The notes under the pieces: generated by a model
What the model saw: the letters and a program-made list of their open reading frames with translations, nothing else
Databases searched by the model: none
Told to the model about the DNA's origin: nothing
Program-made: the position numbers and the translations under genes
From: Pseudotevenvirus miller
Taxonomy: Duplodnaviria > Heunggongvirae > Uroviricota > Caudoviricetes > Straboviridae
DNA: 64,000 nucleotides
Direction: 5' to 3' (one strand)
Virus record (IMG/VR): IMGVR_UViG_2706796139_000001
Coordinates: 50,895 to 114,894 of that record
Shown: one piece after another, positions 1 through 64,000 of the stretch
Layout of the letters: each line of letters starts with the position of its first letter
How positions within the stretch are numbered: the first letter of the stretch is position 1

Positions 1-335
1 TGAAAGTAAAAGCATCTTTTGAATACGTGATTATCGAAGCAACTGCTCGACCGCAGGGTTCCGAAATCGTATCATCAACTGGCATTGTAGTAGGTGTGCG
101 TCAACACGGGGAACAACCGTATTTTGGTAAAGTTGTTTCTGTAGGGCCGGAAGTACCGGAAGAAAACGCAAAAGCCCTGTTGGGTAAAATGGTTCCGCTT
201 CCACATGCTCAAATGGCGAATGTTCCAGATCCAGACCTGGTTGCTGGCTACATTTCCGAAAAAGAAGCAAAAGAGAAAGAAAAGAAATACGTTTCTGCAC
301 ATTACAAAGCTGTTCAAGCAATTTACGAGATCTAA
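1..335 (+). CDS. 31: co-chaperonin gp31 (GroES-like), 5' end outside window
   Basis: Open frame from position 3 with no upstream stop in the window. The C-terminal segment (...KYVSAHYKAVQAIYEI) and glycine-rich mobile-loop region resemble T4 gp31. It is followed by an rIII-like gene and ligase 30, as in T4. Confidence 0.6.
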   Translation, partial: KVKASFEYVIIEATARPQGSEIVSSTGIVVGVRQHGEQPYFGKVVSVGPEVPEENAKALLGKMVPLPHAQMANVPDPDLVAGYISEKEAKEKEKKYVSAHYKAVQAIYEI

Positions 336-337
336 TC

Positions 338-589
338 ATGGCTAAATCAATTCAAAGCATTATCGCTGATACCGTCAGCAAGTCCAAAAAACTGTTCGAC
401 AAAGGCGATATCCTGGAAGCTCCGGCACGTATCGACGTGATGACAGCAATGATCATCGATGCGCATCAGGGTAAACTGAAATCTCGTGCCGATGAAGTCA
501 TGGCATATGTTGTCCAGTTTGAAGACGTATGCAAATACGCGAAGGGTGTAGACCCGCTGGTACAAGAGATCTACCGTAAGCAATTCTAA
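338..589 (+). CDS. rIII: rIII-like lysis-inhibition accessory protein
   Basis: 83 aa ORF immediately 3' of gene 31. Size and position match T4 rIII. The sequence-level match is weak and taken from memory. Confidence 0.4.
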   Translation: MAKSIQSIIADTVSKSKKLFDKGDILEAPARIDVMTAMIIDAHQGKLKSRADEVMAYVVQFEDVCKYAKGVDPLVQEIYRKQF

Positions 590-595
590 AAATTT

Positions 596-673
596 GGCCC
601 CTTAGCTCAATTGGTTAGAGCGAACCCCTCATAAGGGTGTGGTTTCCGGTTCGAGTCACGGAAGGGGCCACCA
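596..673 (+). tRNA. tRNA-Met (anticodon CAU; could be elongator Met or lysidine-Ile)
   Basis: Cloverleaf readable by eye. Acceptor stem GGCCCCT/AGGGGCC, D-stem GCTC/GAGC, anticodon loop CTCATAA (CAT), T-loop TTCGAGT, and an encoded CCA. The T-stem has one bulge or mismatch, and there is an A27-G43 mismatch. Confidence 0.6.
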
Positions 674-691
674 AACAAACGAAGCGTAATT

Positions 692-931
692 ATGAAATTT
701 GAAAAAATCAAATGTACCTATGCTTTTTATGATAATTACTGTGATACAATTTTTTACGCATTTGACACAGTACCCGTAATCGGACATGGTGAATGGGCAA
801 TATCGCGTGGTGGTGATGTTGCATATGATTTACAAACTGATAGGATTACACAAACTGGATTTCCGAATGAATTAATGAGTGTACTTAATTATATTACGGA
901 TGACATTGAAATTGATGGTTTAGAAGAATAA
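692..931 (+). CDS. hypothetical protein (79 aa)
   Basis: ORF in a + strand early cluster. No recognisable domain. Confidence 0.4.
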   Translation: MKFEKIKCTYAFYDNYCDTIFYAFDTVPVIGHGEWAISRGGDVAYDLQTDRITQTGFPNELMSVLNYITDDIEIDGLEE

Positions 932-1103
932 ACATCGTTATAAAAATTAGGGTGCTGGCGCAATGCCGTTAAATGGTTCCGAATATGCAACCGTATCTTA
1001 TGGGATCGGCTCTGTTGGTATCGGGTAATAGGTTCCCTGGAATGCAGGGTGAAGTAAAGAAACTCCCAGCCCACAAATTAAATTAAACTTAAAGAGAAAT
1101 GAA

Positions 1104-1532
1104 ATGAATACATCTGGTCTGATTACCCTGTTTAAACTGGCTCCGAAAATGCGTGATATTCTTGCGCATCCTCATGGACACTATAACGAAGAACTCATGC
1201 GACTATTTCAAGAAGAAATTCCTGATTTTGAACGCGTGTTTGGTGATGCGCTTACCGCATATTCTACACAGGGTTATCTTGCAGCACCGTTAGTAAACAA
1301 CCCCGAAGAATATCGACGGACTTATTTCAACTGGCAGATTATTACACTGATTAAGCGTAGCGGCATTACCCCGACAAACTACCAGCTTTTAACAGTTGAC
1401 GCGTCGAAATTTTTGATCCAATATATGATCACGGGTGGATTCAAAAACGAACTCGTACCAGTTGATAATGATGCGTTGCTGGAAGAATTCGACGACGCAA
1501 AACATTTAATCGATGCAATGAAATCTATGTGA
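1104..1532 (+). CDS. hypothetical protein (142 aa)
   Basis: ORF with an upstream AG-rich RBS (aaagagaaatgaaATG). No recognisable domain. Confidence 0.5.
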   Translation: MNTSGLITLFKLAPKMRDILAHPHGHYNEELMRLFQEEIPDFERVFGDALTAYSTQGYLAAPLVNNPEEYRRTYFNWQIITLIKRSGITPTNYQLLTVDASKFLIQYMITGGFKNELVPVDNDALLEEFDDAKHLIDAMKSM

Positions 1533-1539
1533 GGTTTAT

Positions 1540-1704
1540 ATGCAGTTTCGTGAAAAGATGCTATATCATCCAGACGGACATTTTGAGCAAGTATTTGTTC
1601 CGATGTCTCCGGTTAAATTCAAAGAACGCTACGGCGTTACTTTTAAAGAGTGGAAATCAAACCTCCATAAAGACGACTACCGGAAGAACTTTACGAATCT
1701 GTAA
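1540..1704 (+). CDS. small hypothetical protein (54 aa)
   Basis: ATG preceded by GAGG, 54 codons, ending just before a terminator hairpin. It is absent from the ORF track because it is under 60 aa. Confidence 0.35.
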   Translation: MQFREKMLYHPDGHFEQVFVPMSPVKFKERYGVTFKEWKSNLHKDDYRKNFTNL

Positions 1705-1732
1705 TAACCGCAGCATACGAAATTTAATCAAC

Positions 1733-1760
1733 AGGCTATCTTCGGATAGCCTTTTTTCTG
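1733..1760 (+). terminator. rho-independent terminator
   Basis: aggctatcTTCGgatagcct hairpin followed by a T-run. Confidence 0.55.
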
Positions 1761-1768
1761 GAGAAACT

Positions 1769-2335
1769 ATGCGCTATTTAAAATACGCAAGCTGGATCTT
1801 ACTGGTTCCGGTAGACATTATCACAGGTGTTCTTGCTATCCTGTTAGCCCCCTTTGTGGTTCCGTTCTATGATGAAAAAGTAGGACATCTGCCTAAAGGG
1901 TTCCGATGGATGGAAACCTATGATAACCCGATTGATGGTGACGGTGGACACATCGAACGCTGGAAAGATATTCGCAAATGGGGCGCTGTCGGTGTCTATG
2001 CTCAACGTGTGGCGTGGCTATGGCGTAACAAGGCGTATAACTTCGCGTATCATGTGCTGGGGCGTGAGTCTATATCACACACCTACTGGAAAGGAAACAA
2101 ACTGGTAGACAGCAGTTCAAGCGATCCTAAACATCATGGCTTCCTGGTGATGTGGAACGAATCTGCGTGGGGTGTATTCGGTTTCGTGCCGTGGCTACGT
2201 ATCCATAACATTCAATTCTGTCTGCGTGTCTATTGCGGGTGGAAACTGAAATCGGAAGTAAACAACCCAGACAATAAAGACCGTGTGATGCTGGCATTCC
2301 ACATCAACCCGTTCCGGTTCTATAAAATCAAGTAA
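1769..2335 (+). CDS. hypothetical protein, hydrophobic N-terminus (about 189 aa)
   Basis: Starts at M of MRYLKYASWILLVPVDIITGVLAILLAPFVV. The listed 1529..2335 ORF is an upstream read-through in the same frame. Confidence 0.5.
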   Translation: MRYLKYASWILLVPVDIITGVLAILLAPFVVPFYDEKVGHLPKGFRWMETYDNPIDGDGGHIERWKDIRKWGAVGVYAQRVAWLWRNKAYNFAYHVLGRESISHTYWKGNKLVDSSSSDPKHHGFLVMWNESAWGVFGFVPWLRIHNIQFCLRVYCGWKLKSEVNNPDNKDRVMLAFHINPFRFYKIK

Positions 2336-2344
2336 AGGTAATAT

Positions 2345-2707
2345 ATGAAAGCGTATCAAATTTTAGAAGGTTTACATACTGGTACTATCTATCTGGAAGA
2401 AGGAAACGATGTTCGGATCGTAGTATCAAAAACTCTCGAAATGGATTCAGTGATCGGAAAAGCTCGCGTTGTACCATTCGCAAAACGTGAAGTTGATATT
2501 GAGTTTCAACCGACTGTTAAAGTTGAAGGTGGACAGCACCTAAACGTGAATGTGCTACGTCGCGAAACCCTGGAAGATGCTGTGAAACATCCTGAGAAGT
2601 ACCCACAGTTAACGATCCGCGTTTCAGGTTATGCAGTTCGCTTTAATGCACTGACTCCAGAACAACAGCGCGACGTTATCGCCAGAACCTTTACGGAAAG
2701 CATGTAA
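2345..2707 (+). CDS. grcA: autonomous glycyl radical cofactor (GrcA/YfiD-like; T4 Y06I-like)
   Basis: The C-terminus [29 protein letters not shown] is the glycyl-radical motif of PflB/GrcA (RVSGY). Confidence 0.85.
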
Positions 2708-2988
2708 TGTCTATTGAAGATATCAAGGGGTATAAACCCCATACTGATGAAAAAATTACGATCGTGAATCGTATCAAAGCAGCAGAAAATGAACTGGGTG
2801 CTATCCTGGATGATCTTGATAAACGATATTCAGGTGATTACGCCTGTTCAGATCTGGAATCACACACAGAAAAAGAACTTGATGAAATGCTCGAACGTAC
2901 ACATCAAATTCAATTGGCAAAAGACCGACTGAAAGAAGCCTCTATGTGGGCGTGTCGTGCGGTGTTCCAGCCAGAAGAAAACTATTAA
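2707..2988 (+). CDS. hypothetical protein (93 aa)
   Basis: ORF translationally coupled to the grcA-like gene (ATGTAATG overlap). Confidence 0.5.
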   Translation: MSIEDIKGYKPHTDEKITIVNRIKAAENELGAILDDLDKRYSGDYACSDLESHTEKELDEMLERTHQIQLAKDRLKEASMWACRAVFQPEENY

Positions 2989-2994
2989 AATCAA

Positions 2995-3024
2995 GCCGTT
3001 GCCGAAAGGTGACGGCTTTTTTCG
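2995..3024 (+). terminator. rho-independent terminator
   Basis: agccgttgccGAAAggtgacggct hairpin followed by a T-run. Confidence 0.5.
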
Positions 3025-3113
3025 TTTATATCGAAAATAATGCTTGCGTTGAATCCGGCTTTCTTGTATCTTTAACCACGTAGGCAAGACAACTTAACTT
3101 TGAGGATGACATT

Positions 3114-3404
3114 ATGAAAACTTACAACATGAAAGACCTGGTTTGCTTCAAAACTCGTCGTGAAGCCCGTGCGTATGTTCTGGCGGCTGGTAAAAATACC
3201 TCTGCTGTAATCGACCTGGGTACTGATAAAGAGGTTGGTGCTCGTTGGGCCGCTGTTGTGGTTATCGCTGTCCCTGTTACCCCTGCTAAAACTCTGGTTC
3301 TGGGTGCTCGCAATAGCGAAACTTTGAACACCAGCACTTGCAATAACAGAGGCGTTCATAGTGTCAAAGTGTTCAAACGTCGCAGCATTGGTGCGAGGGC
3401 TTAA
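3114..3404 (+). CDS. hypothetical protein (96 aa)
   Basis: ORF with GAGG RBS. Ala/Val-rich. No recognised domain. Confidence 0.4.
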   Translation: MKTYNMKDLVCFKTRREARAYVLAAGKNTSAVIDLGTDKEVGARWAAVVVIAVPVTPAKTLVLGARNSETLNTSTCNNRGVHSVKVFKRRSIGARA

Positions 3405-3613
3405 TGATGGTAAATTTCAAAGCAGGTGATCTTATTTCACCAAAGAACCGAGAATGCATTAAAGAGTTCCCATATTGGGAAAATCTGGAGATTGTATCTT
3501 TCTGCTCTGATTTGTGTGAAGCGGTAGTACGTCAAAAGGATGGTTGGATGTGTAATCATTTTAACCTCGACCCAGAATTTGGTGAAGAGTTCGAAGTTGT
3601 TGGGAGTGTATGA
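3404..3613 (+). CDS. hypothetical protein (69 aa), Cys-containing
   Basis: ORF in a tight early-gene array. Confidence 0.35.
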   Translation: MMVNFKAGDLISPKNRECIKEFPYWENLEIVSFCSDLCEAVVRQKDGWMCNHFNLDPEFGEEFEVVGSV

Positions 3614-3615
3614 AA

Positions 3616-3821
3616 TGAGCAAAACCAAAGAATTAGAACAGAAAGTATTGGGGTTCATGAGTAACAGCGAAGATCGCTATGCGAAACACCTCATTGTTGA
3701 ACTGATCACCGAGTTACGCCGCCGTGACAAAGAGATTAAAGATCTGAAAGATGAAAAGCGTGTGGTTCGCGAGGTTGTTGTAGAACCAGTTGAATACAAC
3801 TTTGGCCCTGGTGGTGCATGA
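3616..3821 (+). CDS. hypothetical protein (68 aa)
   Basis: Starts MSKTKELEQK. The listed 3540..3821 ORF is an upstream extension. Confidence 0.4.
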
Positions 3822-4048
3822 TGCGATATGGTAAAAAAGACTATGTTCTTATAGTCGGTCAGCAATACGTAAAGCGTGATTTCTTCGGTGAACTGTTCCT
3901 TTCGAACAATCCTGAATTGATGTACTCATTCGAAACGGAAGAAGACGCGTATATTGCTAAGAACAACAGCAGAAATGCAGATATTCGTAACTTTGCTCGC
4001 GTATACGAGCGCAACACTTTAATAACTTACGAGGCATGTGATCAATGA
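3818..4048 (+). CDS. hypothetical protein (76 aa)
   Basis: ATGA overlap with the upstream gene. Confidence 0.4.
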   Translation: MMRYGKKDYVLIVGQQYVKRDFFGELFLSNNPELMYSFETEEDAYIAKNNSRNADIRNFARVYERNTLITYEACDQ

Positions 4049-4212
4049 AAAAATTTATCAACGCAGCATTACAAGAAATCTTCGACGCGCTGGAAGCCTG
4101 GAAGACACGCACAGACGTTTCTATCACTTCGGCATCCAATGGTACTACATACGACCGTTACGATCCTTCTCGTGGCTTACACAAGCCGTATGAGACTAAG
4201 GAATCAAAATGA
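4045..4212 (+). CDS. small hypothetical protein (55 aa)
   Basis: ATGA-coupled small ORF, not in the ORF track because it is under 60 aa. Confidence 0.3.
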   Translation: MKKFINAALQEIFDALEAWKTRTDVSITSASNGTTYDRYDPSRGLHKPYETKESK

Positions 4213-4361
4213 AGTATTACGGGTTTAAAACAAGTCATTACGGTAAAGCGTACCGCACTGACAACATCGATCGCAAACGTCCGTATTACGATTCTCTGGT
4301 ACGTGCAGGTCGTAAACGTGCTCGCCAGGAAGGGAAGAAGGAAGGAGAAGACCGTGGTTGA
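4209..4361 (+). CDS. small basic hypothetical protein (50 aa)
   Basis: ATGA-coupled ORF MKYYGFKTSHYGKAYRTDNIDRKRPYYDSLVRAGRKRARQEGKKEGEDRG. Confidence 0.3.
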   Translation: MKYYGFKTSHYGKAYRTDNIDRKRPYYDSLVRAGRKRARQEGKKEGEDRG

Positions 4362-4493
4362 TAATTCAGATCTGAATGAAGCACTTCGTTCTATTACTGC
4401 GAATACTAAACCGAAAAAGAGAACAGGAGAAATCATCTTTTTATGTGTATGGTATTTTGTGTTTAGCTTTGTTGTTGGCGCTGCATTTGCGAA

Positions 4494-4946
4494 ATGGTTC
4501 TTATAATGGATATCGGATCAGGTAGTCAATACCCATCATGCGCATTGAGCAACTTTGCTCCGCATCCGTTTACATTTGACGGGGTAGAATGTGCATCGAT
4601 GGAGGGCTTTTTACAAAGTCTGAAATTTAGCAATCCAGATATGCAAGCACATGTGTGTACTCTGGTCGGTAAGGCTGCAAAGTTCAAAGGCAAAAAGAAA
4701 AAATGGTGGACAACCCAAACCCTGTATTGGAAGGGTATTCCGATCCATCGTGAATCAGAAGCCTATCAGATCCTTATCGAAAACGCGTACAATGCGTTGT
4801 TCCTGAATGAAGGGTTTCGCCGTGCGTTGAAAGCAACCGGAAAAAGTACCTTGACTCATTCAATGGGAAAGAATAAGATGAATGAAACGGTGCTCACTGA
4901 ACGTGAGTTTGTGCGAAATTTAACCCGACTAAGGGATCTGCTATGA
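4494..4946 (+). CDS. NADAR / YbiA-like (DUF1768) domain protein
   Basis: SNFAPHPF...DG...S.E..FQ..KF pattern typical of the NADAR fold, 150 aa. Confidence 0.7.
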   Translation: MVLIMDIGSGSQYPSCALSNFAPHPFTFDGVECASMEGFLQSLKFSNPDMQAHVCTLVGKAAKFKGKKKKWWTTQTLYWKGIPIHRESEAYQILIENAYNALFLNEGFRRALKATGKSTLTHSMGKNKMNETVLTEREFVRNLTRLRDLL

Positions 4947-5161
4947 TTGGTTATTCAGTAGTTCAGATGTCTAACGGGAAATGGCGACTGTTTTATTATT
5001 TTCGTTGGTTTCCGTGGTATAAATGGACTCCGACCTTTGGTGATGGTTGCGGGAACGATACGGGTATTCCGGTTGAATACAAACAAAAGATTGATGTTAT
5101 TGATTGGCATCTTAAGAACGAACAATTAAAAGAAAGGTTGAAATTATTACAATGCTTATGA
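4943..5161 (+). CDS. hypothetical protein (72 aa), Trp-rich
   Basis: ATGA-coupled ORF. Confidence 0.35.
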   Translation: MIGYSVVQMSNGKWRLFYYFRWFPWYKWTPTFGDGCGNDTGIPVEYKQKIDVIDWHLKNEQLKERLKLLQCL

Positions 5162-5364
5162 TTTATTTCGCAATCGTAGTTGGTGTCTTGATATACCTTG
5201 CTATTGGTGTATACTGTGCAGCACGGTTTTCCTGGTGTTTTGGTGTAAGTCATAACGGCTACCATACATTCTGGGGTACTGTGTTACAATATACCATTTT
5301 CCCGTTGATTGTGTTGTTTTGGCCTTTCTTCGCGTTGTGGTTCATCTTTGCATTATTTGTCTGA
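5152..5364 (+). CDS. small membrane protein (70 aa)
   Basis: Two predicted TM helices (IYFAIVVGVLIYLAIGVY...FPLIVLFWPFFALWFIFALF). Confidence 0.4.
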   Translation: MLMIYFAIVVGVLIYLAIGVYCAARFSWCFGVSHNGYHTFWGTVLQYTIFPLIVLFWPFFALWFIFALFV

Positions 5365-5370
5365 GGTTAT

Positions 5371-5638
5371 TATGAGTGAAAATGAAAGAGTAGAATGCGC
5401 GTTCCTGTTCAAAGGCGCGATCAACCCATTGGCATTACTCCACGCACAAGGTGCATTGAGTTCTACAATAATCATGAGTGTTATCTACAAAGCTGGTGTG
5501 TATTACGTTACGATCGGCGCAAACAATATGCGCGTGATGGAAAGCTACGTTGAAAAATGCGGACACAGAGGTATTGTATTTAACCGTATTGATATGGATA
5601 TTCCACCATACGACGCAATTTATATGTACAGGGGTTGA
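5371..5638 (+). CDS. hypothetical protein (89 aa)
   Basis: Starts MSENERVECAF. The listed 5309 ORF is an upstream extension. Confidence 0.4.
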
Positions 5639-5862
5639 TGATGGAATATTGGATTTATTTTGATTGCTCTGACCTCGATCCTGGGGTGTTGAGTCTTGCA
5701 GCAGCATATCACCAGACTATAACGGGGATCTCCGTGACTAACGATGATATGCTGTGTATTGAGTTTTCTGGGTATCGTCGATTTGAACGTGATATGTTCC
5801 TTGCATATTTGAACGCGCACAAATCAGATGTGTTCTACGATCGTTATGAGGTTAAATCTTGA
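5635..5862 (+). CDS. hypothetical protein (75 aa)
   Basis: ATGA-coupled ORF. Confidence 0.4.
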   Translation: MMMEYWIYFDCSDLDPGVLSLAAAYHQTITGISVTNDDMLCIEFSGYRRFERDMFLAYLNAHKSDVFYDRYEVKS

Positions 5863-6476
5863 AACCAGTTATTCTTACCGATATTGACGGGATCGCCGTA
5901 AAATGGCAAAGCGGCCTCCCGTTCTTTTTGTCTAAACACAATATGCCTACTGATATTGCTCTGGACATGGTCACCGATGAAAGATTTCGTGATATGACCG
6001 AAATATTCGGGTGTGATCACCAACTGGCTAAAATCCTGATGGAAGAATATAACAACAGTTCGTTTATTCGCTATCTAAGCGCGTATGACGATGCGTTAGT
6101 TGTGATCAACCGTCTGAAAGCCAAATATGATTTCGTCGCTGTCACGGCGCTGGGAACCACTCCTACGGCAAGTCTGAACCGTATTGCAAACCTGAACACA
6201 TTGTTCCCGTCTGCATTCAAAGAAGTGATGGTCGTCGGACATGGTGAAACAAAAACACATCGTTACCTGGAAGCAAAAGCCAAATACGGATCGCGGTTGG
6301 TTTGCTTTGTTGATGACCTTGCGGTAAACTTAAACGAGTGTCATAACGTTATCAGTCAGTTGCCGTTATTTCACATGTTGCGTGGTGAACGTGAACAACC
6401 AAATGTTCCGCACAGTATCGTAAAATCATGGTTTGAAATTGAAGAGAAATTAGATGATCTTATCAATATTGAATGA
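5859..6476 (+). CDS. HAD-superfamily phosphatase, 5'(3')-deoxyribonucleotidase-like
   Basis: N-terminal ILTDIDGI (DxDx[TV] motif I), a later conserved K and a (F)VDD motif. 205 aa. Confidence 0.6.
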   Translation: MKPVILTDIDGIAVKWQSGLPFFLSKHNMPTDIALDMVTDERFRDMTEIFGCDHQLAKILMEEYNNSSFIRYLSAYDDALVVINRLKAKYDFVAVTALGTTPTASLNRIANLNTLFPSAFKEVMVVGHGETKTHRYLEAKAKYGSRLVCFVDDLAVNLNECHNVISQLPLFHMLRGEREQPNVPHSIVKSWFEIEEKLDDLINIE

Positions 6477-7977
6477 ACTTGCATCGACTCTGAAAACCTC
6501 AGAGAAGGAAGCAATTTTAAAACGTAATGCAAACAACCTATTGTTGAAAGAGATTTTCCGAATTACGTACACAAAACAGATTATGTTCTATGTGCGTAAA
6601 TTTCCCCAAATCCTGTACAATGATATGAACCCTCGCGATCTTGCGTGGGCTGTTGATGCTCTGGGTGTATTGTCTCGACGTGAAAAGACGGGCAACGATG
6701 CGAAAGAATATCTTCGTCGGGTTGTATCATCAGTAAACGAGAACGATCGCGAAGTGTTGCGCCGTATCATTAACCGCGATCTTGAATGTGGTGCGGGTAC
6801 AACTCTGCCAAACCGCGTATGGAAGAAACTTATTCCAGAACAGCCTCAATGCCTCGCTACGCCGTTTAGTGAAAAAGCCTTAAAACGTATTCGCTTCCCT
6901 GCTTACTCTCAGCTTAAAGCCGATGGTGCGCGTTGTATGTCGGATCTGTTAGAAGACCAGATTCGCAAAGCAACCCGCGCGGGAAATGAGTATACAGGTT
7001 TGGTTGATCTGGATAAGGACTTGAAAAAGATCCGCGAATATCTGGGTTATGATGTTGTGCTGGATGGAGAATTGATTTATGTCCCTACTGAAAAAGCTGT
7101 TATCGAACCTGCAAGCGGGATTCCTTTTAGTCTTGCTGGGTTTATGGATGATGACGACGATGATATTTCTGGTCTTGTGGCAGATGTTCGACGGGAAACT
7201 ACCGAGAACGAAACACTGGAAGAAGCGAAACGCGAAGAGGGCAACGGGATTGTAAACAAATCCCTGAAAGGCACTATTAGCGACGAAGAACAGCGCAACA
7301 TTGTATATGTTGTCTGGGACATCATACCGTATGAAGTTTATTATGGCGATGCTCCGAGTGTTCAACCGTATTGCGATCGTTTGTCTATCCTGGATGGTGC
7401 TCTGGCTGGTTCTGGGGTATCGTGTGTTAAGTTAATCCCTTCTCGCGTTGTGTATAACATTGCAGAAGCAAAACTGGATTACAACAACTATCGAAATGAC
7501 GGTAAAGAGGGTTCTATCCTGAAAAATACCGATTTCGTCTGGAAGGATTCACGCGTTGCTGATCAGGTTAAGTTGAAGAACAAAACCCCGATTGAACTAC
7601 GGATCATCGACGTATACGCACATACCAAAGAACCCCATAAAGTCGGGGGTTTTGTGGTTGAAGACTTATCAGGTGAAGCCAGGACAAACACAGGTTCCGG
7701 TCTGACTGATACAGACTACCGCTATGATGAAGATGGTATTACGCGTGTGTATATCCCGTTAGAAGAACGCGGAGAACTGGATCGCGAGTACATCATGGCG
7801 AACAAAGATGACTATATCGGCGCTATCGTCGAAATGGAAGTTGACGGACTCCAGAAGTCTAAGACGCGTAAGAAAGGGGAACCTGAATACAGTTTCTTCT
7901 TGCCAATCATCAAAAAGATTCGACGCGATAAGACGGAACCTGATGATATTCATGTGGTTTTTGCTGATCTGTTTTAA
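6454..7977 (+). CDS. 30: ATP-dependent DNA ligase (T4 gp30)
   Basis: Strong similarity to the T4 ligase, with N-terminal MILSILNELAS and the KADGARC adenylation motif. 507 aa, with an acidic insertion (FMDDDDDDISG). Confidence 0.95.
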   Translation: MILSILNELASTLKTSEKEAILKRNANNLLLKEIFRITYTKQIMFYVRKFPQILYNDMNPRDLAWAVDALGVLSRREKTGNDAKEYLRRVVSSVNENDREVLRRIINRDLECGAGTTLPNRVWKKLIPEQPQCLATPFSEKALKRIRFPAYSQLKADGARCMSDLLEDQIRKATRAGNEYTGLVDLDKDLKKIREYLGYDVVLDGELIYVPTEKAVIEPASGIPFSLAGFMDDDDDDISGLVADVRRETTENETLEEAKREEGNGIVNKSLKGTISDEEQRNIVYVVWDIIPYEVYYGDAPSVQPYCDRLSILDGALAGSGVSCVKLIPSRVVYNIAEAKLDYNNYRNDGKEGSILKNTDFVWKDSRVADQVKLKNKTPIELRIIDVYAHTKEPHKVGGFVVEDLSGEARTNTGSGLTDTDYRYDEDGITRVYIPLEERGELDREYIMANKDDYIGAIVEMEVDGLQKSKTRKKGEPEYSFFLPIIKKIRRDKTEPDDIHVVFADLF

Positions 7978-7993
7978 ATAGCACTTTTTGTTT

Positions 7994-8071
7994 AAAAAGC
8001 CCCTTGCGTAAGTGAGGGGCTTTTGTTATTGTACACACATCGAAACGAAACAGACAAAAGGAACTACGAAA
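7994..8071 (+). promoter_or_regulatory. PeSL-like cassette: terminator hairpin carrying a -35 (TTGCGT), a -10 (TATTGT) and a conserved leader
   Basis: aaaaagccccTTGCGTaagtgaggggcttttgtTATTGTacacacatcgaaacgaaacagacaaaaggaac...ATG. Unit repeated 10 or more times in the window. Confidence 0.55.
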
Positions 8072-8326
8072 ATGGCTAGAACAATCAAAGATTTCCACGA
8101 TGACCAGATTATTTCTCATGTGATGAATGGTCGTATGATTCTGGTTCAGGATGGTGAAGATACCACTCTGATTGTCGAAAACGTAGTTCACTACAGCAAC
8201 AGCAGTTTAGAAGGCATGTTCAAATGGTTGTTGCGCCAGCACAAAGCAGAGAAAAGCAGTCTCCCAGCACAGTGCAAAGCCCACGCAAAAAACCTGGTTG
8301 TCGTTACTAAAATGAGAATGCGTTAA
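8072..8326 (+). CDS. hypothetical protein (84 aa)
   Basis: ATG 8072 downstream of the conserved leader. The listed 8012 ORF is an upstream extension through the promoter. Confidence 0.5.
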   Translation: MARTIKDFHDDQIISHVMNGRMILVQDGEDTTLIVENVVHYSNSSLEGMFKWLLRQHKAEKSSLPAQCKAHAKNLVVVTKMRMR

Positions 8327-8418
8327 AAATTGCCCCTTCGGGGGCAAATAATAGTTGCATTAAATCCTGGTTGTGATACATTACACACATCGAAACGAAA
8401 CAGAGAAAGGAACATACC
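8326..8418 (+). promoter_or_regulatory. PeSL-like cassette (hairpin, early promoter, conserved leader)
   Basis: ttgccccttcgggggcaa hairpin, then ...cattacacacatcgaaacgaaacagagaaaggaacataccATG. Confidence 0.5.
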
Positions 8419-8688
8419 ATGAACATCGATAAAGAACTCGAAGGAAAAGTAATCAACCTGGCAGACCGTGCGCGTTTTGAAAAGCTGGCTAATGGTGGTG
8501 AATCTCTGGGTGATGCAGTAGCATTATTCGAAAGACTTCGTGTTAAACGTGTTGTAGATGGCTGGGTTATTGCTCTCCCTGTCGCAGATGAAGACAAAGC
8601 GGTATATGACCCAGTTGCCGATTCATGGGATATCGCAATCTGTCTGGTTAACATTGAAGTAGAACTTTGCTTCGAGGAAGAAAAATAA
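8419..8688 (+). CDS. hypothetical protein (89 aa)
   Basis: ORF behind a PeSL leader. Confidence 0.5.
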   Translation: MNIDKELEGKVINLADRARFEKLANGGESLGDAVALFERLRVKRVVDGWVIALPVADEDKAVYDPVADSWDIAICLVNIEVELCFEEEK

Positions 8689-8692
8689 TTGA

Positions 8693-8759
8693 TTAAACCC
8701 CTTGCACATCGCGAGGGGTTTTGATACAGTACACACATCGAAACGAAAGGAGAAACATC
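8693..8759 (+). promoter_or_regulatory. PeSL-like cassette
   Basis: aaaccccTTGCACatcgcgaggggttttgatacagtacacacatcgaaacgaaaggagaaacatcATG. Confidence 0.5.
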
Positions 8760-9083
8760 ATGAAAGTTATGCACACTGCGAATCAACTTCAAAACGGCAA
8801 CTACGCGATCCACGATGCTATCGGTGCGCTGGTTGGGGTTTATCTTCCTGGTAGCAAATACCTCGAAGTTAGTGGGAATACCTTTACTGATGTTGAAAAC
8901 ATCGAAGCAGCAATGGAAATCATCGGTGAAGATCCGAATCTTCGTTGGTGTTGTGCGAAAACTGGTTTTGATGCTGCATGGGGTGCTACTCCAGAACAGG
9001 CGCGAGAAAACTGGGAACATCAGCAAATGTTCTTTGCGCATAAAACCCCATTCAATTATGACGGGAGTCACATAGCAGCATGA
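8760..9083 (+). CDS. hypothetical protein (about 107 aa)
   Basis: Starts MKVMHTANQLQNG behind a PeSL leader. Confidence 0.5.
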   Translation: MKVMHTANQLQNGNYAIHDAIGALVGVYLPGSKYLEVSGNTFTDVENIEAAMEIIGEDPNLRWCCAKTGFDAAWGATPEQARENWEHQQMFFAHKTPFNYDGSHIAA

Positions 9084-9388
9084 AAGAGCTAAATCTATCA
9101 AAAGAAGAAGTTGAAAAGCGGATTACCGAAGGACTTGAAGTTATCAAGTCTATCGACTGGGGAAAGGTGATTGATTCAATGCCTGATATCCCTGATACGA
9201 TTTGCCTTAATTGTGGGCGATCCGTAATGGTTGGAAAGTGCTGTGATAATCAGAATATCGTTATCATGGACAGGAAAGAAGTTTCACCGGAAGTGTGGGA
9301 TCAGATTCAAGAAATCATCAAAAACCCACCGGAACCGACGAAACGTTTACGCGAACTTATGAGCAGGACACCACGTTATGAAAAATGA
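9080..9388 (+). CDS. hypothetical protein (102 aa) with CxxC...CC motif
   Basis: ATGA-coupled ORF containing ICLNCGRSVMVGKCCDN. Confidence 0.5.
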   Translation: MKELNLSKEEVEKRITEGLEVIKSIDWGKVIDSMPDIPDTICLNCGRSVMVGKCCDNQNIVIMDRKEVSPEVWDQIQEIIKNPPEPTKRLRELMSRTPRYEK

Positions 9389-9755
9389 ACCAAGTAAGAC
9401 TGTGCGCCTTATCCGTTGGGAAGGTAACGAACTCCGTTATGAAGACGGCGATCGTGAATTCGTTCATGAAATGCTGGCGCACAATCTGGGATTGAAAAAC
9501 GCTAACCTTGTGCAGATGCAGCAGACAGCAGATCCCGACACATGGCAATGCGTCATTGTTGAACTGAACCCTAACAAGGAATACACAGAAGATGAACTCT
9601 TTGTGCTTGTTCAGGACGTTCCAGCGCGTCAGAAATGCTTTATGATCGACATGCCACGGGAAAACTATGAGAACATCAAGAAAGCCCGTCAGAAGCCCAT
9701 ACACAACGTATTTGATTTGTTTATGGGCTATCATGAGGAACCGGAAACGGCCTAA
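9378..9755 (+). CDS. hypothetical protein (125 aa)
   Basis: Overlaps the upstream gene's stop. No recognised domain. Confidence 0.5.
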   Translation: MKNEPSKTVRLIRWEGNELRYEDGDREFVHEMLAHNLGLKNANLVQMQQTADPDTWQCVIVELNPNKEYTEDELFVLVQDVPARQKCFMIDMPRENYENIKKARQKPIHNVFDLFMGYHEEPETA

Positions 9756-10855
9756 GCCTCGCTTGTTTTGCTGTCGTCGTTAGTCGATGCCGCCACCTGT
9801 ACACATTCTAATGTTTGCAGGTGGAAATCTTTTGATACGTCACGAATACATTCAACAATAAGATACTTACCCGCATATTCATCACCCAATACTTCAATTA
9901 ATGCCCCCACTTTTACATCCATTCGACCTTGATTAATATCAAACTTAATCCGTTTTTCATAGCTGGACAGCAACTGACATTTAACCGCCTGGAATGGCTG
10001 GCCTTGTTTGTCTGGGTTCTGAAAGTTGGTATCATATACCGCGTTTCGGTTCATGGTGATCCACGCGTTCTCTATGTCTGTACTTGCGAGGATATCGCTA
10101 TACAGCTTTTTATCTGTCATTGAGAAGCTAAAGAAACTTGCATCACCTAATAATGTGGTGTTATCCTTATACGTAATGTATTCCGCTTTCGTGAATACCA
10201 AAGAATCACCTAAAAACGGGTTGCTGACGTTATACTTGTAAGCCTTGATCGGGGTTTGTGCGAGGATCTCCGTATTGCTTTTCATAAAGATACCGGAACC
10301 ATCTTCCCACAAATAACAGAAGTCGGACGAATCAACACTCTGACCGTTATCCCTGATGTAATCAAAAACGGTTTCATACGTCCCGCTAAGACATGCAGGA
10401 GGTATACGCACGTTTGATGCGTCTATGGTTGGCGTGATTAGTTTCTTATCATTGTATAGTGCCGTCATGCACTCTGTAATCGTCTGTACGGCGTTATTAC
10501 TGAACGAACGGGAAAACTTACGACGAAACACCGTATGCACCGGAGAAAGGTTTAGGCGCAATATAGAACGGTTCATATCATCCGTTTCTACGTTCGAATA
10601 CAACACACCATAGTAATGCTGTTCTAACGTCTGATTATACTGGAAGGATACCTGTATGATCGGTTTCTCTGTCAACTGATAGATTAACTGATTATCATAG
10701 ATCTGCATCAATGTTTCGGAAGTTCCATTGATTATGGTCTTCTCACTCATTGAGACAAGGGCAGGTAACAATTCAAGATAGACGTTATCAGCAAACTTTT
10801 CATATGTTGGATATAATTTAACCGATACGACGCGGTTTATAACTTTATTGGACAT
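9752..10855 (-). CDS. 27: baseplate hub protein gp27-like
   Basis: 367 aa. The N-terminus ...VSVKLYPTYEKFADNVYLEL resembles my recollection of the T4 gp27 N-terminus (recalled, not checked). Divergently transcribed from gp28 and gp29. Confidence 0.5.
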   Translation of the reverse strand: MSNKVINRVVSVKLYPTYEKFADNVYLELLPALVSMSEKTIINGTSETLMQIYDNQLIYQLTEKPIIQVSFQYNQTLEQHYYGVLYSNVETDDMNRSILRLNLSPVHTVFRRKFSRSFSNNAVQTITECMTALYNDKKLITPTIDASNVRIPPACLSGTYETVFDYIRDNGQSVDSSDFCYLWEDGSGIFMKSNTEILAQTPIKAYKYNVSNPFLGDSLVFTKAEYITYKDNTTLLGDASFFSFSMTDKKLYSDILASTDIENAWITMNRNAVYDTNFQNPDKQGQPFQAVKCQLLSSYEKRIKFDINQGRMDVKVGALIEVLGDEYAGKYLIVECIRDVSKDFHLQTLECVQVAASTNDDSKTSEA

Positions 10856-10915
10856 TAGACATCCTCCCTTTATTCTATTTACTAAATAGTAAATATCGGG
10901 ATACTTGAGGCGATT
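10856..10915. promoter_or_regulatory. divergent late-promoter-like region (TAAATA boxes in an imperfect palindrome)
   Basis: tatttactAAATAgTAAATAtcggg between divergent gp27 and gp28. Resembles the T4 late promoter TATAAATA. Confidence 0.35.
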
Positions 10916-11491
10916 ATGAAAAGAAAGAACACACTTGATAAATTTATGGTTACTCGTTTAAACATCAAGAACAGCAAGAACAAAGTTGTTACCTTGCCTA
11001 CTGGTGAAGAAGTCACGATCCCGCGTCTGGGTTATCGTCATTTCACCCAGATTAAAGCAATGAAAGACCCTATGCAATTACTTGATTATATCATCAACGA
11101 GATCAAACCGCGTGATTTGACAGCAGCAGAAACCGAATTTCTTCTGATTCATTTGCACTATCATAACGATGATAAAGCGATGGAAGCATTGAAAGAGATC
11201 GGGATTAACCTGGATGATATGAAAATCAGTGAGGCTAAGTATGAATACACTTTTGATAACATCAAATTGGTATTCAATAAACCGACCCTGATGCTGGATG
11301 AACTTTCATTACTGATTAAAGAAGCATACGACAACGGGAAACCGATCGAGCTTACGGACGAAAACCGGATTCAATTAATTAACAGCCTGTATCGTTATGA
11401 ATATGACGAGGTAAAACGTGGCGTACTCCAGGAAGTATATATTGTGCATGAGGGGAAAACCATCAAAGGGCTTAACATCATCGGTGAATGA
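10916..11491 (+). CDS. 28: baseplate hub distal subunit gp28-like
   Basis: 191 aa (T4 gp28 is 177 aa). Assigned from position between gp27-like and gp29-like genes. Confidence 0.4.
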   Translation: MKRKNTLDKFMVTRLNIKNSKNKVVTLPTGEEVTIPRLGYRHFTQIKAMKDPMQLLDYIINEIKPRDLTAAETEFLLIHLHYHNDDKAMEALKEIGINLDDMKISEAKYEYTFDNIKLVFNKPTLMLDELSLLIKEAYDNGKPIELTDENRIQLINSLYRYEYDEVKRGVLQEVYIVHEGKTIKGLNIIGE

Positions 11492-13221
11492 TAATGGCTA
11501 AAAATCCATATTACAGCGACGAACAACGTCGCAGGATGCAAAATCCACAACAGCCACAACCCACCGTTCGTAAGATTAACGCAACGTTGGATAAGGCTTC
11601 AATGAATGAATTGAAGGACATCAACAATAACACTCTTGAAACCGCGTTGAATACGCTGGATATCAAGGATGGTATGAAGTCCTTCGAAGACCGCTTTAAA
11701 GATAAATTTGCTGGGTTTAAAGAGCAATTCGAACAGGATCAGGAACCGCTTGCAGAACAGCTACCTGATTTTGTTGACCCCGCTCGACCATCATTAACCG
11801 ATAACAGCACAACCAGTGTTGATAACTCCGTTAGTGTATCAAACAACCCGTTTAGCAAGCTGGAAGAACATACAGGCACTATTGCAGAAGCAATAACCTC
11901 GTTCATTGCGCTGGCAAGCAAAAAGCCGGAACCCGCGCCAGAACCGGAACCCGTACCGGAAGAAGAACCAGAAGTTGATAAGAAGAAAAAGAAAATTCGG
12001 GATAAAGACAAAGACGAGAAGAAATTCAGTAAACGTGTGTTAGCATTGCTTGATTCAATCAAAAACAATACATCAGGTATACTGTCTCGCTTTATTGGTT
12101 ATTCTCTGGAAGCACTCGCCAAATTTGCTAAGTGGACATTGATTATCGGTAGTATCGTATTTGCGATCGACGTTCTGGCTAAGGTTGTTCAGAAATGGTT
12201 CCAGGACATTCTAAGCGAGGGTGAAGCCTCGAAAGAGTTGTTCGGTTCTTACTTCAAAAACATCAAAGCGCTGGCAGAGAAAATAAACGAAGGTTTGGAA
12301 AACTTCGATATGAGTAATCTGGGCGAATCGCTGAAAAATCTTTTCATGGAACCGTTTAAAGTTCTGGGTGATACGATTAAAACTGCTATCACTGAGGGTA
12401 TCGGTAATTTAATCTATGCTCTGGGTGAATATACTGGTTCAGAAACGATTACTGATGCAGGTCGCGGAATGAAAGTATCTGCGTTGCGCGACAAACAGAA
12501 ATACGGTTTGGAGATTGATCAGGATGACCTGATTATGCTCAAAGAGCAAGAAATCCAGGATCAGAAAGATAAAATCGTCGAAGCCCGTTCTAAATTGGTG
12601 GATCAGGTTAAAGCAACACAGGGCGCGTTCTCCTATGGATTCGGGCAGCAGACAGACGCACAAAAGGCGTTATCTAAACAACTCGAAGAAATGCGTAATC
12701 AAGTTGATCTCGAAGAACAGATTACGAAAGAAAAGGAAAAAGAACTACAGGCGTTGAAAGACAATCCTAATCTGCTTAAAGAACAGGTACAGAAGGAGAA
12801 CACCGAAAACCGCAAACGTGTTGATGATACCAAACAGATTGAAGCAGCACAAAAGCAAGCCAAACCAAAAGCAGAAAGTGAATTCGATCGTGGTGATGAA
12901 ATCCTGAATAAAGATGATATCACCGGAAAAGACAAAGAGTTGATGGAAAAGATTCTGGAATCTCTGGAAGAGAAGAACAATTCACAGAAACTCGATGAAG
13001 ATGATAAGGATCGTTATCGCTCGATGCTCGACCAGTGGCAAAACAAAATTGCGGTAGTTCCAGAAAGCAGCGCACCGATTGATAAACAACCCGAACCTGT
13101 AAGAGCACCAGTTGATGCGGTTGCTTCTAACAACGTCCAGGTAAACCAAAAAACAGTTAACAACATGGTACAACATTCAGTACAAAGAACTGAACGTAAG
13201 CCGTTGATTGCATTAGCATAA
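11488..13221 (+). CDS. 29: tail tube tape-measure / hub protein gp29-like
   Basis: 577 aa (T4 gp29 is 590 aa). Coiled-coil-rich with one TM-like helix (WTLIIGSIVFAIDVLAKVV) and a PEP/K-rich low-complexity stretch. Position is upstream of the gp48-like and gp54-like genes. Confidence 0.55.
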   Translation: MIMAKNPYYSDEQRRRMQNPQQPQPTVRKINATLDKASMNELKDINNNTLETALNTLDIKDGMKSFEDRFKDKFAGFKEQFEQDQEPLAEQLPDFVDPARPSLTDNSTTSVDNSVSVSNNPFSKLEEHTGTIAEAITSFIALASKKPEPAPEPEPVPEEEPEVDKKKKKIRDKDKDEKKFSKRVLALLDSIKNNTSGILSRFIGYSLEALAKFAKWTLIIGSIVFAIDVLAKVVQKWFQDILSEGEASKELFGSYFKNIKALAEKINEGLENFDMSNLGESLKNLFMEPFKVLGDTIKTAITEGIGNLIYALGEYTGSETITDAGRGMKVSALRDKQKYGLEIDQDDLIMLKEQEIQDQKDKIVEARSKLVDQVKATQGAFSYGFGQQTDAQKALSKQLEEMRNQVDLEEQITKEKEKELQALKDNPNLLKEQVQKENTENRKRVDDTKQIEAAQKQAKPKAESEFDRGDEILNKDDITGKDKELMEKILESLEEKNNSQKLDEDDKDRYRSMLDQWQNKIAVVPESSAPIDKQPEPVRAPVDAVASNNVQVNQKTVNNMVQHSVQRTERKPLIALA

Positions 13222-13232
13222 GGGAAATTTAT

Positions 13233-14318
13233 ATGAAAATCAAAGTATTACAAGACACTGTGCAATCATTTGCTGAAATAAAAAATGCGGGCATCCCCTC
13301 TGGGGGTGCTACAACCACAAAGAACGCATTAAGCCAGCCTATCGTAACAGCGGAATTTCCTTCCCAACGTGCAGCAGGTATTGATAACGCATATAACGCA
13401 TCAAGCCTGTATAATAACGGTTTGCTGTTTACTGCGTATGATTTCACAGGTGGACTTGCGCCAGGCAGTAAAGATAACTATCGTTCACTGCGTCAAGCAG
13501 CACAGAACGCAAAACAGATATTGAGCGCCAACACTGGGAACGTTCGATACAAACAGGTTTTGAATACCCGTACTATGGGTACATTGAACCCGATTTGTCA
13601 AATACTTTTACCACGAAGCCTGAACGATAACGAGGTCAACAGTCACCGTTACCAGGATGCAACCGATAGTATTGTTACTAAAGGTTTGTCCCGTGCGGTA
13701 TCTAACGTTATCTGGGGTGCGGTAGAATCCGTTTCTGGTGGTATTCTGGCAGACCGTAGGGAAGCAATAGACATTGGTACAAAAGCAGCGTTTCAAGGCT
13801 CCGATAAACGTACAAAGATGTATTACAATACATTCGTAATCGAAAGCCGTTATGACCTGCTTGAACTGATTAAAATCTATTACCTGTTCACTGTTCTGGG
13901 GTATGGTACAACGTCAGGCGGTACACCTGCTGAATTAGCCGGATTGGTTAAACAAGCATATAACAACACAGCGTCGAAAGTGGCAAACGTGTTTGCACCA
14001 TCCAGTAACCAGACAACAGCAAGCGATTTCAACGATAGCATCGGGGATCAGATTGTTGACTTCGTATCAAACGTTGAAGTTATCAAATCGCCTCCTGTGT
14101 GGTTTATTCGTGATTTCCAGACAGGTGATAGTCTACGCTTCCCGCATTCGACTTTCGGGCCAGCAGGTATTACCAGCGTTCGTTTTGGGCGTACTATGGA
14201 TAATATCGTAAATACATTAAGAGAGTCACCCAATACACCAATATCCGTTGAAATCGAAATTCAGTTTATGGAATTGATCGACATGCGTCAAGATTCTATT
14301 TTCGATGTTCAATACTAG
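13233..14318 (+). CDS. 48: baseplate tail-tube junction protein gp48-like
   Basis: 361 aa (T4 gp48 is 364 aa). Lies between the gp29-like and gp54-like genes, as in T4. Confidence 0.5.
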   Translation: MKIKVLQDTVQSFAEIKNAGIPSGGATTTKNALSQPIVTAEFPSQRAAGIDNAYNASSLYNNGLLFTAYDFTGGLAPGSKDNYRSLRQAAQNAKQILSANTGNVRYKQVLNTRTMGTLNPICQILLPRSLNDNEVNSHRYQDATDSIVTKGLSRAVSNVIWGAVESVSGGILADRREAIDIGTKAAFQGSDKRTKMYYNTFVIESRYDLLELIKIYYLFTVLGYGTTSGGTPAELAGLVKQAYNNTASKVANVFAPSSNQTTASDFNDSIGDQIVDFVSNVEVIKSPPVWFIRDFQTGDSLRFPHSTFGPAGITSVRFGRTMDNIVNTLRESPNTPISVEIEIQFMELIDMRQDSIFDVQY

Positions 14319-14326
14319 GGGGAATA

Positions 14327-15190
14327 ATGTTTTATAGCGTAGATGAATTCTTATCTGGAATGGCTAACAATGATTTTCAACGCAGCAACTTGTTTAGCGT
14401 TGTATTTGCCACGAGTCCAGCATCACGCATTCTTGATAGCACGATCGGGAGTATTCGAGATACGTTAATTGATGGTACAATGAGTTCCATTAACGCGAAC
14501 AACCCGAACGAGTTCATGAACGCTATCACGGGGGGTGTAAGCAAATTATTCAGCTATACAGTTGATAAAGCGATTATGTCCCTTAACAAAACAGGATTCA
14601 GTAAAATTATGGGGGCGTTAAGCCCTCGCCTTGTTACTTCCCTGTTTGGTGATAGCGTTTACGGACAACTGTTGACAGAATTCCGTGATAAAATGATGTA
14701 CAATATGGGGTTGAGTATCGTCGGTGTTCAGTTGCCCGGTAAAACACTGGGATATGAATATGTTTACAACGGCGGTGTACCCCAGATCCGATTTACCCGA
14801 CCGGAGAATGGAGAGCTATCTCTTACATTCCGTGTTGATTCAGAAGCACGTAACCTGAAAGTGTTTAACGAATGGATATCCGCTATTCGTGATGACATTA
14901 CAGGGCAGTTTGCTTTCATTGATGAAGTATCCAGCGCGATCCAGGTTAACTTACATAACCGTGATGGTGTTCCGCATAGCACATACGTATTCCAGAAGTG
15001 TTTACCTGTTAAGGTCAGCAGCCCTGAATTGAGCTATGAAACAAACAACGAAATCTGGACATTTACGGTTGACTTCGCATATAAAACGGCGTGGATCGTA
15101 GAAGCAGACAAAGAAGGTTGGGACGGATTCAAACAATCAATGATTGAAGGTGCAGCGGTTGCCCTTCGTGGTGTTGTATCAGGACAATAA
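14327..15190 (+). CDS. 54: baseplate tail-tube initiator gp54-like (gp19 tube family)
   Basis: N-terminal ...NDFQRSNLFSVVF matches the gp19/gp54 tube-family motif (FARPNLFQV). 287 aa. Confidence 0.65.
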   Translation: MFYSVDEFLSGMANNDFQRSNLFSVVFATSPASRILDSTIGSIRDTLIDGTMSSINANNPNEFMNAITGGVSKLFSYTVDKAIMSLNKTGFSKIMGALSPRLVTSLFGDSVYGQLLTEFRDKMMYNMGLSIVGVQLPGKTLGYEYVYNGGVPQIRFTRPENGELSLTFRVDSEARNLKVFNEWISAIRDDITGQFAFIDEVSSAIQVNLHNRDGVPHSTYVFQKCLPVKVSSPELSYETNNEIWTFTVDFAYKTAWIVEADKEGWDGFKQSMIEGAAVALRGVVSGQ

Positions 15191-15210
15191 GGGGCGTAAG
15201 CCCCTTTTGA
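15189..15210 (+). terminator. rho-independent terminator
   Basis: aaggggcGTAAgcccctttt. Confidence 0.5.
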
Positions 15211-15217
15211 GGTTAAT

Positions 15218-15961
15218 ATGATTGATGTAATTCGCGTCAAACTCCCTTGTGGGGTAAAACGTTTTCCTATGTTCACTGTACGCGATCAGTTGAGTTTCTT
15301 GCTCACCAGCGCGGATATGGAAGGGAAAACATTAACAGAACAGCAGCAGATCCTTGATGAAATTTTAGATATTCTTTATCCTGGGTATTCAAAAACCGAA
15401 CAGGAAAACATATTCACTAAGGTTTATTGTGTATCGTTTGGTAAGAACGTCATTAAGATCCGAATCAAAAACAAAGACAGTTACGCAGAAACATTCATGC
15501 AGGTCAAAGACTATGAATTGCAGAATGAATATGCTCTTGATGATTCTCTGACCCTGGGGTTCCGGTTCCCAAAACACAGAAAGAACAGTGAAGAATTGTT
15601 CCTTGAATGTATCCAGTATGTCAAGCAAAATGATACCCGTTATGAATGGGAAGCACTCGACGAAGACACGAAGAATGCTATACTTGATTTGGTATCTATC
15701 ACCGATATGGAAAACATTGTGAAGATGTTACGTAAATCCTGTCATGTTGTCGTTCGCGACCTTGAATTCAGTGATTTGCTTACCCTTTACAAGATCCTGT
15801 TTAACAAATCAGAATTGAATGAGTTCTTCAAGACAAACTATTTGTTAAATAAGAATGAAGTACATATTGAACCTATCATGAATGCAAGCCCGATGGAACG
15901 GTCAATTTACGTTGCAATACTGGCAGAAGATTTAAAACAGAGACAAAATACAAATGCGTAA
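15218..15961 (+). CDS. hypothetical protein (247 aa), possibly baseplate hub assembly (gp51-like?)
   Basis: Size and position next to gp25. No direct motif match. Confidence 0.3.
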   Translation: MIDVIRVKLPCGVKRFPMFTVRDQLSFLLTSADMEGKTLTEQQQILDEILDILYPGYSKTEQENIFTKVYCVSFGKNVIKIRIKNKDSYAETFMQVKDYELQNEYALDDSLTLGFRFPKHRKNSEELFLECIQYVKQNDTRYEWEALDEDTKNAILDLVSITDMENIVKMLRKSCHVVVRDLEFSDLLTLYKILFNKSELNEFFKTNYLLNKNEVHIEPIMNASPMERSIYVAILAEDLKQRQNTNA

Positions 15962-16511
15962 ACATACTCCAAAGCATATCCAAAAATATAATGTGACTTA
16001 TCGCCCGTTGACTATTGGTGATGTGAATGACACGGATAACTTCATTTTAGAAGGGAAGGTGTTTAAGCATCAACGCGATTATGTGTATCTTATGGCCTTG
16101 TTTGATTCAATCAATAAAGATACTGTCGATCTGCAAATCAAGTGTCCTGATTGCGGTGAACTGATTAAGTTCACGTTAAACCGTCATCATATCATGGTTG
16201 ACGAGTTCGAAGAAAAACTCTTCGGTAATGAAATTAAAATTGCGGTCAGCCCGTATGTTACCGGAAAAGAAGAATTACCGGATCTGATTAAGTTTGTTGT
16301 CATCGACGGCGAACAAATCTTATGGGAAGACTGCAAAGAGTCAGAAAAGGAAGCGGTATTAGATAGCATCGACTATCCGGTCTTTAAATCGATGAATACC
16401 GCGCTGGAAGCCCCAGCAATGGTCGCAAACATTCCGGTCGGGTGTTCGTGTGGCTATAAACACATAGTCTCTCTGCGTGGCTTAGAGGCGTTTTTAAAGG
16501 TGGTTGGATAA
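15954..16511 (+). CDS. hypothetical protein (185 aa), CxxC...CxC zinc-binding, possibly gp26-like
   Basis: CPDCGELIKF...CSCGYKH. Position immediately upstream of gp25. Confidence 0.3.
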   Translation: MRKHTPKHIQKYNVTYRPLTIGDVNDTDNFILEGKVFKHQRDYVYLMALFDSINKDTVDLQIKCPDCGELIKFTLNRHHIMVDEFEEKLFGNEIKIAVSPYVTGKEELPDLIKFVVIDGEQILWEDCKESEKEAVLDSIDYPVFKSMNTALEAPAMVANIPVGCSCGYKHIVSLRGLEAFLKVVG

Positions 16512-16904
16512 ATGGCTGTTAACCTTCGCTTACTATACAGCGATATCGATCCGAACCTTACGAAAGATTGGAATAAAGATGTTGCCGCCTCGAAAGGGGC
16601 GGCAGCAGTAAAGAACAGTCTGATCGGTATCGTTACTACCCAGAAAGGCACACGTCCTTTCGATAGCAATTTTGGATGTGAGATCGGGGAACAGATATTC
16701 GAAAACATGAACCCGCTAACAGCGGAATCAGTACGAACTTCGATTACCTCCGCAATACGAACCTACGAACCCCGCGTTTATAACCTTAATGTTGAAGTGA
16801 TCCCGCAGTATGACGAAAACGCGATTACTGTTACGATTTACTACAGCATCATTGATGAACCGGAAGAAGTAGAAAAAATCAAACTCCAGCTTTCATCCTC
16901 ATAA
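16512..16904 (+). CDS. 25: baseplate wedge protein gp25 (GPW/lysozyme-like fold)
   Basis: Near-collinear with T4 gp25: LYSDIDPNLTKDWNKDV...GTRPFDSNFGCEIGEQIFENMNPLTAESV...EPEEVEKIKLQLSSS. Confidence 0.9.
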   Translation: MAVNLRLLYSDIDPNLTKDWNKDVAASKGAAAVKNSLIGIVTTQKGTRPFDSNFGCEIGEQIFENMNPLTAESVRTSITSAIRTYEPRVYNLNVEVIPQYDENAITVTIYYSIIDEPEEVEKIKLQLSSS

Positions 16905-16941
16905 CAAAAAAGCCCCTTCCTTTCGGTTGGGGCTTTTCTTT
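16905..16941. terminator. bidirectional rho-independent terminator between convergent genes
   Basis: aaaaaagccccttcctttcggttggggcttttcttt. The same hairpin recurs at 55072..55104. Confidence 0.6.
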
Positions 16942-17419
16942 ACGCAAGGACAATGAATCCCATCAACGTTTGATATCTTAATTCAAAGGGGGTAATGAAC
17001 TGTGCGGCTGTTACAACCTTTGTACCCATGTACGTTGTAATTATTTCTTCGGTACGCAAGCGATATTGATACACAGTTTCAGAACCATCATAGACGGCTT
17101 CGGTGATTTCGAAACAGAAATTTGTATCATCAACAGCACCTAAAGCACCAATATAGTTCTTATCTTGAGAACCCTGGCGATCCAGTTCACGGATCGCAAT
17201 TCTGATGAAGATTGCAAGTGCTCGCATGAAATGGTCGCACTCCCATTCATAGCCGTTCATGGTAACAGAGCGGTATTTCTTACCGTCTGAATGGATATAG
17301 CCGATGTTTTCTCCACCGATACGAACGTTCCATACAGTACGACCGTCTTTCTGAGAACCGAAAGTAACCTCTTTCAGCAACATTGACATGATCCCGCACT
17401 TGACATAGTTCATATTCAT
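16940..17419 (-). CDS. hypothetical protein (159 aa)
   Basis: Last gene of the minus-strand early cluster. No recognised domain. Confidence 0.5.
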   Translation of the reverse strand: MNMNYVKCGIMSMLLKEVTFGSQKDGRTVWNVRIGGENIGYIHSDGKKYRSVTMNGYEWECDHFMRALAIFIRIAIRELDRQGSQDKNYIGALGAVDDTNFCFEITEAVYDGSETVYQYRLRTEEIITTYMGTKVVTAAQFITPFELRYQTLMGFIVLA

Positions 17420-17421
17420 AA

Positions 17422-17655
17422 TTAGCCCCTTTTAAGATTAACCAGCCATGAAGTTTGTGTTTCTAAGCCAACAGCTTTCCAATCATAGGCAACACTATAC
17501 CCTGAATAGGTTTGACACACAACAGCATTTTCGTTCAGAAACTTAACTTTGTGTTTCGCTTCCTCTTCGTTCAAAGCAGCGCACACGAAGTTCTTTTCAT
17601 ACACACCGCCATTAGGCTGGATAATGGTTTCTTCAATCAGATATACACAGTTCAT
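17422..17655 (-). CDS. hypothetical protein (77 aa)
   Basis: Tightly packed ORF. Confidence 0.45.
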   Translation of the reverse strand: MNCVYLIEETIIQPNGGVYEKNFVCAALNEEEAKHKVKFLNENAVVCQTYSGYSVAYDWKAVGLETQTSWLVNLKRG

Positions 17656-17864
17656 TTCATTTCCTTTTCGATTGCGTCGATGATATGGAGAACATAACCA
17701 TTCAATCTTTCGGCTTGTTCAGCGGCTTCGATCATACCGTAACGAGGAACTTCTAAAACGTCGAAACCTTCGATCGGGTTGCTTTCGATATCAACGATGA
17801 TATAGCTTTCACCGATTACCGCACCTTTTCTCCAGTCTTTTACGAATTTCATTTTAGCGTTCAT
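17652..17864 (-). CDS. hypothetical protein (70 aa)
   Basis: First ORF behind the PeSL at 17865..17944. Confidence 0.45.
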   Translation of the reverse strand: MNAKMKFVKDWRKGAVIGESYIIVDIESNPIEGFDVLEVPRYGMIEAAEQAERLNGYVLHIIDAIEKEMK

Positions 17865-17944
17865 TTTCTCGTTCCTTTTGTCTGTTCCGTTTCAACACCC
17901 CCAATATACAAAAACCCCTCGCGTTATGCAAGGGGTTTTTTCGA
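17865..17944 (-). promoter_or_regulatory. PeSL-like cassette (minus strand)
   Basis: Reverse complement reads aaaaaccccTTGCATaacgcgaggggtttttgTATATTgggggtgttgaaacggaacagacaaaaggaacgagaaaATG. Confidence 0.55.
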
Positions 17945-18595
17945 TTAACTGAATTTATTGTATAGGGTGAACTTAATACCCATATTATTCAGTGCTTTAC
18001 ATGTTGCTTCCAGGTCGCTAGGTGCAATCTCGACAACATACATTGCTTGTTTTAGCACAGGAACCGTTTCTGATTCTTCAAAAGATGTAAGGGTAGGTTT
18101 CACAACTTCCGGTTCCTTGACTACCTTTTTCTTCTGGTCGAACGATTCTTTGAACTTGTTGATGCGCACCAACATATCATCGATCAGTTCTGTATTCGCA
18201 CATTCAAACCGTTTGGTCTGTTCAAGCATACTTGTAATCTTTCCGTATGTTGTGCGTCTGGTAGTTTCCGTATACTTTGGATCTTCATAGCGATTGATAT
18301 TTTCGATAATCGCGTAAACATGCCCCAGGTTAGCACGGTCAAAATATGCGATAAGATGACCTCGCTTGAACACAAACATATACGGAACGTTGCCTACAAT
18401 ATAATGCGTTGCAGTTAACGCGCAATCCGAATCAAGCAGAAGATTAACCGCGTCGAAGTAAGGATAGATCTTGATATGAGTCTCAGGGATGCGAAAAACT
18501 TCTTCTTTGAAGTTCTTCGCACTTCTGTTGATCTCGTCCAGAGTCTTACCCATCATGGATGCAATGATTTCGATTTTTTTAGATACATAAGCCAT
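17945..18595 (-). CDS. hypothetical protein (216 aa)
   Basis: ORF with no recognised domain. Confidence 0.5.
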   Translation of the reverse strand: MAYVSKKIEIIASMMGKTLDEINRSAKNFKEEVFRIPETHIKIYPYFDAVNLLLDSDCALTATHYIVGNVPYMFVFKRGHLIAYFDRANLGHVYAIIENINRYEDPKYTETTRRTTYGKITSMLEQTKRFECANTELIDDMLVRINKFKESFDQKKKVVKEPEVVKPTLTSFEESETVPVLKQAMYVVEIAPSDLEATCKALNNMGIKFTLYNKFS

Positions 18596-18610
18596 ATTTC
18601 AAATTCTCTT

Positions 18611-18901
18611 TTAGTGCATGAAAGATTTTACGTACTTCAATATTTCTTCACGACATGTGTCAACGCTTGTGTTTTCGGCAATCATAGCATGACAAAGTAT
18701 CTCACCGTCAAGCCAAAACGTAAGCATGTATTGAATATCACGACCTTCTGTTGCTTCCTGATGATACTTGATTTTCGCGAAAGCAGTTTCGATACTTTCG
18801 GTTACTGTCAACATTTCGGAATCACCATCTACAGCAGCCATTTCTGCTGCATCGTCGTTATACGCGCTTTCCAGTTCTTCCCAGTATACTATCGTTATCA
18901 T
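18611..18901 (-). CDS. hypothetical protein (96 aa)
   Basis: ORF. Confidence 0.45.
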   Translation of the reverse strand: MITIVYWEELESAYNDDAAEMAAVDGDSEMLTVTESIETAFAKIKYHQEATEGRDIQYMLTFWLDGEILCHAMIAENTSVDTCREEILKYVKSFMH

Positions 18902-19034
18902 TGATTACCCCAAACATACTTTACATTTGCATAAAGGGCATTCAGCCTCTTTGATGCGTAGACGTTTCGTTGTTGTCTTCTTCGCCGTATTGTGATCATA
19001 TACATGAAGACAACGGAAGCAGATCACCCAACGT

Positions 19035-19502
19035 TTATCCGTCATAACCGCCACCGCACTTAACCTCACCTTCAATGAACAGTTCGCGGTTGTCTCTCAA
19101 AAGATTGTATTTCTTTTCGAGTTCCGGCCCGAATGCGTCAGCGTCTTCATAATAGCTATAATTATAACAACCGCATTCATCATCCCATTCAGGTTCATCA
19201 CCGCGTTCGTTGAAGTGTACGACTTTGAGATCGTCAACTCCAGACTCTTTCATTTTATCCCAGATATACCGGATGTCAACGCTATGGTAACTGAATGCTT
19301 CAAGGGTGATGTTATCACCATCGATTTGAGGGATACCCCATTTAGGACGTTGGTCATCGGTGATGATATCAAGCAAAGATTCTACGTTTTCGTGTCCGTA
19401 AATCTTCGCGACCTCTTCCTCTTTACCAGGACGAACAAGCCCGATCCCGATAATAAAGCTACTGCTTGAACTGTTACTTACAAAACCAGAACGGATCTTC
19501 AT
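19035..19502 (-). CDS. hypothetical acidic Cys-containing protein, paralog A with N-terminus MKIRSGFVSNSSSSSF
   Basis: 155 aa. The first 16 aa are identical to the 22913..23425 product, but encoded with different synonymous codons. Confidence 0.55.
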   Translation of the reverse strand: MKIRSGFVSNSSSSSFIIGIGLVRPGKEEEVAKIYGHENVESLLDIITDDQRPKWGIPQIDGDNITLEAFSYHSVDIRYIWDKMKESGVDDLKVVHFNERGDEPEWDDECGCYNYSYYEDADAFGPELEKKYNLLRDNRELFIEGEVKCGGGYDG

Positions 19503-19690
19503 CGTCTTGCCTCATATTTCGCGTTCTCAGCGATTTTTTCTTGATATATGTTATATGACATTACCAGAGGCGCAACCGCCACGATAAGCCCTATAAAGCA
19601 CACAGAGAACTCACGTTTATTGAAAGCCAGGAACGCAATTGCGCTCCCGACCACGAACACACCCAGTGCCAGTAAGAAGAATAACGTCAT
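19499..19690 (-). CDS. small membrane protein (63 aa)
   Basis: Two hydrophobic helices. Confidence 0.4.
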   Translation of the reverse strand: MTLFFLLALGVFVVGSAIAFLAFNKREFSVCFIGLIVAVAPLVMSYNIYQEKIAENAKYEARR

Positions 19691-20304
19691 TTCGGCAACG
19701 TGTCCATTTTGCGTGATTTTTCCAACAGGGTTTTGATTACCGTATCCATCGCCTGTTCTGTATCACCATCATGATAGATGATCGCGGTTTGATGCAAACC
19801 TTTCACCAGACGATTGATAATGTACGCCATTTCGGTCGGTAACAGTTTACCCGTTTTGTTGAATTTTTCAAACAGATTGAACAGTTCTTCGTTATTCCCT
19901 TTCTTACGGAAATTGAAGTTGTGCATCCCAGACAGAAGACTATCCAGATACAGAACTGTTTTGTTATCAGAGCGGAGGTGTCCACCGATTTTGTAGTAGT
20001 TGCTGAAAACGTATGGTGCTTCACGAACATCATCGATGTCGAAACCAGCATCATCGATATTGCCTACGTGGGAGAAGAAATCCGCATCGTTATCGAACAG
20101 ATTGATCGCGCCTTTCTTGTATGGGAATCCAGCCAGGTTAATGACTCCCTTTTCATACGCATCATCGTTATCAACGACAACGTATTCAGGAAGCATAGGG
20201 GCATATGGTTTGTTTTTGTCGTGGTTTTCGCGATACGCTAAAGGTTCAGCCAGATAGAGGATATCGCCTTGTTTGACTTCATCCCAAAAGATATTACGTG
20301 ACAT
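19687..20304 (-). CDS. hypothetical protein (about 205 aa) downstream of the vWA gene
   Basis: Starts MSRNIFWDEVKQGD with a GAGG RBS and an upstream gcccccTTTCgggggc hairpin. The listed 261 aa ORF is an extension into the vWA gene. Confidence 0.5.
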   Translation of the reverse strand: MSRNIFWDEVKQGDILYLAEPLAYRENHDKNKPYAPMLPEYVVVDNDDAYEKGVINLAGFPYKKGAINLFDNDADFFSHVGNIDDAGFDIDDVREAPYVFSNYYKIGGHLRSDNKTVLYLDSLLSGMHNFNFRKKGNNEELFNLFEKFNKTGKLLPTEMAYIINRLVKGLHQTAIIYHDGDTEQAMDTVIKTLLEKSRKMDTLPK

Positions 20305-20344
20305 ATTAAATTCCTCAACATGCCCCCTTTCGGGGGCTATATCA

Positions 20345-22564
20345 TTACAGTTTAACTTCTTTTTCTTCCAGGACGATTTCGCAATCGAATGTTGCACCTT
20401 CCCAGAACTTATGCGGGATAATGTCAGTCGCTTTAACCGATACTTTGGTTTCTTCGAAATCCATATCCGCAAACCATGCGTGGCCTACAACGATACCGTA
20501 CATTACACGGCTCAGGCGCTTGTTCAGTGCGCGTACTTCGTTGATGGTTGCCTTTGTTTCTTTATCAAGGTACTCGATTACCTTATCCTTGTCAAGCGCT
20601 GCGAGTTCAGCTTTAACAGCATCGTAAGCCCACAGGATGATCAGGTCGCCGTTGTTCAGTTTCTTCTTACCTTCGGCACGTTTCGCAACGGTTGCCGCTA
20701 CAGCAGGAAGGGAGGAAACACCCTTGATTTTCAGATTCAGTTCTTTCGACATATAAACATCAGTCGAATCGGTACGGGTTACTTTCGGGGAGAATCCATA
20801 ATCACGAATACCCTGTTCAGATAACCATTCACCAGCGGCTTCACCGTATTTCTGTTTCAGACCTTCGGCATTACGTAAACCGATCGCATCGTCACGGAAG
20901 AACTTCATCACCTTCTGGCGACCTTTCAGGATTTCCAGACGGATAGAGTCGTTTACATACTCTTTACCGGAGATCCCGCGAGTCATCGCACGGTTAACCA
21001 GAGGCAGACTTGTAAAGTCAACCAGAACCGACATACGGTCTTCACCGATTTTTGCCAGCGGCTTGATGGTCAAACCAGAAGCGCGGAGGTTTTTCAGTGT
21101 CGGAATATCAGTTTCCAGAGGCAGAACCTTAACGTTTACGATACCGTCTTTAACGATGGTAAAGTTACGCACCTGCTTAGTTTCGATCTGTTCAGGCAGT
21201 CCGAATTCTTTCTGCTTACTTTCTGGGATAGTTACGTAACCAGCCAGATCCGTGTTAATGGAAATGTTCGGACGTGAACTGTTACCGACCAGATGCTTAA
21301 CCGATACTTTGGTTGTAGTCTGGGTAAATTTCGGTGTCCAGATTTCGTGCGTTACCATTTGCGCGGCTAATGCTTTGCGTTCTTCCGGTGTTTTCGCATT
21401 TGCGATCTGTTCTGACAGTTGATCCAGAGTATCATCTTCTTTCTGTACTGTCTGACGGCCTGTACGGTTGTACGCCCAGTGTTCAGAAGACAGGTCGATC
21501 ACTGTGTCAGTTTCTGCCAACAGTTCGAGAGCATCAACCAGAGTGAATGCGTTTTCGTCTGGAACCATGTTGTAATCAACACCCTCAATCAGACGTTTAC
21601 CCGCATCAACTACCGCTTCCGCGATCAGGTCTTTGGCGTTGGAATAATCCTGCTTAGTAAAGCAGTTATCGTATGCCTTAATCAGACGAACGTCACCGAC
21701 TTTTTTCAGCACTTTCCATGCCAGATCAGGGTTCATGGTGTGCAGTGCATGATACAGCACCACGTACAGAACCTGTTCACCTTCCATCGTAGCCGGATCG
21801 AATCCGTCGATGTCGTTGATTGCGTTTTCACCCAGCGCCCAGATGTTTTTGATATGCTCAGGAACCAGCACAACACCGTTTGCAGCGTTAAGGACATACA
21901 CGCGCCCTTCGTCAATGTAGATCGCATGGGTAGCATCACCTACTTTAACTTCAACACGCGCTGATGTTTGAGCGGTAATGATTTCAGCAAATGCTGGCTC
22001 GTATGCGTCGAAACCTTCAACGAATTTATGCAATGCGTTGGTTGCTTCTGCCATTTTTTCCAGCAGAGGACGGTTAACATAGTAACCATATTCCAGGAAC
22101 GCAATGCTGTTAAACGTCAGCGGGAGAACCGCACACGCTTTCAGGATGTCATCGGTACGCCAGCAGTTATCATAACCATCCGTCAGGAAGATCAGGCTGT
22201 TCAGGTTTCCGTTTTCGGATTGCAGGTCAGTTGCAATCTCAGCAGCCAGATTCAGAGGTTCGACGAAACCAGTACAACCAGTAGGTTTCAGATAACGGTC
22301 GATCGCGGTGCAGATATTGGTCAGATCCGATACGTTGCTAACCTTCTCACCACGGAACACAGTACCGTAATCGCCTTTGCTGGAGAAGTACAGGATCGAA
22401 ACAGTATCATCCTGTTTAACCAGGCTTGCCAGATTCGCTTTCAGGTGCTTACGAATTTTCGGCAATTCACTGTACATTGAACCGGAAACGTCGCAAACGA
22501 AAACGTGGTTGGTCGGAGTCGGTTTAGATACTGCATTTTTGAATTCGATATTTGTAATTGACAT
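20345..22564 (-). CDS. von Willebrand factor A (vWA) domain protein, 739 aa
   Basis: N-terminal MIDAS motif VFVCDVSGSMYS ... LFLTDGYDN. The long C-terminal region has no recognisable domain. Not Alt-like or RIIA-like. Confidence 0.8.
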   Translation of the reverse strand: MSITNIEFKNAVSKPTPTNHVFVCDVSGSMYSELPKIRKHLKANLASLVKQDDTVSILYFSSKGDYGTVFRGEKVSNVSDLTNICTAIDRYLKPTGCTGFVEPLNLAAEIATDLQSENGNLNSLIFLTDGYDNCWRTDDILKACAVLPLTFNSIAFLEYGYYVNRPLLEKMAEATNALHKFVEGFDAYEPAFAEIITAQTSARVEVKVGDATHAIYIDEGRVYVLNAANGVVLVPEHIKNIWALGENAINDIDGFDPATMEGEQVLYVVLYHALHTMNPDLAWKVLKKVGDVRLIKAYDNCFTKQDYSNAKDLIAEAVVDAGKRLIEGVDYNMVPDENAFTLVDALELLAETDTVIDLSSEHWAYNRTGRQTVQKEDDTLDQLSEQIANAKTPEERKALAAQMVTHEIWTPKFTQTTTKVSVKHLVGNSSRPNISINTDLAGYVTIPESKQKEFGLPEQIETKQVRNFTIVKDGIVNVKVLPLETDIPTLKNLRASGLTIKPLAKIGEDRMSVLVDFTSLPLVNRAMTRGISGKEYVNDSIRLEILKGRQKVMKFFRDDAIGLRNAEGLKQKYGEAAGEWLSEQGIRDYGFSPKVTRTDSTDVYMSKELNLKIKGVSSLPAVAATVAKRAEGKKKLNNGDLIILWAYDAVKAELAALDKDKVIEYLDKETKATINEVRALNKRLSRVMYGIVVGHAWFADMDFEETKVSVKATDIIPHKFWEGATFDCEIVLEEKEVKL

Positions 22565-22574
22565 TTAAATTTTC

Positions 22575-22913
22575 TCAGTATTTGGTTGTTTTATGTGCGT
22601 TTAAAATGCTTTGGATTTTTTCGGAAATCGTTTGCTGGTCTGGTTCACATTCCAACTTACCGCCAATCGCCTTATAAAAATCTTCAACAGAGTTTACGTT
22701 AAAATCCTGCATATTGAAACCTAAAGAGTACATGTGTGGATTTTTGAATTCGTAAACATCTACATCATACTCGTTAAGGTCGAAACGTTCAATATATTTC
22801 TTCAAAGAAAATAAATCGAACGGTAGCGGGAGGTGCTGTTCAATCGTTACAGGTTCCCCCAGCTTATGCGCTTTTAGTGTTGCCGCTTTCGTATACGTCA
22901 TTTCTTCTTTCAT
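22575..22913 (-). CDS. hypothetical protein (112 aa)
   Basis: ORF between paralog B and the vWA gene. Confidence 0.45.
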   Translation of the reverse strand: MKEEMTYTKAATLKAHKLGEPVTIEQHLPLPFDLFSLKKYIERFDLNEYDVDVYEFKNPHMYSLGFNMQDFNVNSVEDFYKAIGGKLECEPDQQTISEKIQSILNAHKTTKY

Positions 22914-23425
22914 CAGTGGTGACTCTTTGATGTATGTTCAAGGTTGCGGAAAATGTTACCATGTTCCAGTTGGGTTCCGATAGGACCGCATTCATCGGAG
23001 TATGTGAACTCGTAGATAAACACGCCGCCCTGGTTCCCGTACTTCATGTTGTATTCTTCATACAACCACATCTTGATCAGAGCGTCTTTCTCTTCGGTTT
23101 CTAAATCGTACCAATCCCGACCATCATATGCAAGCGCAATTTTAGGATTTGAACGATAACGGGTTTCGGCGCTGTCTTCGGTTTCCCAATCATAACGCTT
23201 ATCATCATAAAACGATTCAAAGCTGTTACCCATATGACCGCCCAAATCACGGTGTACATGGTTGACCACTTCTTCGGATGTCAGCGACGGGGTATAGTAA
23301 CCGCACGTAGGATGACAGTCACCCATCATTTCGCGGAGGTTGTCGATATCAGTCGGATCTTTCGGGAACCGGACAATGAAACTACTTGATGAACTATTGC
23401 TAACAAAACCAGAACGAATTTTCAT
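22913..23425 (-). CDS. hypothetical acidic Cys-containing protein, paralog B with N-terminus MKIRSGFVSNSSSSSF
   Basis: 170 aa. N-terminal 16 aa identical to paralog A. Confidence 0.55.
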   Translation of the reverse strand: MKIRSGFVSNSSSSSFIVRFPKDPTDIDNLREMMGDCHPTCGYYTPSLTSEEVVNHVHRDLGGHMGNSFESFYDDKRYDWETEDSAETRYRSNPKIALAYDGRDWYDLETEEKDALIKMWLYEEYNMKYGNQGGVFIYEFTYSDECGPIGTQLEHGNIFRNLEHTSKSHH

Positions 23426-23670
23426 TTTATTTTCCTGAATTTAATTTCAGTGATACCACGATTAACCGTATAGCAAGACAAGCTGGTACGTTCTAATATA
23501 GTACCAGTGAATCCGTCAAAGACGCATACTGTATATGAGAAACATGCATCATCCAGCGGGTTATTGTTAATGTACGCGATAACAGTGTTTAAGTCCACAG
23601 TCGCGCATACACATGTACACGATTGGTCATAGTTGTCATCAAACTCTTTTTCAATAGTATAAATTTTCAC
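23422..23670 (-). CDS. hypothetical protein (82 aa), Cys-rich
   Basis: ORF. Confidence 0.4.
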   Translation of the reverse strand: MKIYTIEKEFDDNYDQSCTCVCATVDLNTVIAYINNNPLDDACFSYTVCVFDGFTGTILERTSLSCYTVNRGITEIKFRKIK

Positions 23671-23909
23671 GATGCTTTACCTTTTCTTTCAGATTTCAGG
23701 ACAATGTTACTGTAAGGATCTTTTGCTACCAGTTCCCACAGGTCGCCAGGATGTTCCCCGCTACGGTAAACTGACGAACGCATGATCTCATTAAACTTGC
23801 TTAGGGCTTCGTCGATATCGTCATACCCGCGTTTAAGGGGCTTACGGTTGCGACGTATGAAGAACATTTCTTTGGTCTTCTCCCAGCGTTCGGAGTTTTT
23901 AACCTTCAT
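23667..23909 (-). CDS. hypothetical protein (80 aa)
   Basis: ORF. Confidence 0.4.
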   Translation of the reverse strand: MKVKNSERWEKTKEMFFIRRNRKPLKRGYDDIDEALSKFNEIMRSSVYRSGEHPGDLWELVAKDPYSNIVLKSERKGKAS

Positions 23910-24180
23910 TAATTTGCACCATATTAGACATAATCTCTTCGAATGTCACGAGTTTTTCTTCATAAAAGTCTAAATCGTCGCTCCATTCTTCGCGGTTGCC
24001 TTTAATTTTGCTAACCGCGACCTTTTTATCGTTTTCCCACACGGTTACTTCAATGCGGTCGCCAATATAAGGAAAGCTGGGATGTTTGTTGATTACATCA
24101 ACACAGGTTAGCAGGGATTCGGATACGTGAACAACTTCACCGAAATCATAATCCCCATGACGTGCTAGAACATAGATCAT
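23899..24180 (-). CDS. hypothetical protein (93 aa)
   Basis: ORF. Confidence 0.4.
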   Translation of the reverse strand: MIYVLARHGDYDFGEVVHVSESLLTCVDVINKHPSFPYIGDRIEVTVWENDKKVAVSKIKGNREEWSDDLDFYEEKLVTFEEIMSNMVQINEG

Positions 24181-24365
24181 AGAACCCCCAAAGCGTGTCC
24201 CATTTTGCGCATAATATCAGCAAATAATGCTAAGTTGACAACAAACACAACGACAATGGAAACAATATATGTTACGTGATGTCCTCTTTTGGCGCACTTC
24301 ATAGAAAGAAACAACAATAGAAAAGAACAAGCTAGTATTAACCATATCATAATATAAACCCTCAC
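24177..24365 (-). CDS. small membrane protein (62 aa)
   Basis: Two TM helices. Confidence 0.4.
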   Translation of the reverse strand: MRVYIMIWLILACSFLLLFLSMKCAKRGHHVTYIVSIVVVFVVNLALFADIMRKMGHALGVL

Positions 24366-24391
24366 AAAAGCCCCTTTCGGGGCTTGATTAA

Positions 24392-24670
24392 TCAGTGTCC
24401 AAACACACCACGAATTGATTCAGCGAAAGCGTAAAATGCTGGGTTGTTTTCTTTCAGCATCGCTTCTGATTTCAGAAGATAATCGCTTTTGAACTTAGTA
24501 CCGAACAGGCAGTAAGAGAAAGAGCGATCCCACATGAAGCAATTGTAATACTCACCACAACGAACTTCTACCCAAACAGAGGCAGGATTAGAACCTTCGG
24601 CATACTCTTTCAGGAGGTTGTATTTCGCATCAGCACCAGGAAAACCAGCCAGCAAATCGTTGTAAGTCAT
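24392..24670 (-). CDS. hypothetical protein (92 aa)
   Basis: ORF behind a PeSL-variant leader (24671..24741). Confidence 0.45.
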   Translation of the reverse strand: MTYNDLLAGFPGADAKYNLLKEYAEGSNPASVWVEVRCGEYYNCFMWDRSFSYCLFGTKFKSDYLLKSEAMLKENNPAFYAFAESIRGVFGH

Positions 24671-24741
24671 GATGTGTTCCTTTTCGGTTTCGTTTCAACA
24701 AGGACACTGTATTATAATTCAATCATCATTGCAAGCACTTT
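24671..24741 (-). promoter_or_regulatory. PeSL-variant early promoter and leader (minus strand)
   Basis: Reverse complement: ...gaatTATAATacagtgtccttgttgaaacgaaaccgaaaaggaacacatcATG. Confidence 0.4.
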
Positions 24742-24996
24742 TTAAAAAAGATGCGTTAAATGCCCTGCATTGCTGGGATATTCTACGTAATCACCACGGA
24801 AGATGTTCAAATCTTTGTCAAATTTAAACCCTTGACCTTGAACATCTTCATGGCGCGACACATAAGAAACTCCATATTTTTCAAGGTCTTCCATATACAT
24901 TTCAGTGATTCTCTTCGCCTTATCCATCCCGCGCCCCTCGAATCGAGAACGTCGATAATGTGTAAGAAGAAACGCGTATAATTTTTCGTATGTCAT
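24742..24996 (-). CDS. hypothetical protein (84 aa)
   Basis: ORF. Confidence 0.4.
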   Translation of the reverse strand: MTYEKLYAFLLTHYRRSRFEGRGMDKAKRITEMYMEDLEKYGVSYVSRHEDVQGQGFKFDKDLNIFRGDYVEYPSNAGHLTHLF

Positions 24997-25904
24997 TTCA
25001 ACACCTTTCTGATTTGTTTTGCTATCGCTTCGATCACCGGAACCGATACAGAGTTACCAGCTTGTTTGTATGCCTGTTTCTTGCTTGTGGGGATCTGGAA
25101 TGTATCGGGGAATCCCTGCAAGCGAAAACATTCACGCGGGGTTAATCGTCGTGGGTTCTTCCCGTCCTGCAACACCAGACACTGAACACCATCCTTATAA
25201 TATTGCGCTGTGATGGTTCCTGTGTGCGTAGAATCGCTTGTGACGGCCTGATAACCAAACCCCTTACCATTCGCCTTGTTTCGTTCCTTACGCTCTCTAA
25301 AGCCTTTCCATGCGTTATCTGATAGGGTGTATGAATCATCAGCATCTTCGAGGATGTCGCCCACTCTCGTAGGGGTACGCGGGGGAACCGGAAACGAAAA
25401 GAATACATCTTCCAGGAAACAAACAATAAACACACGTTCACGTCGCTGGGGCAATCCGAAATCTTTTGTATTCAGTCGTTGATAGAATACGTTGTATCCT
25501 TCGGCCTCCAGAAGCCCGTAAATCGTTTTAAACGTCTTTCCCTTGTCATGGGTTAGTAGTTCAGGCACGTTCTCAAAGAACAGCACACGGGGCTTTTTAG
25601 CGCGTATGATGCGGAGTATTTCGAAGAACACCGTACCGCGAACATCATCGAACCCCAGTTTTAATCCTGCTTTACTGAATGCCTGACACGGGAACCCAGC
25701 CAACAGGATATCGTGATCAGGTACTTTGTTTTCGTCGATAGCGAACAAGTCACCTTCGAGATTATCACCGCCCCAGTTAGCGGCATATGTTTGTTGCGCG
25801 TATTTGTCAATCTCAGCAGTCAACGCACATTCAATACCATTGAACGCACGATCGAAGCCCAGACGAACACCGCCCACGCCAGCGCATAAATCAATTACTT
25901 TCAT
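24993..25904 (-). CDS. DNA (cytosine-5)-methyltransferase (Dcm-like)
   Basis: All canonical C5-MTase motifs present: I DLCAGVGG, IV GFPCQAFS, VI ENV, VIII QRRERVFIV, X GNSVSVPV. 303 aa. Confidence 0.9.
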   Translation of the reverse strand: MKVIDLCAGVGGVRLGFDRAFNGIECALTAEIDKYAQQTYAANWGGDNLEGDLFAIDENKVPDHDILLAGFPCQAFSKAGLKLGFDDVRGTVFFEILRIIRAKKPRVLFFENVPELLTHDKGKTFKTIYGLLEAEGYNVFYQRLNTKDFGLPQRRERVFIVCFLEDVFFSFPVPPRTPTRVGDILEDADDSYTLSDNAWKGFRERKERNKANGKGFGYQAVTSDSTHTGTITAQYYKDGVQCLVLQDGKNPRRLTPRECFRLQGFPDTFQIPTSKKQAYKQAGNSVSVPVIEAIAKQIRKVLK

Positions 25905-25931
25905 AAATATACCTAAAAAGAGGGATTTATT

Positions 25932-26633
25932 ATGCTAATATCAGCAGACAGTGTAGACGAACTCAATCAGAAGGTCAACCAACTATTAGATCAAGGTATG
26001 TATCTATGGGGTAGCCCTTTTGTTGTACCCAACAGCTATCACAACCAGACACGATTCTTCCAGCAGGTTTCAAACGTGAATCCATCAGGAGGCGGCGTTG
26101 ATGGTAAAAGCGCGTATCAGCTTTGGCTTGAACAACCAGGGAATGCAGGGAAACCAATAACAGATTTCTTTGCAGCGACTGCTGGCGTTCGTAAAAAATC
26201 AGAGGTGTTCTGGACGGGGTTAACTTTGGTCGTTCCAGAAGATACACCAACAAACTTAATCAACCTGCTTAAAACGATCGTACCAACAACGGGAACTCTT
26301 GAACCATTCTTTAAGATCACCGATAACAAATTGCATCCATTCAATGAAGATGCAACAGTTCAATTCAAGTTGAACCTGAAAGGTACTTTCACTGGTGCGG
26401 CAACAGCCCCACGAAGCGTAACACTGGATTTTGTCGGTACACAGGGAAATACCCTTGTATTGAACAGAAGCCAATCAGTAACAACCAGCACCCTTTCATT
26501 CGTCACTTTCTTTAGTGTCGATAAAAACGGTAATATGGCAACCAACGGAACCGCGATCAATATCTTCGCAAGCGGTAGTCCGTTCACATTGTCAGAAGTT
26601 TTACTGGTTGCAGAACAGCGCACCACTCAATAA
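25932..26633 (+). CDS. putative fiber-like or surface protein, 233 aa, Thr/Gly-rich
   Basis: The only + strand gene in the minus-strand region. Contains GKSAYQLWLEQPGNAG, a motif common in phage tail-fiber proteins. Preceded by cATAAATAta (late-promoter-like). Divergent from the MTase gene. Confidence 0.5.
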   Translation: MLISADSVDELNQKVNQLLDQGMYLWGSPFVVPNSYHNQTRFFQQVSNVNPSGGGVDGKSAYQLWLEQPGNAGKPITDFFAATAGVRKKSEVFWTGLTLVVPEDTPTNLINLLKTIVPTTGTLEPFFKITDNKLHPFNEDATVQFKLNLKGTFTGAATAPRSVTLDFVGTQGNTLVLNRSQSVTTSTLSFVTFFSVDKNGNMATNGTAINIFASGSPFTLSEVLLVAEQRTTQ

Positions 26634-26658
26634 AAAGCCCCTTTCGGGGCTTTTCTTT
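26632..26658. terminator. bidirectional rho-independent terminator
   Basis: aaaaagccccTTTCggggcttttcttt between convergent genes. Confidence 0.6.
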
Positions 26659-26920
26659 ATGCTTCAAAATCGATTTCGTCGATCTTGTAAGACTGTTCAT
26701 CAATGTCAGCCCACAGAGTGACTTTAATCGATTTACGATCTTCGTACAGCGGCTGTCCGTTGAGTCCACCAGTGTATTCACTGTGTGTATTTTCATCAAC
26801 TTCCAAACGCAGACTTTCACGAAGGATGTTAACAACGGCTTCCTGCAACGTTACCGCGCCGGACTCTTTACCTGTATTATCCAGGCACACATCTTTGATG
26901 CTCAAAATTAAATCAGACAT
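26657..26920 (-). CDS. hypothetical acidic protein (87 aa)
   Basis: ORF. Confidence 0.4.
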   Translation of the reverse strand: MSDLILSIKDVCLDNTGKESGAVTLQEAVVNILRESLRLEVDENTHSEYTGGLNGQPLYEDRKSIKVTLWADIDEQSYKIDEIDFEA

Positions 26921-27201
26921 CAGTAACTACCCCATGTATAAAAATCAAACTTTTCGGTTTCCGCTTCTTCAACACGAATTCTATAATCGCAACCTTCTTC
27001 TATGCGGTTAACGTGTTCGAAATCAACGTTATATATGCGATTAAACACAGAATATAAAGCATCACGGATCTTTTCTGCGATTACCTTATCTTCTTTTCCG
27101 ATATGCAAAGTAAGCATATCACGAATTGTATCTTCAATACGGCGAACATCGCGTTCATCGATGTATCCAGTATATAAATTGATTTCTTTCATTAGTGCCA
27201 C
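26920..27201 (-). CDS. hypothetical protein (93 aa)
   Basis: ORF. Confidence 0.4.
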   Translation of the reverse strand: MALMKEINLYTGYIDERDVRRIEDTIRDMLTLHIGKEDKVIAEKIRDALYSVFNRIYNVDFEHVNRIEEGCDYRIRVEEAETEKFDFYTWGSY

Positions 27202-27437
27202 TCCGTTTCAATACCGTGTTTGTATGCGTCAATACCCAGAGGGGTGATCAGAAGACACATATCAGTATTTTCTGTTGGTGATTTAAACGCCGTCATTGCG
27301 TACCCTTTTTCAATCAGGGCATTACGCCCTGCTTTACTGGGTACATCATTGAAGTCCAGATCCAGCACTTTTGATGCGTAGCTGTACAATTTGTAAAGCA
27401 CATCAATTTCAGCACCGGACAATTTAGGAAAACTCAT
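27192..27437 (-). CDS. hypothetical protein (81 aa)
   Basis: ORF. Confidence 0.4.
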   Translation of the reverse strand: MSFPKLSGAEIDVLYKLYSYASKVLDLDFNDVPSKAGRNALIEKGYAMTAFKSPTENTDMCLLITPLGIDAYKHGIETEWH

Positions 27438-28444
27438 TTGTAGTACCCCACAACATGATCACGATATACACGTTCAATAAAGTCGTCCCAGAACTCGCGA
27501 TCAACCTCTTTCGGATAGGTTGATACTGCTGCAAGTCGTTCGACTTCGCCCATAACTTCTTCCAGTTTTTCCTGAACAAAACTGAACGGTTTCGTTCCGG
27601 CTTTGACTTCTTTTAAAAGCTGGCTCTCTTCCAGAGGATATACGATATCACCATGTTTGTAAATGCTGATAAGCTGTAAGCCCCCGCGCAATGCGTGAGA
27701 AAGCGCTTTCCAGTCGATACCGTTGTTGGCTTCTGCCTGTCTTGCTCTTTCACCGTATTCATCCCAGAGTTTATACACGGATTTTTTCATTTCCGCAACT
27801 GTGATTGTCGATTGGAACTTACGCCCCAACACTTCGTAGAAGTCCTGACAACCCGCTTTCTGTGTTGTGTCGGTAACGAATCGACAGAACTCGTTGGTCG
27901 GGAACTTGTCTGACACTTCGCCAACTTTAACGCGGAATTCAGTTAATTGCGCCGCACGTCCAGAAGGATGACTAACCCACTCTTTACGAGTATCTTCAAG
28001 CCCCTGCAACACATCATAGATTTCACGCAGTGCAGCCAGGCGAGAACCTTTAACGCCATACTTCGCGGCTTGCTTACGAACATAACCGAACAGACCAGTT
28101 AATTCTGTAGTGTAGAAACGCCAACGGTTAGCGCGGATATACTGCCAGATTTCGGAGTTAGCGATCAGCTTACTATCTTCAGCATGAAGCATATCGAGCG
28201 CTACGGTATCACCATCACACGCAAGGCTAATGAACTTAGGCAGACTATACAACTGACGGTCAATGTCGTCTACGGTGTTTTTAGAGCTTTTATCGCCCGT
28301 GCTCGTGTCGATAGTCTTAGGGGCTTTACCCAGCAGAATATCGCGTGGATGCGGGAGAAAGATCCCTTTATAGTCTTTGTCGCTTGTCGGTGTGTTCAGT
28401 CCATACAGGTGAGAACCGAACACAGTTTCCATTACAATTTTCAT
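27434..28444 (-). CDS. pol-beta superfamily nucleotidyltransferase (YcgL/RlaP-like predicted NTase)
   Basis: ETVFGSHLYGLNTPTSDKDYKGIF matches the minimal NTase signature GS-x10-DxD. A third acidic cluster DGDTVALD follows, then a helical C-terminal domain. 336 aa. Confidence 0.65.
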   Translation of the reverse strand: MKIVMETVFGSHLYGLNTPTSDKDYKGIFLPHPRDILLGKAPKTIDTSTGDKSSKNTVDDIDRQLYSLPKFISLACDGDTVALDMLHAEDSKLIANSEIWQYIRANRWRFYTTELTGLFGYVRKQAAKYGVKGSRLAALREIYDVLQGLEDTRKEWVSHPSGRAAQLTEFRVKVGEVSDKFPTNEFCRFVTDTTQKAGCQDFYEVLGRKFQSTITVAEMKKSVYKLWDEYGERARQAEANNGIDWKALSHALRGGLQLISIYKHGDIVYPLEESQLLKEVKAGTKPFSFVQEKLEEVMGEVERLAAVSTYPKEVDREFWDDFIERVYRDHVVGYYK

Positions 28445-28869
28445 TCTTCACTCTCCGATGTATCAATACCTAACATCTTTGCAATATCTTTCAGTTGAAA
28501 AGTCGCGATTTCGGGAACACGAACACTATGAGAACCGAACTCTTTTCGAATTTTCTCAGACAGCATAACACGATATTGAATTTCATCATATACTGTTTTG
28601 CTGCGATACATGTAGAATCCACCCCATCCACCGCCAGTACCAGAAGTTAACCCGCACTTACGATCGACTTTCTCAACGTTCCAATCTTTTAAATCAGCAT
28701 TCTTATTCGGGGATGCGTACAAGTATTGACGAGCAACCTTGATTACATGGAACACGCGAGGATTCGCAGTTTTTCGATTGTTGTATTGACTTACGCCAGG
28801 ATCGTACAGGGTATCACCCACTTTCACATCAGACAAATCTCTTAAATCAGTCATTTCATTTTCCAACAC
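28441..28869 (-). CDS. hypothetical protein (142 aa)
   Basis: ORF immediately upstream of the NTase gene. Confidence 0.45.
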   Translation of the reverse strand: MLENEMTDLRDLSDVKVGDTLYDPGVSQYNNRKTANPRVFHVIKVARQYLYASPNKNADLKDWNVEKVDRKCGLTSGTGGGWGGFYMYRSKTVYDEIQYRVMLSEKIRKEFGSHSVRVPEIATFQLKDIAKMLGIDTSESEE

Positions 28870-29102
28870 TTTTTCTTTTCACAATAAAACACAGGGAGTT
28901 TAGACAATACCGGAGTAGTGACATTCTCACCAGTTTTCGTATTATGCACCAGTTCGATAGTAAGTGATTTACCCATCGCAGATTTCACAATATCCAGTTC
29001 CAGGATCTCACGATTACCCTTTGTGTTGATTTCCGCAACGTAGTAATCATTCCCGTTGATGTTAATAACATCACCCATCAAAACGCTTCTGGCATGTTTC
29101 AT
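28851..29102 (-). CDS. hypothetical protein (83 aa)
   Basis: ORF. Confidence 0.4.
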   Translation of the reverse strand: MKHARSVLMGDVININGNDYYVAEINTKGNREILELDIVKSAMGKSLTIELVHNTKTGENVTTPVLSKLPVFYCEKKKCWKMK

Positions 29103-29680
29103 TTAAACGTCACCTTCGTATACAGTGCAGACATCAGAGAACGGTCAACACCGTCAATAATAGCCATACCCTGATAAGAATCTTTATCTTTGCGGGAGTA
29201 CATACGACACACTAAAGAACCATCTTTCGCGATGTATTCAACCTGGTATGTACGACGTTCTGTTTTCAGAATATCACCAACAGAAACCGGACGTTCTACC
29301 TTTTCGCGAGTATTGAGCGCGAACGATAATACATGATCCCCATCAACAACGACCGTTGTATCTTTTGCAGAGACTTCGCGGCTATCAATGCTATGGATAT
29401 TCACAGAATACACACTATCGGAAATTAACATGTGTTCATCACCAGAACCGATTTTAGCGATGATAGTCGATCCCTTAGTACGTGTGTCAGAAGCAAACAC
29501 ATACACAGTAATCGGTGCGCCGCCTTGAGTGTCTTTCGCAACAGATTGAACAGTGAACGGTTCTTTGAGTCCGCGAGATTTCGAGTGATTGATATAGACG
29601 CTATCACCTGGGATCAGAGCGCGACGGACAACTTTCGATTCTTCTGTTTTGATAAATGCAGTTTTGTTCATTTTGTTCAT
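29099..29680 (-). CDS. hypothetical protein (193 aa)
   Basis: ORF. Confidence 0.45.
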   Translation of the reverse strand: MNKMNKTAFIKTEESKVVRRALIPGDSVYINHSKSRGLKEPFTVQSVAKDTQGGAPITVYVFASDTRTKGSTIIAKIGSGDEHMLISDSVYSVNIHSIDSREVSAKDTTVVVDGDHVLSFALNTREKVERPVSVGDILKTERRTYQVEYIAKDGSLVCRMYSRKDKDSYQGMAIIDGVDRSLMSALYTKVTFK

Positions 29681-29946
29681 AATGATTTCCTCTCAAATTC
29701 TTCATCAGATTTCCAATACACGTTAAAGTTACGGCAATCATGATCAGAAGTCAACGTATATTTTTCACTTGTTTTTTCATCGGTGATAACCATCGTTTCG
29801 TTTTCGATAGAGTCAACACCATACACAAACACTTTATCACCGCGCTTATTCAGGAACGCGTCACCTTTTTCAATCAACTGCCAACAGTTAACAGGTAAGC
29901 CACCCGCACAAATCGGACGACTTACCAAACAGTAAGGATGTTTCAT
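29677..29946 (-). CDS. hypothetical protein (89 aa), CxxG Cys-containing
   Basis: ORF. Confidence 0.4.
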   Translation of the reverse strand: MKHPYCLVSRPICAGGLPVNCWQLIEKGDAFLNKRGDKVFVYGVDSIENETMVITDEKTSEKYTLTSDHDCRNFNVYWKSDEEFERKSL

Positions 29947-30131
29947 TAATCAGCCAGCCTTATATTGTTTGGATCAGGAACGAATGTATCTTTCTGGGTA
30001 ATCATGAACACCAGGAAAGCAGCGACTTCGGGATCTTCAATCACATTGAATTTGCGATTACCTTTCCAACGTACCGCGATTTTACCATCATCGAGTTTTT
30101 TGATTTCGGCTACTTCTGATTTCTTGCTCAT
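29946..30131 (-). CDS. hypothetical protein (about 61 aa)
   Basis: Starts MSKKSEVAEIKK after the PeSL leader. The listed 92 aa ORF reads through the promoter cassette. Confidence 0.4.
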   Translation of the reverse strand: MSKKSEVAEIKKLDDGKIAVRWKGNRKFNVIEDPEVAAFLVFMITQKDTFVPDPNNIRLAD

Positions 30132-30200
30132 AATTACCTCCTTCGTTTCGATGTCCCTAATATAGCAAAAGCCCTCACGCGAACGCAAGGGCTTTTTAAT
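30120..30200 (-). promoter_or_regulatory. PeSL-like cassette (minus strand)
   Basis: Reverse complement: aaaaagcccTTGCGTtcgcgtgagggcttttgcTATATTagggacatcgaaacgaaggaggtaattATG. Confidence 0.55.
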
Positions 30201-30299
30201 CTTTTTTATCGGCAGAACGGACAACTAAACTTATCGCCGCTTCCACCATGACGAGGACAGCAAATTTTTTCGATTGGTGTCATTGTTAAAATTTTCATC

Positions 30300-31358
30300 T
30301 TAAATTCCCGTAAACGCTACGATAATCTGATAGTGGTCATCGAAGAACTCACCACGTTTCTGTTTGACTTCGTGCATTGGCATCCAGAAAGCCTCTGCTG
30401 CATCGTCAGCGCCTCCCATGATGCGGGGCAGACTTCCATCATTGTTAGGTTCTAACTTGATGTACTGCGCCACAGTCGGTTTTGAGAAGTGTACAGAACG
30501 CTTCGGATGGTCGAACAACATCGAATTGCGGATTGAACCACGAATAACCTTTTCAGGAACCTTGATCCGAACCTCTTCGAGCAATTCACGGATCGCACAA
30601 TCCAGGAATGATTCATTTGCGTTTTTGTGTCCACCTGGCAGGGCCAACGCGCCTTTACCTGGTGCAAACTTACGACGAATTACCAGAAGGTGATTGTTAC
30701 ACACAACCACGCTATCACCCGTACAGCAGTTTAACGCGTCTGGGTATGGGTAGTTTTTGAACTTCTCCAGTTCGTCTTCCCATTTTTCGAACTCGTAATA
30801 CAAACGCCAGAATGTATCGGTCATCATCCATGAATCAATATAATTCACCGTAGATTGCGGTGCGTATTGTGCGATTTTTTCATCCCATCCGTTTTTATGC
30901 AAAAAGATGGTCGGACGCAGATCGGTAGCAGACAAATCTTTACCATCAACTTTAACCGGATCTACAGGAACATGAGTCCATCCGAACGCTTTAAGCCAGT
31001 ACGAATCAGCATCCTTTTCGTAACCATAGATCGCGATGTTATCGCCTTTGGTTTCGTCGATTGCTGTACGAACAGAGGTTTTCCATTTTTCTTCATTGTA
31101 AAGGTAATCTGGAATAGGTTTGAATTGCACACGGGATACATCTTCGTATTTGAACTCAGACAGTAACCAGCTAGTGATCATGCGTTCCCGTTCGGTTGCC
31201 GTCAGCGGGTTTAAAACGTTAGGGTAAGCGTAAGCTGAACCCAGAAGGATGTAAACGGTCTTCGACTCTTCAAGTGCTTTACGCACCATCGCTGCATGAC
31301 CATTATGGAAGGGTTGGAATCTGCCAATTACGACAGCTTTATCAAATTTGAATTTCAT
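30300..31358 (-). CDS. natV: bifunctional NMN adenylyltransferase / Nudix ADP-ribose pyrophosphatase (NatV/NadM-like)
   Basis: N-terminal GRFQPFHNGH is the (H/T)xGH nucleotidyltransferase motif. The C-terminal Nudix box is GGHKNANESFLDCAIRELLEEV. Likely start at MKFKFDKAVV. Confidence 0.85.
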   Translation of the reverse strand: MKFKFDKAVVIGRFQPFHNGHAAMVRKALEESKTVYILLGSAYAYPNVLNPLTATERERMITSWLLSEFKYEDVSRVQFKPIPDYLYNEEKWKTSVRTAIDETKGDNIAIYGYEKDADSYWLKAFGWTHVPVDPVKVDGKDLSATDLRPTIFLHKNGWDEKIAQYAPQSTVNYIDSWMMTDTFWRLYYEFEKWEDELEKFKNYPYPDALNCCTGDSVVVCNNHLLVIRRKFAPGKGALALPGGHKNANESFLDCAIRELLEEVRIKVPEKVIRGSIRNSMLFDHPKRSVHFSKPTVAQYIKLEPNNDGSLPRIMGGADDAAEAFWMPMHEVKQKRGEFFDDHYQIIVAFTGI

Positions 31359-31386
31359 AACGTGCTCCACGTTTAAAGGGTAATCA

Positions 31387-31482
31387 TAAAACAGACGCAA
31401 TAATCAATACACCAAGCAAACCGCCAATAAAGCCGAAGAATGACGAAATGAAGATAGTTAGTATAGCCTGTTTTATGTTCAT
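31387..31482 (-). CDS. 32 aa hydrophobic peptide (MNIKQAILTIFISSFFGFIGGLLGVLIIASVL)
   Basis: Unlisted small ORF between the SPFH and natV genes. Single TM helix with a weak RBS. Speculative. Confidence 0.3.
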
Positions 31483-31535
31483 TATAGTATTCTCGTTTTA
31501 AGAATCAAGCCCCCAGGAGAGGGGGCTTTAAACCC

Positions 31536-32462
31536 TTATTTACGAGAATCGAAAATCACTTTGCCAGCGTAATCCGAACCCATGACAGTCTGAGGTACAC
31601 CACCTTTATAGCGGGTAGAGTAGTTCATCTGTACATCCAGTTCTTTCCAGCGGATCATTTCTGGGGTAATTGTGCGTTGCAGTACGGCGTTAGCCTCTGC
31701 TTCTTTCTTCGCCGCGTACAGTTTAGCATCAGCATCACGTTCGTTGGCGATTGCTTCGTTTTCACGCGCCTGACGATTTGCTTCCGCTTGTTTTACTGCT
31801 TGCTGTGAAGTCTGTTCGACTTTTGCCAGTTCCGCACGAGCGGCGTTAACCTGTTCTTCGCGGATCTTCGTGTTCGTTACCTGTTCCATGATAACATCAG
31901 GCAGGGTAATATCCTGCAAGAATACCTGTTTCACGGTGTAACCGTAAGGACGTGCATACTCTTCAACTTCCTGTTGAATCGCGGTCTGCAACTGGTTCTG
32001 GATCTTAGCATCGAACAGATCCTGTGCTTTCGGAACTGATTTACCGAACTCACGAACGGTAGACAGCAGTTTTTCGGTTACATATTTATCCAGCGCTTGT
32101 TCCTGATCTCCCGCGTTAATACGGTTGATCGGCGCTTTGTTACCGTCAAATTGCAGCATAACAGTCATATCCACGGTGGATTTAAACTTATCCTGTGAAG
32201 GAACCTGCAATTTATCGAATTTCTTCGCGATGTCTTTCGTGCTGAAAGTATCGAAATCAGCCAGCGGGTTTACGATATGGAAACCAGGCATTACAGGTTT
32301 CGGAGAAACCTTACCCATGAAGGTCTGGGTTTTGACCGTACCGTCCTGTACTACTGTAAAGGAGTTCGGGATCAGCCACAGTGCGGCTACTACGCCCAGA
32401 GCGATCAGAGTGGTTTTCTTCGGGTTGTTCAGGATAGCATTCATATTCATAGTATTTCTCAT
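31536..32462 (-). CDS. SPFH / band-7 (prohibitin/HflKC/stomatin-like) domain protein
   Basis: N-terminal TM anchor (LIALGVVAALWLI), an SPFH core, and a C-terminal Ala/Glu-rich coiled coil (ARAELAKVEQTSQQAVKQAEANRQARENEAIANE). 308 aa. Confidence 0.8.
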   Translation of the reverse strand: MRNTMNMNAILNNPKKTTLIALGVVAALWLIPNSFTVVQDGTVKTQTFMGKVSPKPVMPGFHIVNPLADFDTFSTKDIAKKFDKLQVPSQDKFKSTVDMTVMLQFDGNKAPINRINAGDQEQALDKYVTEKLLSTVREFGKSVPKAQDLFDAKIQNQLQTAIQQEVEEYARPYGYTVKQVFLQDITLPDVIMEQVTNTKIREEQVNAARAELAKVEQTSQQAVKQAEANRQARENEAIANERDADAKLYAAKKEAEANAVLQRTITPEMIRWKELDVQMNYSTRYKGGVPQTVMGSDYAGKVIFDSRK

Positions 32463-32524
32463 TTAAGGTTATGTTTCAATTCGATAGTTATTCTATCATC
32501 ACTTTTTCGCTTGTCAAACTCTTT

Positions 32525-32908
32525 TTAAGAAAGTTTTGTCAGCTTGTAAATCGTTTGATAGCACAAGCCTTTGATCTCGTCCAGGATGTTCTTCAATGAA
32601 CTGTCTACTGAATCATAGATTTCTTCGGCTTCGGTGACTATTTTACGGAGATACGCTACCGTGTCAAGCATATTTTCAACTTTTAATACGGGTTTATAAC
32701 GTCCTGTAATGCCTATATGGATCTCGGTGAATTTATCAACTAAATCCTGCATATCTTCGTAAAAACCCTCGTATGCCTTGTGTTGCGAATATGAACCAGT
32801 AGCAAAATGTGCGCTGTGCATATACGTAACGGACATCAGGCATCTGCCAATAAAGGCATCTATTTTACTTGCATTATCGCGATCGACAACTTCGTTAAAC
32901 GTTTGCAT
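32525..32908 (-). CDS. hypothetical protein (127 aa)
   Basis: ORF downstream of the rI-like gene. Confidence 0.45.
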   Translation of the reverse strand: MQTFNEVVDRDNASKIDAFIGRCLMSVTYMHSAHFATGSYSQHKAYEGFYEDMQDLVDKFTEIHIGITGRYKPVLKVENMLDTVAYLRKIVTEAEEIYDSVDSSLKNILDEIKGLCYQTIYKLTKLS

Positions 32909-32918
32909 CTTTCATCCC

Positions 32919-33203
32919 TTATGAACGGTGAATAGAAGCAAATTCAGTTGCTACCCTAAGCCCTAAACGTTTGCATTCAGGTTCGGATTTACACTGTTTC
33001 TGCTGCCATTTTCGTTCCATATAATTATAGAAAAGTTCACTGGTATTTACGCTGGGAGGGATGGTGTCTAGATACACCTGTAGCGCTGCATTGATGTAGT
33101 AGTCGAATTCTTTCGCGACAACAGAACGGTCGTCGGCTTGCGATGCTGGAGACAAGATTAACAAACCAAACATCAGCGCTTTTGATATGCGTTTAATGTT
33201 CAT
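32919..33203 (-). CDS. rI: antiholin RI-like (lysis inhibition), secreted
   Basis: Signal/SAR-like N-terminus. The C-terminal FYNYMERKWQQKQCKSEPECKRLG pattern resembles T4 RI (FYSFMRTTYKNDPCSSDFECIERG). An exact TATAAATA late promoter lies upstream at about 33238. Adjacent to tk as in T4. Confidence 0.6.
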   Translation of the reverse strand: MNIKRISKALMFGLLILSPASQADDRSVVAKEFDYYINAALQVYLDTIPPSVNTSELFYNYMERKWQQKQCKSEPECKRLGLRVATEFASIHRS

Positions 33204-33262
33204 AGCAATTCTCTAAGTGCTTACGGATCAACAATAGATCCATTCCTGTATATATTTATAGC

Positions 33263-33285
33263 AAAAAAGGGGCTAAAAGCCCCTT
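33263..33285 (-). terminator. rho-independent terminator (minus strand)
   Basis: Reverse complement aaggggcTTTTagcccctttttt, downstream of 33309..33701. Confidence 0.5.
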
Positions 33286-33308
33286 ATGTCAAATTAGTCT
33301 AAAAATAC

Positions 33309-33701
33309 TTACGTTATGTCATACCAGCATAAACCGCGTTCATAAGCGCGGATCTTGTTGGCGTTTTCGACATTTTCATCCCAACCAATCACACCAGCTT
33401 TCATCCGGCGCAATTCCTGACGCATTTTAGAACGTACTTTTGATTCAATACGTTTCTTTGCGATGTTGAGCATAGCGGAAATATCACCATGCGCCTTGTT
33501 ACCGTCACGATTCAAATTATTATCGAACCGGATATAATCACAACCTGATTTGTGTTTCCAGTTGGTTGAATACCAACGAAGACCATCAGGATCGCGACCG
33601 TTTTGCGCGTAATACTCAGAATACGCTTTTGTCTCTTCAATCTGTTCAATGGAAGAAAGGCCACGGACAGGAACATATTTGTTACGGTAAGTACGGCTCA
33701 T
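33309..33701 (-). CDS. hypothetical protein (130 aa), basic
   Basis: ORF between tk and rI (rI.1-like position). Confidence 0.45.
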   Translation of the reverse strand: MSRTYRNKYVPVRGLSSIEQIEETKAYSEYYAQNGRDPDGLRWYSTNWKHKSGCDYIRFDNNLNRDGNKAHGDISAMLNIAKKRIESKVRSKMRQELRRMKAGVIGWDENVENANKIRAYERGLCWYDIT

Positions 33702-33730
33702 AGATATCTCCTTTGTTGTCTGATTACACC

Positions 33731-34315
33731 TTAACAGTCTACGCCAACTTTATCAAGCACTTTTTCATGATAATGCTTACGACACAGCGAAACGTATTTG
33801 TCTTCGGCTCCGATTTCGACTTGCTCCCCTTCGGTTACGAAATTGCCTTGTGCGTCGATACGTGCGACCGTAGTTGCTTTACGCCCACAATGACACATTC
33901 CCCGAAGTTCTCGGATCTCGTCAGCCCAGGCAAGCAACCAGTAAGAACCCTCGAACAGATTCAACTGAAAGTCTGTGCGCAACCCGTAGCACATAACAGG
34001 AATTTCGAGTTCATCGACAACACGACAGAGGTCGAAAACGTTTCTCTTTGAAAGAAACTGTGCTTCATCAACAAAGATGCACGAAATGTTATTCCGGCGC
34101 TGGATATCCCAAAACAGATCCATATTAGGTGCAATCAATTCGCATGTTGCGCTTAACCCGACACGAGAAGCAACAGTGTGTGATGTGCGAGTATCAAGCA
34201 TAGGCTTGTAGATCACAACGTTCATACCGCGTTCTTTGTAGTTGTATGCGTCTGTAAGTAGTCGCGCACTTTTACCAGCGTTCATTGATGCGTAGTGATA
34301 ATACAGTTTAGCCAT
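33731..34315 (-). CDS. tk: thymidine kinase
   Basis: MAKLYYHYASMNAGKS Walker A. The C-terminal zinc ribbon CHCGRKATTVARID...VSLCRKHY is close to E. coli Tdk. Confidence 0.9.
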   Translation of the reverse strand: MAKLYYHYASMNAGKSARLLTDAYNYKERGMNVVIYKPMLDTRTSHTVASRVGLSATCELIAPNMDLFWDIQRRNNISCIFVDEAQFLSKRNVFDLCRVVDELEIPVMCYGLRTDFQLNLFEGSYWLLAWADEIRELRGMCHCGRKATTVARIDAQGNFVTEGEQVEIGAEDKYVSLCRKHYHEKVLDKVGVDC

Positions 34316-34520
34316 GTTTAGAACGTTCCTCTGCAATAGCATCTTCTACCGCGTCTTCAACTTCCTTTTCAACGAACGCGATAATGTCATCAACCATGTT
34401 ATTGATATATGTCATGTTCAGGTTGCGTGAATCTGGATCGTCTTCTGCTGCATAGTCCTGGTAAAGTTCTCCCAGTTCTTTCAGCTTATGTTTTAACACT
34501 TTTTCTTCTTGATGTCTCAT
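34308..34520 (-). CDS. hypothetical acidic protein (70 aa)
   Basis: ORF. Confidence 0.4.
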   Translation of the reverse strand: MRHQEEKVLKHKLKELGELYQDYAAEDDPDSRNLNMTYINNMVDDIIAFVEKEVEDAVEDAIAEERSKHG

Positions 34521-35005
34521 AATTCCACCTTGCGCATATCAACCGAAGGATCGAAGTGTACCACGATGATCGGATAGTCACCTGTACATTCATCAATGAT
34601 GCGTTTAATGTGTTCCCAATCTCCCCCAGCAAGTCCCGCGCCGATAAGAGGGGTAACTATAGGAAATTGTTTAGGACACGCCCTAGCGCTTTCCACTGCA
34701 CTTTCAAAGCAAGTTTTAATCGCATCGTAATCAACTTGCGGACCAGCACCCCAGAATTTAAACTGGGTATAGGCATTGAATACCATACGACCATCCTCTT
34801 GAACATAAACAGAGTTACGGCCCAACTTGTTCTGATTGCCTTTCATCGTCATTGCATCAGCTTTGAACGCATTAGGAATTTTATGTTTTACTTCTTTTGC
34901 GATACCCGCACCCATGTTACAGAAGCAGTTGCACCCGTGGATCAGGTGTACGTCACGACGAAGGAACAATTCAACCGCGTTCCCTTTAATCTCTTTGATA
35001 ATCAT
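34517..35005 (-). CDS. macro domain protein (ADP-ribose binding/processing, YmdB-like)
   Basis: HGCNCFCNMGAGIAKE ... TPLIGAGLAGGDWE motifs, 162 aa. Confidence 0.8.
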   Translation of the reverse strand: MIIKEIKGNAVELFLRRDVHLIHGCNCFCNMGAGIAKEVKHKIPNAFKADAMTMKGNQNKLGRNSVYVQEDGRMVFNAYTQFKFWGAGPQVDYDAIKTCFESAVESARACPKQFPIVTPLIGAGLAGGDWEHIKRIIDECTGDYPIIVVHFDPSVDMRKVEL

Positions 35006-35239
35006 TCTTTATTACCCATTTTATAGCCGATCCCTATGACCAGCCCCATCAAAATAACCGCGCCTATCAAAAGCGCGAATTGTAGACCTATGCTCATTTA
35101 AATTGATCATCCCATAGTTGCCATGCTTCCAGTTCATCATTGTATTCAGGAAGTGAACGTTCCCCTGGTTTCTTGACGTAGTACCAGATAATGATAGCAA
35201 CAGCGATAACAGTACCGTAAAAGATAATTAATCCCAACA

Positions 35240-35569
35240 TCAGTATAATCCTATTCCGGCGTTATATTCATCCACCAGATAAGTACGCAGTTTTTCACAA
35301 CGTTCCTTGTTTGGTGCGCGGGTACAGAGGTTCATCATTGGTTCAGACTGCAAAAACTCACGCTGTTTAGCCAGCTTTTGACGTTTGACTAAGTGCGCGT
35401 TTTCTTCTCCCCAGACATAAGCAGCGTCCAGTTGTTCCGCGATCACCTGGTAACATACCGAAGTATCTTTAATGTCGCGATGGTCGCAAAGTTCAGAAAG
35501 GCGGTTGTCTGAAATATCCGCATACGCGAAACCAGAAACTAAAGTCAACAGCAGCGCAAGTTTTTTCAT
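35240..35569 (-). CDS. secreted periplasmic Cys-containing protein (109 aa)
   Basis: Signal peptide MKKLALLLTLVSGFAYA plus 4 Cys. Confidence 0.45.
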   Translation of the reverse strand: MKKLALLLTLVSGFAYADISDNRLSELCDHRDIKDTSVCYQVIAEQLDAAYVWGEENAHLVKRQKLAKQREFLQSEPMMNLCTRAPNKERCEKLRTYLVDEYNAGIGLY

Positions 35570-35571
35570 GA

Positions 35572-35973
35572 TTACTCTCCCAACACGTAAACAAAGCGGT
35601 CTTCGATTGCATCGTTAACACATTCGTAAATTCCCCCAGCACGTACCGCTTTACGAATGCCAGATTTTACGATGTTCATGATCTCTATGTGGCTACCCCA
35701 TACATTCAGATTGAAGTATAGGTCACATTCGATCGGATAGTCGTCTACATCGCGATACACATCATCGCTTTCATACACAAACAGTTTGCGCTTTTCTTCA
35801 CCGTATTCGAAATAAATGTTAAATGCTTTCATACTGTCTTTATCAACAGTGATTTGGAGAATTTTAACATTAGGTTGATTTTTGAGTTCGGATAGAACTG
35901 ATTGGATAACACTCAATGCGTTTCGTTTAATGAGTCCGCATTTTCCGACAATAACTCGATGTGATGTACTCAT
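35572..35973 (-). CDS. hypothetical protein (133 aa)
   Basis: ORF. Confidence 0.45.
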   Translation of the reverse strand: MSTSHRVIVGKCGLIKRNALSVIQSVLSELKNQPNVKILQITVDKDSMKAFNIYFEYGEEKRKLFVYESDDVYRDVDDYPIECDLYFNLNVWGSHIEIMNIVKSGIRKAVRAGGIYECVNDAIEDRFVYVLGE

Positions 35974-36006
35974 GATTTAATCCTCAATAGTTGGTATACC
36001 CATAAT

Positions 36007-36040
36007 AAAAAAGCCCCTGCAAAAATGCAAGGGCTTTTGA
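36007..36040 (-). terminator. rho-independent terminator (minus strand)
   Basis: aaaaaagcccctgcaaaaatgcaagggctttt hairpin downstream of 36041..36688. Confidence 0.5.
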
Positions 36041-36688
36041 TCAAATAATTTGCTTTTCTTCTAACAGTTTCGCGGTATGGTTAACCATGCGAGCATACTC
36101 ACGGGCTTCTTTCTTAGTATACTTGAAGCCAGCATTGTAACTCGCGAGCGCCTTTTTCAAGTCGCCTTTGTGGTAATCAAGCCAGTATTCCAGTTCATGA
36201 ATGGCAAACTTAGAACCTCCCCGAAGGGATTCGAGCTTATTGATTACTACGCGTTTGGAATATGATTTATCCATCCGTGCGGAAGCACTGTTTACAGTGA
36301 CTTGCCAACAGCCATAAGCATGATGACCTTTTTTGCCCTTTCCGGTGTTCTCACATGCGCGAGACTCGATCCAGGCAATAGCCGCTAAATGATATCCCAA
36401 ACGTTTCGATTTTTCCGTTTCAACAGGCTTTGCAGTTTTTAGATCATAGTCGTTTCCAACTCTGAAAGCATACTCCAAAACCTTTTTCTGCTTTGGTGTA
36501 ATTTCATCCAATTCCTTGACATATGCAGGGGCATTGGCTGGCGCTTTCTTGATCACTGTTGCTTGTTGTAGCGGTAGTGTTGACTTTACAGCAGGAAGTT
36601 CTTCAATAAATTTTCCAAGCGGATCAGTCGTTGCGTGACCAGAAAAAGAGCATAAGAAAATGCTGGTCGCTAAAATAATTTTCTTCAT
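36041..36688 (-). CDS. secreted lytic transglycosylase (SLT/lysozyme-like domain)
   Basis: Signal peptide MKKIILATSIFLCSFSGHA. The catalytic Glu motif is HLAAIAWIESRACENTG. 215 aa. Confidence 0.55.
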   Translation of the reverse strand: MKKIILATSIFLCSFSGHATTDPLGKFIEELPAVKSTLPLQQATVIKKAPANAPAYVKELDEITPKQKKVLEYAFRVGNDYDLKTAKPVETEKSKRLGYHLAAIAWIESRACENTGKGKKGHHAYGCWQVTVNSASARMDKSYSKRVVINKLESLRGGSKFAIHELEYWLDYHKGDLKKALASYNAGFKYTKKEAREYARMVNHTAKLLEEKQII

Positions 36689-36748
36689 TGTTTAATACCT
36701 TTTGTAACAAGAGAGGGCAATGATACCCTCACCTTATTATTTATGCAA

Positions 36749-37312
36749 CTAAAATTCTGGTTCTTCCGACTCACCCAGTTTATTGATGATGAATTCAGCA
36801 ACGTTATAATTTGAAATAGACTTATTGGAATCGTACAGGGAAACAAGTTCTTCGAACGATACTTGTACTACTTTCTTAAAGTGAACACCCCAGTTAGTAA
36901 ACAGGATCTCGTTACTGTCAAAACCGCAATCAGGGCTGGACAAAGCGCGATACTTGTACCCGCTATAACCTTTCAGTCGGCTACCATGATGCGCGTTACT
37001 GGTGAGAAGGAAACGCCCATGATGCGTTTCGACGACATAAAAGAAACTAAATCGTTCTTTATCATCAAATATCGCATTGAATTTACGATGCTTTTCCTCT
37101 CGGTCAACACGAGTTTCAATAGCTTTCCATGTTGGTTCGTATTCAGGCCAATCATGCTCAACAACAACAGCCGCGAATTCGTCTTTGCCTTGTTCTTTAC
37201 GATAGCGTTCAACTTTGCTCAGGATCGCAGAGAGAAGCAATTTATCGCTATCAGACAGTGCTGAATCAATATCTGTATGTTTCATCACAACATACATATT
37301 TTTACGTTCCAT
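36749..37312 (-). CDS. hypothetical protein (187 aa)
   Basis: ORF. Confidence 0.45.
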   Translation of the reverse strand: MERKNMYVVMKHTDIDSALSDSDKLLLSAILSKVERYRKEQGKDEFAAVVVEHDWPEYEPTWKAIETRVDREEKHRKFNAIFDDKERFSFFYVVETHHGRFLLTSNAHHGSRLKGYSGYKYRALSSPDCGFDSNEILFTNWGVHFKKVVQVSFEELVSLYDSNKSISNYNVAEFIINKLGESEEPEF

Positions 37313-37319
37313 AATAACC

Positions 37320-37517
37320 TCAGTTCAGATTTAAATTTACTTTACTACCACATTTCGGGCAAGTAATGAACTTCTTCACGATATAGTCAGCAGGAGTATA
37401 AAACCCTTTATAGATGGTTTTTGTTTTGCGCTGAATGTCGTCGAGTTCGTATGCTAACCCAGTTCGACAAGATTCGCAAACAGTAATCAGCTTTGGCGAA
37501 ACAATAATATTGATCAT
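37320..37517 (-). CDS. zinc-ribbon protein (65 aa)
   Basis: CESCRTG...CPKCGSK. Confidence 0.4.
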   Translation of the reverse strand: MINIIVSPKLITVCESCRTGLAYELDDIQRKTKTIYKGFYTPADYIVKKFITCPKCGSKVNLNLN

Positions 37518-37526
37518 ATAAACCTC

Positions 37527-37551
37527 ACAAAAAAGGGGCCGAAGCCCCTTA
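37527..37551 (-). terminator. rho-independent terminator (minus strand)
   Basis: aaaaaaggggccGAAGcccctt hairpin downstream of the PhoH-like gene. Confidence 0.5.
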
Positions 37552-37553
37552 GA

Positions 37554-38897
37554 TTAAAAGTTGTCTTCGACGAATGCAGCCAGGCGTCCACGATACACAG
37601 TATTCAGGATTATGTGACTAGCATGGTCATATTCTTTAAGTTTTTCAACAGCATACACAAAGCCGTTGTTAACCGCAGTGTTTCGCGGGTTGTCAATCTG
37701 CTTAATGTTCCCGCATAGTATCAGAAGTGTGTTCTCACCGCAACGGGAAATAATGGATTTTATTTCATGGTTGCTCAAGTTTTGACATTCGTCAACAATC
37801 AGCACGGAACCTTTGCCTGGATCTGGATGTCCGATTGAACGCCCACGGAAGTAATACAGGCTAGGGAACTGCACCACACCTTTTTCCAGAAGTCCTTCAA
37901 CGTACTTGTCAACTTCCGGTTGATCCTTAAACAGAATGTTCAGGCTCGTGATACAAGGCTCAACAGACGGTCGGAGTTTTTCGCCCAGAGTGCCAGGCAA
38001 GAAACCGATTTCACCAGACAGCGGACTATCAGCCTTGACATACATCAGGTTTGCGAAGTGTCCCGCGTTTACCATGTGCATCGCACCAGCAACCGCCAGC
38101 ATTGTTTTACCGGAACCAGCCGCACCCATGATGGTCACAACGTCATTGTTTTTGTCCAGAATAGCATCAACGAATGACGCTTGCAGAGCATCGCGAGGCT
38201 GAATTGTTTTCATCAGCTTACGCTTTAATGCTTGCTCGTGCTTAATAGGCAATACTTCAAGCTGAAACTCTCCAGCAGCAACCACACGCCCCACAATCTC
38301 ACCATGTGACAGAATGTATTGGTTTGGGTAGAAATCTGCGTCAGGAAGCGATGAATACGTTATAATGGCATATGGCCCGACATACTCCAGAACTTCGACG
38401 GTTTCCCAGAACAAAGGCAGTTCGATATAGCCAGAATACAACACATCACTATCTTTCAGCGAGTCATCGCCAGTGTATTGCAGAACCGGACAGCCTTTAG
38501 ACATCGCAATCAACAGCATGTTAATATCGCGAGTCACCAGCGTTGCGCCCTGTTGAATACAAGTTGCAATGATCCGAGCATCTTGTTTATCAAGCGGGAA
38601 TTCTTCTTCACCGACATAATCGACGATTTTAAGCGTTACGCTTTCCGGTACTGCTGGGTTTGACAGGTTTAACGAAACCCCTGTTTGGGTAATTGCTTCA
38701 TAATTTTGTCCCAGGATTGCTTTGGACAATAACCGGATCGCCAGTCTTGCTTCATGAGCGGTTCGCTCTTTGCTTTTCAGGTGATCCAGTTCTTCCATCG
38801 TCGCAGCAGCGATAATGATTTCACTACCCGATTCGATGTAAGAATAGATTGAATATGGGTTCGAGATTAAAACGTTGGTATCTAGAACATATTTCAT
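37554..38897 (-). CDS. phoH: PIN-domain / PhoH-like ATPase fusion (PhoH2/YlaK-like)
   Basis: N-terminal PIN (MKYVLDTNVLISNP...), then Walker A IMGAAGSGKT and Walker B LIVDECQN. About 448 aa from the MKYV start. Confidence 0.8.
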   Translation of the reverse strand: MKYVLDTNVLISNPYSIYSYIESGSEIIIAAATMEELDHLKSKERTAHEARLAIRLLSKAILGQNYEAITQTGVSLNLSNPAVPESVTLKIVDYVGEEEFPLDKQDARIIATCIQQGATLVTRDINMLLIAMSKGCPVLQYTGDDSLKDSDVLYSGYIELPLFWETVEVLEYVGPYAIITYSSLPDADFYPNQYILSHGEIVGRVVAAGEFQLEVLPIKHEQALKRKLMKTIQPRDALQASFVDAILDKNNDVVTIMGAAGSGKTMLAVAGAMHMVNAGHFANLMYVKADSPLSGEIGFLPGTLGEKLRPSVEPCITSLNILFKDQPEVDKYVEGLLEKGVVQFPSLYYFRGRSIGHPDPGKGSVLIVDECQNLSNHEIKSIISRCGENTLLILCGNIKQIDNPRNTAVNNGFVYAVEKLKEYDHASHIILNTVYRGRLAAFVEDNF

Positions 38898-38951
38898 AGA
38901 AGTTTTCCTGTTAATTGCGGGGTACGCGGATTCGCACCCCGCGCACTGCAA

Positions 38952-39419
38952 TTACATACCCAAACGGATAATATGAATGTATGGGAACGGATGTAAATGA
39001 CTGCTACGCATACACAGAGTAAGTGTGCGCACCAGTTCGTAACGTTCGTCCCTTGTTGTATCACATTCATCAAAAATCAGGTTGATCGCCTGATACTCAA
39101 TTGTACGTCCTCGAAATATCGAACGTAGATCTTGTTTAGCAGACAACAGGATCACGTTATCGCCATTTTTGAGTTCGTTTTGTGTAGCGTTGTCAATTGC
39201 AGCGCACTTATTCTGTGCAATGTAGATATTCAACACGCCTTGTGATTGCTTGATGATATCAAACGCCGCTTTTGTTTTCCCACTCATACGACCCATATCC
39301 AGAGCGGTTTCAAAAATTGATACTGCTCCGCATTGTTCGCCCCATCGACCCTCAATGATGCGTGACAGGTGCATATTGCGTGACTGCTTTACAGCGTCAA
39401 CATAAAATTGTGAAATCAT
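38952..39419 (-). CDS. hypothetical protein (155 aa) with a degenerate P-loop-like GRMSGKT and LIFDECD
   Basis: ORF immediately upstream of phoH. The motifs are weak. Confidence 0.4.
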   Translation of the reverse strand: MISQFYVDAVKQSRNMHLSRIIEGRWGEQCGAVSIFETALDMGRMSGKTKAAFDIIKQSQGVLNIYIAQNKCAAIDNATQNELKNGDNVILLSAKQDLRSIFRGRTIEYQAINLIFDECDTTRDERYELVRTLTLCMRSSHLHPFPYIHIIRLGM

Positions 39420-39428
39420 GTTATCGCC

Positions 39429-39824
39429 TTATGCAAGTTCAATATGCGGTGCATCGATGAATTTAGTTTCAATTGGAAGGTTTGGATCATTCTTCCAGTT
39501 GATACCGAAACGCAGTTTCACGCCCAGTTCATCGCCAGCTTTTTTCATTGCTTCCAGGACAGGCAACCACACTTTCGGGTTTTTCTGCCAGCCATCAGGC
39601 AGTTTGCTAGGATACAGATCCACAGCATCACCAGTGATATGCTTTGATGCCATTGTCTGAGAAACACCCTGTCGCACATATTCGCGCTGTTGCTCTACAG
39701 TACGCAGACCTTCACGCACACCGAAATCAACGGTTGAGAGTTCCAGAGCACGGTTTACAACTTTAACCAGTTCAGGCTTAACACCTTTCAGGTTATTGAT
39801 ACTCTTTTGACTAAATTTAAACAT
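39429..39824 (-). CDS. peptidase M15 (L-alanyl-D-glutamate peptidase / VanY-like), candidate endolysin
   Basis: Zn-binding motifs SKHITGDAVD and DAPHIEL. 131 aa. It sits where T4 carries lysozyme e, relative to nudE/tk. Confidence 0.7.
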   Translation of the reverse strand: MFKFSQKSINNLKGVKPELVKVVNRALELSTVDFGVREGLRTVEQQREYVRQGVSQTMASKHITGDAVDLYPSKLPDGWQKNPKVWLPVLEAMKKAGDELGVKLRFGINWKNDPNLPIETKFIDAPHIELA

Positions 39825-39891
39825 ATGTACCTCTATTATGAAAATACCCTATGGGCTACACAGGGTATTTACGGTTTAAGAGGCGCAACAG

Positions 39892-40287
39892 TTACATTCC
39901 CCAGAGAGCATCTTCCGCTCTACGGACGATCCATTCTCTGTGCATTTTACGACTTTCTTCTCTGAGTTCAGGAGGCAGATTATCGTTGTTGATTTGGTCA
40001 ACATATTCCTTTGCATCTTTCTCGCTAAGGAAAAACGCATGGAAGTTATAACCGTTACGCCCCACTACATTTCGATCCATCAATGAAAAATGACTATGGT
40101 TTTCCCAGTCATTGTAAATGGTAATGCCGTTAACAAACAACCCGATTCCACGATGGTTGTACGGGAACCCAGTGATGATATGTTTACGACCCATTTCAGC
40201 TTTAACCCCGTTGATGCTAAACACTTCATACAGAACAGCACCAGGTTTAATGTCTTTCAGTTGAGCACGTTTTTCGAAAGCATTCAT
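39892..40287 (-). CDS. hypothetical protein (about 131 aa)
   Basis: Starts MNAFEKRAQ. Confidence 0.45.
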   Translation of the reverse strand: MNAFEKRAQLKDIKPGAVLYEVFSINGVKAEMGRKHIITGFPYNHRGIGLFVNGITIYNDWENHSHFSLMDRNVVGRNGYNFHAFFLSEKDAKEYVDQINNDNLPPELREESRKMHREWIVRRAEDALWGM

Positions 40288-40342
40288 AATATATTCCTCA
40301 CAATTAGTTTTCATATACAGATTATCATAATCTGTTTTAGTG

Positions 40343-40663
40343 TCAACAAGGTTTATCGTTTTTTGATGGAAAAGTTAACTGGAACAGGCGATCATGTAGT
40401 GCGTCGATGCGTTCACATGCCTGTTTCAGTATGACTTTATCACCCGCGCTTGTTGTCTCAATGCAGCCTAATTCGTCTGCGTCGATCGCTATAACGTCAT
40501 CCATCAGTGAAGCGAATATGTTCACGTCAGGGTGTGTCAACTCCTTTATCTCCGCTTGCATCCCGTCATGTTGGGATAACAGTTCAATGATATCTCTTTG
40601 CAGATCTCCCTGGTATGGGAAGCCTGTTTGAAGATGGTTAATGATTCTTTCCGCTTTGGTCAT
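40343..40663 (-). CDS. hypothetical protein (106 aa)
   Basis: ORF. Confidence 0.4.
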   Translation of the reverse strand: MTKAERIINHLQTGFPYQGDLQRDIIELLSQHDGMQAEIKELTHPDVNIFASLMDDVIAIDADELGCIETTSAGDKVILKQACERIDALHDRLFQLTFPSKNDKPC

Positions 40664-40674
40664 ATTTCACCTAC

Positions 40675-40695
40675 AAAAAAGCCCCTTTCGGGGCT
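40675..40695 (-). terminator. rho-independent terminator (minus strand)
   Basis: aaaaaagccccTTTCggggct. Confidence 0.5.
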
Positions 40696-40700
40696 GGGAA

Positions 40701-40964
40701 TTAAAGGTCTTTACACTGACAAACACCGTATTTGCTGAAAGGTTCTTCACCGCTCAAGTAAGACCAGAAGTCGCAAGCCTGTTCAGCAGTTTCGAAGATT
40801 GCAGCATCATAGAAGCCGTGTTCTTCGTTGCCCTGTTCATTGAGGAACACAGGAAGCCAGCTTTGCGGTTTGAAGCAGTCAGTAACAACTACCCAACCTT
40901 CTTTCGCTTTCATTGCTTCTTTGTTCGCTTCAACCATTTCCAGCATTTCGTTCAGTAAGTTCAT
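40701..40964 (-). CDS. hypothetical acidic protein (87 aa)
   Basis: ORF. Confidence 0.4.
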   Translation of the reverse strand: MNLLNEMLEMVEANKEAMKAKEGWVVVTDCFKPQSWLPVFLNEQGNEEHGFYDAAIFETAEQACDFWSYLSGEEPFSKYGVCQCKDL

Positions 40965-41036
40965 TTTAATCCCCTTGTTTATCCGTTTCGTTGTCTACGA
41001 GAGAGATATTATCACAATGGGGATTAGTGTCAACAC

Positions 41037-41300
41037 TTATTCGAAACGAATTGTGCTATTTTTGAAAAACATTCCAGAACACACAGCACCAGCGATCGGT
41101 TTACCGTTTACACCCGTAGCCGTAAATCCGGTTGCGTATGTGTCTTTTTCGGAACATGAGAACCAGCTATAGCCAGTGAATTCAATGTTCTCATACCCTT
41201 GTGCTTCCAGGATACGTTGCGCTTCTCGTTCGTCGGTACAACTCGATTGCAGGAATACACAGACGACGACCAACAGGATACATCCAATTACTTTTAACAT
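41037..41300 (-). CDS. secreted/lipoprotein-like small protein (87 aa)
   Basis: Signal peptide MLKVIGCILLVVVCVFLQSSC. Confidence 0.45.
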   Translation of the reverse strand: MLKVIGCILLVVVCVFLQSSCTDEREAQRILEAQGYENIEFTGYSWFSCSEKDTYATGFTATGVNGKPIAGAVCSGMFFKNSTIRFE

Positions 41301-41301
41301 G

Positions 41302-41736
41302 TTACACTCTTTTTAAGTTAGTTTTGCTTGCTTTGACCCAGCTAACGCCAGGATATGCGTTAACATTACCAAGACACACAGTTGTGTGACTGAAAGTGTT
41401 AGGCAAATCGATTTTATGATCTGGACTGATACCCAAATCATGTACGCTTACGTCAGTTGCATACAGATAACCACCGGACATATACAAAGAATTAATAGAT
41501 CCAAAAGCATCGTTAGGCCATTTGAAACGGTATTTTTCTCCCCACAATTCGACTTCATACACATCGTATTCATCGAAAAGCGGATCGTTACCCTTCGTTG
41601 CTTTATACAAAGCACTTCGCCATTCATACAGCTTTGCTTCAATGTCGCTAACATTGATTTCTTTACCAGCGCTCAAATCATCAAGCACCTGTTCAATGGT
41701 GCGGATCGCACCGCTTAACTCACGTTCAAGATTCAT
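41302..41736 (-). CDS. hypothetical protein (144 aa)
   Basis: ORF. Confidence 0.45.
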   Translation of the reverse strand: MNLERELSGAIRTIEQVLDDLSAGKEINVSDIEAKLYEWRSALYKATKGNDPLFDEYDVYEVELWGEKYRFKWPNDAFGSINSLYMSGGYLYATDVSVHDLGISPDHKIDLPNTFSHTTVCLGNVNAYPGVSWVKASKTNLKRV

Positions 41737-42080
41737 TCTATACCTTCCTCTTTTAACACTTCCCAGATCAGCTTATCCATGTGCATGAGATTCCACATAA
41801 CGGAATCATGAGAACCCAGAGATCGAGAGTAGATCACTCCCCATGAACGATACGCCTTTTGGAATTCTGCTGCATTGGTTGCATCATACGGCATATCATC
41901 ACCAGAAGCAATCAACAGTTTAAGAATCATTAAACTATTCAACAATTTTGCGCTGGCATCTTGTGCCTGTATTTTCGAGCAATAATTTTCAATAATTGCC
42001 CTTACCTTTGGTTCAGTAATGCGAGCATTTTCACAACGTTCCCGATATACGTACATGAGTTCATCGATTATTTCTTGCAT
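41733..42080 (-). CDS. hypothetical protein (115 aa)
   Basis: ORF. Confidence 0.45.
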   Translation of the reverse strand: MQEIIDELMYVYRERCENARITEPKVRAIIENYCSKIQAQDASAKLLNSLMILKLLIASGDDMPYDATNAAEFQKAYRSWGVIYSRSLGSHDSVMWNLMHMDKLIWEVLKEEGIE

Positions 42081-42405
42081 ACATTTCCTCTCTTTCTTCC
42101 ATTGACAATCCGCGAATATAGTTCTGTGATTGTCTTTCTGCTTTAGAAACCTCTTGTGCCGTTCGCTGTGAAGAAAGAATATGCGTCACAACTTCATTAC
42201 GAATATGCCACAGATAATCCATCATTGCAAGGTCTTCTTGCGTATGAAAACCTTTAGCATCGCATTCATAACAGATAGCCTCTCTTTCAGCTAATGCCAG
42301 TTGTGCAGATTGCGCGTTGATTGGCATCATACTGTACTTGTCGATCAAACTATCGAGAGTTCGAGGTTTTGCAATATCTATCACTATAGGAACTGGACGT
42401 ATCAT
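42061..42405 (-). CDS. hypothetical protein (114 aa)
   Basis: ORF. Confidence 0.4.
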   Translation of the reverse strand: MIRPVPIVIDIAKPRTLDSLIDKYSMMPINAQSAQLALAEREAICYECDAKGFHTQEDLAMMDYLWHIRNEVVTHILSSQRTAQEVSKAERQSQNYIRGLSMEEREEMYARNNR

Positions 42406-42698
42406 AAGTGACTAATCTCAGCAGATTTCATTTTCATCTGGATAGCCTGAACAGCAAGGTCGCGCTGTTCTTCGGTTTCGTATCCAGCCCACGTTACAGA
42501 ATCTTTATGAACGAAGTGAAACACAATAGCAGGTTTCCACACGTTACCAGGACACGGAACAGTAGCATCAGTTTGTATCCAAGAAACGTGGTCTGTGTTT
42601 ACCGGATAATTGGTACATTCAACACTACCACTATCAACAAACATTGTATGCGGTGCGTACAAACGTGTATATTTTTTGATTCTGGATATAATCAACAT
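42402..42698 (-). CDS. hypothetical protein (98 aa)
   Basis: ORF immediately downstream of the radical SAM gene. Confidence 0.4.
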   Translation of the reverse strand: MLIISRIKKYTRLYAPHTMFVDSGSVECTNYPVNTDHVSWIQTDATVPCPGNVWKPAIVFHFVHKDSVTWAGYETEEQRDLAVQAIQMKMKSAEISHL

Positions 42699-43852
42699 TA
42701 TTTCAACTCCACCGCGTATACATCAGTTTCGGGGGCTTTGTGTACGCGCATATCTTTACCGCATACTGCATAAGCCGGACAGTTACGACAACCGTTATGA
42801 TCCTTATTACCGATCAGTTCATTACGGAACTGTTTGGTTTTCGGATGTTCCCAGATATCCTTAATGAAATCGTTCGCTTCCAGGACATTCAAACCTTCTT
42901 CCCAACCACCTTCAACCCAGCGTTCGGTAAACGAACAAGGGAAGAACTCGCCTTTCTCGTTGATGTACGAGCTAAACATGGTTGCTTCACAATCTTCGGC
43001 ATACTGTTTGTACTGTTCGAAGTTTGGGTGTCCTTCCATCGCTTCAACGAAAGCGGGGGCTGAACAGCTATCGAAACCAAATCCTACACCAGAATCAAGG
43101 CAGTATTCAACAAGTTTTTTGTATTGTTCGCGGGTAACAGTATCCCAGTTCTTACCGCGTCCCTTTTGTTTCAGCCCCAGGAACACAATCGCATTGACTT
43201 GTTTCAGGCGCGGATCATTCTTCACAGCGTCAACCACGTTAAACGCGTCATCATAGGTTTTAGAGCTAACCATGAAATGAAGGTTGATCTGCTGTTGTCC
43301 TGCTTCTGACAGGTTCGCTACCGAGTCGAAAGCGACATCGAAGCCAGCATGTTTATAAACCGATACCGCAACAGCCCCAGCAACCGCAGCCAAACGCGCT
43401 GCAACGTCTTTTGATACATCGGCAATGGTAAGGTTCGGCACAATGCCTTTAGAACGCGCATAGGCCATCATATCGAACATATCAGGGTTTGTTTGTCCCT
43501 GTGCATCAGCACCGAGGGCGCATTGAGTCAACCAGGGCATTTTATCAATGATAGATTTGAACGATTTCAGATCCATATTGTAGCCGTTAGGGTTGTTAGA
43601 CTTGTAACAGAAACCGCATAGCTTACCAGCGGGGCCATTACATTTCGTGGTGATCTCAATATCGAGAATTTCAGGGAAAGGCGCGTATGTCGGATCGCTT
43701 GCAAAGGTTGTACCCCAACGAGCGAATTCGCCAGTGTCAACATTGAAATTGTAGTTGTACCACTTAGAGCGAGCAAAGCGCATATTACCCTGCTGGTAAA
43801 TCATCAGCGAAGGGGCTTTCATTACAGTTTGTGCGCGGTCAATAATATCCAT
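42698..43852 (-). CDS. radical SAM-like enzyme with C-terminal Cys-rich (SPASM/twitch-like) domain
   Basis: DIEITTKCNGPAGKLCGFCY resembles the radical SAM core (T..CN..C.YC) but with Cx7Cx2C spacing. The C-terminal half has 7 Cys, including GCRNCPAYAVCG. Start uncertain (MDIIDRAQ or upstream). Confidence 0.55.
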   Translation of the reverse strand: MDIIDRAQTVMKAPSLMIYQQGNMRFARSKWYNYNFNVDTGEFARWGTTFASDPTYAPFPEILDIEITTKCNGPAGKLCGFCYKSNNPNGYNMDLKSFKSIIDKMPWLTQCALGADAQGQTNPDMFDMMAYARSKGIVPNLTIADVSKDVAARLAAVAGAVAVSVYKHAGFDVAFDSVANLSEAGQQQINLHFMVSSKTYDDAFNVVDAVKNDPRLKQVNAIVFLGLKQKGRGKNWDTVTREQYKKLVEYCLDSGVGFGFDSCSAPAFVEAMEGHPNFEQYKQYAEDCEATMFSSYINEKGEFFPCSFTERWVEGGWEEGLNVLEANDFIKDIWEHPKTKQFRNELIGNKDHNGCRNCPAYAVCGKDMRVHKAPETDVYAVELK

Positions 43853-43862
43853 GATATAGTTC

Positions 43863-44069
43863 TCAAAATTTAACGTGGGATTGGAAAACAGCACGAGCAA
43901 GGTTTTCGCTATCGAACGGGATTGATGTTCCATGGTCTTTGCTGTCAATGTTAACGCGCCAGAACTCACTAGACCCGTTTTTGGTGGAGTAATGCATCAG
44001 CGTTACCGTCTTATTCTTTTCCAGGAAGGTGCGTTTATCAATCTCTGTTTTTATTTCGTGCTGCATCAT
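43863..44069 (-). CDS. hypothetical protein (68 aa)
   Basis: ORF upstream of the radical SAM gene. Confidence 0.35.
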   Translation of the reverse strand: MMQHEIKTEIDKRTFLEKNKTVTLMHYSTKNGSSEFWRVNIDSKDHGTSIPFDSENLARAVFQSHVKF

Positions 44070-44326
44070 TTTACACTCCGTTTCAGTTTACGTTCGTCAG
44101 CCAGTTCTTTTTTGTACGTTTTGATGTACTTCCCGTTAAGGATTCGAAGCTGTTGGAAAACTTTGTTGCACAAAGCACGTTTCGCTTTGTATTCCGGCGT
44201 ATTGCGGATTGATTCGATCGTCATACCCATTTCGTTTTTAGGGTAAGCGCTCAACTCCCTGCCGATCTCTCTATGCCAGTTGCTTAACTGGTCACGCTTT
44301 GCTTTGTACTCTTCAAAAGTTAACAT
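44066..44326 (-). CDS. hypothetical basic protein (86 aa)
   Basis: ORF. Confidence 0.4.
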   Translation of the reverse strand: MLTFEEYKAKRDQLSNWHREIGRELSAYPKNEMGMTIESIRNTPEYKAKRALCNKVFQQLRILNGKYIKTYKKELADERKLKRSVK

Positions 44327-44391
44327 AACAATCTCCGGTTTCGTTTCTATGGGTGTAAGATAACATCATCCCACACCCAGCGCAAGCGATT

Positions 44392-44592
44392 TTATTTTCC
44401 GTAAAGAACACAATATTCTTTATATTTTTCACGGGCTTTTTCTTCATTACTAAAGGAAACTCCCATTCCAAAATCAGAACCTTCGAACGTAACATCCCAC
44501 GATTCACACCCATCTTCCGAATAATAGGAAAGTGTTATTTTACGATCTTCAAGAACAAGTTGTTCAACAACAATATCAATTTCAGTAGTCAT
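44392..44592 (-). CDS. hypothetical protein (66 aa)
   Basis: ORF. Confidence 0.35.
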   Translation of the reverse strand: MTTEIDIVVEQLVLEDRKITLSYYSEDGCESWDVTFEGSDFGMGVSFSNEEKAREKYKEYCVLYGK

Positions 44593-44731
44593 AGTTCATT
44601 TCCATAATCTTTCGCTGCATCTTCGGGGGTTGCGTCCAGTCGATAAAGCTCAACGGCTAACGGACTGGGTTTGATTTCGCGGTTCAGGATCTCACTGATA
44701 CCGCGAAGGAATTCGATATAAGGACGGAATC

Positions 44732-44983
44732 TCATTTGATACGTACCGCGTTAAAAGCCTGGTTGCGCAGTTCATAAGCCTGTTCAAGCTGTTCAGTAGT
44801 GAACAGAGGACTATCGGTGTTAGTGGTGAAACTGCAAATGGTTTTGTTGTCGGCGTTGACTTCTTCGACAACGATTTCATAACCCCAGATCCCGCTATAT
44901 TCACATTTCACGTTCCGGTACTTGATGTAAACTGCTGCAACATCTTCTTTTTTGTAGTTCCGGCTTTTGTAGATGATTTCCAT
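44732..44983 (-). CDS. hypothetical protein (83 aa)
   Basis: ORF behind a PeSL-type leader at 44984..45054. Confidence 0.4.
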   Translation of the reverse strand: MEIIYKSRNYKKEDVAAVYIKYRNVKCEYSGIWGYEIVVEEVNADNKTICSFTTNTDSPLFTTEQLEQAYELRNQAFNAVRIK

Positions 44984-45054
44984 GATATCCTCCTTCGTTT
45001 CGATGTGTGTACAATAACAGATCAGGGTTATCGAGTTTTAGCAATTCGTGCTAA
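44984..45054 (-). promoter_or_regulatory. PeSL-type promoter/leader (no obvious hairpin)
   Basis: Reverse complement: ...tgttATTGTAcacacatcgaaacgaaggaggatatcATG. Confidence 0.4.
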
Positions 45055-45333
45055 TTATGACATTTTCTTAGCGATTTTCCAGGCGGCTTTGAACGCCGGA
45101 ACATCTTCAATATCAACCCAGAAACCAGAACCGAAACCATCATTGTAGCAAGGGCAACCGTCGCAGTAGTTTTCCCAGGTCATCACTTTACCACCAACAG
45201 AAGCACCAGTTTCCATCGCACGTAATGCATCTTCAACCTTTTCCAGTTTTTCTGCGTTGTCGTCATAAATGATGAAGTACCATTTGCCGTTGTATTCGTT
45301 ACCAAGTTTGATTGCTTCGCGAACAAGTTTCAT
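45055..45333 (-). CDS. hypothetical protein (about 92 aa)
   Basis: Starts MKLVREAIKLGNEY behind a PeSL leader. The listed 119 aa ORF reads through the promoter cassette. Confidence 0.45.
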   Translation of the reverse strand: MKLVREAIKLGNEYNGKWYFIIYDDNAEKLEKVEDALRAMETGASVGGKVMTWENYCDGCPCYNDGFGSGFWVDIEDVPAFKAAWKIAKKMS

Positions 45334-45424
45334 GATGATTTCCTTTCTCTGTTTCGTTTCGATGTGTGTAATATAACAAAAGCCCTCACCATAGGCAAGG
45401 GGTTTCTTTAACAAAAAGTGCTAT
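45334..45424 (-). promoter_or_regulatory. PeSL-like cassette (minus strand)
   Basis: Reverse complement: aaagaaaccccTTGCCTatggtgagggcttttgTTATATTacacacatcgaaacgaaacagagaaaggaaatcatcATG. Confidence 0.55.
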
Positions 45425-46027
45425 TTAATAGTATCCAGGATCTTTGAAGTGTGCTTTCACATATCGCAGAATTTCATGCAACATCTGCGTTTGCTCATGC
45501 CCTCGTTGTGAAGCCATATCGATCATGACGCGAGTCATTTCGACGTTCTCCAGGCTGGCTATACGATGTTTTAAGGCTTCGTTTTCCTTTTCCAACTCAA
45601 CCATACGGTCATATGCTTTGATGCGCTCCAGAGGCATATCAGGGCGCTGTTTGAGGACACGGGCGCGTGACACTTCGCATTCGTGATTTGCTTTCCAGTG
45701 ATCACGTTCACCAGCAATTTTATCGTTCTCCTGGTGTAGACGTACAATCTCTTTAAGGAGGCGTTCAGTGGTATCGGGATCAAACGAAACCATGTATTGC
45801 ATCAGGGATTGCAGCCACAGATCCTCTTGTACCGCCTGTAACGCTTTAGGCCCAATAATGGTAAACGCGCGTTTCTTCATGTTGCTACCGCAACCGTAGT
45901 TAACGTTACCCGTAATCGAACCTGGTTGATTCGTACCATCCCATTTGTCACCGATAACAGGTTTTACTTGCTGAATAGCACGATTCAGCATTTCGAATTC
46001 TTCATCTAAAATCATTTCATATCCCAT
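45425..46027 (-). CDS. hypothetical protein (200 aa), coiled-coil C-terminus
   Basis: ORF. Confidence 0.45.
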   Translation of the reverse strand: MGYEMILDEEFEMLNRAIQQVKPVIGDKWDGTNQPGSITGNVNYGCGSNMKKRAFTIIGPKALQAVQEDLWLQSLMQYMVSFDPDTTERLLKEIVRLHQENDKIAGERDHWKANHECEVSRARVLKQRPDMPLERIKAYDRMVELEKENEALKHRIASLENVEMTRVMIDMASQRGHEQTQMLHEILRYVKAHFKDPGYY

Positions 46028-46416
46028 AATTCATATTGTGAGCGAAGGATAGCGTAAAGACTACCGATATGGATTGTATCTACCGGACACTGGAACAGAT
46101 CCCCGCGCATCATGTTAAACTCGATATCGTTACGTTCAACATAGTTACCGATCATCGATGTCCATCCCATCACCAGGTTGTAACCATCTTCCGATAACCC
46201 ATAAGCCAGCTTAACAAGAATGCAACGCTTATCAGCCAGTTCTACGCGCATATGGGTACTGGTATGAGTGACCTTGTTCGGGAATCTGCGAAACATTTTA
46301 GTAAGGAGTTTGGCGGTTTCAATATTGAACGCCAGTTCTTGATCCTTACTGGTCTGGTTATCATGACGACGATCCAGATATTTCTTCATTTTCGGATTCA
46401 GATTCACATGTTGCAT
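46012..46416 (-). CDS. hypothetical protein (134 aa)
   Basis: ORF. Confidence 0.45.
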   Translation of the reverse strand: MQHVNLNPKMKKYLDRRHDNQTSKDQELAFNIETAKLLTKMFRRFPNKVTHTSTHMRVELADKRCILVKLAYGLSEDGYNLVMGWTSMIGNYVERNDIEFNMMRGDLFQCPVDTIHIGSLYAILRSQYELWDMK

Positions 46417-46598
46417 AATATATCCCTCACAGGTTTATAACGTTCTTTTCCAGTGCCGTTGCATGAACTGCATTTTGGCGATCCGTGGTTATCATATCGC
46501 CCAGACCCATTACATGCAACACATTTCCGTAATTTCCAGCCATACACGAACCGCATGTAATAATCGGTTCGTGCTGCCTTGCGTTCGTGGAAGTTCAT
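46404..46598 (-). CDS. zinc-ribbon protein (64 aa)
   Basis: CVACNGSG...CSSCNGTG. Confidence 0.4.
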   Translation of the reverse strand: MNFHERKAARTDYYMRFVYGWKLRKCVACNGSGRYDNHGSPKCSSCNGTGKERYKPVRDILCNM

Positions 46599-46819
46599 CA
46601 GTTTGCTTCTTTGTAAACAGCAACCATCCAGTAACCCATAGATTCAGTGTAGTACACGTCAACCCGTGGCATGTTACGATAAACGTAAGCGGCTTTGTAC
46701 GCTTCCAGTTCAGTTTTCACACCGAAAGAGAACCCAGTGAGATAGCTGGAATATTCCAGGACTTCACAACCAACAACTTTAGACAGACGTTTAGAAGCAA
46801 CCGCGCTTGAAATACCCAT
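46598..46819 (-). CDS. hypothetical protein (73 aa)
   Basis: ORF behind a PeSL leader. Confidence 0.4.
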   Translation of the reverse strand: MGISSAVASKRLSKVVGCEVLEYSSYLTGFSFGVKTELEAYKAAYVYRNMPRVDVYYTESMGYWMVAVYKEAN

Positions 46820-46899
46820 TTTTGAATCCCCTTTCTGTGTTTCGTTTCGATGTGTGTAATATACAAAAAAGCCCCCTGCATTGCAAGAGGCTTTTTGAA
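46820..46899 (-). promoter_or_regulatory. PeSL-like cassette (minus strand)
   Basis: Reverse complement: aaaaagcctctTGCAATgcagggggcttttttgTATATTacacacatcgaaacgaaacacagaaagggg...ATG. Confidence 0.55.
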
Positions 46900-47859
46900 T
46901 TATTTTGGTAATTTTTTGATTAATGCTTGTAAGTCGTTGATTTTAGAAAACAGTTCATCGCTATATCGCATCAATTCCTGTCTGCGTTTTGCAGCCCATG
47001 AAACCAATGTTTTTGCATCATCAACACCATAAGTGTATCCATCAGCGGATAGACGAATGATCGCACGAGAACCGTAGTCAACATTTGCATGTTCGATTAA
47101 AAACTTCACCGCTTCGAGAAGTTCGGAATCTTCCTTACTGACTAGAACACCGTTATCATCAGGAAATTCGTTTTCATCATGAACACTCGCAAAATCAAGG
47201 TCGATATAATCATCCTGATTCACCTGGCGGCGCGTGTTGTCTTCGAGACTTTCAATCTGTGAAACCATAGTTTCTACCGGATCTCTTTCAATTGGTTCTC
47301 TGTCGGTTCCTACTTCTTCCAGGAACATCAACAACCAACCAGGGATCAACGAATCAAAAGAACGCTGAATAGGGCTTGCATGGTCACTACCCAGTATTTT
47401 CAACGCACAACCGTCTTTAGTAGCGGTGTGGATATAAATGACGTTACGGTCACGCATACGGCGGCTACCATGAGAAAGGAAGCGACGTAACGAGGTGTTA
47501 TGTCCATAGCGACTCAGATCCAGATTACACAGAGAATCGATAGCCCCACGGTTAGCAATCCGGTAGCGCTTGAATGTTTCAAATCGCAGATTTTCGGTAG
47601 TTACTGGCTTAAATTCTTCGTAAAGAATATAATATTCTTTCGGAATCTCGCGATGGAGAACTCGCAATTCACCATTTTCCGAAGGAGTGAGCACAGAACG
47701 AACATTACCGTTCGCATCACAATGTACCTGCATGACTTGAGGATAATAGAACCCATTAGCCTTTATGGTGTAGTCGGGTACGCGACTCAGGCGCTTTCTG
47801 TAGTACCATTTACCAGTAACAAACGGGGTTGCAGATCCTGCTAAACTAATTGGTTTCAT
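46900..47859 (-). CDS. hypothetical protein (319 aa) downstream of the DUF262 gene
   Basis: ORF overlapping the DUF262 gene by 4 nt (operon). No confident domain. Contains HCDANGN. Confidence 0.5.
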   Translation of the reverse strand: MKPISLAGSATPFVTGKWYYRKRLSRVPDYTIKANGFYYPQVMQVHCDANGNVRSVLTPSENGELRVLHREIPKEYYILYEEFKPVTTENLRFETFKRYRIANRGAIDSLCNLDLSRYGHNTSLRRFLSHGSRRMRDRNVIYIHTATKDGCALKILGSDHASPIQRSFDSLIPGWLLMFLEEVGTDREPIERDPVETMVSQIESLEDNTRRQVNQDDYIDLDFASVHDENEFPDDNGVLVSKEDSELLEAVKFLIEHANVDYGSRAIIRLSADGYTYGVDDAKTLVSWAAKRRQELMRYSDELFSKINDLQALIKKLPK

Positions 47860-48386
47860 TTTGTGGCCTTATACATTTCAATTACGCGTTTCATGTGCTC
47901 TTGTGATTGAGGCACACCAGCGAAGTTCAATTTAATGAAGAATTCAAGACGATCCTTTTTATTACATTCATCCAGCCCCAGGGCAGGTAATGACAGGTTT
48001 TCAAAGGCTCGTTGTTCATGTCGTTGCATATCATCCCAGAACAGACGGGAACCATCCGGCATAGGAATCCCAATCTCACCCTCATAGACTTTGATGATAG
48101 TCGTCAGGCGTTGTTTCCCGTCGATTACTTCTACCCAATGGGATTCGTTGAATTCACTATCAACAGCAATCGCGATAATACCACACGGGAAACCAGTGAT
48201 CAACGTAGTCAGGAATTCATCTTGTTCTTTCTGCGTCCACACATAGGGGCGCTGATAGGATGGATTCAGATCCAGATCTTTGTTTTTCCACCAGTGGATA
48301 TAACTTCCAACCATGATCGCATGTTCGCGACTTCTGAAAGTTATCCGTTCACGAATCCGGTTACGGACTACGATTTCATCAGCCAT
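47856..48386 (-). CDS. DUF262 (ParB/Srx-like, GmrS N-domain-like) protein
   Basis: YQRPYVW and DGKQRLTT (the DGQQR motif). 176 aa. Confidence 0.7.
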   Translation of the reverse strand: MADEIVVRNRIRERITFRSREHAIMVGSYIHWWKNKDLDLNPSYQRPYVWTQKEQDEFLTTLITGFPCGIIAIAVDSEFNESHWVEVIDGKQRLTTIIKVYEGEIGIPMPDGSRLFWDDMQRHEQRAFENLSLPALGLDECNKKDRLEFFIKLNFAGVPQSQEHMKRVIEMYKATK

Positions 48387-48708
48387 GATAAACCACCATC
48401 CAGATCAAACCAGTTACAACAACCGCAACAGTGAAACACATAGCAGCATACACACGCGCATTATGAACCTGCGTTTTCATTTCTGCGATCTCTTGATCCT
48501 TTTCGCTTTCGAATTCGTCGCGGGTTCCGTAGTAGCCAGGATCAGCAGGGGTAGCGATACGCACCGCATCTTTTTCTACAATAGTCGCATAACCATTGTT
48601 TACATTTGTTGCGCCGTACCAATCACCACGATCGTTGTTAATGATCAGGTGTTGCCCCTTTTCATTGTGCTTTGATTCACCAATGACAACTACACGTTTA
48701 CCATTCAT
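48379..48708 (-). CDS. C-terminally membrane-anchored protein (109 aa)
   Basis: C-terminal TM helix AAMCFTVAVVVTGLIWMVVY. Confidence 0.4.
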   Translation of the reverse strand: MNGKRVVVIGESKHNEKGQHLIINNDRGDWYGATNVNNGYATIVEKDAVRIATPADPGYYGTRDEFESEKDQEIAEMKTQVHNARVYAAMCFTVAVVVTGLIWMVVYHG

Positions 48709-48711
48709 AAT

Positions 48712-48969
48712 TTAATCCTTCACATGTTGTAACAGGAATTCTAACAGCTTTCCTTCGGCTTGCATAGCATAAACTTTATTAAGTTTTGCGATGTTTTGAA
48801 AATCAGAGGTTTCTGGATATTCCCAAGCACCATCATCAGAAACAACTGCACCTACTGATATACCAGAAGGATCGCGGGTTAACGCCAGCCCCAGCGGGTG
48901 CAATATTTCTTTGTTGATTTTCCAGATCAGCCCCATATCGGACAGAGTATTGAAATCAACGATTTTCAT
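48712..48969 (-). CDS. hypothetical protein (about 85 aa)
   Basis: Starts MKIVDFNTLSD. Confidence 0.4.
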   Translation of the reverse strand: MKIVDFNTLSDMGLIWKINKEILHPLGLALTRDPSGISVGAVVSDDGAWEYPETSDFQNIAKLNKVYAMQAEGKLLEFLLQHVKD

Positions 48970-48970
48970 G

Positions 48971-49357
48971 TTATGCCTTTGGGACAACACCGAATGCCAG
49001 AAGACCCATACGATGATCGTTATCTGCACCGTCACGGAAGAAGTAGTATTGATTGTCGGAAATATCGGTTACGGTGATACCCTCTTTCAGATACGGCAAC
49101 AGATATAACGGGATCAGCATCAAATCAGATTCACTGCTCCACTTACGGAAACCCAGATTTTTCATTTCTTCCAGTGTCAACTCGTTAGGATCGACGGGAG
49201 AAAAATCAGGTGACCCGATCAGGCGATTAGGAAGGTCGCGAATATGCTTGATTGCGAATTCAGAATCCCACGAACTGTAAGCGATAGGTTCAGCGGCACG
49301 GGTTGCTGTAGCCAGCATAATCATTTGACAGATTTGAAAAGTTGTTGATTTGCTCAT
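48971..49357 (-). CDS. hypothetical protein (128 aa)
   Basis: ORF. Confidence 0.4.
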   Translation of the reverse strand: MSKSTTFQICQMIMLATATRAAEPIAYSSWDSEFAIKHIRDLPNRLIGSPDFSPVDPNELTLEEMKNLGFRKWSSESDLMLIPLYLLPYLKEGITVTDISDNQYYFFRDGADNDHRMGLLAFGVVPKA

Positions 49358-49767
49358 GATGTATATCCCACAATTTTAGTCAGAAGGTGTCCCATAGTTT
49401 TACGCGCATGATCGCGGATTTCGCTATAAGGAACATATTTGAAACCATCCATTTCTGTAATGGTTCGACCATTCTTAACGAAGGTTGACGCACAGAAACA
49501 TTTTTCGGCTTCGGGGTAAGTATCGCCTTTATAGACAAACAATGCAAGTTTTTTCTTGCTTGTATAGTCCAAAACACCCAGGCTGATCAGTTGGTCTGGG
49601 AACACTTCAAAACCAGTTTCTTCGAAGCATTCACGAATAGCAGCATCAATATGGGCTTCGCCTTTTTCAACATGCCCCTTTGGGATATCCCAGTGGGGCG
49701 TTTCGGTAGCGTGACCCATTAGAATGCTGCCGTTATTCAGAAAGAGAATACCAGCAGACAATTCCAT
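49354..49767 (-). CDS. nudE: Nudix hydrolase (NudE-like)
   Basis: Nudix box GHVEKGEAHIDAAIRECFEETG. About 137 aa from MELSAGILF. Confidence 0.75.
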   Translation of the reverse strand: MELSAGILFLNNGSILMGHATETPHWDIPKGHVEKGEAHIDAAIRECFEETGFEVFPDQLISLGVLDYTSKKKLALFVYKGDTYPEAEKCFCASTFVKNGRTITEMDGFKYVPYSEIRDHARKTMGHLLTKIVGYTS

Positions 49768-49768
49768 A

Positions 49769-49996
49769 TTATACCCCTTTAGAGGTAAACTGTTCGTCAT
49801 ATGCGGCAAGCGCATTATCTGCACGTTTTTTCGCTTCGGTATGTCCACGACTATCATTGATAGCGCGACGATACATTTCGACCCAGAACACGCGACGTGT
49901 ATCTTCGTTCGCTTCAAACAGTTTAATATCGCGGTATACGTTTTGCTCGTTGATCATTTGAGCAAGTTGCAGGTCATGTTCAGATTGGAAAGTCAT
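49769..49996 (-). CDS. hypothetical protein (75 aa)
   Basis: ORF. Confidence 0.4.
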   Translation of the reverse strand: MTFQSEHDLQLAQMINEQNVYRDIKLFEANEDTRRVFWVEMYRRAINDSRGHTEAKKRADNALAAYDEQFTSKGV

Positions 49997-50256
49997 AATT
50001 CACCTATTTCTTTCAGTTCAGTTTTGAGTTTATCGAGGGTCGATTGGTATTGTATCATATTTGTTCCGTCAGCGAAACGGTAATAATACAGTGTACGGGT
50101 TTCGTTGATGTCTGCCAGCACTTGCTGATCAAGCGTTGCAGGGTCAATCCCGAACGCCATTTTGAACATCATTTCGGCGCTGTCGGCAAAACCGTGCGCG
50201 TAGAAAGCGAAACCCAGCTTAGGATCGAACTGCAACAAGGATACTTTAGCCATAAT
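49993..50256 (-). CDS. hypothetical protein (about 87 aa)
   Basis: Starts MAKVSLLQFDPK. Confidence 0.4.
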   Translation of the reverse strand: MMAKVSLLQFDPKLGFAFYAHGFADSAEMMFKMAFGIDPATLDQQVLADINETRTLYYYRFADGTNMIQYQSTLDKLKTELKEIGEL

Positions 50257-50539
50257 ATTCTTCGTAGTCCTCGCAGTCTGGGAGATACGTTTCACAGAAC
50301 ATGCACAGCGTGAAGAAAGTAGGCTGGCGAATCCCTGGGTTATCCGGTAGATACATCCAGAACGTGTTAGCAAACACGATGAAGGTTTTCAGGTTTTCGA
50401 CAGTGATTTCGCTGATACCGTCATAACCGGATTGAGCAATTGCACGTTCCAGGGGAACAGGGTATTGCTCGCAATATTCGGCGTAATGTTCACTCAATAA
50501 CATTGAGTTAGCCGCTTTTACAAGATCGATGATTTTCAT
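50246..50539 (-). CDS. hypothetical protein (97 aa)
   Basis: ORF. Confidence 0.4.
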   Translation of the reverse strand: MKIIDLVKAANSMLLSEHYAEYCEQYPVPLERAIAQSGYDGISEITVENLKTFIVFANTFWMYLPDNPGIRQPTFFTLCMFCETYLPDCEDYEEYYG

Positions 50540-51006
50540 GCTTTGACATATTCCACTTTAACAGGTTTGGCGATAAGGTGATCTTTGGTGTAACCTTGTC
50601 CGTCGCAAACATCACAAACGATTTTGAAATCTTCCATTTGGTCGACCCATCCAGAATCAGGCAATCCAGAAGGGTACGTGTTGAAGGTTTTAACACTGTA
50701 TCCTTTTCCATCACACTTAGGGCATTTATACGGGTATTTCGATTTGATCGCACTATACAATTGACCCAGTGTGGTCGAATGATCAAAGTGTATAACAAGT
50801 GCTTCAACGTCAGCAATGCGCAATTCGTTTGGCTTGATCACAGTAAACACATTTGAAGGTATGTTTGGACGCATAATATATTTCTCACTTAAAGAATTTT
50901 TTGATGAAAGAGAGGAACAATCCACCGCCGAACATGATCCAGTATCCCGCGCCGTCACCGTGAAACAGGACGTAAACCGCGACACCATAACAAAAGATTT
51001 CTGCAA
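50536..51006 (-). CDS. protein with two DnaJ-type CxxCxGxG zinc-finger motifs
   Basis: CPKCDGKGY and CDVCDGQGY. Start uncertain. Confidence 0.4.
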   Translation of the reverse strand: MQKSFVMVSRFTSCFTVTARDTGSCSAVDCSSLSSKNSLSEKYIMRPNIPSNVFTVIKPNELRIADVEALVIHFDHSTTLGQLYSAIKSKYPYKCPKCDGKGYSVKTFNTYPSGLPDSGWVDQMEDFKIVCDVCDGQGYTKDHLIAKPVKVEYVKA

Positions 51007-51114
51007 TATTCAGTAAGTTTCTCATAACTCCCTCCTTTGTCTACACCAGGTATTTTACCAGAAAATAGACTACTGTCAACAACAAAGTTTTATCAACCCA
51101 CTTATCACCAGTCA

Positions 51115-51252
51115 TTAGTAATCCCCTACAGGTTGAGAAGATGCAACGCTCAGGATACGGAAAGAGCATTCATTCCACTTGCAATAAGTTTTCGCACAGT
51201 GAACACTACCTTTCATCACAAACCCGTTTGAGAACACCAGCCAGTAAAGTTT
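51115..51252 (-). CDS. small hypothetical protein (about 45 aa)
   Basis: Starts MKLYWLVF behind a PeSL leader. The listed 80 aa ORF reads through the promoter cassette. Confidence 0.3.
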   Translation of the reverse strand, partial: KLYWLVFSNGFVMKGSVHCAKTYCKWNECSFRILSVASSQPVGDY

Positions 51253-51320
51253 CATGATTGTCTCCTTTGTTTCGACACCCCTAATATAACAAAAGCCCCT
51301 GCACGAATGCAAGGGTTTTT
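51253..51320 (-). promoter_or_regulatory. PeSL-like cassette (minus strand)
   Basis: Reverse complement: aaaaacccTTGCATtcgtgcaggggcttttgTTATATTaggggtgtcgaaacaaaggagacaatcATG. Confidence 0.55.
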
Positions 51321-51860
51321 TCAAATATTTTTCAACATACGTAGTTGAGGTGGACAATCAGGAGAAGCAATCAGACGATCCAGACGAGACATAACGCGAC
51401 GGTATCCGTCATACTCAAACTTGATTTTAGGCGGTACGTAGTTCACGTTAATTGCGTTGCGCGTGTTAATGTTTGCTTCGTACTCAGGGATCACAGTTCG
51501 TAAGCGTAGCGCGATCACTGGCTTTTCTTCACCATCAAACAACTGGACGGTACAAACACACGCAAACACCTTACCATTAACGCGACGATAAGCAATAAGC
51601 TCTTGTGCGCCACCACCTTTCGTTTTAACTGCATGGTGTAGAACGTTACACGAATAATGTTTCGCAAGGCTAATCAAGATATCTCGATACAGTTCGAAAT
51701 CTTTCTTGATAGAAGAAGAACGGTCAATAAAACGATCTGCAATATGATCTCGTGTTGCAGATACCTTGACAGTATAGAAATCACCAAGAACAATATTAAA
51801 CAAGTCGTTTATTTCTTTCCGTACATCATTGATACGAGACATCAATCGTGTTCTGTTCAT
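51321..51860 (-). CDS. hypothetical protein (179 aa)
   Basis: ORF. Confidence 0.45.
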   Translation of the reverse strand: MNRTRLMSRINDVRKEINDLFNIVLGDFYTVKVSATRDHIADRFIDRSSSIKKDFELYRDILISLAKHYSCNVLHHAVKTKGGGAQELIAYRRVNGKVFACVCTVQLFDGEEKPVIALRLRTVIPEYEANINTRNAINVNYVPPKIKFEYDGYRRVMSRLDRLIASPDCPPQLRMLKNI

Positions 51861-51863
51861 AAA

Positions 51864-52487
51864 TCACCCATTACGCTTAAAGTATTCGATCTGGCGTAAG
51901 CGTTTTTCCGCAGCCTCTTTCGAATCATATTCACCAAGTTCTTTCGTGCGGTCTTGATTCAGGATAACCCATTTATCGCCGCGATGTTCGATGTGCTCCG
52001 TGATATCTTCAACAGTTTTATCAAGATCCAGCGGTTCAGCATCTTCCTCGATAATAGTCAAATCTACGGGCAGTGTCAACAGTCTTTTCACTCCGCTGAT
52101 ATCTTCTATACGGGAATCATATGCAAGCGTAACATGCGGTTTGTAATCGTCGTAATCATAGGTTGCTCCGGCATCCATCGCATCTTTAAACCGACTATGA
52201 AGATAATCCGATTCCAGAACACCGACGATTGTATTGCCATACTTCGTTTCCCACTTTTCAACATCAACCAAACGGGCAGGTTCAGAGATACCGGAAGCAG
52301 GGAACAGATCAACAGTTTTACGACTATACACAATCGTTGTATGCAGTTTTTCAGCAGAAACAGGATTCTCTACACCCAGAAGTTTTTGCACTTGAGCAAG
52401 CGCTTCACAGGAAGCCTGGTCGAACTTCGCACACATATAGATCCCTGGATCTTTCACAGGTTTCGCAATTTCAATAAAACTTTTCAT
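51864..52487 (-). CDS. 2H phosphoesterase superfamily protein (LigT-like); candidate Acb1/gp57B-like cyclic-nucleotide phosphodiesterase
   Basis: Two H-x-T/S motifs (HTTIVYS and HVTLAY). Sits 57B-like, after gene 1 and a 57A-like coiled-coil ORF. Confidence 0.6.
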   Translation of the reverse strand: MKSFIEIAKPVKDPGIYMCAKFDQASCEALAQVQKLLGVENPVSAEKLHTTIVYSRKTVDLFPASGISEPARLVDVEKWETKYGNTIVGVLESDYLHSRFKDAMDAGATYDYDDYKPHVTLAYDSRIEDISGVKRLLTLPVDLTIIEEDAEPLDLDKTVEDITEHIEHRGDKWVILNQDRTKELGEYDSKEAAEKRLRQIEYFKRNG

Positions 52488-52502
52488 GTGTACTCCAAAT
52501 GA

Positions 52503-52521
52503 AAAAGGGGCTTTCGCCCCC
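52503..52521 (-). terminator. rho-independent terminator (minus strand)
   Basis: Reverse complement gggggcGAAAgccccttttt. Confidence 0.45.
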
Positions 52522-52539
52522 AGGTTAAACGCCTAAGCG

Positions 52540-52794
52540 TTATTCTTTTTCGGTTGATTCTGCTTCATCAGGTTCCGGCAGGAGGGCGCGGATTGCACCC
52601 AAGAGGGCATCAGGAGATACACCTTGAGAACCGTCGATTTCCAGCAGTTGGCAAATCTGGCCTACGAGTTGACGATGGCTAGTCAGTTCGTTTTCTTTAC
52701 CTTGAAGGATTTCATTCAGGTCGAAAACACGGGCTTTCAGGATCAGTACATCGTTTTGCAGTTGCTGGGTTTGGTTTTGGGTTTGTTCAGTCAT
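52540..52794 (-). CDS. small coiled-coil protein, gp57A-like by position
   Basis: 84 aa, Gln/Leu-rich coiled coil, immediately downstream of gene 1, as T4 57A is. Confidence 0.35.
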   Translation of the reverse strand: MTEQTQNQTQQLQNDVLILKARVFDLNEILQGKENELTSHRQLVGQICQLLEIDGSQGVSPDALLGAIRALLPEPDEAESTEKE

Positions 52795-52805
52795 TGTTTA
52801 CACTC

Positions 52806-53468
52806 TTAAAAGTTAAATACATTCAGCACGTCAGCTTTCAATTCACTAAGCGTACCATTATTTAGGATGATAATATCATTGGGTTGAGGTTTCAAGCCTT
52901 TCTCAGTTGAATGGCTATCATCTTCACCAGTTTCACGTTCGATGAATACAAATTTAGCTCCGAACTTGCTCAGATATTTATATTCATGTTTTTGTCGAAC
53001 ATCCGTAATGATAAAGTTATCTTTGTCGGATTTCAACATTTTCTTCAATACAATATCAGTCCATACAGAATCGTTATTATTACACACGATATCCGTACCG
53101 AAAACCTGCATCAGACGGCGTATTGTCCAGGGCTGTTTGTTGTTTCTGCAAATCTCAAAAGCAGCAATATCAGCATTTCTGAGAGAATAACCTTGTTTGG
53201 TCAACGCTTTAACACCAAAGCTAAACAATACTCGCGCATCCTCGTTAGACATCAACAAGGGGGCTTCACGATCGCCTGAATAGAATGGGTTTGTTTTAGA
53301 AAGTTCACACAGATAGCGATTGTCTACTGATGACTCCATTCCGTTTCTCAGGATACGTTTAATTTCATCAGCAAGCGCCAGCGTTTCAACGTTCTCGTAG
53401 TTCATCGTAACGAATTGCGCAACAGTATCTTTGCCCGTTCGTTTTTTACCACAAATGCAATAAATCAT
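52806..53468 (-). CDS. 1: deoxynucleoside monophosphate kinase (T4 gp1)
   Basis: P-loop CGKKRTGKDT. WTIRRLMQVFGTDIVCNNND, TDVRQKHE and HSTEKGL match the T4 gp1 blocks. Confidence 0.9.
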   Translation of the reverse strand: MIYCICGKKRTGKDTVAQFVTMNYENVETLALADEIKRILRNGMESSVDNRYLCELSKTNPFYSGDREAPLLMSNEDARVLFSFGVKALTKQGYSLRNADIAAFEICRNNKQPWTIRRLMQVFGTDIVCNNNDSVWTDIVLKKMLKSDKDNFIITDVRQKHEYKYLSKFGAKFVFIERETGEDDSHSTEKGLKPQPNDIIILNNGTLSELKADVLNVFNF

Positions 53469-54004
53469 GATTCTTTTTTCCGTGGAGTCGGCACGATCAC
53501 CCGTCCATCAATTTCAATCTCCATGTGAGTGAAGTTGAACATAGCCATACAGGAAACGGCTTCATCCGAATCGTTTGTATACATAAGCTCAAGCTCTCCG
53601 AGGTTGGAGGGCCAAGCACCATAAAAGCGAAACGTCGCTACAGTTTTTGATTGCGAGTTATCGAGGATATGCAAAGCCATAGCTTGCTGTGATTCACTCC
53701 ATCGAACTGATTCAAAGGTGTTGTAATCAACAGTCCCAAGCATCCACAGGTAAACACCAAGATAAGATCGCAATTCTTCATCAACAGCAAATCGAATGGT
53801 TAACGGATCGAACTCCATTGCTGAACCAGGGATCTTACTTCGGATCATTGGGTTCAGAGGTACATCCGTAATCGGTATGTTGATAGAAGGTAGTGTAACA
53901 CCCTGAACTTGTAGTTTCAACCCTTTCATGTAGTCATTATCAGGAATATCCAATAGAAAGTTGGTTGGTGAAATTTGGTTCAGGATCATAGCAGTAGTGT
54001 TCAT
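53465..54004 (-). CDS. hypothetical structural protein, gp3 (tail completion)-like by size and position
   Basis: 179 aa (T4 gp3 is 176 aa), adjacent to gene 1. Late-promoter-like ATAAATA lies upstream. No motif confirmation. Confidence 0.3.
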   Translation of the reverse strand: MNTTAMILNQISPTNFLLDIPDNDYMKGLKLQVQGVTLPSINIPITDVPLNPMIRSKIPGSAMEFDPLTIRFAVDEELRSYLGVYLWMLGTVDYNTFESVRWSESQQAMALHILDNSQSKTVATFRFYGAWPSNLGELELMYTNDSDEAVSCMAMFNFTHMEIEIDGRVIVPTPRKKES

Positions 54005-54276
54005 TTATGATCTCCATTTTATAGATATTTATGTAGACCGTGAGCGAAGCGAACACACGAACGAAGTGAGTGTTTTTGACTCAACTACATAATTATATAT
54101 TTATATTTTATATATAGAGAAAAATGTAGTTTTTGGTATGGTTTTTAACCAGATGTAAACTATCCGTCTTCGCTTCGCTTGACGGAACTCGCTTCGCTCG
54201 TAACCTTGAATAATTTACTTGATCCTTTCAATAAATAGGTATATCATACCCATACTTTCAAAAGAGATTGAAAACA
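54005..54276. repeat. AT-rich divergent-promoter region with nested inverted repeats
   Basis: The outer repeat gagcgaagcgaa ... ttcgcttcgctc and the inner repeat aactacat ... atgtagtt flank the core aattatatatttatattttatatatagagaaaa. ATAAATA late-promoter-like boxes face both ways. Confidence 0.5.
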
Positions 54277-55067
54277 TGAAATCATTCAAAGAACTACTTT
54301 CTGAATCCACTCAGAACAAAAAATTTGCAAAGACCGTTGAACTGGTTGACCGTAATGGTGTTGCTCCATCAAAAGGCCAGATAGGTTTCCTTCATTTTGC
54401 ACACGGTGCTGATTACGATGTGTATGCGCCGGATTCTCATGACCTGGCTTACTTCGGTAAAGGCGTTGTTCGTCTGAAAGGGAAAACCACTGGTAAAACT
54501 CAGGCTGCATACGTTGACTGGGCTAAGGGTACGGTTTCCTTCTACAGCGGTGATCCTGCTGATGACCTGAAATTCGACAAACCGTTAAAATTCAAAGGTG
54601 CTTCCCTGTACAAAGAAGCCGAAGAAAATCTGGATCTGTACAATCAGTTAGCGGAAGATTTCGAAATCGAACTTCCGTTAGATGAATCACTGGTTAAGGG
54701 TGCTATTTACAAATTGCCAAGCAATGATATGCGCCTGATGTACACTGGGCGTTCAAAGACAAAAGCAACTGGTGAATACGCTGTCTTTACCGTTGTAGAT
54801 GCTTCTGGTAAGCCTCGTCTGGTTTCTGGTAAACGTTTTACCCAAGAATATAAAGGCGATATTCTGTCTAAGCTGGTTCTCGCTGAATCGGAAGACCTGA
54901 ATGAAGCGGCTAAAGACATTCGCGAAAAAGTTATTGCGGTGTTGGTGAAACGCGGGTTTAACGAAAAAGATGCAGAAAAGATGGTTGACAAAAACCTGAA
55001 AGATGCGATGAAAGTTAGACCTGGTGCGACCCCTGGCAAACTTGCAGAAATCGTGAGTACCCTGTAA
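54277..55067 (+). CDS. internal head protein (IP) with a T4-type capsid targeting sequence
   Basis: N-terminal MKSFKELLSE|STQ matches the T4 IP CTS MKTYQEFIAE, cleaved after LxE by the prohead protease. Lys-rich, 263 aa. Lies in the ipI-like neighbourhood (near genes 1, 2 and 3). AATAAATA lies upstream. Confidence 0.55.
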
Positions 55068-55071
55068 AAAT

Positions 55072-55104
55072 AAAGCCCCTTCCTTTCGGTTGGGGCTTTT
55101 TGTT
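55072..55104. terminator. bidirectional rho-independent terminator
   Basis: aaagccccttcctttcggttggggctttttgtt, the same hairpin as at 16911..16934. Confidence 0.6.
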
Positions 55105-55957
55105 AATATCTGTTCCAGACTTTTTTCGCAGAGAAAGGTTTCCCTTTCGATACAAACGCCTGTGTAGGCAACCAGACAGCTTTCGCCCAATCTTTCGGGG
55201 CAATTTCTGCAAGTGGTGATCGCAAATGGGCTGGTAGGTAGGCTTTGATCATTTGATCCGCACCTCGCATCCCTTTTACGTTGTTCCAGTTGATTTTCAA
55301 TCTGGTTTTGTTTGAAAGTCGATCCGTTGATCCGTAACCACGTTTCAAAAGTTCTTCTAAAAACTCCTGTCGTGCTTTCGGTGGCGCATAGTGCAAGTTC
55401 AGCCCATACAGAACCACGTTACCCGCTTTAGAACGTCCTGAACCCAGGAAGATGATTAGCGGGAACCGATCCCAGTATGGTAAGGTGTCTTTGTACTTCG
55501 CATCATACACGAACGTATACAGACGACCTGTTGCTGGTTTTGCTACTCTGTGCGTTTTAATACTGGTTTTGATGAAATCACCAAACCATTCAGTAGATTC
55601 TTTCTGACGTTTCGCAGCGGGAACACCAACTGTAATTTTCCGTAAACTATTTCGGAAATCGTTGATTATATCAACCGTGTGTTTTTTGCGATAGTCATTA
55701 CGCTTTCGTCGGGCTTCGGTTTCTGCTGTACGTCTTGCGATCTCGTCGTCGATCTGTTGCTTGTAACGGTGCATAGACTTCGTGAACGTCGCGTATGCAA
55801 TTCCGTTTTCGTCTGCGAATTTTTTGGCAGTCATGCCTTTTAATTTTGCGCGTCGGAATTTAATACCAAGTTCTACCCATTCACCCAACTTTCGCTTCGG
55901 TGGCGGTTTTGGCTTGTCTTCTTCTGCGATGATCTCGAACTCAAATATAAAACTCAT
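55103..55957 (-). CDS. 2: gp2-like DNA end-protector protein
   Basis: 284 aa basic protein (T4 gp2 is 274 aa), downstream of the gp4-like gene on the minus strand, as in T4. Confidence 0.45.
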   Translation of the reverse strand: MSFIFEFEIIAEEDKPKPPPKRKLGEWVELGIKFRRAKLKGMTAKKFADENGIAYATFTKSMHRYKQQIDDEIARRTAETEARRKRNDYRKKHTVDIINDFRNSLRKITVGVPAAKRQKESTEWFGDFIKTSIKTHRVAKPATGRLYTFVYDAKYKDTLPYWDRFPLIIFLGSGRSKAGNVVLYGLNLHYAPPKARQEFLEELLKRGYGSTDRLSNKTRLKINWNNVKGMRGADQMIKAYLPAHLRSPLAEIAPKDWAKAVWLPTQAFVSKGKPFSAKKVWNRY

Positions 55958-55978
55958 AATTCCCTCCGTTTAGGGTAT

Positions 55979-56446
55979 TTATTGCCCTTTCCATCCGAAT
56001 ACACGTTTCAACGTATCTTCTGTGATGATCTTGAACTCCCAGCCTTTTTGTTTTGCTGCTGCATTCGCGGCTTTCCATTTGTCTATGTTTACTGCATAAG
56101 TATACAGTGCATCAACAAATTTCTTTTTGTTGTGAACGTTGTTGTTCGCTGGCTTAGGTGGGGGCAATGTTTCTTTCATCGGTTTGACTTCCCATAGGTA
56201 GGTCACACCGTTATCCATCTCAACATAAAAATCCATGAAGTAACGCCGTCTTTTACCGTCTGCGTTGCTGAAATAAGGTATCACAACCTCTTCACTGTTC
56301 CAGCGTTTCACATGCGGATTCCTGTCAAGCCAGTTCATTATATATTTTTCCCAGCTTGACCGATACGTTATCTTTCGAGGATCGCCTTTATATTTTGTTA
56401 TGTTCTGGGGCATAAAAGACCCCTTGTACGTCTGTCTTCCAGCCAT
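55979..56446 (-). CDS. 4: head completion protein gp4-like
   Basis: 155 aa (T4 gp4 is 150 aa). Position adjacent to gp2 and gp53. Confidence 0.45.
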   Translation of the reverse strand: MAGRQTYKGSFMPQNITKYKGDPRKITYRSSWEKYIMNWLDRNPHVKRWNSEEVVIPYFSNADGKRRRYFMDFYVEMDNGVTYLWEVKPMKETLPPPKPANNNVHNKKKFVDALYTYAVNIDKWKAANAAAKQKGWEFKIITEDTLKRVFGWKGQ

Positions 56447-56490
56447 TATAGATCCTAAATATAGTAAACATTAGATAGGGGAAATTACAA

Positions 56491-57045
56491 ATGTTATTCT
56501 CGTTCTTTCCACCAGTTGATTACAAAGGCACACCGACTACTGATATTTTTCGGGATTATCGTTTTTACTTTAATCGCGTTATCAGAAATTATAAGCCACG
56601 TACTTATCAACTGACCGGATCACTAAGACCCGAACAATTAGCTGAAACGCTATACGGAAACCAACAATATTATTGGGTTATCCTGATGCTCAATGATAAC
56701 TATGACCCGTTTTACGGATGGATTACAGATCAGGAAACCGCTTATCAATGCGCGGTGCAGCGTTATTCAAAAGTAGGTGGTGAACAGGTTCTTTATCATA
56801 TGGATGGGAAAAACAACCGATATTACAATCTGGTTGAAGATCCTAACAACCCTGGTCATTGGTATGACAAAGGTGATAAAGATATGCGGTATTTGCAATA
56901 TCAAGGAACATTAGTCCCTATTGATATTTATGAAGATGCAGTGTTGAAAAATGAATCAATGCGAACCATCAAAATTATTAACCCTTCGGATATTCAATCG
57001 TTTGTAAGCGATTATATCAAGGAAATGGAAAAGGCAAACACATGA
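56491..57045 (+). CDS. 53: baseplate wedge protein gp53
   Basis: N-terminal MLFSFFPPVDYKG matches T4 gp53 MLFTFFDPIEY. 184 aa, upstream of gp5. Confidence 0.7.
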   Translation: MLFSFFPPVDYKGTPTTDIFRDYRFYFNRVIRNYKPRTYQLTGSLRPEQLAETLYGNQQYYWVILMLNDNYDPFYGWITDQETAYQCAVQRYSKVGGEQVLYHMDGKNNRYYNLVEDPNNPGHWYDKGDKDMRYLQYQGTLVPIDIYEDAVLKNESMRTIKIINPSDIQSFVSDYIKEMEKANT

Positions 57046-58802
57046 GATACGGTGGAAACCCATATTCCCCTTACTTCGAAGGGGTGGTCGAAAACGTCGA
57101 TGATCCTCGTTATCTGGGGCGCGTACAGGTACGTGTGTTCGGTGAACATCCGGCGCAAAAACAAAAATCTGAAACTATCGGTATTCCTGTTGAAGAATTG
57201 CCGTGGATGATCCCTATCCAGGACATCACTAGCGCTGCTGTATCGGGTGTGGGTTTCTCTCCTACTGGTATTGTAAGGGGTTCATTCGTATTCGGCGTAT
57301 GGCGCGATAAATGGCATCAGGACGGGCTTATACTGGGAACCTTTGCAGGACAGTACACCGAAAAACCAGACACACAGAAAGGCTTCTGTGACCCTCTGGG
57401 TGAATATCCTCGCTATGTGGGTAATGATGTCAACGTTCTGGCTCGCGGTGGTTTAGAGGGTAAAGGTTCGTCAAGCGTTATCATTCGTAACACAAACAGT
57501 TCAATTGCAGTAAATCCAGACGATCGACCTCTTGACGATATACCGGAAGATAACCGACCGGATACTGGGGGCTTTACAATTGAAACAATGCTCAAACAGG
57601 ATGAAGGTATTCGCACACGCTGGTATATTGACAGTGAAGGATATCCGACTATCGGGATCGGACATTTGCTTATCATGGAGAAAACCCGTGATACGGCTAA
57701 GATTAACGCAGCAATCAGTAATGCGGTTGGTCGAGAAGTAACCAATGGAACAATAACAGCAGAAGAAGTATCAACTCTGTTTGCTCAGGATCTGGCGAAA
57801 GTTCGTCAGGGTATTTCGAATACACCAAGTGTTCGTGAAGTCTATGTTGATTTAAACCGTCCTCGTCAAATGGCTATTGAAAATATGTGCTTTCAGATGG
57901 GCGTTGGCGGTGTTGCCAAATTCCGTAATGCTCTTGCAGCAATGAAAGCGAAAGATTGGCAAACCGCGTATAATGAATTGCGTAATTCAACATGGGCTAA
58001 TCAAACTCCTGGGCGTTCTTCTCGTGTGTCTAAAATTGTTCTGGTGGGTAACTTAGAATCATATGGTGTTCAGGTTCCAGATCCAGAAGGGCGTAGTTTA
58101 AGTGCTGCATATAATCCGGTATTACTCGCAGCAAGCAACCCAGAAGATCCTTTTGTTCCTGGTGATACCCGCGTTATGTTTGAAGAACCAAAGTCTTCGT
58201 ATAATGCTGAATATCCTTACAACATGGTATTTGAATCACGTTCAGGCCATATTCAGGAATTCGACGATACGCCAGGCTATGAACGATATAACCGAGTACA
58301 TCCAGCAGGGTCATACGAAGAAATTCGTCCTGATGGAACCCGTGTTGTTAAAATCGTTGGTGATGATTATCTGATTGTTCAACAGGGAAGAAAGGTAAAC
58401 ATCAAAGGTAATTTGCAAGTAGTGATCGAAGGTGACGCGTTCATTTACAATATGGGTAACGTCCAACAAACTGTTGATGGTAATGTGACCGAGTTCGTGC
58501 GCGGGAACGTAAACCAGACTGTTGAGGGTGAATATGTGGGGCGCATTAAAGGCAACGCAGAATTAACTGTCGAAAAAGATGCTACCGTAAACGTTGATCA
58601 AAATTTAATGGCTAACGTGAAACAAAACGCAACTGTTAATGTCACCGAAGATGCACTCGTTACTGCGAAAAATGCAATGATGGATATAGAGCAAGATTTC
58701 GATGTTAACGCAGAAAATATCACGATGATTGCGCGACAAAATACACTAATCGATTCCGGTTCTCTGACTAAGATTACTGGCGGGACAGTCCAGGTAGGTT
58801 AA
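57042..58802 (+). CDS. 5: baseplate central hub / tail lysozyme gp5
   Basis: An N-terminal OB-like region, a T4 lysozyme-family domain (EGYPTIGIGHLL...NMCFQMGVGGVAKF...WANQTPGRSSRV) and a C-terminal VxVxxN beta-helix repeat. 586 aa. Confidence 0.9.
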   Translation: MRYGGNPYSPYFEGVVENVDDPRYLGRVQVRVFGEHPAQKQKSETIGIPVEELPWMIPIQDITSAAVSGVGFSPTGIVRGSFVFGVWRDKWHQDGLILGTFAGQYTEKPDTQKGFCDPLGEYPRYVGNDVNVLARGGLEGKGSSSVIIRNTNSSIAVNPDDRPLDDIPEDNRPDTGGFTIETMLKQDEGIRTRWYIDSEGYPTIGIGHLLIMEKTRDTAKINAAISNAVGREVTNGTITAEEVSTLFAQDLAKVRQGISNTPSVREVYVDLNRPRQMAIENMCFQMGVGGVAKFRNALAAMKAKDWQTAYNELRNSTWANQTPGRSSRVSKIVLVGNLESYGVQVPDPEGRSLSAAYNPVLLAASNPEDPFVPGDTRVMFEEPKSSYNAEYPYNMVFESRSGHIQEFDDTPGYERYNRVHPAGSYEEIRPDGTRVVKIVGDDYLIVQQGRKVNIKGNLQVVIEGDAFIYNMGNVQQTVDGNVTEFVRGNVNQTVEGEYVGRIKGNAELTVEKDATVNVDQNLMANVKQNATVNVTEDALVTAKNAMMDIEQDFDVNAENITMIARQNTLIDSGSLTKITGGTVQVG

Positions 58803-58804
58803 TA

Positions 58805-60877
58805 ATGATCATGGATTATGAATCCATCATTGATGGAATTATGCAAGATTTTCAGCATCCGTGTGATGCTGAAATACCTGCTGGATCGTACAGACGTATT
58901 ATCTGGCAGGGACATACAGAAGACTACCCCGCTGTCGGGGTAGAATGGGATACTGAAATAATTCCGATCGGGGCGCATCTTTACACACAATCCCCTTTCG
59001 GACAGAAAAGCGATCCGCTTCCGGTAGTTAACTCCCCTGGAACCGATCCAGGAACTGGGGAAGCAACTGGGATTCTGGTAGAAAAGATAGGTTATTATTT
59101 CGCCACACAACAGGAGATTGATGACTATATCACTTCTATCGGGGCAACAAAACTAACTGGTAATGATTGGTACGGCGCGGATCTGACAAAAGCAAACCTG
59201 TATAAAAACCCTGGGGAACTCGCGATGTATAAGGTCGAGAACTCTGGAGGTTATTTGCTTACTTCTGGCCCACGTTGCGATCAACGCATCAGACAGGCAT
59301 ATAATGAGGACACAGGCGCGTTTACAAGCATTGATTACTATTGGAATGGCAATCGTATTGCCTACATGAAACACGACGACACAGGGGCGCACAATTGCAA
59401 ATACGTGGGTATGGTGGTTAACACCAACGCAGATACAAGCATACCTCCGATCCCTCCGGCTATGCCGTCAATATACGGGGCTTTGCCTAGCGAAATCTCT
59501 ATGATGCGATCCGGTTTGGGTTGTGTTCCTGCAACAGTAGGATTTGCCTATACAAACATCAGCGATGCGATGCTTTCTGCATGGAACGAAACACGCAAAT
59601 CATTCAAACTGGTATTTGATATGTTATCCGGTATCACAAAAACGGGTTCCGGTGGTATATCGACGATGTATGATGGTTTGTGTATTGCTATGGAAGAAAT
59701 CACAGCGGGTGCGCTGGCGCTGTCACAACAGGCATGGCAAGCCGCGATAAAGGTATTCAAAGATATTATGTCTTCTGCGCTGAACATCGTAGGCGGTGCA
59801 TGGAACATGATAATGAGTTTTTTACCGACTGTTACAATTCTGGGTGTTTCTATAAACATCTATGATCTGATTTTCGGTGATAACTCCGTACAGACTTTGA
59901 AGGATTCGTTTCAGGCGATCATTGATGCGGGTACAGAAACCTATGAGAACGTCATAAACGCAATATACAGCGCTATAGGCAGCGCATACAATTATACCGT
60001 GGAATATGTCAAGGCTGGCGCTCGCGACCTTGTAGACGCTTGCAGCACGTTATTTGATTGGTGTATTACGATGTTCCAGAATGGTTGTGTTGCTCTGGTG
60101 GATCTGTACGGACGGATAATGCAAATTTGGGCTATGCCTCCAACGGTTCCAAACCCGTTATGGGCTGCTGTGTTGGCTATCCGTAACATTATGATGCAAA
60201 TTAAACCACTTGATGTAATTCTGGGAGGAAATTTCCCTGGGTTTACGGCAATGGATTTGTACCAAATGGCACAGGAGAAAGTAAAAGAGTTTATTGATCA
60301 GTCATATGCACAGATTCGTGTGTATTATGATCAGGTTAAGGATCTTTATAACACATTGACTTCCCAGACACAAGAAAGGGATTCGATCAAACGTAAGTTC
60401 GAACAGTACCTTAACTGGATGTGGGGCGCTGTTACCGAAGAAGCAACTGCTGCATATCAGGCTGCATTAGATGCGGCAAACGCTGCAATTGATCAGACAA
60501 AAGCAATGATTGCGAGTGTTAAAGCACAGATAGCCTCTCTGCAAGACGCAATGAAAGATACTTACAGCCTGGCGATGGAAGAACTTAAAAAACTTCCTCT
60601 GATGCAACAGATTAATGAATTCTTAGGGTTCTGCGGTATCGCTTTTGATGATCTGCTGAAAACTTATGATAACGCGGTTACTGGTGCAAAATCTTTATAT
60701 AAAAACTTTGTTGATAGTTCCCGTTCGTTCAAGGACACATGCAAAGTCATATATAACCAGATATGCACACTTGCTCTAAGTAAGGTGACTCAATACGTGA
60801 ATAAACTGTTGTCTCTAATCGGACTCGCGATCACTTTTGCATCAATCAATATTTGCGTTCCGATGATCCAACTATAA
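58805..60877 (+). CDS. large unknown protein (690 aa) between gp5 and gp6; Gly/Pro-rich N-terminal domain, Ala-rich helical and hydrophobic C-terminal region
   Basis: Lies in the slot where T4 has the small 5.1/5.3/5.4 (PAAR spike tip) genes. Hydrophobic segments TVTILGVSINIYDLIF and LIGLAITFASINICVPMIQL. No PAAR motif recognised. Confidence 0.6.
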   Translation: MIMDYESIIDGIMQDFQHPCDAEIPAGSYRRIIWQGHTEDYPAVGVEWDTEIIPIGAHLYTQSPFGQKSDPLPVVNSPGTDPGTGEATGILVEKIGYYFATQQEIDDYITSIGATKLTGNDWYGADLTKANLYKNPGELAMYKVENSGGYLLTSGPRCDQRIRQAYNEDTGAFTSIDYYWNGNRIAYMKHDDTGAHNCKYVGMVVNTNADTSIPPIPPAMPSIYGALPSEISMMRSGLGCVPATVGFAYTNISDAMLSAWNETRKSFKLVFDMLSGITKTGSGGISTMYDGLCIAMEEITAGALALSQQAWQAAIKVFKDIMSSALNIVGGAWNMIMSFLPTVTILGVSINIYDLIFGDNSVQTLKDSFQAIIDAGTETYENVINAIYSAIGSAYNYTVEYVKAGARDLVDACSTLFDWCITMFQNGCVALVDLYGRIMQIWAMPPTVPNPLWAAVLAIRNIMMQIKPLDVILGGNFPGFTAMDLYQMAQEKVKEFIDQSYAQIRVYYDQVKDLYNTLTSQTQERDSIKRKFEQYLNWMWGAVTEEATAAYQAALDAANAAIDQTKAMIASVKAQIASLQDAMKDTYSLAMEELKKLPLMQQINEFLGFCGIAFDDLLKTYDNAVTGAKSLYKNFVDSSRSFKDTCKVIYNQICTLALSKVTQYVNKLLSLIGLAITFASINICVPMIQL

Positions 60878-60900
60878 ATACCCGATAAAGAGGGGTAATA

Positions 60901-62814
60901 ATGGCTACCGTAAAGAAACAAATTAATCAGATCCCCGATATTTTTGTCGGGGCTACTTTTGATGAAATCAAATCCGATTTAATTAACTGGCTTCGAGGTC
61001 AGGAAGAATTCAAAGATTATGATTTCTCCGGCTCGCGTATGAACGTTCTTGTTGACCTGTTGTCTTACGCGACTTTGTATATTCAACAAATGGGTAACAG
61101 TGCTCTATTTGAATCGTTTATTCGAACTGCGGCGCTTCGTAGTTCTGTTGTGCAACATGCTCAGGATTTCGGATATATGCCGGATTCCCGAACCGCTGCA
61201 AACACTTCGATCATGATTACTGCAAAGAACCCACTAAACCCGACATCCATTCGTATTCCTCGCGGTACGAAGTTTATCGGTACGGTAAAAGATACAAACA
61301 GCTTCCCGTTCGTCGTGTCTGATGACGTGGTAATCGTCCGTGATACGAACAACAACTATGTGTCGATGCTGAACATCGTTCAAGGTCGTTTGGTTCGTAC
61401 AGAAGTAATCTATGATGGTTCTACCATTTTGATTCGTGATCCGAATATTGACCGTAGTCAGGTTCGTGTTACGATTAACGGCGCACAGTGGGACGATTGG
61501 ACAAACGAGAGTATCGTTAACGCAACGGGCGCAAGTACCATATTCTACATGCGCGAAACTGTAGACGGACACACTGAGGTTTATTTTGGTGAAGGTGAAA
61601 CAAGTCAACAGGTAGCGGGTGGTGCTCTTACTGCTGACTACATCGGGGGCTTAAAACCTGCAAACGGTTCTGTCGTTGTTATTGAATACATTTCAACCAA
61701 CGGCGAAGAAGCAAACGGTGCGGAAAACTTTGTTTACGTGGATACGTTGACAAACATCAGCATTACCAGTATTGTAGAGAACCCGACCAACTCCGCTGAT
61801 TACGTTGGCGCTGATGGTGGTGGTGAACCAGAAAACATTGAACGTATTCGAGAGTTAGCACCGATCATGCGCGAAACGCAGCGTCGTTGTGTTACTGCAT
61901 CGGATTATGAATCATTCCTGTCGCATCGCTTCGGTTCGGTGATTCAGGCGGTTCAGTGCTTTACTGATAGCGAAAAACCTGGATATGCGTTCATTGCGGT
62001 TAAACCGAAGTCAGGGTTGCGCCTAACCTCTGTACAGAAAGAGGATATGCAAAACTATCTGGCTAAGTACAACCTTGCGACGATCACACCGTCGATTCTC
62101 GACCCTAACTATCTGTATATCGTACAAAGTATCAAAGTAACGTATGATATCAGTAAGTTGATTGAGTCTGAGGAATGGCTTCGTGGTCAGGTTATCAATG
62201 AAATCGACAAATACTATACAGATAACGTTGAAATTTTCAACAAATCTTTCAGTAAATCGAAAATGTTGACTTATGTCGATAACGCTGATGTGTCAATCAT
62301 TGGTTCCTCTGCAACAATCAGTCTGTTGCGTGAACTGGACAACTATTACAGTGCGCCGATGTCTGGTATTCACTTCTTAAACCAGGTTGCATCAAGATCT
62401 GTTGTCTCCAACGGGTTCAAGTATACCAATGCGGATAATGATTCATATGATGTTCGATATGCGTCAACCGATATGGATACGACGACCGGACGTGCTAAGA
62501 TTGTAATTGGCCCGTTTAAGGATGGTGATATTTCAATAACTCCGTATGCTGGGGATGATTTTGATAAATACCCAGGGGTGACGGACAGAACGAAATATTA
62601 TGAGGTTGGTTATATTGAACACTATAGCGACTTCATCAGCTTCGATCTGGGTGTTCTTAACGTACCGTCAGAACGCTTTAGCGCTGCATATATCGAACTG
62701 ACTGCTAAACCGTTAGAGGAAACTATCTTTACTCGTGATGGTTCTCTGATTGTGTTTGAAAATGACTTACGTCCTCAGTATACCACTCTGACGATGAATC
62801 CAATCAGTCAATAA
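60901..62814 (+). CDS. 6: baseplate wedge protein gp6
   Basis: Near-collinear with T4 gp6 (IFVGATFDEIK..., CVTASDYESF..., FTRDGSLIVFENDLRPQY). 637 aa. Confidence 0.9.
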   Translation: MATVKKQINQIPDIFVGATFDEIKSDLINWLRGQEEFKDYDFSGSRMNVLVDLLSYATLYIQQMGNSALFESFIRTAALRSSVVQHAQDFGYMPDSRTAANTSIMITAKNPLNPTSIRIPRGTKFIGTVKDTNSFPFVVSDDVVIVRDTNNNYVSMLNIVQGRLVRTEVIYDGSTILIRDPNIDRSQVRVTINGAQWDDWTNESIVNATGASTIFYMRETVDGHTEVYFGEGETSQQVAGGALTADYIGGLKPANGSVVVIEYISTNGEEANGAENFVYVDTLTNISITSIVENPTNSADYVGADGGGEPENIERIRELAPIMRETQRRCVTASDYESFLSHRFGSVIQAVQCFTDSEKPGYAFIAVKPKSGLRLTSVQKEDMQNYLAKYNLATITPSILDPNYLYIVQSIKVTYDISKLIESEEWLRGQVINEIDKYYTDNVEIFNKSFSKSKMLTYVDNADVSIIGSSATISLLRELDNYYSAPMSGIHFLNQVASRSVVSNGFKYTNADNDSYDVRYASTDMDTTTGRAKIVIGPFKDGDISITPYAGDDFDKYPGVTDRTKYYEVGYIEHYSDFISFDLGVLNVPSERFSAAYIELTAKPLEETIFTRDGSLIVFENDLRPQYTTLTMNPISQ

Positions 62815-62818
62815 TTTT

Positions 62819-62847
62819 AAACCCCTGTCTTATGGCAGGGGTTTTTT
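62819..62847 (+). terminator. rho-independent terminator
   Basis: aaacccctgtcTTATggcaggggtttttt. Confidence 0.55.
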
Positions 62848-62893
62848 GTTTGCTAAATATGGGATATAAGTAACGCAAATTTGGAGAAACATA

Positions 62894-64000
62894 ATGATTA
62901 AAGCGCCATCAATTACCAGTTTGCGCGTTGATAAACTGGCTGCTAACTTCGTTTATTTGAAGTGGGATAGCGTCGGCATGGATTTTTACTATGTCGTAGA
63001 AATGGCTGAAACTCGCGGCGCGGGTGGTGCAGTGATTCCAGATGCGGATTTAACATGGTTTCAGTTAGGCTATGCGTATGTGAACGAATGGTTCTCTACG
63101 GATGTGCAGCCTGATAGCTTCTATAAATTCCGTATTAAGGTTACGCATCAGGGCTTTGAACCGTCTGATTGGGTTTACAGTGATGAACTCTGGACGTTCA
63201 ACCTCAACGCCTATACATATTCAACCATGCGCGAATTTACACCAAGTGACGCATTTATAAACGAAAAATTCGCAAAAAATAATCAGAACTATGTGAATTT
63301 TAACAACGATGTTATTATGGCAGCGCTGATGAAAGAAGACTTTGTTTTCTCTCCGCTGTATACGGACGTATCCCAGATCAGTGATAAAATTCTCACACAG
63401 GAAAACTATCACGAGATCCAGGATCATATTGAACACGTTTGTAATGACATTAACAGAACTTTTCTGGTTGCGTCAAACGGTTTGTTATACCTGTTTGAAC
63501 GTTTTCAGAACATGGCTAAGGTATCAAATGATAAGGGGCAAACATGGCATTACTACAAGGCGTTTAACGACCGCGTAGGAAACCCTGTATCGCGTTCTGT
63601 CGCGTACCAAAGCACAAACACAACATATGTACTGGGTTACGACCGGATCTTCTACGGGCGCACCTCAACGGATATTCGCTGGTCTGCTGACGATGTGCGA
63701 TTCTCTGCTGACGATATCACCTTTGCAAAACTGGGGAACCAGACAGGGTTAGATTTTGATGTTGACTCATACAATACCTTTGCAAAACTTCCTGGTGATG
63801 TATCGAAATATGCAGAAGCAATGGCATGTTCCGACGATTGGCTTTATGTTGCAGCGAAAAACATAGTTCGTCGTATTGCTCTGAAACAAACACCGATCGA
63901 CACCGATCCGAGTTCTCCAACTTTTGGGGAAAAGATTTTCGACGAAACAAGCTATACCATTGTTCCAGGCAATGATAAAATTGTTGTTAAGAAAATGGAT
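62894..64000 (+). CDS. 7: baseplate wedge protein gp7-like, 3' end outside window
   Basis: ATG 62894 with a GGAG RBS. The frame stays open to the window end (369 codons). Follows gp6 as in T4. Confidence 0.6.
   Translation, partial: MIKAPSITSLRVDKLAANFVYLKWDSVGMDFYYVVEMAETRGAGGAVIPDADLTWFQLGYAYVNEWFSTDVQPDSFYKFRIKVTHQGFEPSDWVYSDELWTFNLNAYTYSTMREFTPSDAFINEKFAKNNQNYVNFNNDVIMAALMKEDFVFSPLYTDVSQISDKILTQENYHEIQDHIEHVCNDINRTFLVASNGLLYLFERFQNMAKVSNDKGQTWHYYKAFNDRVGNPVSRSVAYQSTNTTYVLGYDRIFYGRTSTDIRWSADDVRFSADDITFAKLGNQTGLDFDVDSYNTFAKLPGDVSKYAEAMACSDDWLYVAAKNIVRRIALKQTPIDTDPSSPTFGEKIFDETSYTIVPGNDKIVVKKMD

Follow-up and report, generated by a model that had tools for sequence, protein, structure and literature searches.

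A virus-restricted radical SAM enzyme linked to a family of small phage proteins that share an N-terminal tag

ABCD_0162 of Citrobacter phage vB_CfrM_CfP1 (CfP1; KX245890; Straboviridae, Pseudotevenvirus) is a genuine radical SAM enzyme, a twitch-like member of a virus-restricted family for which SAM-cleaving activity is predicted. The enzyme is genetically linked to a family of small, otherwise variable proteins that begin with the tag M-K-x-R-x-G-F-V-(S/T)-N-S-S-S-S-S-F, and we infer that this tag is probably the substrate of the enzyme and the site of a post-translational modification. It is plausible that the two form a virus-restricted 'tag and modify' system, in which a maturase of two clades modifies the tag, likely at Ser/Thr9, and which may arm or protect effectors of host takeover or anti-defence. 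Bacterial RiPP pathways and sulfatase maturation are the settings in which radical SAM/SPASM maturases are known. Our literature search returned no phage-wide protein modification system of the radical SAM/SPASM type; the annotation of the gene was already known, whereas the function of the enzyme and the tagged family were found in no paper in the searchable literature. The window analysed here, a stretch of 64,000 nucleotides, is 100% identical to the CfP1 record, and window positions are record positions of KX245890 minus 50894.

A twitch-like radical SAM enzyme

The enzyme gene belongs to a block of leftward-oriented hypothetical genes, all small, which is situated between tk/rI and gene 1 and has a terminator-like hairpin on either side (45383..45401 and 40680..40695). 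Promoter-like sites showed no enrichment over shuffled sequences. An earlier note on this DNA had described an open reading frame of roughly 385–423 residues, which indeed exists: its longest form (42698..43969, minus strand) opens with GTG and encodes 423 residues, and 384 residues are encoded from the ATG at 43852. The ATG is taken as the start on the basis of the GenBank CDS, the point at which the alignment of homologs begins and the end of the upstream gene at 43863, which places the enzyme at 42698..43852 (minus strand). GenBank annotates ABCD_0162 as a "radical SAM protein", and the corresponding family, PHROG 7293, is one of unknown function.

The radical SAM cluster-binding loop, DIEITTKCNGPAGKLCGFCY (residues 64–83; 43604..43663, minus strand), spells C71-x7-C79-x2-C82-Y83, with an aromatic residue directly after the third Cys. 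Homologs were collected by a word-indexed search (1968 sequences) and aligned in sets of 26 and 92, the latter spanning 46–87% identity. Among the 92, C71, C79, C263, C288, C306 and C358 are invariant and C82 is conserved in at least 90%, and the Cys triad is thus kept across the homologs. The length of the loop between C71 and C79 varies, being Cx7 in most homologs, longer in some (such as P0086 and P0067) and a canonical Cx3Cx2C in another, P0091. Because the loop varies and a canonical version occupies the same place, the triad can be identified as the usual SAM-cluster site carrying an insertion, as the earlier note had read it. The GGE position of the SAM-binding motif, at the end of strand 2, is occupied by A112-L-G114-A-D116, in which G114 is invariant and D116 at least 90% conserved (92 homologs); a divergent clade of the family, clade B, has ALGGRGD there.

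Profile searches gave a divided answer. The Pfam SPASM model PF13186 matches residues 288–359 above its cut-off (26.0 bits against 21.5; E 1.1e-5), but TIGR04085 reaches 24.8 bits, under its cut-off of 27, and the Pfam Radical_SAM model PF04055 gives no match at E values up to 0.1. The PF04055 miss is probably explained by the loop insertion and by sequence divergence; a precomputed PF04055 match exists for one homolog only, P0091, which has the canonical loop. NCBIfam returned only weak, sub-threshold matches (a tungsten-cofactor maturase over the N-terminal part, twitch and SPASM), and a PDB sequence search gave nothing meaningful. The AlphaFold2 model, however, is confident (pLDDT 95, pTM 0.92) and contains the partial (β/α)6 TIM barrel that had been named beforehand as a point on which the assignment could fall. 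Most of its closest structural relatives are maturases that modify peptides or proteins, with SuiB and SkfB as the top matches.

The C-terminal half contains seven Cys residues (251, 263, 288, 306, 355, 358 and 365), the last three within CRNCPAYAVC (residues 355–365; C355-x2-C358-x6-C365). The SPASM domain is defined by a seven-Cys pattern, CX9-15GX4C ... CX2CX5CX3C ... C, which binds two auxiliary clusters. C288-x12-G301-x4-C306 is the SPASM/twitch hairpin signature, and C355, C358 and C365 match Cys 1 to 3 of CX2CX5CX3C; the window enzyme lacks both the fourth Cys and the terminal one and does not show the full seven-Cys pattern. C251, C355 and C365 are not conserved in the alignments of 26 and 92 homologs, and alignment to clade B indicates that the family keeps C358 alone of the second SPASM motif. 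The seven-Cys domain of the earlier note is thus real in this protein, but only four of the seven are conserved in the family. As judged from sequence, these four conserved Cys outside the SAM site point to a twitch-like, truncated SPASM domain (42758..43066, minus strand), with C263, C288-x12-G301-x4-C306 and C358 as candidate ligands of one auxiliary cluster, as in the twitch subclass. The SPASM/twitch-like character claimed for this half is therefore borne out by the PF13186 match and the conserved Cys.

The N-terminal domain (residues 1–60; 43673..43852, minus strand) is all-β, with five predicted strands at residues 8–46 and no helices, and S29, N33, G41, W46-G47 and D53 are conserved within it (92 sequences). 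Neither Pfam nor NCBIfam gave a match to an RRE in the enzyme, the N-terminal 60 residues of which are modelled as all-β. This domain may be a substrate-docking module.

Linkage to proteins with an invariant N-terminal motif

The four small ORFs flanking the enzyme (42402..42698, 42061..42405, 43863..44069 and 44066..44326) are present as first described, and had been proposed as substrates or partners in a RiPP-like cassette. The 98-residue ORF (42402..42698, minus strand; PHROG 11417, of unknown function) is translationally coupled to the enzyme, the stop codon of which overlaps its start codon (TAATG), and the two upstream ORFs of 68 and 86 residues (43863..44326, minus strand) belong to the same transcription unit; all of the flanking ORFs share one terminator-bounded unit with the enzyme. 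However, each flanking ORF accompanies the enzyme at just 8 of 81 loci, all from the closely related Pseudotevenvirus/Slopekvirus group, whereas the enzyme family spans phages at 36–50% identity. Pfam and PHROGs assign these ORFs only to unknown families or DUF7238, and no motif is shared between them. In Klebsiella phage KLB27 the enzyme has been lost together with the next three CfP1 ORFs (98, 114 and 115 residues), a joint loss that fits a simple block deletion. The flanking ORFs are clade-specific neighbours rather than conserved partners, and it is very unlikely that these ORFs of 68–114 residues are the substrates or partners of the enzyme.

A conserved neighbour emerged from systematic clustering; inspection by eye of two neighbourhoods (P0095 and P0012) had revealed no obvious partner. 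Eighty viral loci encoding relatives at 36–99% identity were fetched, and all ORFs of at least 50 residues within 6 kb of the enzyme were compared by all-versus-all BLASTP over 81 loci. Besides the enzyme and its antisense artefacts, one family alone is widely shared: 229 ORFs in 62 of the 81 loci, all on the strand of the enzyme, which encode proteins that begin with the tag. When the enzymes are collapsed at 70% identity, a tag gene is present within 6 kb for 48 of the 60 resulting clusters, and at 60% identity this holds for 37 of 44. ORFs with the strict tag share the strand of the enzyme in 218 cases out of 218. The nearest tag lies downstream of the enzyme at 48 loci and upstream of it at 11, and is no more than 300 nt away in 27 of 59, with some stop and start codons overlapping. 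Neither a leader protease nor an exporter is conserved over this 6-kb range in the same 81 loci, nor is any biosynthetic gene other than that of the enzyme.

The reverse approach started from the tag. Among at least 120 IMG/VR stretches found by a DNA pattern for the tag alone, 45 contain the enzyme, and at least 64 of 109 contigs with a tag also carry the enzyme; for the other 45 or so, no enzyme was detected among the matches listed. In GTDB (185,579 species genomes) the enzyme occurs 27 times, all but one in MAG contigs; the exception comes from a Flagellimonas assembly, in which a 178-kb contig codes for a 94%-identical protein and appears to be phage contamination. Tags are also present at half of the 27 loci. 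In the isolate Vibrio phage D479, five tagged ORFs lie upstream of the enzyme, all within 12 kb.

Exactly two tagged proteins were found in the CfP1 genome with a tag HMM, in a scan covering all but record positions 50001–50894. The first, ABCD_0115 (155 residues; 19035..19502, minus strand; tag HMM E 1.1e-11), carries the tag MKIRSGFVSNSSSSSF at its encoded N-terminus (19455..19502, minus strand) and is found in 174 phage records, in the same clade as the enzyme. The second, ABCD_0120 (170 residues; PHROG 7397; 22913..23425, minus strand; E 2.3e-12), carries MKIRSGFVSNSSSSSF at its encoded N-terminus (23378..23425, minus strand) and is found in 175 records. The enzyme and both of these proteins share the same set of roughly 174 records in the phage collection. 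About 20 kb separates the two tagged genes from the enzyme gene, as in other close relatives of CfP1. They lie either side of a gene for a 739-residue vWA-domain protein.

The consensus over all family members is M-K-(I/V/T)-R-x-G-F-V-S-N-S-S-S-S-S-F-(I/V)-(I/V), in which R4, G6, N10, S11 and S12 are invariant, as is the Phe7 that follows Gly6, and the motif always starts at residue 1 of the protein. It contains no conserved Cys. The codons used at the invariant positions are unconstrained (Ser from both boxes, Arg as AGA or CGN, Gly from all four codons), so selection acts on the tag at the peptide level; this analysis ruled out an RNA- or DNA-level cause of its conservation. A signal peptide or Tat signal was also ruled out, by inspection, the tag being polar after K2/R4 and lacking RR. 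In the AlphaFold2 model of ABCD_0120, residues 1–10 are an unstructured, free tail and residues 13–20 form strand 1.

Beyond the 16 conserved N-terminal residues, the proteins are variable and partly folded, with a median length of about 130–131 residues. BLAST groups 359 tagged proteins into 134 clusters, of which 99 are singletons, and the protein bodies are acidic (D+E 20.8%). Pfam matched no family in 32 diverse members. A word-indexed search with a tagged protein yielded 37 matches, and an exhaustive profile search was needed to recover the family: at least 8446 representatives of 50% identity clusters (E ≤1e-3), with matches from residue 1.

The enzyme family divides into two clades, and the tag varies with them. 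Clade B, from uncultivated gut-phage contigs, shares 29% identity with the window enzyme and combines Cx7Cx6C-Y and ALGGRGD with a full SPASM motif, CX2CX5CX3C plus the terminal Cys. With a looser tag pattern covering both variants, position 9 is Ser in 384 of 384 tags at clade-A loci and Thr in 64 of 64 tags at clade-B loci; 29 clade-B loci have no tag within 6 kb. This split points to a role of position 9 in specificity. The pairing coincides with one deep split in the enzyme tree and may reflect a single evolutionary event.

Proposed modification of the tag

Linkage is not proof of an enzyme–substrate relation, and the enzyme could instead act on a small molecule, nucleotide, DNA or cofactor, as do BtrN, BlsE and MoaA. 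Its association with the tag would then be indirect: its product might be used or bound by the tagged proteins, or both genes might belong to accessory early-gene cassettes that travel together. Several observations make this unlikely. The top structural matches are the peptide maturases SuiB and SkfB, no further biosynthetic gene is conserved near the enzyme, and the tag variant follows the enzyme clade. Moreover, an invariant, unstructured N-terminal motif under selection as a peptide resembles a recognition site for an enzyme. The twitch enzymes BtrN, BlsE, SpeY and MoaA act on small molecules and are encoded in biosynthetic clusters, whereas the phage enzyme is in no such cluster and has a protein family as its sole conserved neighbour.

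In our preferred reading, in which the tag is the substrate, the enzyme would carry a [4Fe-4S]/SAM site on the expanded Cx7Cx2C loop and one auxiliary Fe–S cluster in the twitch-like domain. The free N-terminal tail of a tagged protein would dock on the enzyme, possibly on the all-β N-terminal domain. Reductive cleavage of SAM would generate a 5'-deoxyadenosyl radical, which would abstract a hydrogen from a residue of the tag, with Ser/Thr9 as the leading candidate. The auxiliary cluster would then accept an electron, yielding either an oxidised residue (a formylglycine-like aldehyde from Ser, a ketone from Thr) or an intramolecular cross-link. Hydrogen abstraction at Ser/Thr9 followed by oxidation or cross-linking is put forward tentatively, the oxidative route by analogy with anSME/AtsB and the twitch dehydrogenases. 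Apart from the cluster ligands, the enzyme has no conserved Cys, nor is there one in the tag, which disfavours an epimerase with a Cys hydrogen donor and thioether formation.

Glycyl-radical activation is a further alternative. The activases PflA and NrdG are radical SAM enzymes, like the phage enzyme, and are known in T4-like phages; CfP1 itself encodes NrdD/NrdG and a GrcA-like protein. The earlier note had suggested the latter as a target, and the GrcA-like ORF (2345..2707, plus strand) is real and contains TIRVSGYAV. Gly6 of the tag could also be considered, given that Arg4 and Gly6-Phe7 are invariant and that K-I-R-x-G-F-V loosely resembles R-V-x-G-Y. However, such activases are small CX3CX2C proteins that lack a SPASM/twitch domain and have an RVxG(Y/F) partner, a description that the enzyme does not fit, and a glycyl-radical activase acting on either target is highly improbable.

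Comparison with known systems

The closest known enzymes, SuiB (the maturase that forms the Lys-Trp cross-link of streptide; 5V1Q), SkfB (6EFN), CteB (5WGG) and PqqE (6C8V), are only 15–17% identical to the phage enzyme. RiPP maturases have a Cx3Cx2C loop where the phage enzyme has Cx7Cx2C, and in contrast to them it has no recognised winged-helix RRE, an all-β N-terminal domain, no protease or exporter conserved nearby and a family confined to viruses. It has one conserved auxiliary site rather than two, a feature shared with SkfB. The candidate substrates also differ from leader–core peptides, being proteins of 100–200 residues in which the N-terminal motif is invariant but the body varies, and no short leader–core precursor lies beside the enzyme: the linked proteins, of about 130 residues, are 20 kb off in the window. 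The RiPP-like system suggested in the earlier note looks right as a maturase with linked protein substrates, but the candidates are the tagged family about 20 kb away and not the adjacent ORFs.

The sulfatase-maturing enzymes (anSMEcpe, 4K36/4K37, and AtsB) also differ from the phage enzyme. They bind two fully Cys-ligated auxiliary clusters, their substrate motif (C/S)-x-(P/A)-x-R is absent from the phage tag, and the tagged proteins, unlike their partners, are not sulfatases. NCBIfam anSME models gave no match to the phage enzyme.

If linkage reflects catalysis, an enzymatic step on a common tag is shared by large phages whose hosts differ widely (enterobacteria, Vibrio and those of uncultivated phages from the gut and the environment), and thousands of otherwise unrelated small proteins carry the target of that step. 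This would give a first functional handle on phage "dark matter", including PHROG 7293, PHROG 7397 and many orphans, and the 16-residue tag with its enzyme could be used for site-specific protein modification. The system is directly testable, as CfP1, RB43, RB16 and KP15 are cultivable phages of Escherichia coli, Citrobacter or Klebsiella and KLB27 is a natural deletion mutant. KLB27 is viable and still has a tagged protein without the enzyme; its loss of the enzyme indicates that the enzyme is accessory under laboratory conditions.

Loss and possible interruption of the enzyme gene

The enzyme gene is not intact in every relative of CfP1. In Klebsiella phage vB_KM5a1-KLB27 (locus L310, PP582754.1 50765..50929), it is reduced to a remnant of 54 amino acids, and the 98-, 114- and 115-amino-acid ORFs, the three that follow the enzyme in CfP1, are absent as well. 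The 170-amino-acid tagged protein is still present in this phage (86% identity). KLB27 is a natural deletion mutant. Other copies may be interrupted: in two genomes of the phages collection, Cronobacter phage leB (H58) and RB43 (H59, AY967407), the match to the enzyme falls in two pieces, annotated as two to three separate genes, and in Vibrio phage D479 the enzyme gene is adjoined by a homing endonuclease gene. The split matches in leB and RB43, together with the abutting homing endonuclease in D479, suggest that some copies carry insertions or frameshifts.

Divergent homologues and homologues in cellular assemblies

A divergent clade of the enzyme is represented by locus L110/L239 (IMG/VR 3300029438_000004) and about 50 related loci (L239–L293). 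Its members combine a Cx7Cx6C-Y cluster motif with a complete SPASM motif, and their partner is the Thr9 variant of the tag, GFVTNSSSSSF. The clade was found in no isolate phage of the phages collection; it sits on contigs of uncultivated phages, apparently from the gut.

Homologues also occur in assemblies attributed to cellular organisms. The bacterial isolate assembly of Flagellimonas marina encodes a copy of the phage enzyme, 94% identical, on a contig of 178,077 bp (NZ_JBHSCL010000010.1; L207). This entire contig is about the size of a Pseudotevenvirus genome and is probably phage contamination of the assembly. A more distant homologue (40% identity) lies on a 793 kb contig of a Promethearchaeota metagenome-assembled genome, binned as an Asgard archaeon (JAHPZA010000009.1; L217), with no tag within 8 kb of it. 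Either a giant virus or an integrated element may account for that contig, or it may be an artefact of binning.

Gene surroundings in CfP1

Two small ORFs of 68 and 66 amino acids lie upstream of the enzyme (43863..44069 and 44392..44592, both on the minus strand). They are distant paralogues of each other; PHROG 8584 and PHROG 13594 each match both. A PIN–PhoH fusion ATPase, annotated simply as 'ATPase', is encoded a few kilobases from the enzyme (37554..38897, minus strand); outside close relatives, it is near the enzyme at two loci only.

The tagged genes flank on both sides a gene for a 739-amino-acid protein (20345..22564, minus strand; PHROG 2426, annotated as 'unknown function') that begins with a von Willebrand A domain bearing a DxSGS MIDAS-like motif. 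The body of the 155-amino-acid tagged protein (19035..19502, minus strand) is weakly matched over residues 64–147 by PHROG 132, 'head-tail adaptor' (E = 3.3e-10), a match of doubtful meaning, and some GenBank records give its homologue this same label.

The phage also encodes a GrcA/YfiD-like autonomous glycyl-radical protein of 120 amino acids (2345..2707, plus strand), and NrdD and NrdG are encoded at other sites of the genome (ABCD_0245 and ABCD_0254 of the record).

Follow-up and report, generated by a model that had tools for sequence, protein, structure and literature searches.

DUF262 is a common sensor or NTPase module of anti-phage systems, including GmrSD/BrxU, SspE, Dazbog and Menshen, where it is fused to, or adjoins, further domains or components. 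GmrSD and BrxU carry a DUF1524/His-Me nuclease; BrxU dimerises through its DUF262 domains, and type IV enzymes, BrxU among them, accept methylated DNA as a substrate. DndB and DpdB are stand-alone ParB-like NTP-binding proteins that have no nuclease and work with other proteins, supporting or regulating the modification of DNA; DpdB, an ATPase of the DGQHR ParB-like type, is required for base exchange by DpdA. Two-gene GmrS/GmrD systems also exist (PMC12373910), and the NsnA protein of Menshen has been suggested to act as a sensor without being a nuclease (PMC12065111). At the phage locus described here, in contrast to the defence systems, the DUF262 domain stands alone, with its pocket fully conserved.

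The stretch of DNA analysed (the window) comprises 64,000 nt of IMG/VR record IMGVR_UViG_2706796139_000001 (Pseudotevenvirus miller; record positions 50,895–114,894). Window positions 46500–49100 are 100% identical to Citrobacter phage vB_CfrM_CfP1, a T4-like Pseudotevenvirus, and contain three overlapping minus-strand open reading frames that correspond to the annotated coding sequences gp174–gp176 of CfP1: gp174 (48379–48708, 109 aa), gp175 (47856–48386, 176 aa) and gp176 (46900–47859, 319 aa). The gp174 stop codon lies over the gp175 start in an 8-nt overlap (48379–48386), and gp175 and gp176 share the 4 nt ATGA (47856–47859), which bears out the translational coupling of this latter pair proposed in an initial annotation made from the sequence alone. 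Overlapping stop and start codons are also present in RB16, UPEC03, KP15 and GAP161. With dN/dS values of 0.09–0.53 for gp174, 0.04–0.11 for gp175 and 0.17–0.47 for gp176, the three ORFs are genuine genes, each subject to purifying selection, and gp175 is strongly constrained. The upstream, C-terminally membrane-anchored protein of the initial annotation is gp174, whose hydropathy profile indicates a soluble N-terminal part and one C-terminal transmembrane helix (residues 88–106, mean Kyte-Doolittle value 2.38) followed by three residues. Because this is its single hydrophobic segment and lies near its end, gp174 is predicted to be tail-anchored. It matches phrog_7472, and no PADLOC match was found at E values up to 1.

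Membership of gp175 in the DUF262 family, also claimed initially, is supported by a score of 73.6 bits against PF03235 (GmrSD_N, Pfam), well above the gathering threshold of 33.2, and by a match to phrog_1583 (3e-59). PF03235 is the sole domain and the protein ends after it; gp175 thus has the appearance of a complete minimal DUF262 domain of the ParB/Srx fold, for which NTP binding is predicted. The QR, DGQQR-type and FxxxNxxG motifs that mark DUF262 are all found. Motif I, YQRPYVW (residues 44–50; 48237–48257, minus strand), aligns to QREFVW of BrxU, with Q45, R46, V49 and W50 invariant. Motif II (residues 89–93; 48108–48122, minus strand) aligns to DGQQR of BrxU and SspE and had been given as DGQQR; direct codon reading confirms that it is DGKQR, the first Q being changed to K, so that the motif block stands and its spelling does not. 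Motif III, NFAGVPQSQEH (residues 154–164; 47895–47927, minus strand), aligns to FIRMNSGGTTLS of BrxU, and N154, G157 and H164 are invariant. The motif residues are intact, in agreement with the initial annotation: DGKQR does not vary among 20 close homologues, and in 100 distant ones Q92 is invariant and the other residues are at least 90% conserved. The same two sets show invariance or at least 90% conservation for Y44-Q45-R46, V49-W50, E86, F150, N154, G157 and H164. All 100 distant relatives match PF03235, and none has another Pfam domain.

The AlphaFold2 model of gp175 (pLDDT 88) places it in the ParB/Srx fold superfamily. The top Foldseek matches were ParB (7bm8), PadC (6ryk), Noc (7ol9), ParB-CDP (6sdk) and KorB, followed by BrxU and SspE; the best of them have a probability of 1.0 but TM-scores of only about 0.4–0.47 and sequence identities of 8–16%. 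ParB, Noc, KorB and PadC are CTP switches, and like them gp175 would be a small nucleotide-binding dimerisation switch without a nuclease; among them, PadC shows that a ParB-like protein can serve as an adaptor. Unlike the ParB family, gp175 lacks both a helix-turn-helix domain for DNA binding and a parS-type partner. The median pI of mini-DUF262 proteins is 5.8, and this mild acidity makes direct DNA binding by gp175 alone doubtful.

Comparison with the defence systems shows the same combination of a shared domain and missing components. With GmrSD/BrxU, gp175 has in common the PF03235 domain, the QRxxVW, DGxQR and FxxxNxxG motifs and the predicted ParB/Srx fold. It differs in the K of motif II, in its location on a phage within an early-promoter region, and in the absence of a DUF1524/His-Me nuclease from the protein and the genes adjacent to it; the long insert of BrxU between motifs II and III (about residues 123–218) is much shorter in the 176-aa gp175. 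A profile match to BrxU (7p9k), the best among solved host DUF262 proteins at 44 bits, covers the three motif blocks only. By PADLOC score the closest subtype is Menshen NsnA (4e-16, 57 bits, gp175 residues 18–175), followed by PD-T4-2_A (3e-12). The NsnA match comprises the DUF262 part only (profile positions 45–205 of 385), and gp175 stops where the ParBDB DNA-binding domain of NsnA would begin. As gp174 and gp176 match no PADLOC family at E values up to 1, homologues of NsnB and NsnC are absent from the vicinity, as are the second components of Dazbog (DzbAB) and PD-T4-2. No NCBIfam match to the DndB or DpdB families was obtained for gp175 at E up to 1; its motif is DGKQR as against their DGQHR, and no dnd or dpd genes lie near it.

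The initial description of the 319-aa partner gp176 as a protein of unknown fold holds. It can be divided into three parts, all on the minus strand. The N-terminal domain (residues 1–186; 47302–47859) is beta-rich and basic (pI 9.5, net charge +8) and is confined to long-form partners, i.e. those of the CfP1/Miller group and Slopekvirus. An acidic linker (residues 187–235; 47155–47301; pI 4.05, net charge -12) is predicted to be disordered, with pLDDT below 50 at residues 187–234, and varies in length, having an 11-residue insertion relative to its relatives. The C-terminal domain (residues 236–319; 46900–47154) consists of a helix, a loop and a long helix; a phrog_15764 match covers residues 235–319, and BLASTP aligns the domain with RB16p167 at 37% identity (1e-14). 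Partner genes occur in a long form (304–319 aa) and a short form (~100 aa), which have the C-domain alone in common, and in most Pseudotevenvirus genomes the partner is the ~100-aa C-domain only. These ~85 aa, the only part of gp176 common to the ~100-aa partners of RB16, RB43 and GAP161, always come directly after DUF262. Between CfP1 and RB16, dS is 0.34 for the DUF262 gene versus 3.46 for the partner, which places a recombination boundary at the gene junction.

Searches of gp176 and 28 relatives against Pfam (E up to 1) gave no DUF1524, HNH, PD-(D/E)xK or other nuclease signal, and for gp176 no nuclease match was found in PADLOC, NCBIfam (E up to 1) or PDB sequences. The predicted structure, which is only moderately confident (pLDDT 64, built from five long-form sequence clusters), likewise matches no known nuclease fold. 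Across the 29 sequences the invariant residues are D244, L247, A250, K252, G263, G274, Y275 and Y277, and no His-Me, histidine, metal-binding or other catalytic motif was seen in the alignment of the conserved C-domain. A GenBank label on one KP15-like gp176 homologue, "mRNA metabolism modulator", was unsupported by every search made. A shared hidden partner domain was also sought with hhalign among the N-terminal extensions of fused DUF262 homologues, the 105-aa downstream gene of Mydovirus and the N- and C-domains of gp176, and was rejected since all probabilities were <1%; the idea that the extensions of fused homologues are generally basic and bind nucleic acid was rejected on their median pI of 6.4.

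In Pseudotevenvirus and Slopekvirus the three genes occur as a set, with homologues of gp174 in 173 phage records, DUF262 genes (at least 60% identical) in 173 and partners in 172. Klebsiella phage Earwig_ER32 retains gp174 and gp175 homologues and has a 53-aa stub as partner. Klebsiella phage KLB1 has a natural deletion that starts at codon 45 of the gp174 homologue and extends as far as the radical-SAM gene, up to its 3' end, which indicates that the gp174–gp176 block is dispensable. DUF262 homologues at 35–47% identity were found in RB49 (Krischvirus), the lambdoid ST64B and Mydovirus NDO71; their neighbours have no similarity to gp174 or gp176, and the genes upstream of DUF262 in these three encode no hydrophobic segment. 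In 80 IMG/VR loci representing 21 clades of DUF262, no genuine family of neighbours was shared outside the two clades to which the RB43-, RB16- and KP15-type genomes belong, and the clusters that spanned four clades were only ORFs lying antisense over the DUF262 gene. Thus DUF262 is autonomous across lineages, and its partners are variable and dispensable.

The transcription unit containing gp174–gp176 ends at a hairpin terminator (46866–46896, minus strand; a 14-bp stem followed by a T run), which is annotated as a terminator in GenBank and overlaps the -35 element of the next early promoter in a PeSL-like cassette. Alignment recovered five copies of this cassette in the window (46815–46900, 45327–45412, about 51235–51320, 7990–8075 and 8340–8425), and putative early promoter/terminator cassettes at about 51290 and 46866 bracket the unit. 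PeSL elements, which combine a stem-loop terminator with a sigma70-like early promoter, have been described for RB49/phi1, and in RB49-type phages they are a mark of the hyperplastic regions, which are non-essential (PMC2839356). The locus has both features of a gene in a PeSL-type hyperplastic region, namely flanking repeated cassettes, with predicted promoter and terminator activity, and a non-essential gene. The flanking promoter-like cassettes suggest that gp174–gp176 are expressed early.

The reading we favour, to which as a whole we assign a probability of roughly 0.55, is that gp175 belongs to a distinct "DGKQR" DUF262 subfamily and acts as an NTP-binding switch that is autonomous, non-essential and expressed early; it would work with an adaptor particular to its lineage and probably serve in conflict between phage and host or between phages. 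By analogy with other ParB/Srx and DUF262 modules, gp175 would bind NTP in a pocket formed by its QR, DGKQR and NxxG motifs, and binding or hydrolysis would serve as a conformational or dimerisation switch. Having no nuclease, it would not itself cleave DNA. Co-translated with it, gp176 would be the adaptor; homology and the gene overlap suggest that its ~85-aa C-domain docks on DUF262, and the basic, beta-rich N-domain would be an optional add-on that possibly binds nucleic acid. gp174 may position the pair at the inner membrane. Since the cassette is dispensable and mobile between unrelated phage lineages and the partner evolves fast, use in conflict (counter-defence or exclusion) is most likely, rather than core DNA metabolism. 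We infer this role at the level of a class, from genomic behaviour.

The initial annotation had favoured a split GmrSD-like nuclease, a type IV restriction or exclusion system in which gp175 would sense modified DNA, gp176 would be the nuclease and co-infecting glucosyl-hmC phages would be destroyed. The DUF262 motifs of gp175 are intact, two-gene GmrS/GmrD forms are on record (PMC12373910), and the basic gp176 N-domain might bind nucleic acid. The T4-like carriers are of the RB49, RB43/RB16 and KP15 types; gene 42 is missing from the RB49 and RB43/RB16 types (PMC2993671), which could therefore afford a weapon against modified DNA. However, the nuclease searches were negative for gp176 and all 28 relatives, the part that is conserved is an 85-aa helical domain without a histidine or metal-binding motif, and most Pseudotevenvirus genomes carry that domain alone. 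Nor are sensor and partner inherited together, as the partner has been swapped, was lost from Earwig_ER32 with DUF262 kept, and has no homologue in RB49, ST64B and NDO71. For want of a nuclease partner, then, we do not regard gp175 as a split GmrSD restriction enzyme and give that proposal very little credence. A membrane-tethered superinfection exclusion system, with gp174 tethering the other two proteins to the inner membrane, where they would act on the incoming DNA of a second phage, would accommodate the tail anchor, the 8-nt overlap with gp175 and the strict co-distribution of the two genes in 173 records. Yet there is no gp174 beside DUF262 in RB49, ST64B or NDO71, where the upstream genes encode no hydrophobic segment, and no effector is present, which leaves this arrangement highly improbable. 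It is somewhat easier, though still improbable, to see gp175 as a DpdB-like helper NTPase that loads or activates a phage DNA-modification enzyme. In RB49 a tight operon places the DUF262 gene after those for an annotated DNA methyltransferase and a zinc-ribbon protein, a methyltransferase lies about 1.5 kb upstream in NDO71 and a radical-SAM gene about 3.5 kb downstream in CfP1, and in one Krischvirus cytosine carries a modification not yet explained (PMC13390438). Against this, gp175 lacks an NCBIfam DndB/DpdB match, and the cassette is dispensable, with no enzymatic neighbour that is conserved. A consistent association with a DNA methyltransferase was rejected, because RB49p189, NDO71 orf142 and CfP1 gp030 show no relationship to one another and all lie outside the window; a link to the restriction-enzyme resistance of KP27 was rejected too, since KP15 carries the same genes and is sensitive (PMC5219037).

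A more specific version of the conflict role, raised as an alternative in the initial annotation, is that gp175 acts as a decoy or dominant-negative counter-defence, in which the bare DUF262 would pair with host DUF262 defences (GmrSD/BrxU, SspE, Dazbog DzbA, Menshen NsnA), or compete for their ligand, and so block activation. gp175 is a DUF262 domain and nothing else, its nearest PADLOC relatives are the defence sensor NsnA and PD-T4-2_A, and it is non-essential, found in a region of early promoters and mobile from one phage lineage to another. Its carriers encode DNA methyltransferases, namely CfP1 gp030 and RB49p189 (in the same operon as DUF262), and Dam and Dcm are found in all KP15-like phages (PMC5219037). 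But the low identity to solved host DUF262 proteins, the best being the motif-block match to BrxU, does not suggest specific heterodimerisation, and a passive decoy would not need catalytic-pocket residues strictly conserved over very distant relatives. The same family also occurs in many metagenomic contigs without a known host, and a literature search gave no experimental precedent for such a decoy. We therefore consider the decoy possible but unlikely. Broadening it to all "DGKQR" mini-DUF262s, as a large unrecognised class of phage NTP switches that would neutralise modification-dependent or DUF262-based immunity (GmrSD/BrxU, SspE, Dazbog, Menshen) by sensor mimicry, with the membrane anchor gp174 and fast-evolving adaptors such as gp176 tuning target or location, is more doubtful still. 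If true, it would be the first counter-defence derived from a defence's own sensor module.

Whichever form the switch takes, its function would show the ligand, dimerisation and recognition properties of the domain itself, and study of it might reveal a counter-defence or exclusion function. For annotation, the labels "DUF262" or "DefenseFinder protein" on such phage genes are not evidence for a restriction enzyme. A literature search found no study of stand-alone phage DUF262 proteins. The mini-DUF262 proteins appear to form a very large and widespread family of short, single-domain phage proteins: a library search gave 17,542 matches, the best 150 of which are all 130–370 aa long. T4-like, Vequintavirinae and lambdoid lineages have all come to carry the bare domain; in the lambdoid ST64B, the DUF262 homologue adjoins an Ea22-like gene.

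The segment 46500-49100 of the window is 100% identical to the genome of Citrobacter phage vB_CfrM_CfP1 (T4-like, genus Pseudotevenvirus; window position = record position - 50894). Three minus-strand open reading frames were found exactly where the initial annotation had placed them: gp174 (48379-48708, 109 aa), gp175 (47856-48386, 176 aa, DUF262) and gp176 (46900-47859, 319 aa). The overlap is 8 nt between gp174 and gp175 and the previously reported 4 nt (ATGA) between gp175 and gp176. All three are under purifying selection, with dN/dS values of 0.04-0.11 for gp175, 0.09-0.53 for gp174 and 0.17-0.47 for gp176, and they are therefore real genes. The C-terminal membrane anchor ascribed to gp174 is present as one hydrophobic stretch (residues 88-106) followed by three residues, making this a tail-anchored protein. 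Directly upstream of gp174, gp173 (48712-48969, minus strand) matches DUF7415 (PF24187, 1.5e-8), and a homologue with 53% identity also adjoins the trio in KP15.

gp175 belongs to PF03235 and has the ParB/Srx fold. Its score against PF03235 (73.6 bits, cut-off 33.2) upholds the DUF262 identity first proposed, although the motif is spelled DGKQR and not DGQQR; it also matches phrog_1583 over its full length. AlphaFold modelled it with confidence (pLDDT 88), and Foldseek aligned it to the nucleotide-binding domains of ParB, Noc, KorB and PadC (probability 1.0), with the DUF262-containing defence proteins BrxU and SspE below these. A profile built from 100 relatives matches BrxU (7p9k) in three blocks, QRxxVW, DG(K/Q)QR and FxxxNxxG, and R93 aligns with the DGQQR arginine mutated in the deposited SspE-R100A structure. 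Conservation of these residues had been proposed as a check, and they are indeed kept, with no substitution among 20 close homologues and at least 90% conservation across 100 distant ones. The pocket is complete and constrained, and the domain looks functional. The median pI of mini-DUF262 proteins is 5.8, mildly acidic, which makes it unlikely that gp175 alone is a general DNA binder.

No family was found for gp176 in Pfam, PADLOC, NCBIfam or PDB sequences, and individual scans of all 29 members of its family returned no nuclease family. Its model (pLDDT 64) divides into a beta-rich N-domain with a pI of 9.5 (residues about 10-185), an acidic linker predicted to be disordered (187-235, net charge -12) and a C-domain of helix, loop and long helix (236-319). 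Against BFVD it matches uncharacterised phage proteins only. The C-domain is the only part common to the partner genes of RB16, RB43, GAP161 and UPEC03, whose ~100-aa products consist of it alone. Its invariant residues are D244, K252, G263, G274, Y275 and Y277, among which no histidine or metal-binding pattern was seen. The suggestion that gp176 is a GmrSD-type nuclease half is thus not borne out, and prediction, as far as it goes, gives it an unrelated fold.

In Pseudotevenvirus and Slopekvirus the trio co-occurs (173, 173 and 172 phage records for gp174, gp175 and gp176), with the overlapping junctions kept, yet even here the partner acts as an exchangeable module. Between CfP1 and RB16, gp175 is 97% identical and the partner C-domain 37%; synonymous divergence is 0.21 for gp174 and jumps from 0.34 in gp175 to 3.46 in the C-domain, which places a recombination breakpoint at the ATGA overlap (47856-47859). 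In Klebsiella phage Earwig_ER32 (PP738774; locus positions 2492-2754) only a 53-aa stub remains of the 300-aa partner gene, with the gp174 and gp175 homologues intact. Klebsiella phage vB_KM5a1-KLB1 (PP444686; locus positions 2501-2849) carries a natural ~5 kb deletion by which codons 1-44 of the gp174 homologue run directly into the 3' end of the radical-SAM gene; DUF262, the partner and every gene between are lost. The block that extends from codon 45 of that homologue to the radical-SAM gene is therefore dispensable.

Outside these genera, DUF262 homologues with 35-47% identity have unrelated neighbours. RB49-type phages have a gene annotated as a DNA methyltransferase and one for a zinc-ribbon protein upstream, DUF262 being the third gene of a tight operon in RB49 (locus positions 1406-2971). 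Mydovirus NDO71 has an unrelated 105-aa gene downstream (4-nt overlap), and in lambdoid ST64B and enterobacterial prophages DUF262 adjoins an Ea22-like gene. Profile-profile comparison revealed no hidden similarity among partners of different lineages. Across 80 viral-contig loci (21 DUF262 clades), no genuine neighbour family was common beyond two clades, those including RB43-, RB16- and KP15-type genomes; clusters spanning four clades were nothing but antisense ORFs over the DUF262 gene itself. An exhaustive profile search matched 17,542 library proteins (6,120 below 1e-10), of which the best 150 are all 130-370 aa, either stand-alone or with a C-terminal DUF262 behind a 60-170-aa extension. 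PF03235 was the only Pfam domain in 100 scanned relatives. The unrelated neighbours and short relatives free of other Pfam domains show DUF262 to be the autonomous, mobile unit, and gp175 appears to be a minimal, effector-less form of a widespread family. Our literature search yielded no paper on phage DUF262 proteins that stand alone; in GenBank their genes go under 'hypothetical', 'DUF262 domain-containing' or 'DefenseFinder protein'.

Large metagenomic viral contigs (L143 3671-5040; L157 520-5803) carry a fused ~266-aa mini-DUF262 amid tyrosine-recombinase genes and a RadC-like JAB gene, and one such locus has tandem DUF262 genes (269 and 179 aa). A marine Flavobacteriia assembly, Flagellimonas marina, contains a gene for a DUF262 protein with 88% identity to gp175 on NZ_JBHSCL010000010.1; at 178,077 bp this contig fits a Pseudotevenvirus genome and is therefore probably phage contamination.

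Dispensability, horizontal movement and a fast-evolving partner argue for a role of the cassette in phage-host or phage-phage conflict. gp175 would bind, and probably hydrolyse, an NTP, which by analogy with ParB-family and DUF262 domains would serve as a conformational or dimerisation switch. Because ATGA co-translation is kept in every genome examined in the clade, we infer that the partner's conserved C-domain docks onto gp175. The basic N-domain of gp176 would be an optional add-on for nucleic-acid binding. The pair may be anchored at the membrane by gp174; that the trio is a membrane-tethered exclusion module is very doubtful.

The split GmrSD-like nuclease initially proposed is the least probable reading: the DUF262 half is genuine, but no nuclease is detectable and the partner is variable and dispensable. 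The missing nuclease places the pair outside GmrSD-type restriction systems. Nor is it Menshen (gp175 lacks a ParBDB domain, the locus NsnB and NsnC), Dazbog or PD-T4-2 (gp176 fits no model), and gp175 is no DndB or DpdB, whose models it does not match. A sensor-mimic decoy against DUF262-based defences is unlikely, if the foremost of these alternatives. A helper NTPase for DNA modification is improbable: several carriers encode their own DNA methyltransferases, but these are mutually unrelated and show no linkage to DUF262 in CfP1. T4-like carriers are of the RB43/RB16, KP15 and RB49 types, and gene 42 and associated genes are missing from RB49 and RB43/RB16 types (PMC2993671). Escherichia records account for 54 matches, and the Escherichia/Shigella phages among the matches listed are all RB16/RB43-type or ~40%-identity RB49-like. 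The annotated RB49 methyltransferase has an FPPC...ENP pattern and no Pfam or NCBIfam match. Glucosylated cytosine derivatives for which no pathway is known are reported for the Krischvirus SAP, whereas its 99.96%-identical sibling TB34 has none (PMC13390438, 2026).

The gp176 gene runs out at a strong hairpin (46896-46866) that shares sequence with the -35 of a sigma70-like promoter, and a conserved leader comes next. This ~85-nt cassette occurs at 46815-46900, 45327-45412 and 51235-51320 (minus strand) and at 7990-8075 and 8340-8425 (plus strand). Each copy is built of a GC-rich terminator hairpin into which a TTGC -35 box extends, then a TATATT -10 box, the leader ACACACATCGAAACGAAACAGAGAAAGG and ATG. 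The cassettes resemble PeSL early-promoter/stem-loop elements, which come from non-essential hyperplastic regions of RB49/phi1, PeSL-like elements having been noted in RB43 (PMC2839356). From this arrangement, an early transcription unit would span about 51290 to 46866, with gp174-176 at its end. The RB49/phi1 cassettes mediate modular gene shuffling. Beyond gp176, a 64-aa ORF (46404-46598, minus strand) has a CxxCxGxG zinc-finger pattern (DnaJ central domain, E 3e-4; phrog_12902), where GenBank instead lists a shorter 38-aa CDS, gp178 (46427-46543).

What the first reader, a model, noticed from the sequence alone, without database searches (positions are those of the whole stretch)
51864..53468. 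2H phosphoesterase in the gp57B/Acb1 syntenic slot
Downstream of dNMP kinase (gene 1) and a 57A-like coiled-coil ORF lies a 207 aa protein with two HxT/S motifs. This position matches T4 57B (acb1), whose product degrades CBASS cyclic oligonucleotides and has a 2H fold. This protein is about 55 aa longer than T4 Acb1 and may have a different or broader substrate range.
Basis: partly seen in the sequence, partly recalled or inferred. Interest (0 to 1): 0.55.

Follow-up and report, generated by a model that had tools for sequence, protein, structure and literature searches.

The report
Acb1 anti-CBASS enzyme with extra domain
This gene is the RB43-group copy of phage T4's known Acb1 enzyme, which destroys the bacterial CBASS alarm nucleotides; its only unusual feature is a small extra domain of unknown function at the end, which also occurs in many other phage proteins.

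Summary
The window is Citrobacter phage CfP1, an RB43-like T4 relative (100% identity). ORF 51864-52487(-) encodes 207 aa with HTT and HVT motifs, downstream of dNMP kinase and a 57A-type chaperone.

It is an Acb1 family member, not LigT:
- Pfam Acb1 E 3e-49, against LigT E 0.08.
- 42% identity to T4 Acb1 (E 3e-35).
- Foldseek best hits are Acb1 structures 7T26/7T27 (TM 0.8); LigT reaches TM 0.5 at most.
- Eight of nine functional residues named for T4 Acb1 are kept. The lid Trp147 is Lys here.

RB43's ortholog was already called gp57B, and some GenBank records already say "anti-CBASS protein".

The extra 55 aa are mostly not an enlarged active site. About 45 of them form a separately folding helix/three-strand/helix mini-domain (pLDDT 85). 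This domain belongs to a large family with no Pfam or NCBIfam model (phrog_3684; 1264 clusters). It occurs as 45-65 aa solo phage proteins and inside portal-fused or "polyvalent" cargo proteins. Close Acb1 relatives lack it, and a second Acb1 lineage seems to have gained it independently.

Its function is unknown. I favour an autonomous accessory or binding unit. Overall this is a known enzyme in a new two-domain form, of modest interest.

The parts
51864..52487 (-). acb1 (gene 57B ortholog), 207 aa plus stop
   Evidence: ORF list. Pfam Acb1 PF23474 E 3.3e-49. 100% identical to CfP1 BI032_gp163.
52446..52487 (-). N-terminal 14 residues MKSFIEIAKPVKDP. Conserved within the 'MKSF' clade and predicted disordered. 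Possible N-terminal lid; role unknown.
   Evidence: Alignment A1. pLDDT 41 for residues 1-10. Translation.
52014..52445 (-). Acb1 2H phosphodiesterase core (residues 15-158)
   Evidence: Pfam match covers residues 15-158 and profile positions 2-142 of 144. PDB 7t26 E 8e-26. Foldseek 7t27 E 8e-14.
52335..52343 (-). First catalytic motif H49-T50-T51 (T4 H44/T46)
   Evidence: Translation. H49 and T51 are invariant in 30 homologs. BLASTP alignment to T4 Acb1.
52128..52136 (-). Second catalytic motif H118-V119-T120 (T4 H113/T115)
   Evidence: Translation. H118 is invariant and T120 is conserved in at least 90% of homologs.
51996..52031 (-). Lid-equivalent segment LDLDKTVEDITE (residues 153-164). 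K157 replaces the base-stacking lid Trp147 of T4 Acb1.
   Evidence: A1 alignment with T4-type sequences ending LDWAEDLK. T4 sequence. Lid role from PMC9117128.
51867..51995 (-). C-terminal mini-domain (residues 165-207: three strands and a long helix). The family profile also covers the preceding short helix, starting at residue 156.
   Evidence: AF2 models. phrog_3684 E 7e-10. Profile search found 1264 clusters. This is the only copy in the window.
52493..52496 (-). Shine-Dalgarno GGAG, 6 nt upstream of the ATG
   Evidence: Sequence read.
52506..52521 (-). Intrinsic-terminator-like hairpin between 57A and acb1. No promoter-like site lies between it and the ATG.
   Evidence: Scan. Annotated as a terminator in NC_031057.
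52540..52794 (-). 57A-type tail fiber chaperone, 84 aa
   Evidence: phrog_1002 E 1.4e-26.
52806..53468 (-). Gene 1, dNMP kinase, 220 aa
   Evidence: Pfam DNMK E 1.5e-54.
51321..51860 (-). Downstream 179-aa ORF of unknown function. It lies in the same terminator-bounded unit and occupies the slot that holds ipI in T4.
   Evidence: phrog_7718 E 2e-103, unknown function. Terminator at 51296-51315. T4 gene order.

Best explanation
The gene encodes the Pseudotevenvirus (RB43-group) ortholog of T4 Acb1.

Enzyme (inferred by homology). Acb1 is a metal-independent 2H phosphodiesterase that defeats CBASS immunity by cutting the host's cyclic di- and trinucleotide signals (3'3'-cGAMP, cUA, cAAA) 3' of adenosine. 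The 2'-OH attacks over an HxT/HxT tetrad, and the reaction passes through a cyclic-phosphate intermediate. Here the tetrad is H49/T51/H118/T120. The base-stacking residues are Y17, W79 and Y112, and the adenine-reading Glu is E151.

Architecture (shown). The protein has two domains. A complete Acb1 unit (residues 1-164, including a lid segment that lacks the lid Trp) is followed by an independently folding domain of about 45 aa, made of a short helix, three strands and a long helix. This domain belongs to a large mobile phage family with no Pfam or NCBIfam model of its own.

Role of the extra domain (inferred, about 0.3). It is an autonomous accessory unit in the manner of phage 'polyvalent' proteins. 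It would bind a conserved partner or ligand on its own rather than shape catalysis, making the protein bivalent. It is dispensable for Acb1 function.
For: Family membership:
- Pfam Acb1 166.8 bits against a cutoff of 27.
- FBB1 Acb1 (7t26) E 8e-26 by sequence, and TM 0.79-0.81 by fold.
- T4 Acb1 42% identity over 142 aa, E 3e-35.
- Same 3-1-57A-57B gene order as T4 and RB43.
- Catalytic and ligand residues named in PMC9117128 are kept, except W147.

Domain autonomy:
- Modelled alone, the domain reaches pLDDT 85.
- The top 120 of 428 family hits are solo proteins of 43-90 aa, none with a Pfam hit.
- Among the best 150 of 1264 clusters, 50 are solo proteins of at most 100 aa, and the other copies lie at an N-terminus (16), a C-terminus (34) or internally (65).

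Fusion partners typical of capsid cargo and polyvalent proteins (Iyer 2017): Phage_portal_3 x9, DUF2213/XkdF protease x4, InPase, ART-PolyVal, MuF, NUDIX, and Acb1 in a 2069-aa protein.

Dispensability: relatives with 61-92% core identity lack the domain and end at '...DIT(E)'.

Recurrent fusion: a second Acb1+domain fusion (P0020) sits in the same slot of another T4-like contig. Its core is closest to module-less T4-type Acb1 (56-57%). Its domain is closer to solo 'QLRAIEANK'-type copies (62-69%) than to CfP1's (51%).
Against: - No enzymology exists for any RB43-type Acb1.
- The lid Trp147, which stacks on the substrate, is Lys here, and deleting the lid inactivates T4 Acb1 in vivo. Activity or specificity could therefore differ.
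- The contexts of solo copies are heterogeneous: head module, replication module, tRNA clusters and a cellular contig.
- The case for independent fusion rests on identities over only about 40 residues.
Confidence: 0.75

Rival explanations
1. The C-terminal domain is an enlarged lid. It closes over the active site in place of the short Trp lid of T4/FBB1 Acb1 and changes or broadens the substrate range.
For: The domain follows directly on the lid-equivalent segment. Both Acb1 lineages that carry it lack the lid Trp: K157 here and 'LDDNPL' in P0020. Lids are needed for activity and have arisen more than once in this family.
Against: Relatives in the same clade that lack the domain also lack the Trp, so Trp loss is not tied to the domain. 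The domain is a mobile unit found alone and in unrelated proteins. Lid-swap experiments place specificity in the core. The linker has low confidence (pLDDT 66) and pTM is 0.67, so no fixed docking is predicted.
Confidence: 0.15
2. RB43-type Acb1 is loaded into the capsid and injected with the DNA, and the extra domain is a capsid-cargo or portal-associated module. Anti-CBASS activity would then be present before any phage gene is expressed.
For: - Seventeen or so of 78 multi-domain carriers have head-morphogenesis domains (portal, MuF, prohead protease, capsid), and others have polyvalent-protein domains.
- 2H and InPase domains fused to portal or MuF were predicted to be injected (PMC5512222).
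- The C-terminus of the Pam3 portal (PDB 8hds) resembles Acb1 (E 9e-5).
- One solo copy lies directly after a putative portal gene.
- The Acb1 ortholog of a T4-like Jiaodavirus gave 18/17 peptide matches in CsCl-purified virions (PMC13119998 Table 3; identity checked).
- An I-T-E/H site at the domain boundary fits my recollection of the T4 prohead protease consensus (L/I-x-E).
Against: - T4-type capsid targeting uses an N-terminal leader. MKSFIEIAKP resembles the start of the T4 IPI protein (MKTFKEF), which I recall as its capsid-targeting leader, only loosely and has no cleavage Glu.
- The virion sample in that paper contained peptides of 153 proteins, including helicase, and that Acb1 lacks the domain.
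- Many solo copies lie in early regions or tRNA regions, or in cellular DNA.
- No late-promoter motif lies directly upstream of acb1.
Confidence: 0.15
3. The extra domain is a small nucleic-acid-binding domain (AP2/integrase-like or dsRBD-like) that tethers Acb1 to phage DNA or to RNA.
For: - The topology (helix, three strands, helix) is typical of such binders.
- Phage AP2 proteins appear among BFVD hits.
- The family has a mean net charge of +3.6, with invariant or near-invariant K27, K49 and an aromatic at position 18.
- There is weak similarity to DUF2188.
- The motif LGxYDSKEEA resembles the AP2 and dsRBD motifs.
Confidence: 0.2
4. The protein is a LigT/ThpR-type 2'-5' RNA ligase or RNA 2',3'-cyclic phosphodiesterase used in RNA repair, as the RefSeq label 'RNA ligase' implies.
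For: RefSeq and PHROG 755 call it 'RNA ligase'. It has the 2H fold and two HxT motifs. Weak Pfam hits: 2_5_RNA_ligase2 E 0.009 and LigT_PEase E 0.078.
Against: Both Pfam hits are far below their cutoffs, while Acb1 scores 166.8 bits. LigT structures align with TM <=0.5 and rmsd of about 10 A, against 0.8 for Acb1. T4 57B was shown to be Acb1 (PMC9117128). 2H domains of this type never associate with RNA ligases (PMC5512222).
Confidence: 0.03

Closest known systems
T4 Acb1 (gene 57B, NP_049750.1), anti-CBASS nuclease
   Same: Same slot (3-1-57A-57B). 42% identity, E 3e-35. HxT/HxT tetrad, Y12, W74 and E141 equivalents, with F107 as Tyr. EPL motif before the lid.
   Different: 55 aa longer. Lid Trp147 is Lys157. 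The N-terminus is 5 residues longer and conserved (MKSF...). There is an added 45-aa C-terminal domain. T4 has ipI downstream, whereas here an unrelated 179-aa ORF follows.
Erwinia phage FBB1 Acb1 (PDB 7T26/7T27)
   Same: Best sequence hit (E 8e-26) and best fold hit (E 8e-14, TM 0.8). Compact 2H fold.
   Different: FBB1 ends with a short lid that orders over the substrate. Here the homologous segment continues into a separate domain.
Burkholderia phage BCSR5 phosphodiesterase ('2H PDE-9', PDB 9Q2G/9Q2Y)
   Same: Same structural group. Foldseek E 8e-10, TM 0.71. Like the CfP1 protein it has about 15 residues before the GxY strand; in PDE-9 these residues are the lid.
   Different: Only about 20% identity. 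Whether the CfP1 N-terminus acts as a lid is untested. PDE-9 has no C-terminal domain.
2H domains of phage polyvalent, portal-fused or MuF-fused proteins (Iyer et al. 2017, PMC5512222)
   Same: The Acb1-type 2H domain and the mini-domain occur together in a 2069-aa protein that also carries NUDIX (P0165). The mini-domain's partners are those of polyvalent proteins.
   Different: The CfP1 protein is small, has two domains, lacks a portal, MuF or processing-peptidase domain, and is encoded outside the head module.
Pfam DUF2188 (function unknown; linked to defence operons in the literature)
   Same: Five of 78 carriers of the mini-domain hit DUF2188 weakly on that region (best E 2e-5). Similar size.
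   Different: The CfP1 copy does not hit DUF2188 even at E 10. The relationship is at most distant.
LigT/ThpR 2'-5' RNA ligase family
   Same: 2H superfamily fold and two HxT motifs.
   Different: Sub-threshold sequence match and poor structural superposition.

Membership tests
Acb1 (Pfam PF23474; T4 57B type) | Sequence match to the family profile above the curated threshold | tested here: met
   166.8 bits against a cutoff of 27, covering profile positions 2-142 of 144.
Acb1 (Pfam PF23474; T4 57B type) | Compact 2H fold closest to solved Acb1 structures | tested here: met
   AF2 model pLDDT 86. Foldseek 7t27/7t26 E 8e-14, TM 0.79-0.81, ahead of every LigT, CPDase or Usb1 entry.
Acb1 (Pfam PF23474; T4 57B type) | HxT/HxT catalytic tetrad (T4 H44, T46, H113, T115) | tested here: met
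   H49, T51, H118 and T120.
Acb1 (Pfam PF23474; T4 57B type) | Base-stacking aromatics (Y12, W74, F107) and adenine-reading Glu (E141) | tested here: met
   Y17, W79, Y112 (a conservative change) and E151.
Acb1 (Pfam PF23474; T4 57B type) | Short C-terminal lid carrying Trp147 that closes over the ligand | tested here: not met
   The homologous segment LDLDKTVEDITE is present, but Trp is Lys157 and the chain continues into another domain. Many Pfam Acb1 members also lack this Trp, so it defines the T4/FBB1 subtype rather than the family.
Acb1 (Pfam PF23474; T4 57B type) | Genomic position next to 57A and gene 1 in T4-like phages | tested here: met
Acb1 (Pfam PF23474; T4 57B type) | Cleavage of 3'3'-cGAMP or cAAA, and protection from CBASS | not testable with these tools
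   This requires enzymology and phage genetics. No data on an RB43-type protein were found in the papers searched.
LigT/ThpR 2'-5' RNA ligase | Profile match above threshold and LigT-like fold | tested here: not met
   PF02834 13.6 bits against a cutoff of 23.3. PF13563 16.5 bits against 27. TM <=0.5.
Phage polyvalent proteins (Iyer et al. 2017) | Several effector domains in one polypeptide, usually large, with virion-associated context | tested here: inconclusive
   There are two domains, and the second is typical of polyvalent or portal-fused proteins. But the protein is only 207 aa, lies outside the head module, and virion association is untested.
DUF2188 (PF09954) | Profile match of the C-terminal domain | tested here: inconclusive
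   No hit for the CfP1 domain at E 10. Five of 78 relatives hit weakly.
AP2/integrase or dsRBD nucleic-acid-binding domains | Significant profile or structural similarity | tested here: not met

The most novel reading that the evidence does not exclude
The 45-aa C-terminal domain is a widespread phage domain with no curated family model. It marks proteins that travel inside the capsid, or is itself an injected effector. RB43-type phages would then deliver ready-made Acb1 with their DNA, so that CBASS signals are destroyed from the first moment of infection. The domain would be the handle for loading or for riding on the genome.
Probability: 0.13. Interest if true: 0.65.

Novelty: new variant of a known kind. 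Interest (0 to 1): 0.3.

Why it matters
The enzyme itself adds nothing new. Acb1 is characterised, and this ortholog is already in Pfam's Acb1 family and in GenBank. Two points have some value.

First, the common RefSeq/PHROG label 'RNA ligase' on about 1200 phage genomes is a misnomer for an anti-CBASS nuclease.

Second, the appended mini-domain belongs to a very large family (1264 clusters at 50% identity) that has no Pfam or NCBIfam model and no solved structure. It recurs in portal-fused and polyvalent cargo proteins, next to nucleotide-handling enzymes (Acb1, InPase, NUDIX). Working out what it binds could show how phages deliver or localise counter-defence enzymes. The naturally occurring pairs with and without the domain (92% identical cores) give a clean experimental handle.

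Tried and rejected
- Pfam scan of the C-terminal 51 aa alone at E 10 gave only a meaningless FAM25 hit. NCBIfam gave nothing.
- A PDB sequence search with the domain profile gave nothing significant. Best hits were thioredoxin reductase (E 0.28) and AP2 WRI1 (E 0.43).
- I tested my own impressions that the domain resembles AP2, the lambda Int N-domain or dsRBD. hhalign probabilities were 8.7%, 0.4% and 2.7%, so I rejected these as homology claims.
- I asked whether the N-terminus is a capsid-targeting leader. MKSFIEIAKP shares M-K-S/T-F-x-E with the start of the T4 IPI protein, MKTFKEF, but has no cleavage Glu. Only 5 ORFs in the window start MK[ST][FY]. I kept this as a lead only.
- No late-promoter motif TATAAATA lies directly upstream of acb1, and the 4 in the window are not more than chance.
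- I looked for a gene-fission partner. Pantoea phage Phynn, which lacks the domain, has no solo copy next to acb1.
- There is no second copy of the domain in the window.
- The Hobbs et al. supplements do not mention RB43-type proteins. The Iyer et al. supplements and Burroughs & Aravind 2020 are not held. I therefore could not check whether the domain equals one of their 'LPD' domains.
Full report
**Source and observation.** The 3.1 kb around the finding is 100% identical to Citrobacter phage vB_CfrM_CfP1 (NC_031057; Pseudotevenvirus miller) and about 87% identical to RB43. On the minus strand lie four genes:
- gene 3 (53465-54004);
- gene 1, dNMP kinase (52806-53468; Pfam DNMK E 1.5e-54);
- an 84-aa 57A-type tail-fiber chaperone (52540-52794; phrog_1002 E 1.4e-26);
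- the 207-aa ORF at 51864-52487.

The start codon has a GGAG 6 nt upstream and follows a terminator hairpin. The two motifs are H49-T-T51 and H118-V-T120. T4 has the same order 3-1-57A-57B, and its 57B product is 152 aa.

**What the protein is.**
- Pfam places residues 15-158 in the Acb1 family (E 3.3e-49, 166.8 bits). LigT-type models are far below threshold.
- The best solved relative is Erwinia phage FBB1 Acb1 (E 8e-26).
- BLASTP against T4 Acb1 gives 42% identity over 142 residues (E 3e-35).
- An AlphaFold model (pLDDT 86) finds 7T27/7T26 first (E 8e-14, TM 0.8). The Burkholderia phage BCSR5 phosphodiesterase comes next (E 8e-10). LigT, CPDase and Usb1 follow only at TM <=0.5.

Hobbs et al. 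defined the functional residues of T4 Acb1 (PMC9117128). They map as follows: Y12 to Y17, H44 to H49, T46 to T51, W74 to W79, F107 to Y112, H113 to H118, T115 to T120 and E141 to E151. All are conserved. The lid residue W147 maps to K157.

The mechanism is an inference from homology. The substrate is cut by metal-independent acid-base cleavage 3' of adenosine, through a 2',3'-cyclic phosphate. This removes the CBASS signals before the effectors fire.

**This is not new as a gene.** RB43's ortholog was annotated gp57B. Some GenBank records call orthologs 'anti-CBASS protein', 'anti-CBASS Acb1-like protein' or 'cyclic phosphodiesterase'. The RefSeq label 'RNA ligase' comes from PHROG 755 and is misleading.

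**The extra length.** An alignment of 30 homologs shows that the Acb1 unit, including a segment homologous to the T4 lid, ends at residue 164. The T4 lid reads LDWAEDLK; here it reads LDKTVEDIT. Relatives with 61-92% core identity stop exactly there, at '...DIT', '...DITE..' or '...DITESK'. Pantoea phage Phynn is one example (174 aa).

Residues 165-207 form three strands and a long helix, preceded by the short helix of the linker. This is predicted with good confidence both in the whole protein and when folded alone (pLDDT 85).

**The mini-domain is a large mobile family without a curated model.** A profile of the domain, searched against 1.84 billion representative proteins, found 1264 clusters at E <=1e-3.

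Among the best 150, 50 are solo proteins of at most 100 aa. The other copies sit at an N-terminus (16), a C-terminus (34) or internally (65), and some proteins carry two copies. A second search returned 428 hits. The best 120 are all 43-90 aa 'hypothetical proteins' without any Pfam domain. In PHROGs the domain falls in phrog_3684, 'unknown function'. NCBIfam has nothing.

A Pfam census of 78 multi-domain carriers gave:
- Phage_portal_3 (9) and Portal_Mu;
- DUF2213/Peptidase_S78_2 (4), Mu_F and a capsid protein;
- InPase (3), ART-PolyVal (3), DUF5661/5662, NUDIX, SprT and ParB_N;
- weak DUF2188 matches on the domain itself (5; best E 2e-5).

One 2069-aa protein carries NUDIX, the mini-domain and an Acb1-type 2H domain. 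These are the partners of the 'polyvalent proteins' of Iyer et al. 2017. Those authors argued that portal- or MuF-fused 2H and InPase domains are packaged and injected, and that they might degrade defence nucleotides.

In real phage genomes the domain is:
- a 65-aa solo protein among tRNA genes in Kuttervirus ECML-4;
- a solo protein next to tRNA clusters in Aeromonas phage Ah1 and Vibrio phage phi-pp2;
- the N-terminus of the DUF2213 protease/scaffold protein in Skatevirus PJN025;
- a solo gene right after a putative portal gene in one metagenomic phage, in a replication module in another, and in a cellular-looking contig in a third.

**Evolution of the fusion.** About 175 phage records carry a copy at least 60% identical to CfP1's. 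All sampled ones lie in the 57B gene of RB43-, Slopekvirus- and related genomes. Acb1 itself occurs in about 1200 records.

A second fusion, P0020 (190 aa), lies in the same gp3-gene1-57A slot of another T4-like contig. Its core is closest to module-less T4-type Acb1 (56-57%, against 43% to CfP1). Its mini-domain is closer to 'QLRAIEANK'-type solo copies (62-69%) than to CfP1's 'RLRQIEYFK' type (51%). This suggests that the domain was joined to Acb1 at least twice and lost several times. The sequences are short, so I treat this as suggestive only.

**What the mini-domain does is not established.**
- No solved structure contains it.
- Profile comparisons with AP2, lambda Int and dsRBD are not significant.
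- The family is on average basic (+3.6 over 41 residues), but the range is -5 to +12 and the CfP1 copy is +1.
- Conserved polar positions are K27, E46 and K49, with an invariant Ala38 and an aromatic at position 18.

I favour the reading that it is an autonomous accessory unit, as in polyvalent proteins, which binds some conserved partner independently of catalysis. My confidence in that role is about 0.3. The rivals are an enlarged lid, a capsid-cargo role and a nucleic-acid tether.

For the capsid idea there is one independent hint. In CsCl-purified virions of the T4-like Klebsiella phage ValerieMcCarty03/04, 'gp165/162 RNA ligase' gave 18/17 peptide matches, similar to gp2 and the prohead protease (PMC13119998 Table 3). 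I confirmed that gp165 is the Acb1 ortholog, 79% identical to T4 and in the same slot. However, that sample contained peptides of 153 proteins, and that Acb1 has no mini-domain.

**Verdict.** It is a known enzyme family in its known genomic slot. The one feature not described in the papers I could search is the two-domain form, with a widespread mini-domain that has no Pfam or NCBIfam model and no assigned function. That gives modest interest (0.3). The more novel reading, a capsid-delivered or otherwise targeted Acb1, is possible but unproven (about 0.13).

Noticed in passing
window 54276-55067 (+): A 263-aa protein (phrog_7322, unknown function, no Pfam hit) lies between gene 3 and gene 2 on the opposite strand. 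It starts MKSFKELLSE/S, which resembles the start of the T4 internal protein IPI (MKTFKEF...). It also has an L-S-E site fitting the T4 prohead-protease consensus as I recall it. It is a candidate injected internal head protein.
   Followed up: partly
L003 2441-2638; L014 2980-3141; L015 2968-3147: Solo copies of the mini-domain lie inside or directly beside tRNA gene clusters in three unrelated large myoviruses: Kuttervirus ECML-4, Aeromonas phage Ah1 and Vibrio phage phi-pp2. In two of them a tRNA gene starts 2-5 nt after the stop codon. In T4 the tRNA region lies just past 57B-ipI.
   Followed up: partly
PDB 8hds chain A residues 486-592 (hit): The C-terminal part of the cyanophage Pam3 portal protein matches Acb1 (E 9e-5), including HVTIAYS and HISLS motifs. 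This is a solved example of a portal-fused Acb1-like 2H domain.
   Followed up: no
window 51321-51860 (-): A 179-aa ORF (phrog_7718, unknown function; weak RE_HaeII hit, E 0.05) starts 3 nt after the acb1 stop and shares its terminator-bounded unit. It occupies the slot that holds the anti-restriction gene ipI in T4. A strong sigma-70-like site (TTGACA-17-TATTAT, 52051-52079) lies inside acb1 upstream of it.
   Followed up: no
L017 3051-3506 (Klebsiella phage ValerieMcCarty03 gp165): A published virion proteome lists this 'RNA ligase' among proteins of purified virions. It is in fact the Acb1 ortholog (79% identical to T4). The paper does not name Acb1 or anti-CBASS anywhere in its text.
   Followed up: yes
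L013 1592-1879 and 1953-2411 (T4 ipI and 57B): The N-terminus of T4 Acb1 (MMEFKDFST) resembles the start of the neighbouring gene ipI product (MKTFKEFTST).
   Followed up: no
window 50536-51006 (-): A 156-aa ORF (annotated start gives 112 aa) with a DnaJ-type CxxCxGxG zinc-finger pattern (Pfam E 5e-4; phrog_6730, unknown function).
   Followed up: no
RefSeq/GenBank records: Acb1 orthologs carry at least six different product names: RNA ligase, hypothetical protein, gp57B, anti-CBASS protein, cyclic phosphodiesterase, and putative RNA 2',3'-cyclic phosphodiesterase. 'RNA ligase' is the RefSeq default.
   Followed up: partly

Follow-up and report, generated by a model that had tools for sequence, protein, structure and literature searches.

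Citrobacter phage vB_CfrM_CfP1 and its relatives carry, inverted between genes 3 and 2, a conserved gene headed by a T4-type head-loading tag, and the gene therefore most likely encodes a new, modular injected protein. The product is probably a head-internal (“IP-type”) protein of a Pseudotevenvirus that would be packaged, processed and injected; the sequence features, their conservation, the layout of promoter and terminator, the protease gene and the motif statistics were observed directly, whereas we infer packaging, the cleavage positions, injection and any host target from the sequence. The best-supported description is that of an unannotated addition to the T4-type tag-bearing internal proteins, unusual in its three-module architecture with protease motifs at the junctions.

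The window, a 64,000-nucleotide stretch of Pseudotevenvirus DNA, begins at CfP1 position 50895, as fixed by a 14.9-kb overlap with zero mismatches. Across its positions 54100-55100, the window matches Citrobacter phages IME-CF2 and vB_CfrM_CfP1 at 100% identity and phage Miller at 99.8%, a group placed in the Straboviridae, genus Pseudotevenvirus, RB16/RB43 group. Sequence reading and the ORF list agree on an ORF at 54276-55067 (+) that encodes 263 aa plus a stop codon (55065-55067), with the N-terminus MKSFKELLSESTQNKK. A preliminary description of this DNA had placed the start at 54277, which is one base off: the ATG lies at 54276, and the frame read from 54277 has 14 stops. An upstream TTG at 54219 was ruled out as the true start because it lies upstream of the late promoter-like box described below and because no homologue reaches that far. 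The ribosome-binding site (GAG in aaaagagatt, 54264-54266, +) was read from the sequence and is annotated as such in the Miller orthologue. The protein is Lys-rich, as had been described, with Lys making up 12.5% of residues and a pI of 8.4. The gene corresponds to CfP1 ABCD_0190 and Miller CPTMiller_00194, annotated in both as “hypothetical protein”. Its orientation, earlier said to oppose that of its neighbors, does so: gene 3 (53465-54004) and gene 2 (55103-55957) are both on the minus strand, and past gene 2 follow gene 4 (−), gene 53 (+) and gene 5 (+). The T4 spacer between genes 3 and 2 is 106 bp long and empty (NC_000866).

The first ten residues, MKSFKELLSE↓S (here and below, ↓ marks the known or predicted cleavage position), had been likened to a T4 internal protein consensus. 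T4 IPII and IPIII, read from NC_000866, begin MKTYQEFIAE↓ARVG and MKTYQEFIAE↓ASVV, so the consensus had been quoted correctly and the likeness holds. T4 IPI begins MKTFKEFTST...ITE↓A (NC_000866); residues 1-7 of the protein are even closer to IPI, and its positions 8-10 form L/I-x-E as in IPII and IPIII. Mutants of T4 IPIII assign targeting mainly to residues 4 and 7 and processing to residues 8 and 10 (reviewed in PMC9026906). The protein keeps these determinants, F4 and L7 for targeting and L8 and E10 for processing, in the context L8-S9-E10↓S11. Comparison with the T4 internal proteins, conservation and a chance test all define a capsid targeting sequence (CTS)-like propeptide at 54276-54305 (+), with a predicted cut after E10. 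The pattern MKx[FY]KE[FL][LIMV]xE would be expected by chance 1.9e-5 times in the genome's 2111 six-frame ORFs that start with Met and are 40 aa or longer; for a looser regular expression 0.04 matches are expected and one was observed, this ORF. It is the sole tag-pattern match in the 180 kb of CfP1, in a scan that covered the genome except about 0.9 kb (50001-50894).

The tag is conserved among relatives. In 15 homologues with 46-96% identity it stands at every start, with F4, K5 and E10 invariant, and residues 11-30 vary. An exhaustive profile search added five more relatives, four of them tagged (MKNFKEFMTE, MKNFKEYLNE twice, and MKQFKQFLSE); position 7 among the homologues is L, F, Y or M. 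The exception, which counts against an internal protein, is the most divergent homologue, P0020 of Morganella phage vB_Mm5, which starts MGFKSFIEK and has its first canonical LDE↓S only at residue 27. The CTS that the preliminary description expected in homologues was thus found, as LxE↓S/G/V at the tag in 16/16, with a poorer version only in P0020. For the Slopekvirus-type orthologues P0002 and P0011, the start given in the database, MTHLKKFKEFLTE, probably adds three codons too many; read from the Leu codon, the protein would begin with the canonical tag MKKFKEFLTE↓G.

Phage records with a member of the family number about 180. Most are from Pseudotevenvirus or Slopekvirus; Yersinia, Pantoea, Buttiauxella and Morganella are represented by one phage each and Aeromonas by two records, and nearly all entries describe the product as “hypothetical”, as a “Phage protein” or as having no known function. 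Only 13 relatives came out of a profile search through 1.8 billion representatives; they either belong to this narrow clade or match the C-terminal module (Module C, below) alone. The order gp3 (−), gene (+), gp2 (−) is kept wherever context is available, even in the distant Morganella phage vB_Mm5. Neither T4 nor Morganella phage MP1 (where gp140 is gp3 and gp141 is gp2) has the gene. A literature search found no virion proteomics of Pseudotevenvirus, Slopekvirus or CfP1; MP1 provided the sole related virion proteome found, which is uninformative on this protein because MP1 does not have the gene.

The machinery that would act on such a tag is present. CfP1 encodes a Peptidase_S77 prohead protease (1.4e-76), a T4_CASP scaffold protein, gp22 (1.3e-86), and a GP67 protein (1e-11), and the gp23 propeptide site FLAE↓A is conserved. 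T4 gp21 cleaves after Glu in L/I-x-E (PMC9026906). The protein contains seven [LI]xE motifs, compared with 2.3 ± 1.3 in composition-preserving shuffles (P about 0.002). When 240 ORFs of the genome were ranked by z-score for this enrichment, gp22 came first, gp21 second, the protein fifth, gp68 ninth and gp23 fourteenth, with the protein also ahead of gp67; since gp22, gp21, gp68 and gp23 rank high, the statistic recovers known protease substrates. The third and fourth ranks fell to two other ORFs of the window, for both of which a CTS-like start is absent. One is a 577-aa protein without a Pfam match (11488-13221, +; CfP1 62382-64115), which lies between a gp28-like and a gp48-like ORF and so may be gp29-like, and the other is a 77-aa ORF (17422-17655, −; CfP1 68316-68549).

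Four of the motifs are conserved across the family: 8-10 in 16/16 homologues, 135-137 in 15/15 if M or V is allowed, 202-204 in 14/14, and 208-210 in 11/13 ([LI]xE↓A/S). Their P1' residue is S, A, G, V or C. These conserved motifs lie in or adjoin the low-confidence AlphaFold segments 8-14, 128-137 and 205-213, with pLDDT below 50 at residues 8-14 and 205-213. More broadly, [LIMV]xE is nearly absent inside the modules described below and clusters at their borders. Against the internal protein reading, L/I-x-E is a short motif and two of the seven copies fall within predicted helices, so that not every L/I-x-E need be cut.

Enrichment of this kind could also mark a prohead-core accessory protein like gp67 or gp68, targeted by its tag, serving head assembly or size control and degraded by gp21, with no injected effector. 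The core proteins gp22, gp21 and gp68 show the highest enrichment, the protein has seven motifs, and its gene sits among the head-completion genes 2 and 4. The T4 core proteins are cleaved into several fragments (PMC9026906). We nonetheless consider this explanation unlikely. The motifs concentrate at the junctions and spare the folded modules, so that cutting would leave domains of 6-14 kDa whose retention would be expected as for the internal proteins. The C-terminal modules are swapped between close relatives and T4 and MP1 lack the gene, so that accessory cargo fits better than an assembly component. There is also no homology to gp67 or gp68, the Pfam GP67 profile matching another gene (CfP1 134041-134292) and the protein having no Pfam match.

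An AlphaFold model combined with the alignment defined three modules in the presumed head-internal protein. Module A (aa 11-137, 54306-54686, +) is a conserved beta-sandwich with a C-terminal helix (domain model pLDDT 79.6, pTM 0.71), and it ends in a linker that carries LAE↓D and LDE↓S. Module B (aa 138-204, 54687-54887, +) is a small SH3/Tudor-like beta-barrel that ends in LAE↓S. The junction SEDLNE↓ (54888-54905, +), delimited by low pLDDT, conservation and module insertions, supplies a second L-x-E motif before Module C (aa 211-263, 54906-55064, +), a three-helix bundle resembling RuvA domain III. In relatives, Module B is missing (P0017-P0019), Module C is replaced by either of two unrelated modules, and an extra module of ~80 aa is inserted exactly between the LVE↓A and L/I-x-E↓A of the 204/210 junction (P0009 and P0010); module swaps and insertions thus coincide with the linkers that bear conserved motifs. 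A comparison with the diversity of IP loci, suggested in the preliminary description, bears out the resemblance, with three alternative C-terminal modules, an inserted module, loss of Module B, and the tag kept in nearly all members. A tentative extension, possible but on the whole doubtful, is that one tag delivers a cargo polyprotein, the prohead protease cutting the L/I-x-E junctions to yield three independent injected proteins, and that relatives swap modules at these points.

Searches with the whole protein against Pfam, NCBIfam and PDB sequences gave nothing above noise, a PHROGs match led to a family named as unknown, and a search for a catalytic signature or an ART domain found none. 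Individual resemblances of the mature domains (PH-like, SH3/Tudor-like and RuvA-III-like) serve as leads only; what can most safely be said is that the cargo resembles a set of binding modules, which may individually mimic host interaction domains. The Module B barrel is similar to the Tudor domains through which CarD and Mfd interact with RNAP. Module C resembles RuvA domain III, the RuvB-binding three-helix bundle, with scores below any family threshold, and RuvA domains I and II are absent from the protein; that Module C binds RuvB is pure conjecture. A free-standing paralogue of Module C lies outside the window in CfP1: ABCD_0016 (12753-12962, −), a protein of 69 aa with 53% identity to Module C over 51 aa (match 12759-12911), encoded among replication-type genes and without a tag. 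Other phages also have Module C as a protein by itself (phrog_9411, P0024, P0026), and P0025, a protein of 236 aa, has it at the N-terminus.

Tag-headed genes were sought more widely by scanning IMG/VR with the pattern ATG AAR NNN TWY AAR GAR YTN NTN NNN GAR, which was found at no fewer than 120 loci. As many as 114 of the 124 matches listed lie within 30 codons of an upstream stop and so represent ORF starts. Among the listed matches, residue 3, which the pattern leaves unconstrained, is T or S in 73%, the residue after Glu10 (P1') is S or A in 58%, and a late-box-like motif lies within 70 nt upstream in half. The tagged cargo falls into at least 65 clusters without mutual similarity, none resembling the protein described here, and at 98 of the 120 listed loci there are homologues of T4-like genes of CfP1, gp17, gp15, gp18 and gp23 among them. 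These results are in line with the literature, in which this leader has long served to identify ip genes in T-even phages (Repoila 1994, cited in PMC12373910; PMC3012670).

These counts bear on another explanation, namely that the protein is made late and acts in the cytoplasm, perhaps assisting gp2, gp3 or gp4 in assembly or at DNA ends, that its likeness to a CTS has no targeting role and that it is not packaged. Domains that look like binding modules would suit such a factor, as would a Module C that also exists free-standing and untagged, on the minus strand, in a region of replication-type genes. Yet the tag has the very small chance expectation per genome given above, it is conserved while the next 20 residues drift, and it heads at least 65 unrelated families on T4-like contigs, nearly always at an ORF start, which is hard to explain without a common N-terminal function. 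We hold this explanation to be about as improbable as that of a core protein.

The scan also brought to light tagged cargo of other kinds. About 23 of the 124 listed tagged ORFs form one family of ~165 aa that starts MKTFKEFLDE↓SSLSRIKSKSDKGG, with loci at L030:7503-7997 (+), L026, L040, L050, L073, L109 and others. The L030 representative matched the Pfam profile S-AdoMet_lyase (PF23780) at 6.6e-18 (65 bits, cut-off 28). Judged by sequence, this would be a capsid-targeted, injected SAM lyase on T4-like phage contigs, plausibly an anti-restriction enzyme delivered with the DNA; a literature search for SAM lyase together with CTS found no paper with both terms among those listed. Several contigs bear two nearby tagged ORFs (L047, at 6037 and 6848; L054; L079; and L082, from a 247-kb contig), much as ip genes stand in tandem in the hotspots of T-even phages. 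Further tagged cargo includes a DUF192 protein (L037), a DUF5661 protein (L126), a 966-aa low-complexity protein (L027) and weakly cytidylyltransferase-like proteins (L095, L042, L124).

The late-promoter-like sequence previously reported ahead of the gene is a box, AATAAATA, at 54230-54237 (+), 38 nt before the ATG and of the same variant as the gp23 box. CfP1 late genes carry NATAAATA or CTAAATA boxes: TATAAATA lies upstream of gp20, gp22, gp34 and gp37, CTAAATA upstream of gp53, gp7 and gp15, and the variant cAATAAATA is common to gp23, gp2 and this gene. Orthologous loci have in the same place TATAAATA (L005, L006), CTAAATA (L007) or TATAAATATAAATA (Morganella vB_Mm5). ATAAATA heptamers number 37 on both strands of the genome, against roughly 60 expected (derived from 8-mer expectations), and many lie 24-50 nt upstream of late genes. 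The box is a consensus match as opposed to a mapped transcription start, a point that weighs against the internal protein reading. Beyond the stop codon, a bidirectional intrinsic terminator (55072-55099; stem aaagcccc...ggggcttt plus a T run), common to the convergent gene 2, is annotated on both strands in Miller and CfP1. A sigma-70 and terminator scan of the locus did no better than on shuffled sequence and missed this annotated terminator. From its late box and terminator the gene is predicted to be a self-contained late cassette, inserted inverted and transcribed late from its own promoter.

The spacer upstream of the gene holds a repeated intergenic element (54040-54205) bounded by inverted GAGCGAAGCGAA / TTCGCTTCGCTC, and the box of the divergent gene 3 (54026-54032, −) lies just beyond its left end. 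The element is ~165 nt long, with perfect inverted repeats and an AT-rich core that has an internal ACTACAT...ATGTAGT repeat. It occurs in three copies of 97-98% identity and one orientation, between gp3 and the gene, between gp24 and uvsY, and between rnh and gp55, the two copies other than that beside the gene lying at CfP1 139241-139388 and 34171-34314. T4 oriF lies at uvsY. TCGCTTCGCTC has four matches compared with 0.89 expected, and the motif CTCGCTTCGCTCG is kept ~30 nt upstream of the late box in L005-L007. Rfam searches of the locus and the element returned sub-threshold noise only. PeSL cassettes have been described in RB49/phi1 (PMC2839356); measured against them, an inverted-repeat element was found at three intergenic sites, and no significant sigma-70 promoter at the copy beside the gene. 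By its sequence, the element may represent a regulatory cassette of the PeSL type, a small mobile element or an origin-type sequence. That the gene is instead an early or middle accessory gene riding on a mobile promoter/stem-loop cassette (a PeSL-like moron) and expressed from sigma-70 promoters is very unlikely. In its favor, the element is repeated in two further intergenic spacers, the late box is overlapped by a weak TTGATC-17-TATCAT match, and the copy upstream of uvsY carries TTGACT-16-TATAAT. Against it, the sigma-70 scan gave 2 sites against 2.3 in shuffled sequence, the late box is conserved in orthologues without the repeated core, and early plus late expression would be compatible with packaging anyway.

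As a candidate internal protein, the product shares with T4 IPI-III and the ip genes of T-even phages the decapeptide tag, the L/I-x-E cleavage motif, the same protease and scaffold machinery, and an accessory nature with content that varies among relatives. In contrast, the T4 internal proteins are single domains of 95-193 aa, whereas this protein, much larger as had been claimed, has 263 aa in three modules. It is also less basic (pI 8.4) than the classic internal proteins. Its gene exists in one copy, inverted between genes 3 and 2 and thus outside the two T4 loci, the ipI and ipII-III hotspots. Apart from the tag, no similarity was found: comparison of the mature protein with T4 IPIII by hhalign gave a probability of 0.8%, and protein and tblastn searches returned no T4 matches. 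Size, basicity, location and the dissimilar mature part all count against the assignment. T4 Alt offers a parallel: this larger protein is packaged in the head, is injected, and is cut by gp21 at several positions, ITE-6 and LTE-619 (PMC5694885). Alt, however, is an ADP-ribosyltransferase, and the putative internal cuts in the present protein would separate modules rather than trim ends. Head and ejection proteins of the giant phages phiKZ, 201phi2-1 and SPN3US likewise have Glu-ending protease motifs repeated per precursor, but these phages belong to another family, their motif is S/A-x-E, and their sites were mapped experimentally, whereas the sites considered here are predicted.

T4 Ip1, Ip2 and Ip3 each specifically inhibit a different GmrSD enzyme of host type IV restriction (PMC12373910), and an IPI*-like anti-GmrSD role for the present protein can be offered only as an analogy. 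The restriction enzymes countered by Ip1-3 act on glucosyl-hmC and, unlike T4, the phage of the present protein does not have the hmC-glucose DNA pathway: no homologues of the T4 alpha- and beta-glucosyltransferases were found in CfP1, and T4 gp42 matched only thymidylate synthase, at 24.5% identity. RB43 has been described as having canonical DNA bases (PMC8056088). The window encodes a Dcm-type C5-cytosine methylase (24993-25904, −; PF00145, 4.7e-94) and a Dam methylase is annotated in CfP1, and methyl-dependent type IV restriction enzymes are therefore conceivable targets of the protein. The preliminary description also drew attention to a DUF262 (GmrS-like) gene in the same genome. Such a gene exists (DUF262/GmrSD_N, 47856-48386, −; E 3e-20), and it was rejected as a clue to the protein's target because a phage-encoded enzyme says nothing about host defences. 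Its product has 176 aa, with the match covering only profile positions 12-77, and the ORF overlaps by 4 nt a 319-aa ORF (46900-47859, −) without a Pfam or NCBIfam match; the two may form a split type IV-like nuclease, which this phage, its own cytosine being unmodified, possibly directs against rival hmC phages. The window contains other unusual accessory genes, which encode an Sf6-type tail-needle-knob domain protein (25932-26633, +; 7e-35), a 739-aa von Willebrand A protein (20345-22564, −), a PIN-PhoH fusion (37554-38951, −) and a SPASM-domain (radical SAM-type) protein (42698-43969, −).

We propose a model in which the gene would be transcribed late from its own NATAAATA promoter and MKSFKELLSE would act as a T4-type CTS, docking the protein on the gp22 scaffolding core during prohead building. 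The gp21-type prohead protease would then cleave after Glu10 and probably also at the linker L/I-x-E motifs, after E137 and after E204 or E210. The products would be a beta-sandwich of 14 kDa, which is acidic, and a barrel of 7 kDa and a three-helix bundle of 6 kDa, which are both basic. They would stay in the head alongside the DNA, pass into the host cell together with it when the virion next infects, and there most likely bind host factors.

Internal proteins that are injected act ahead of all phage gene expression, and many of the phages that carry this protein family infect clinically relevant Klebsiella, Enterobacter, Citrobacter and Cronobacter. The protein is accordingly a candidate host-range or anti-defence determinant in phages without hmC DNA. 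It also points to a CTS system that is not confined to the T-evens and takes modular, possibly polyprotein cargo, and it shows that the tag alone can be used to mine metagenomes for injected effectors across T4-like phages, as exemplified by the tagged SAM lyase family.
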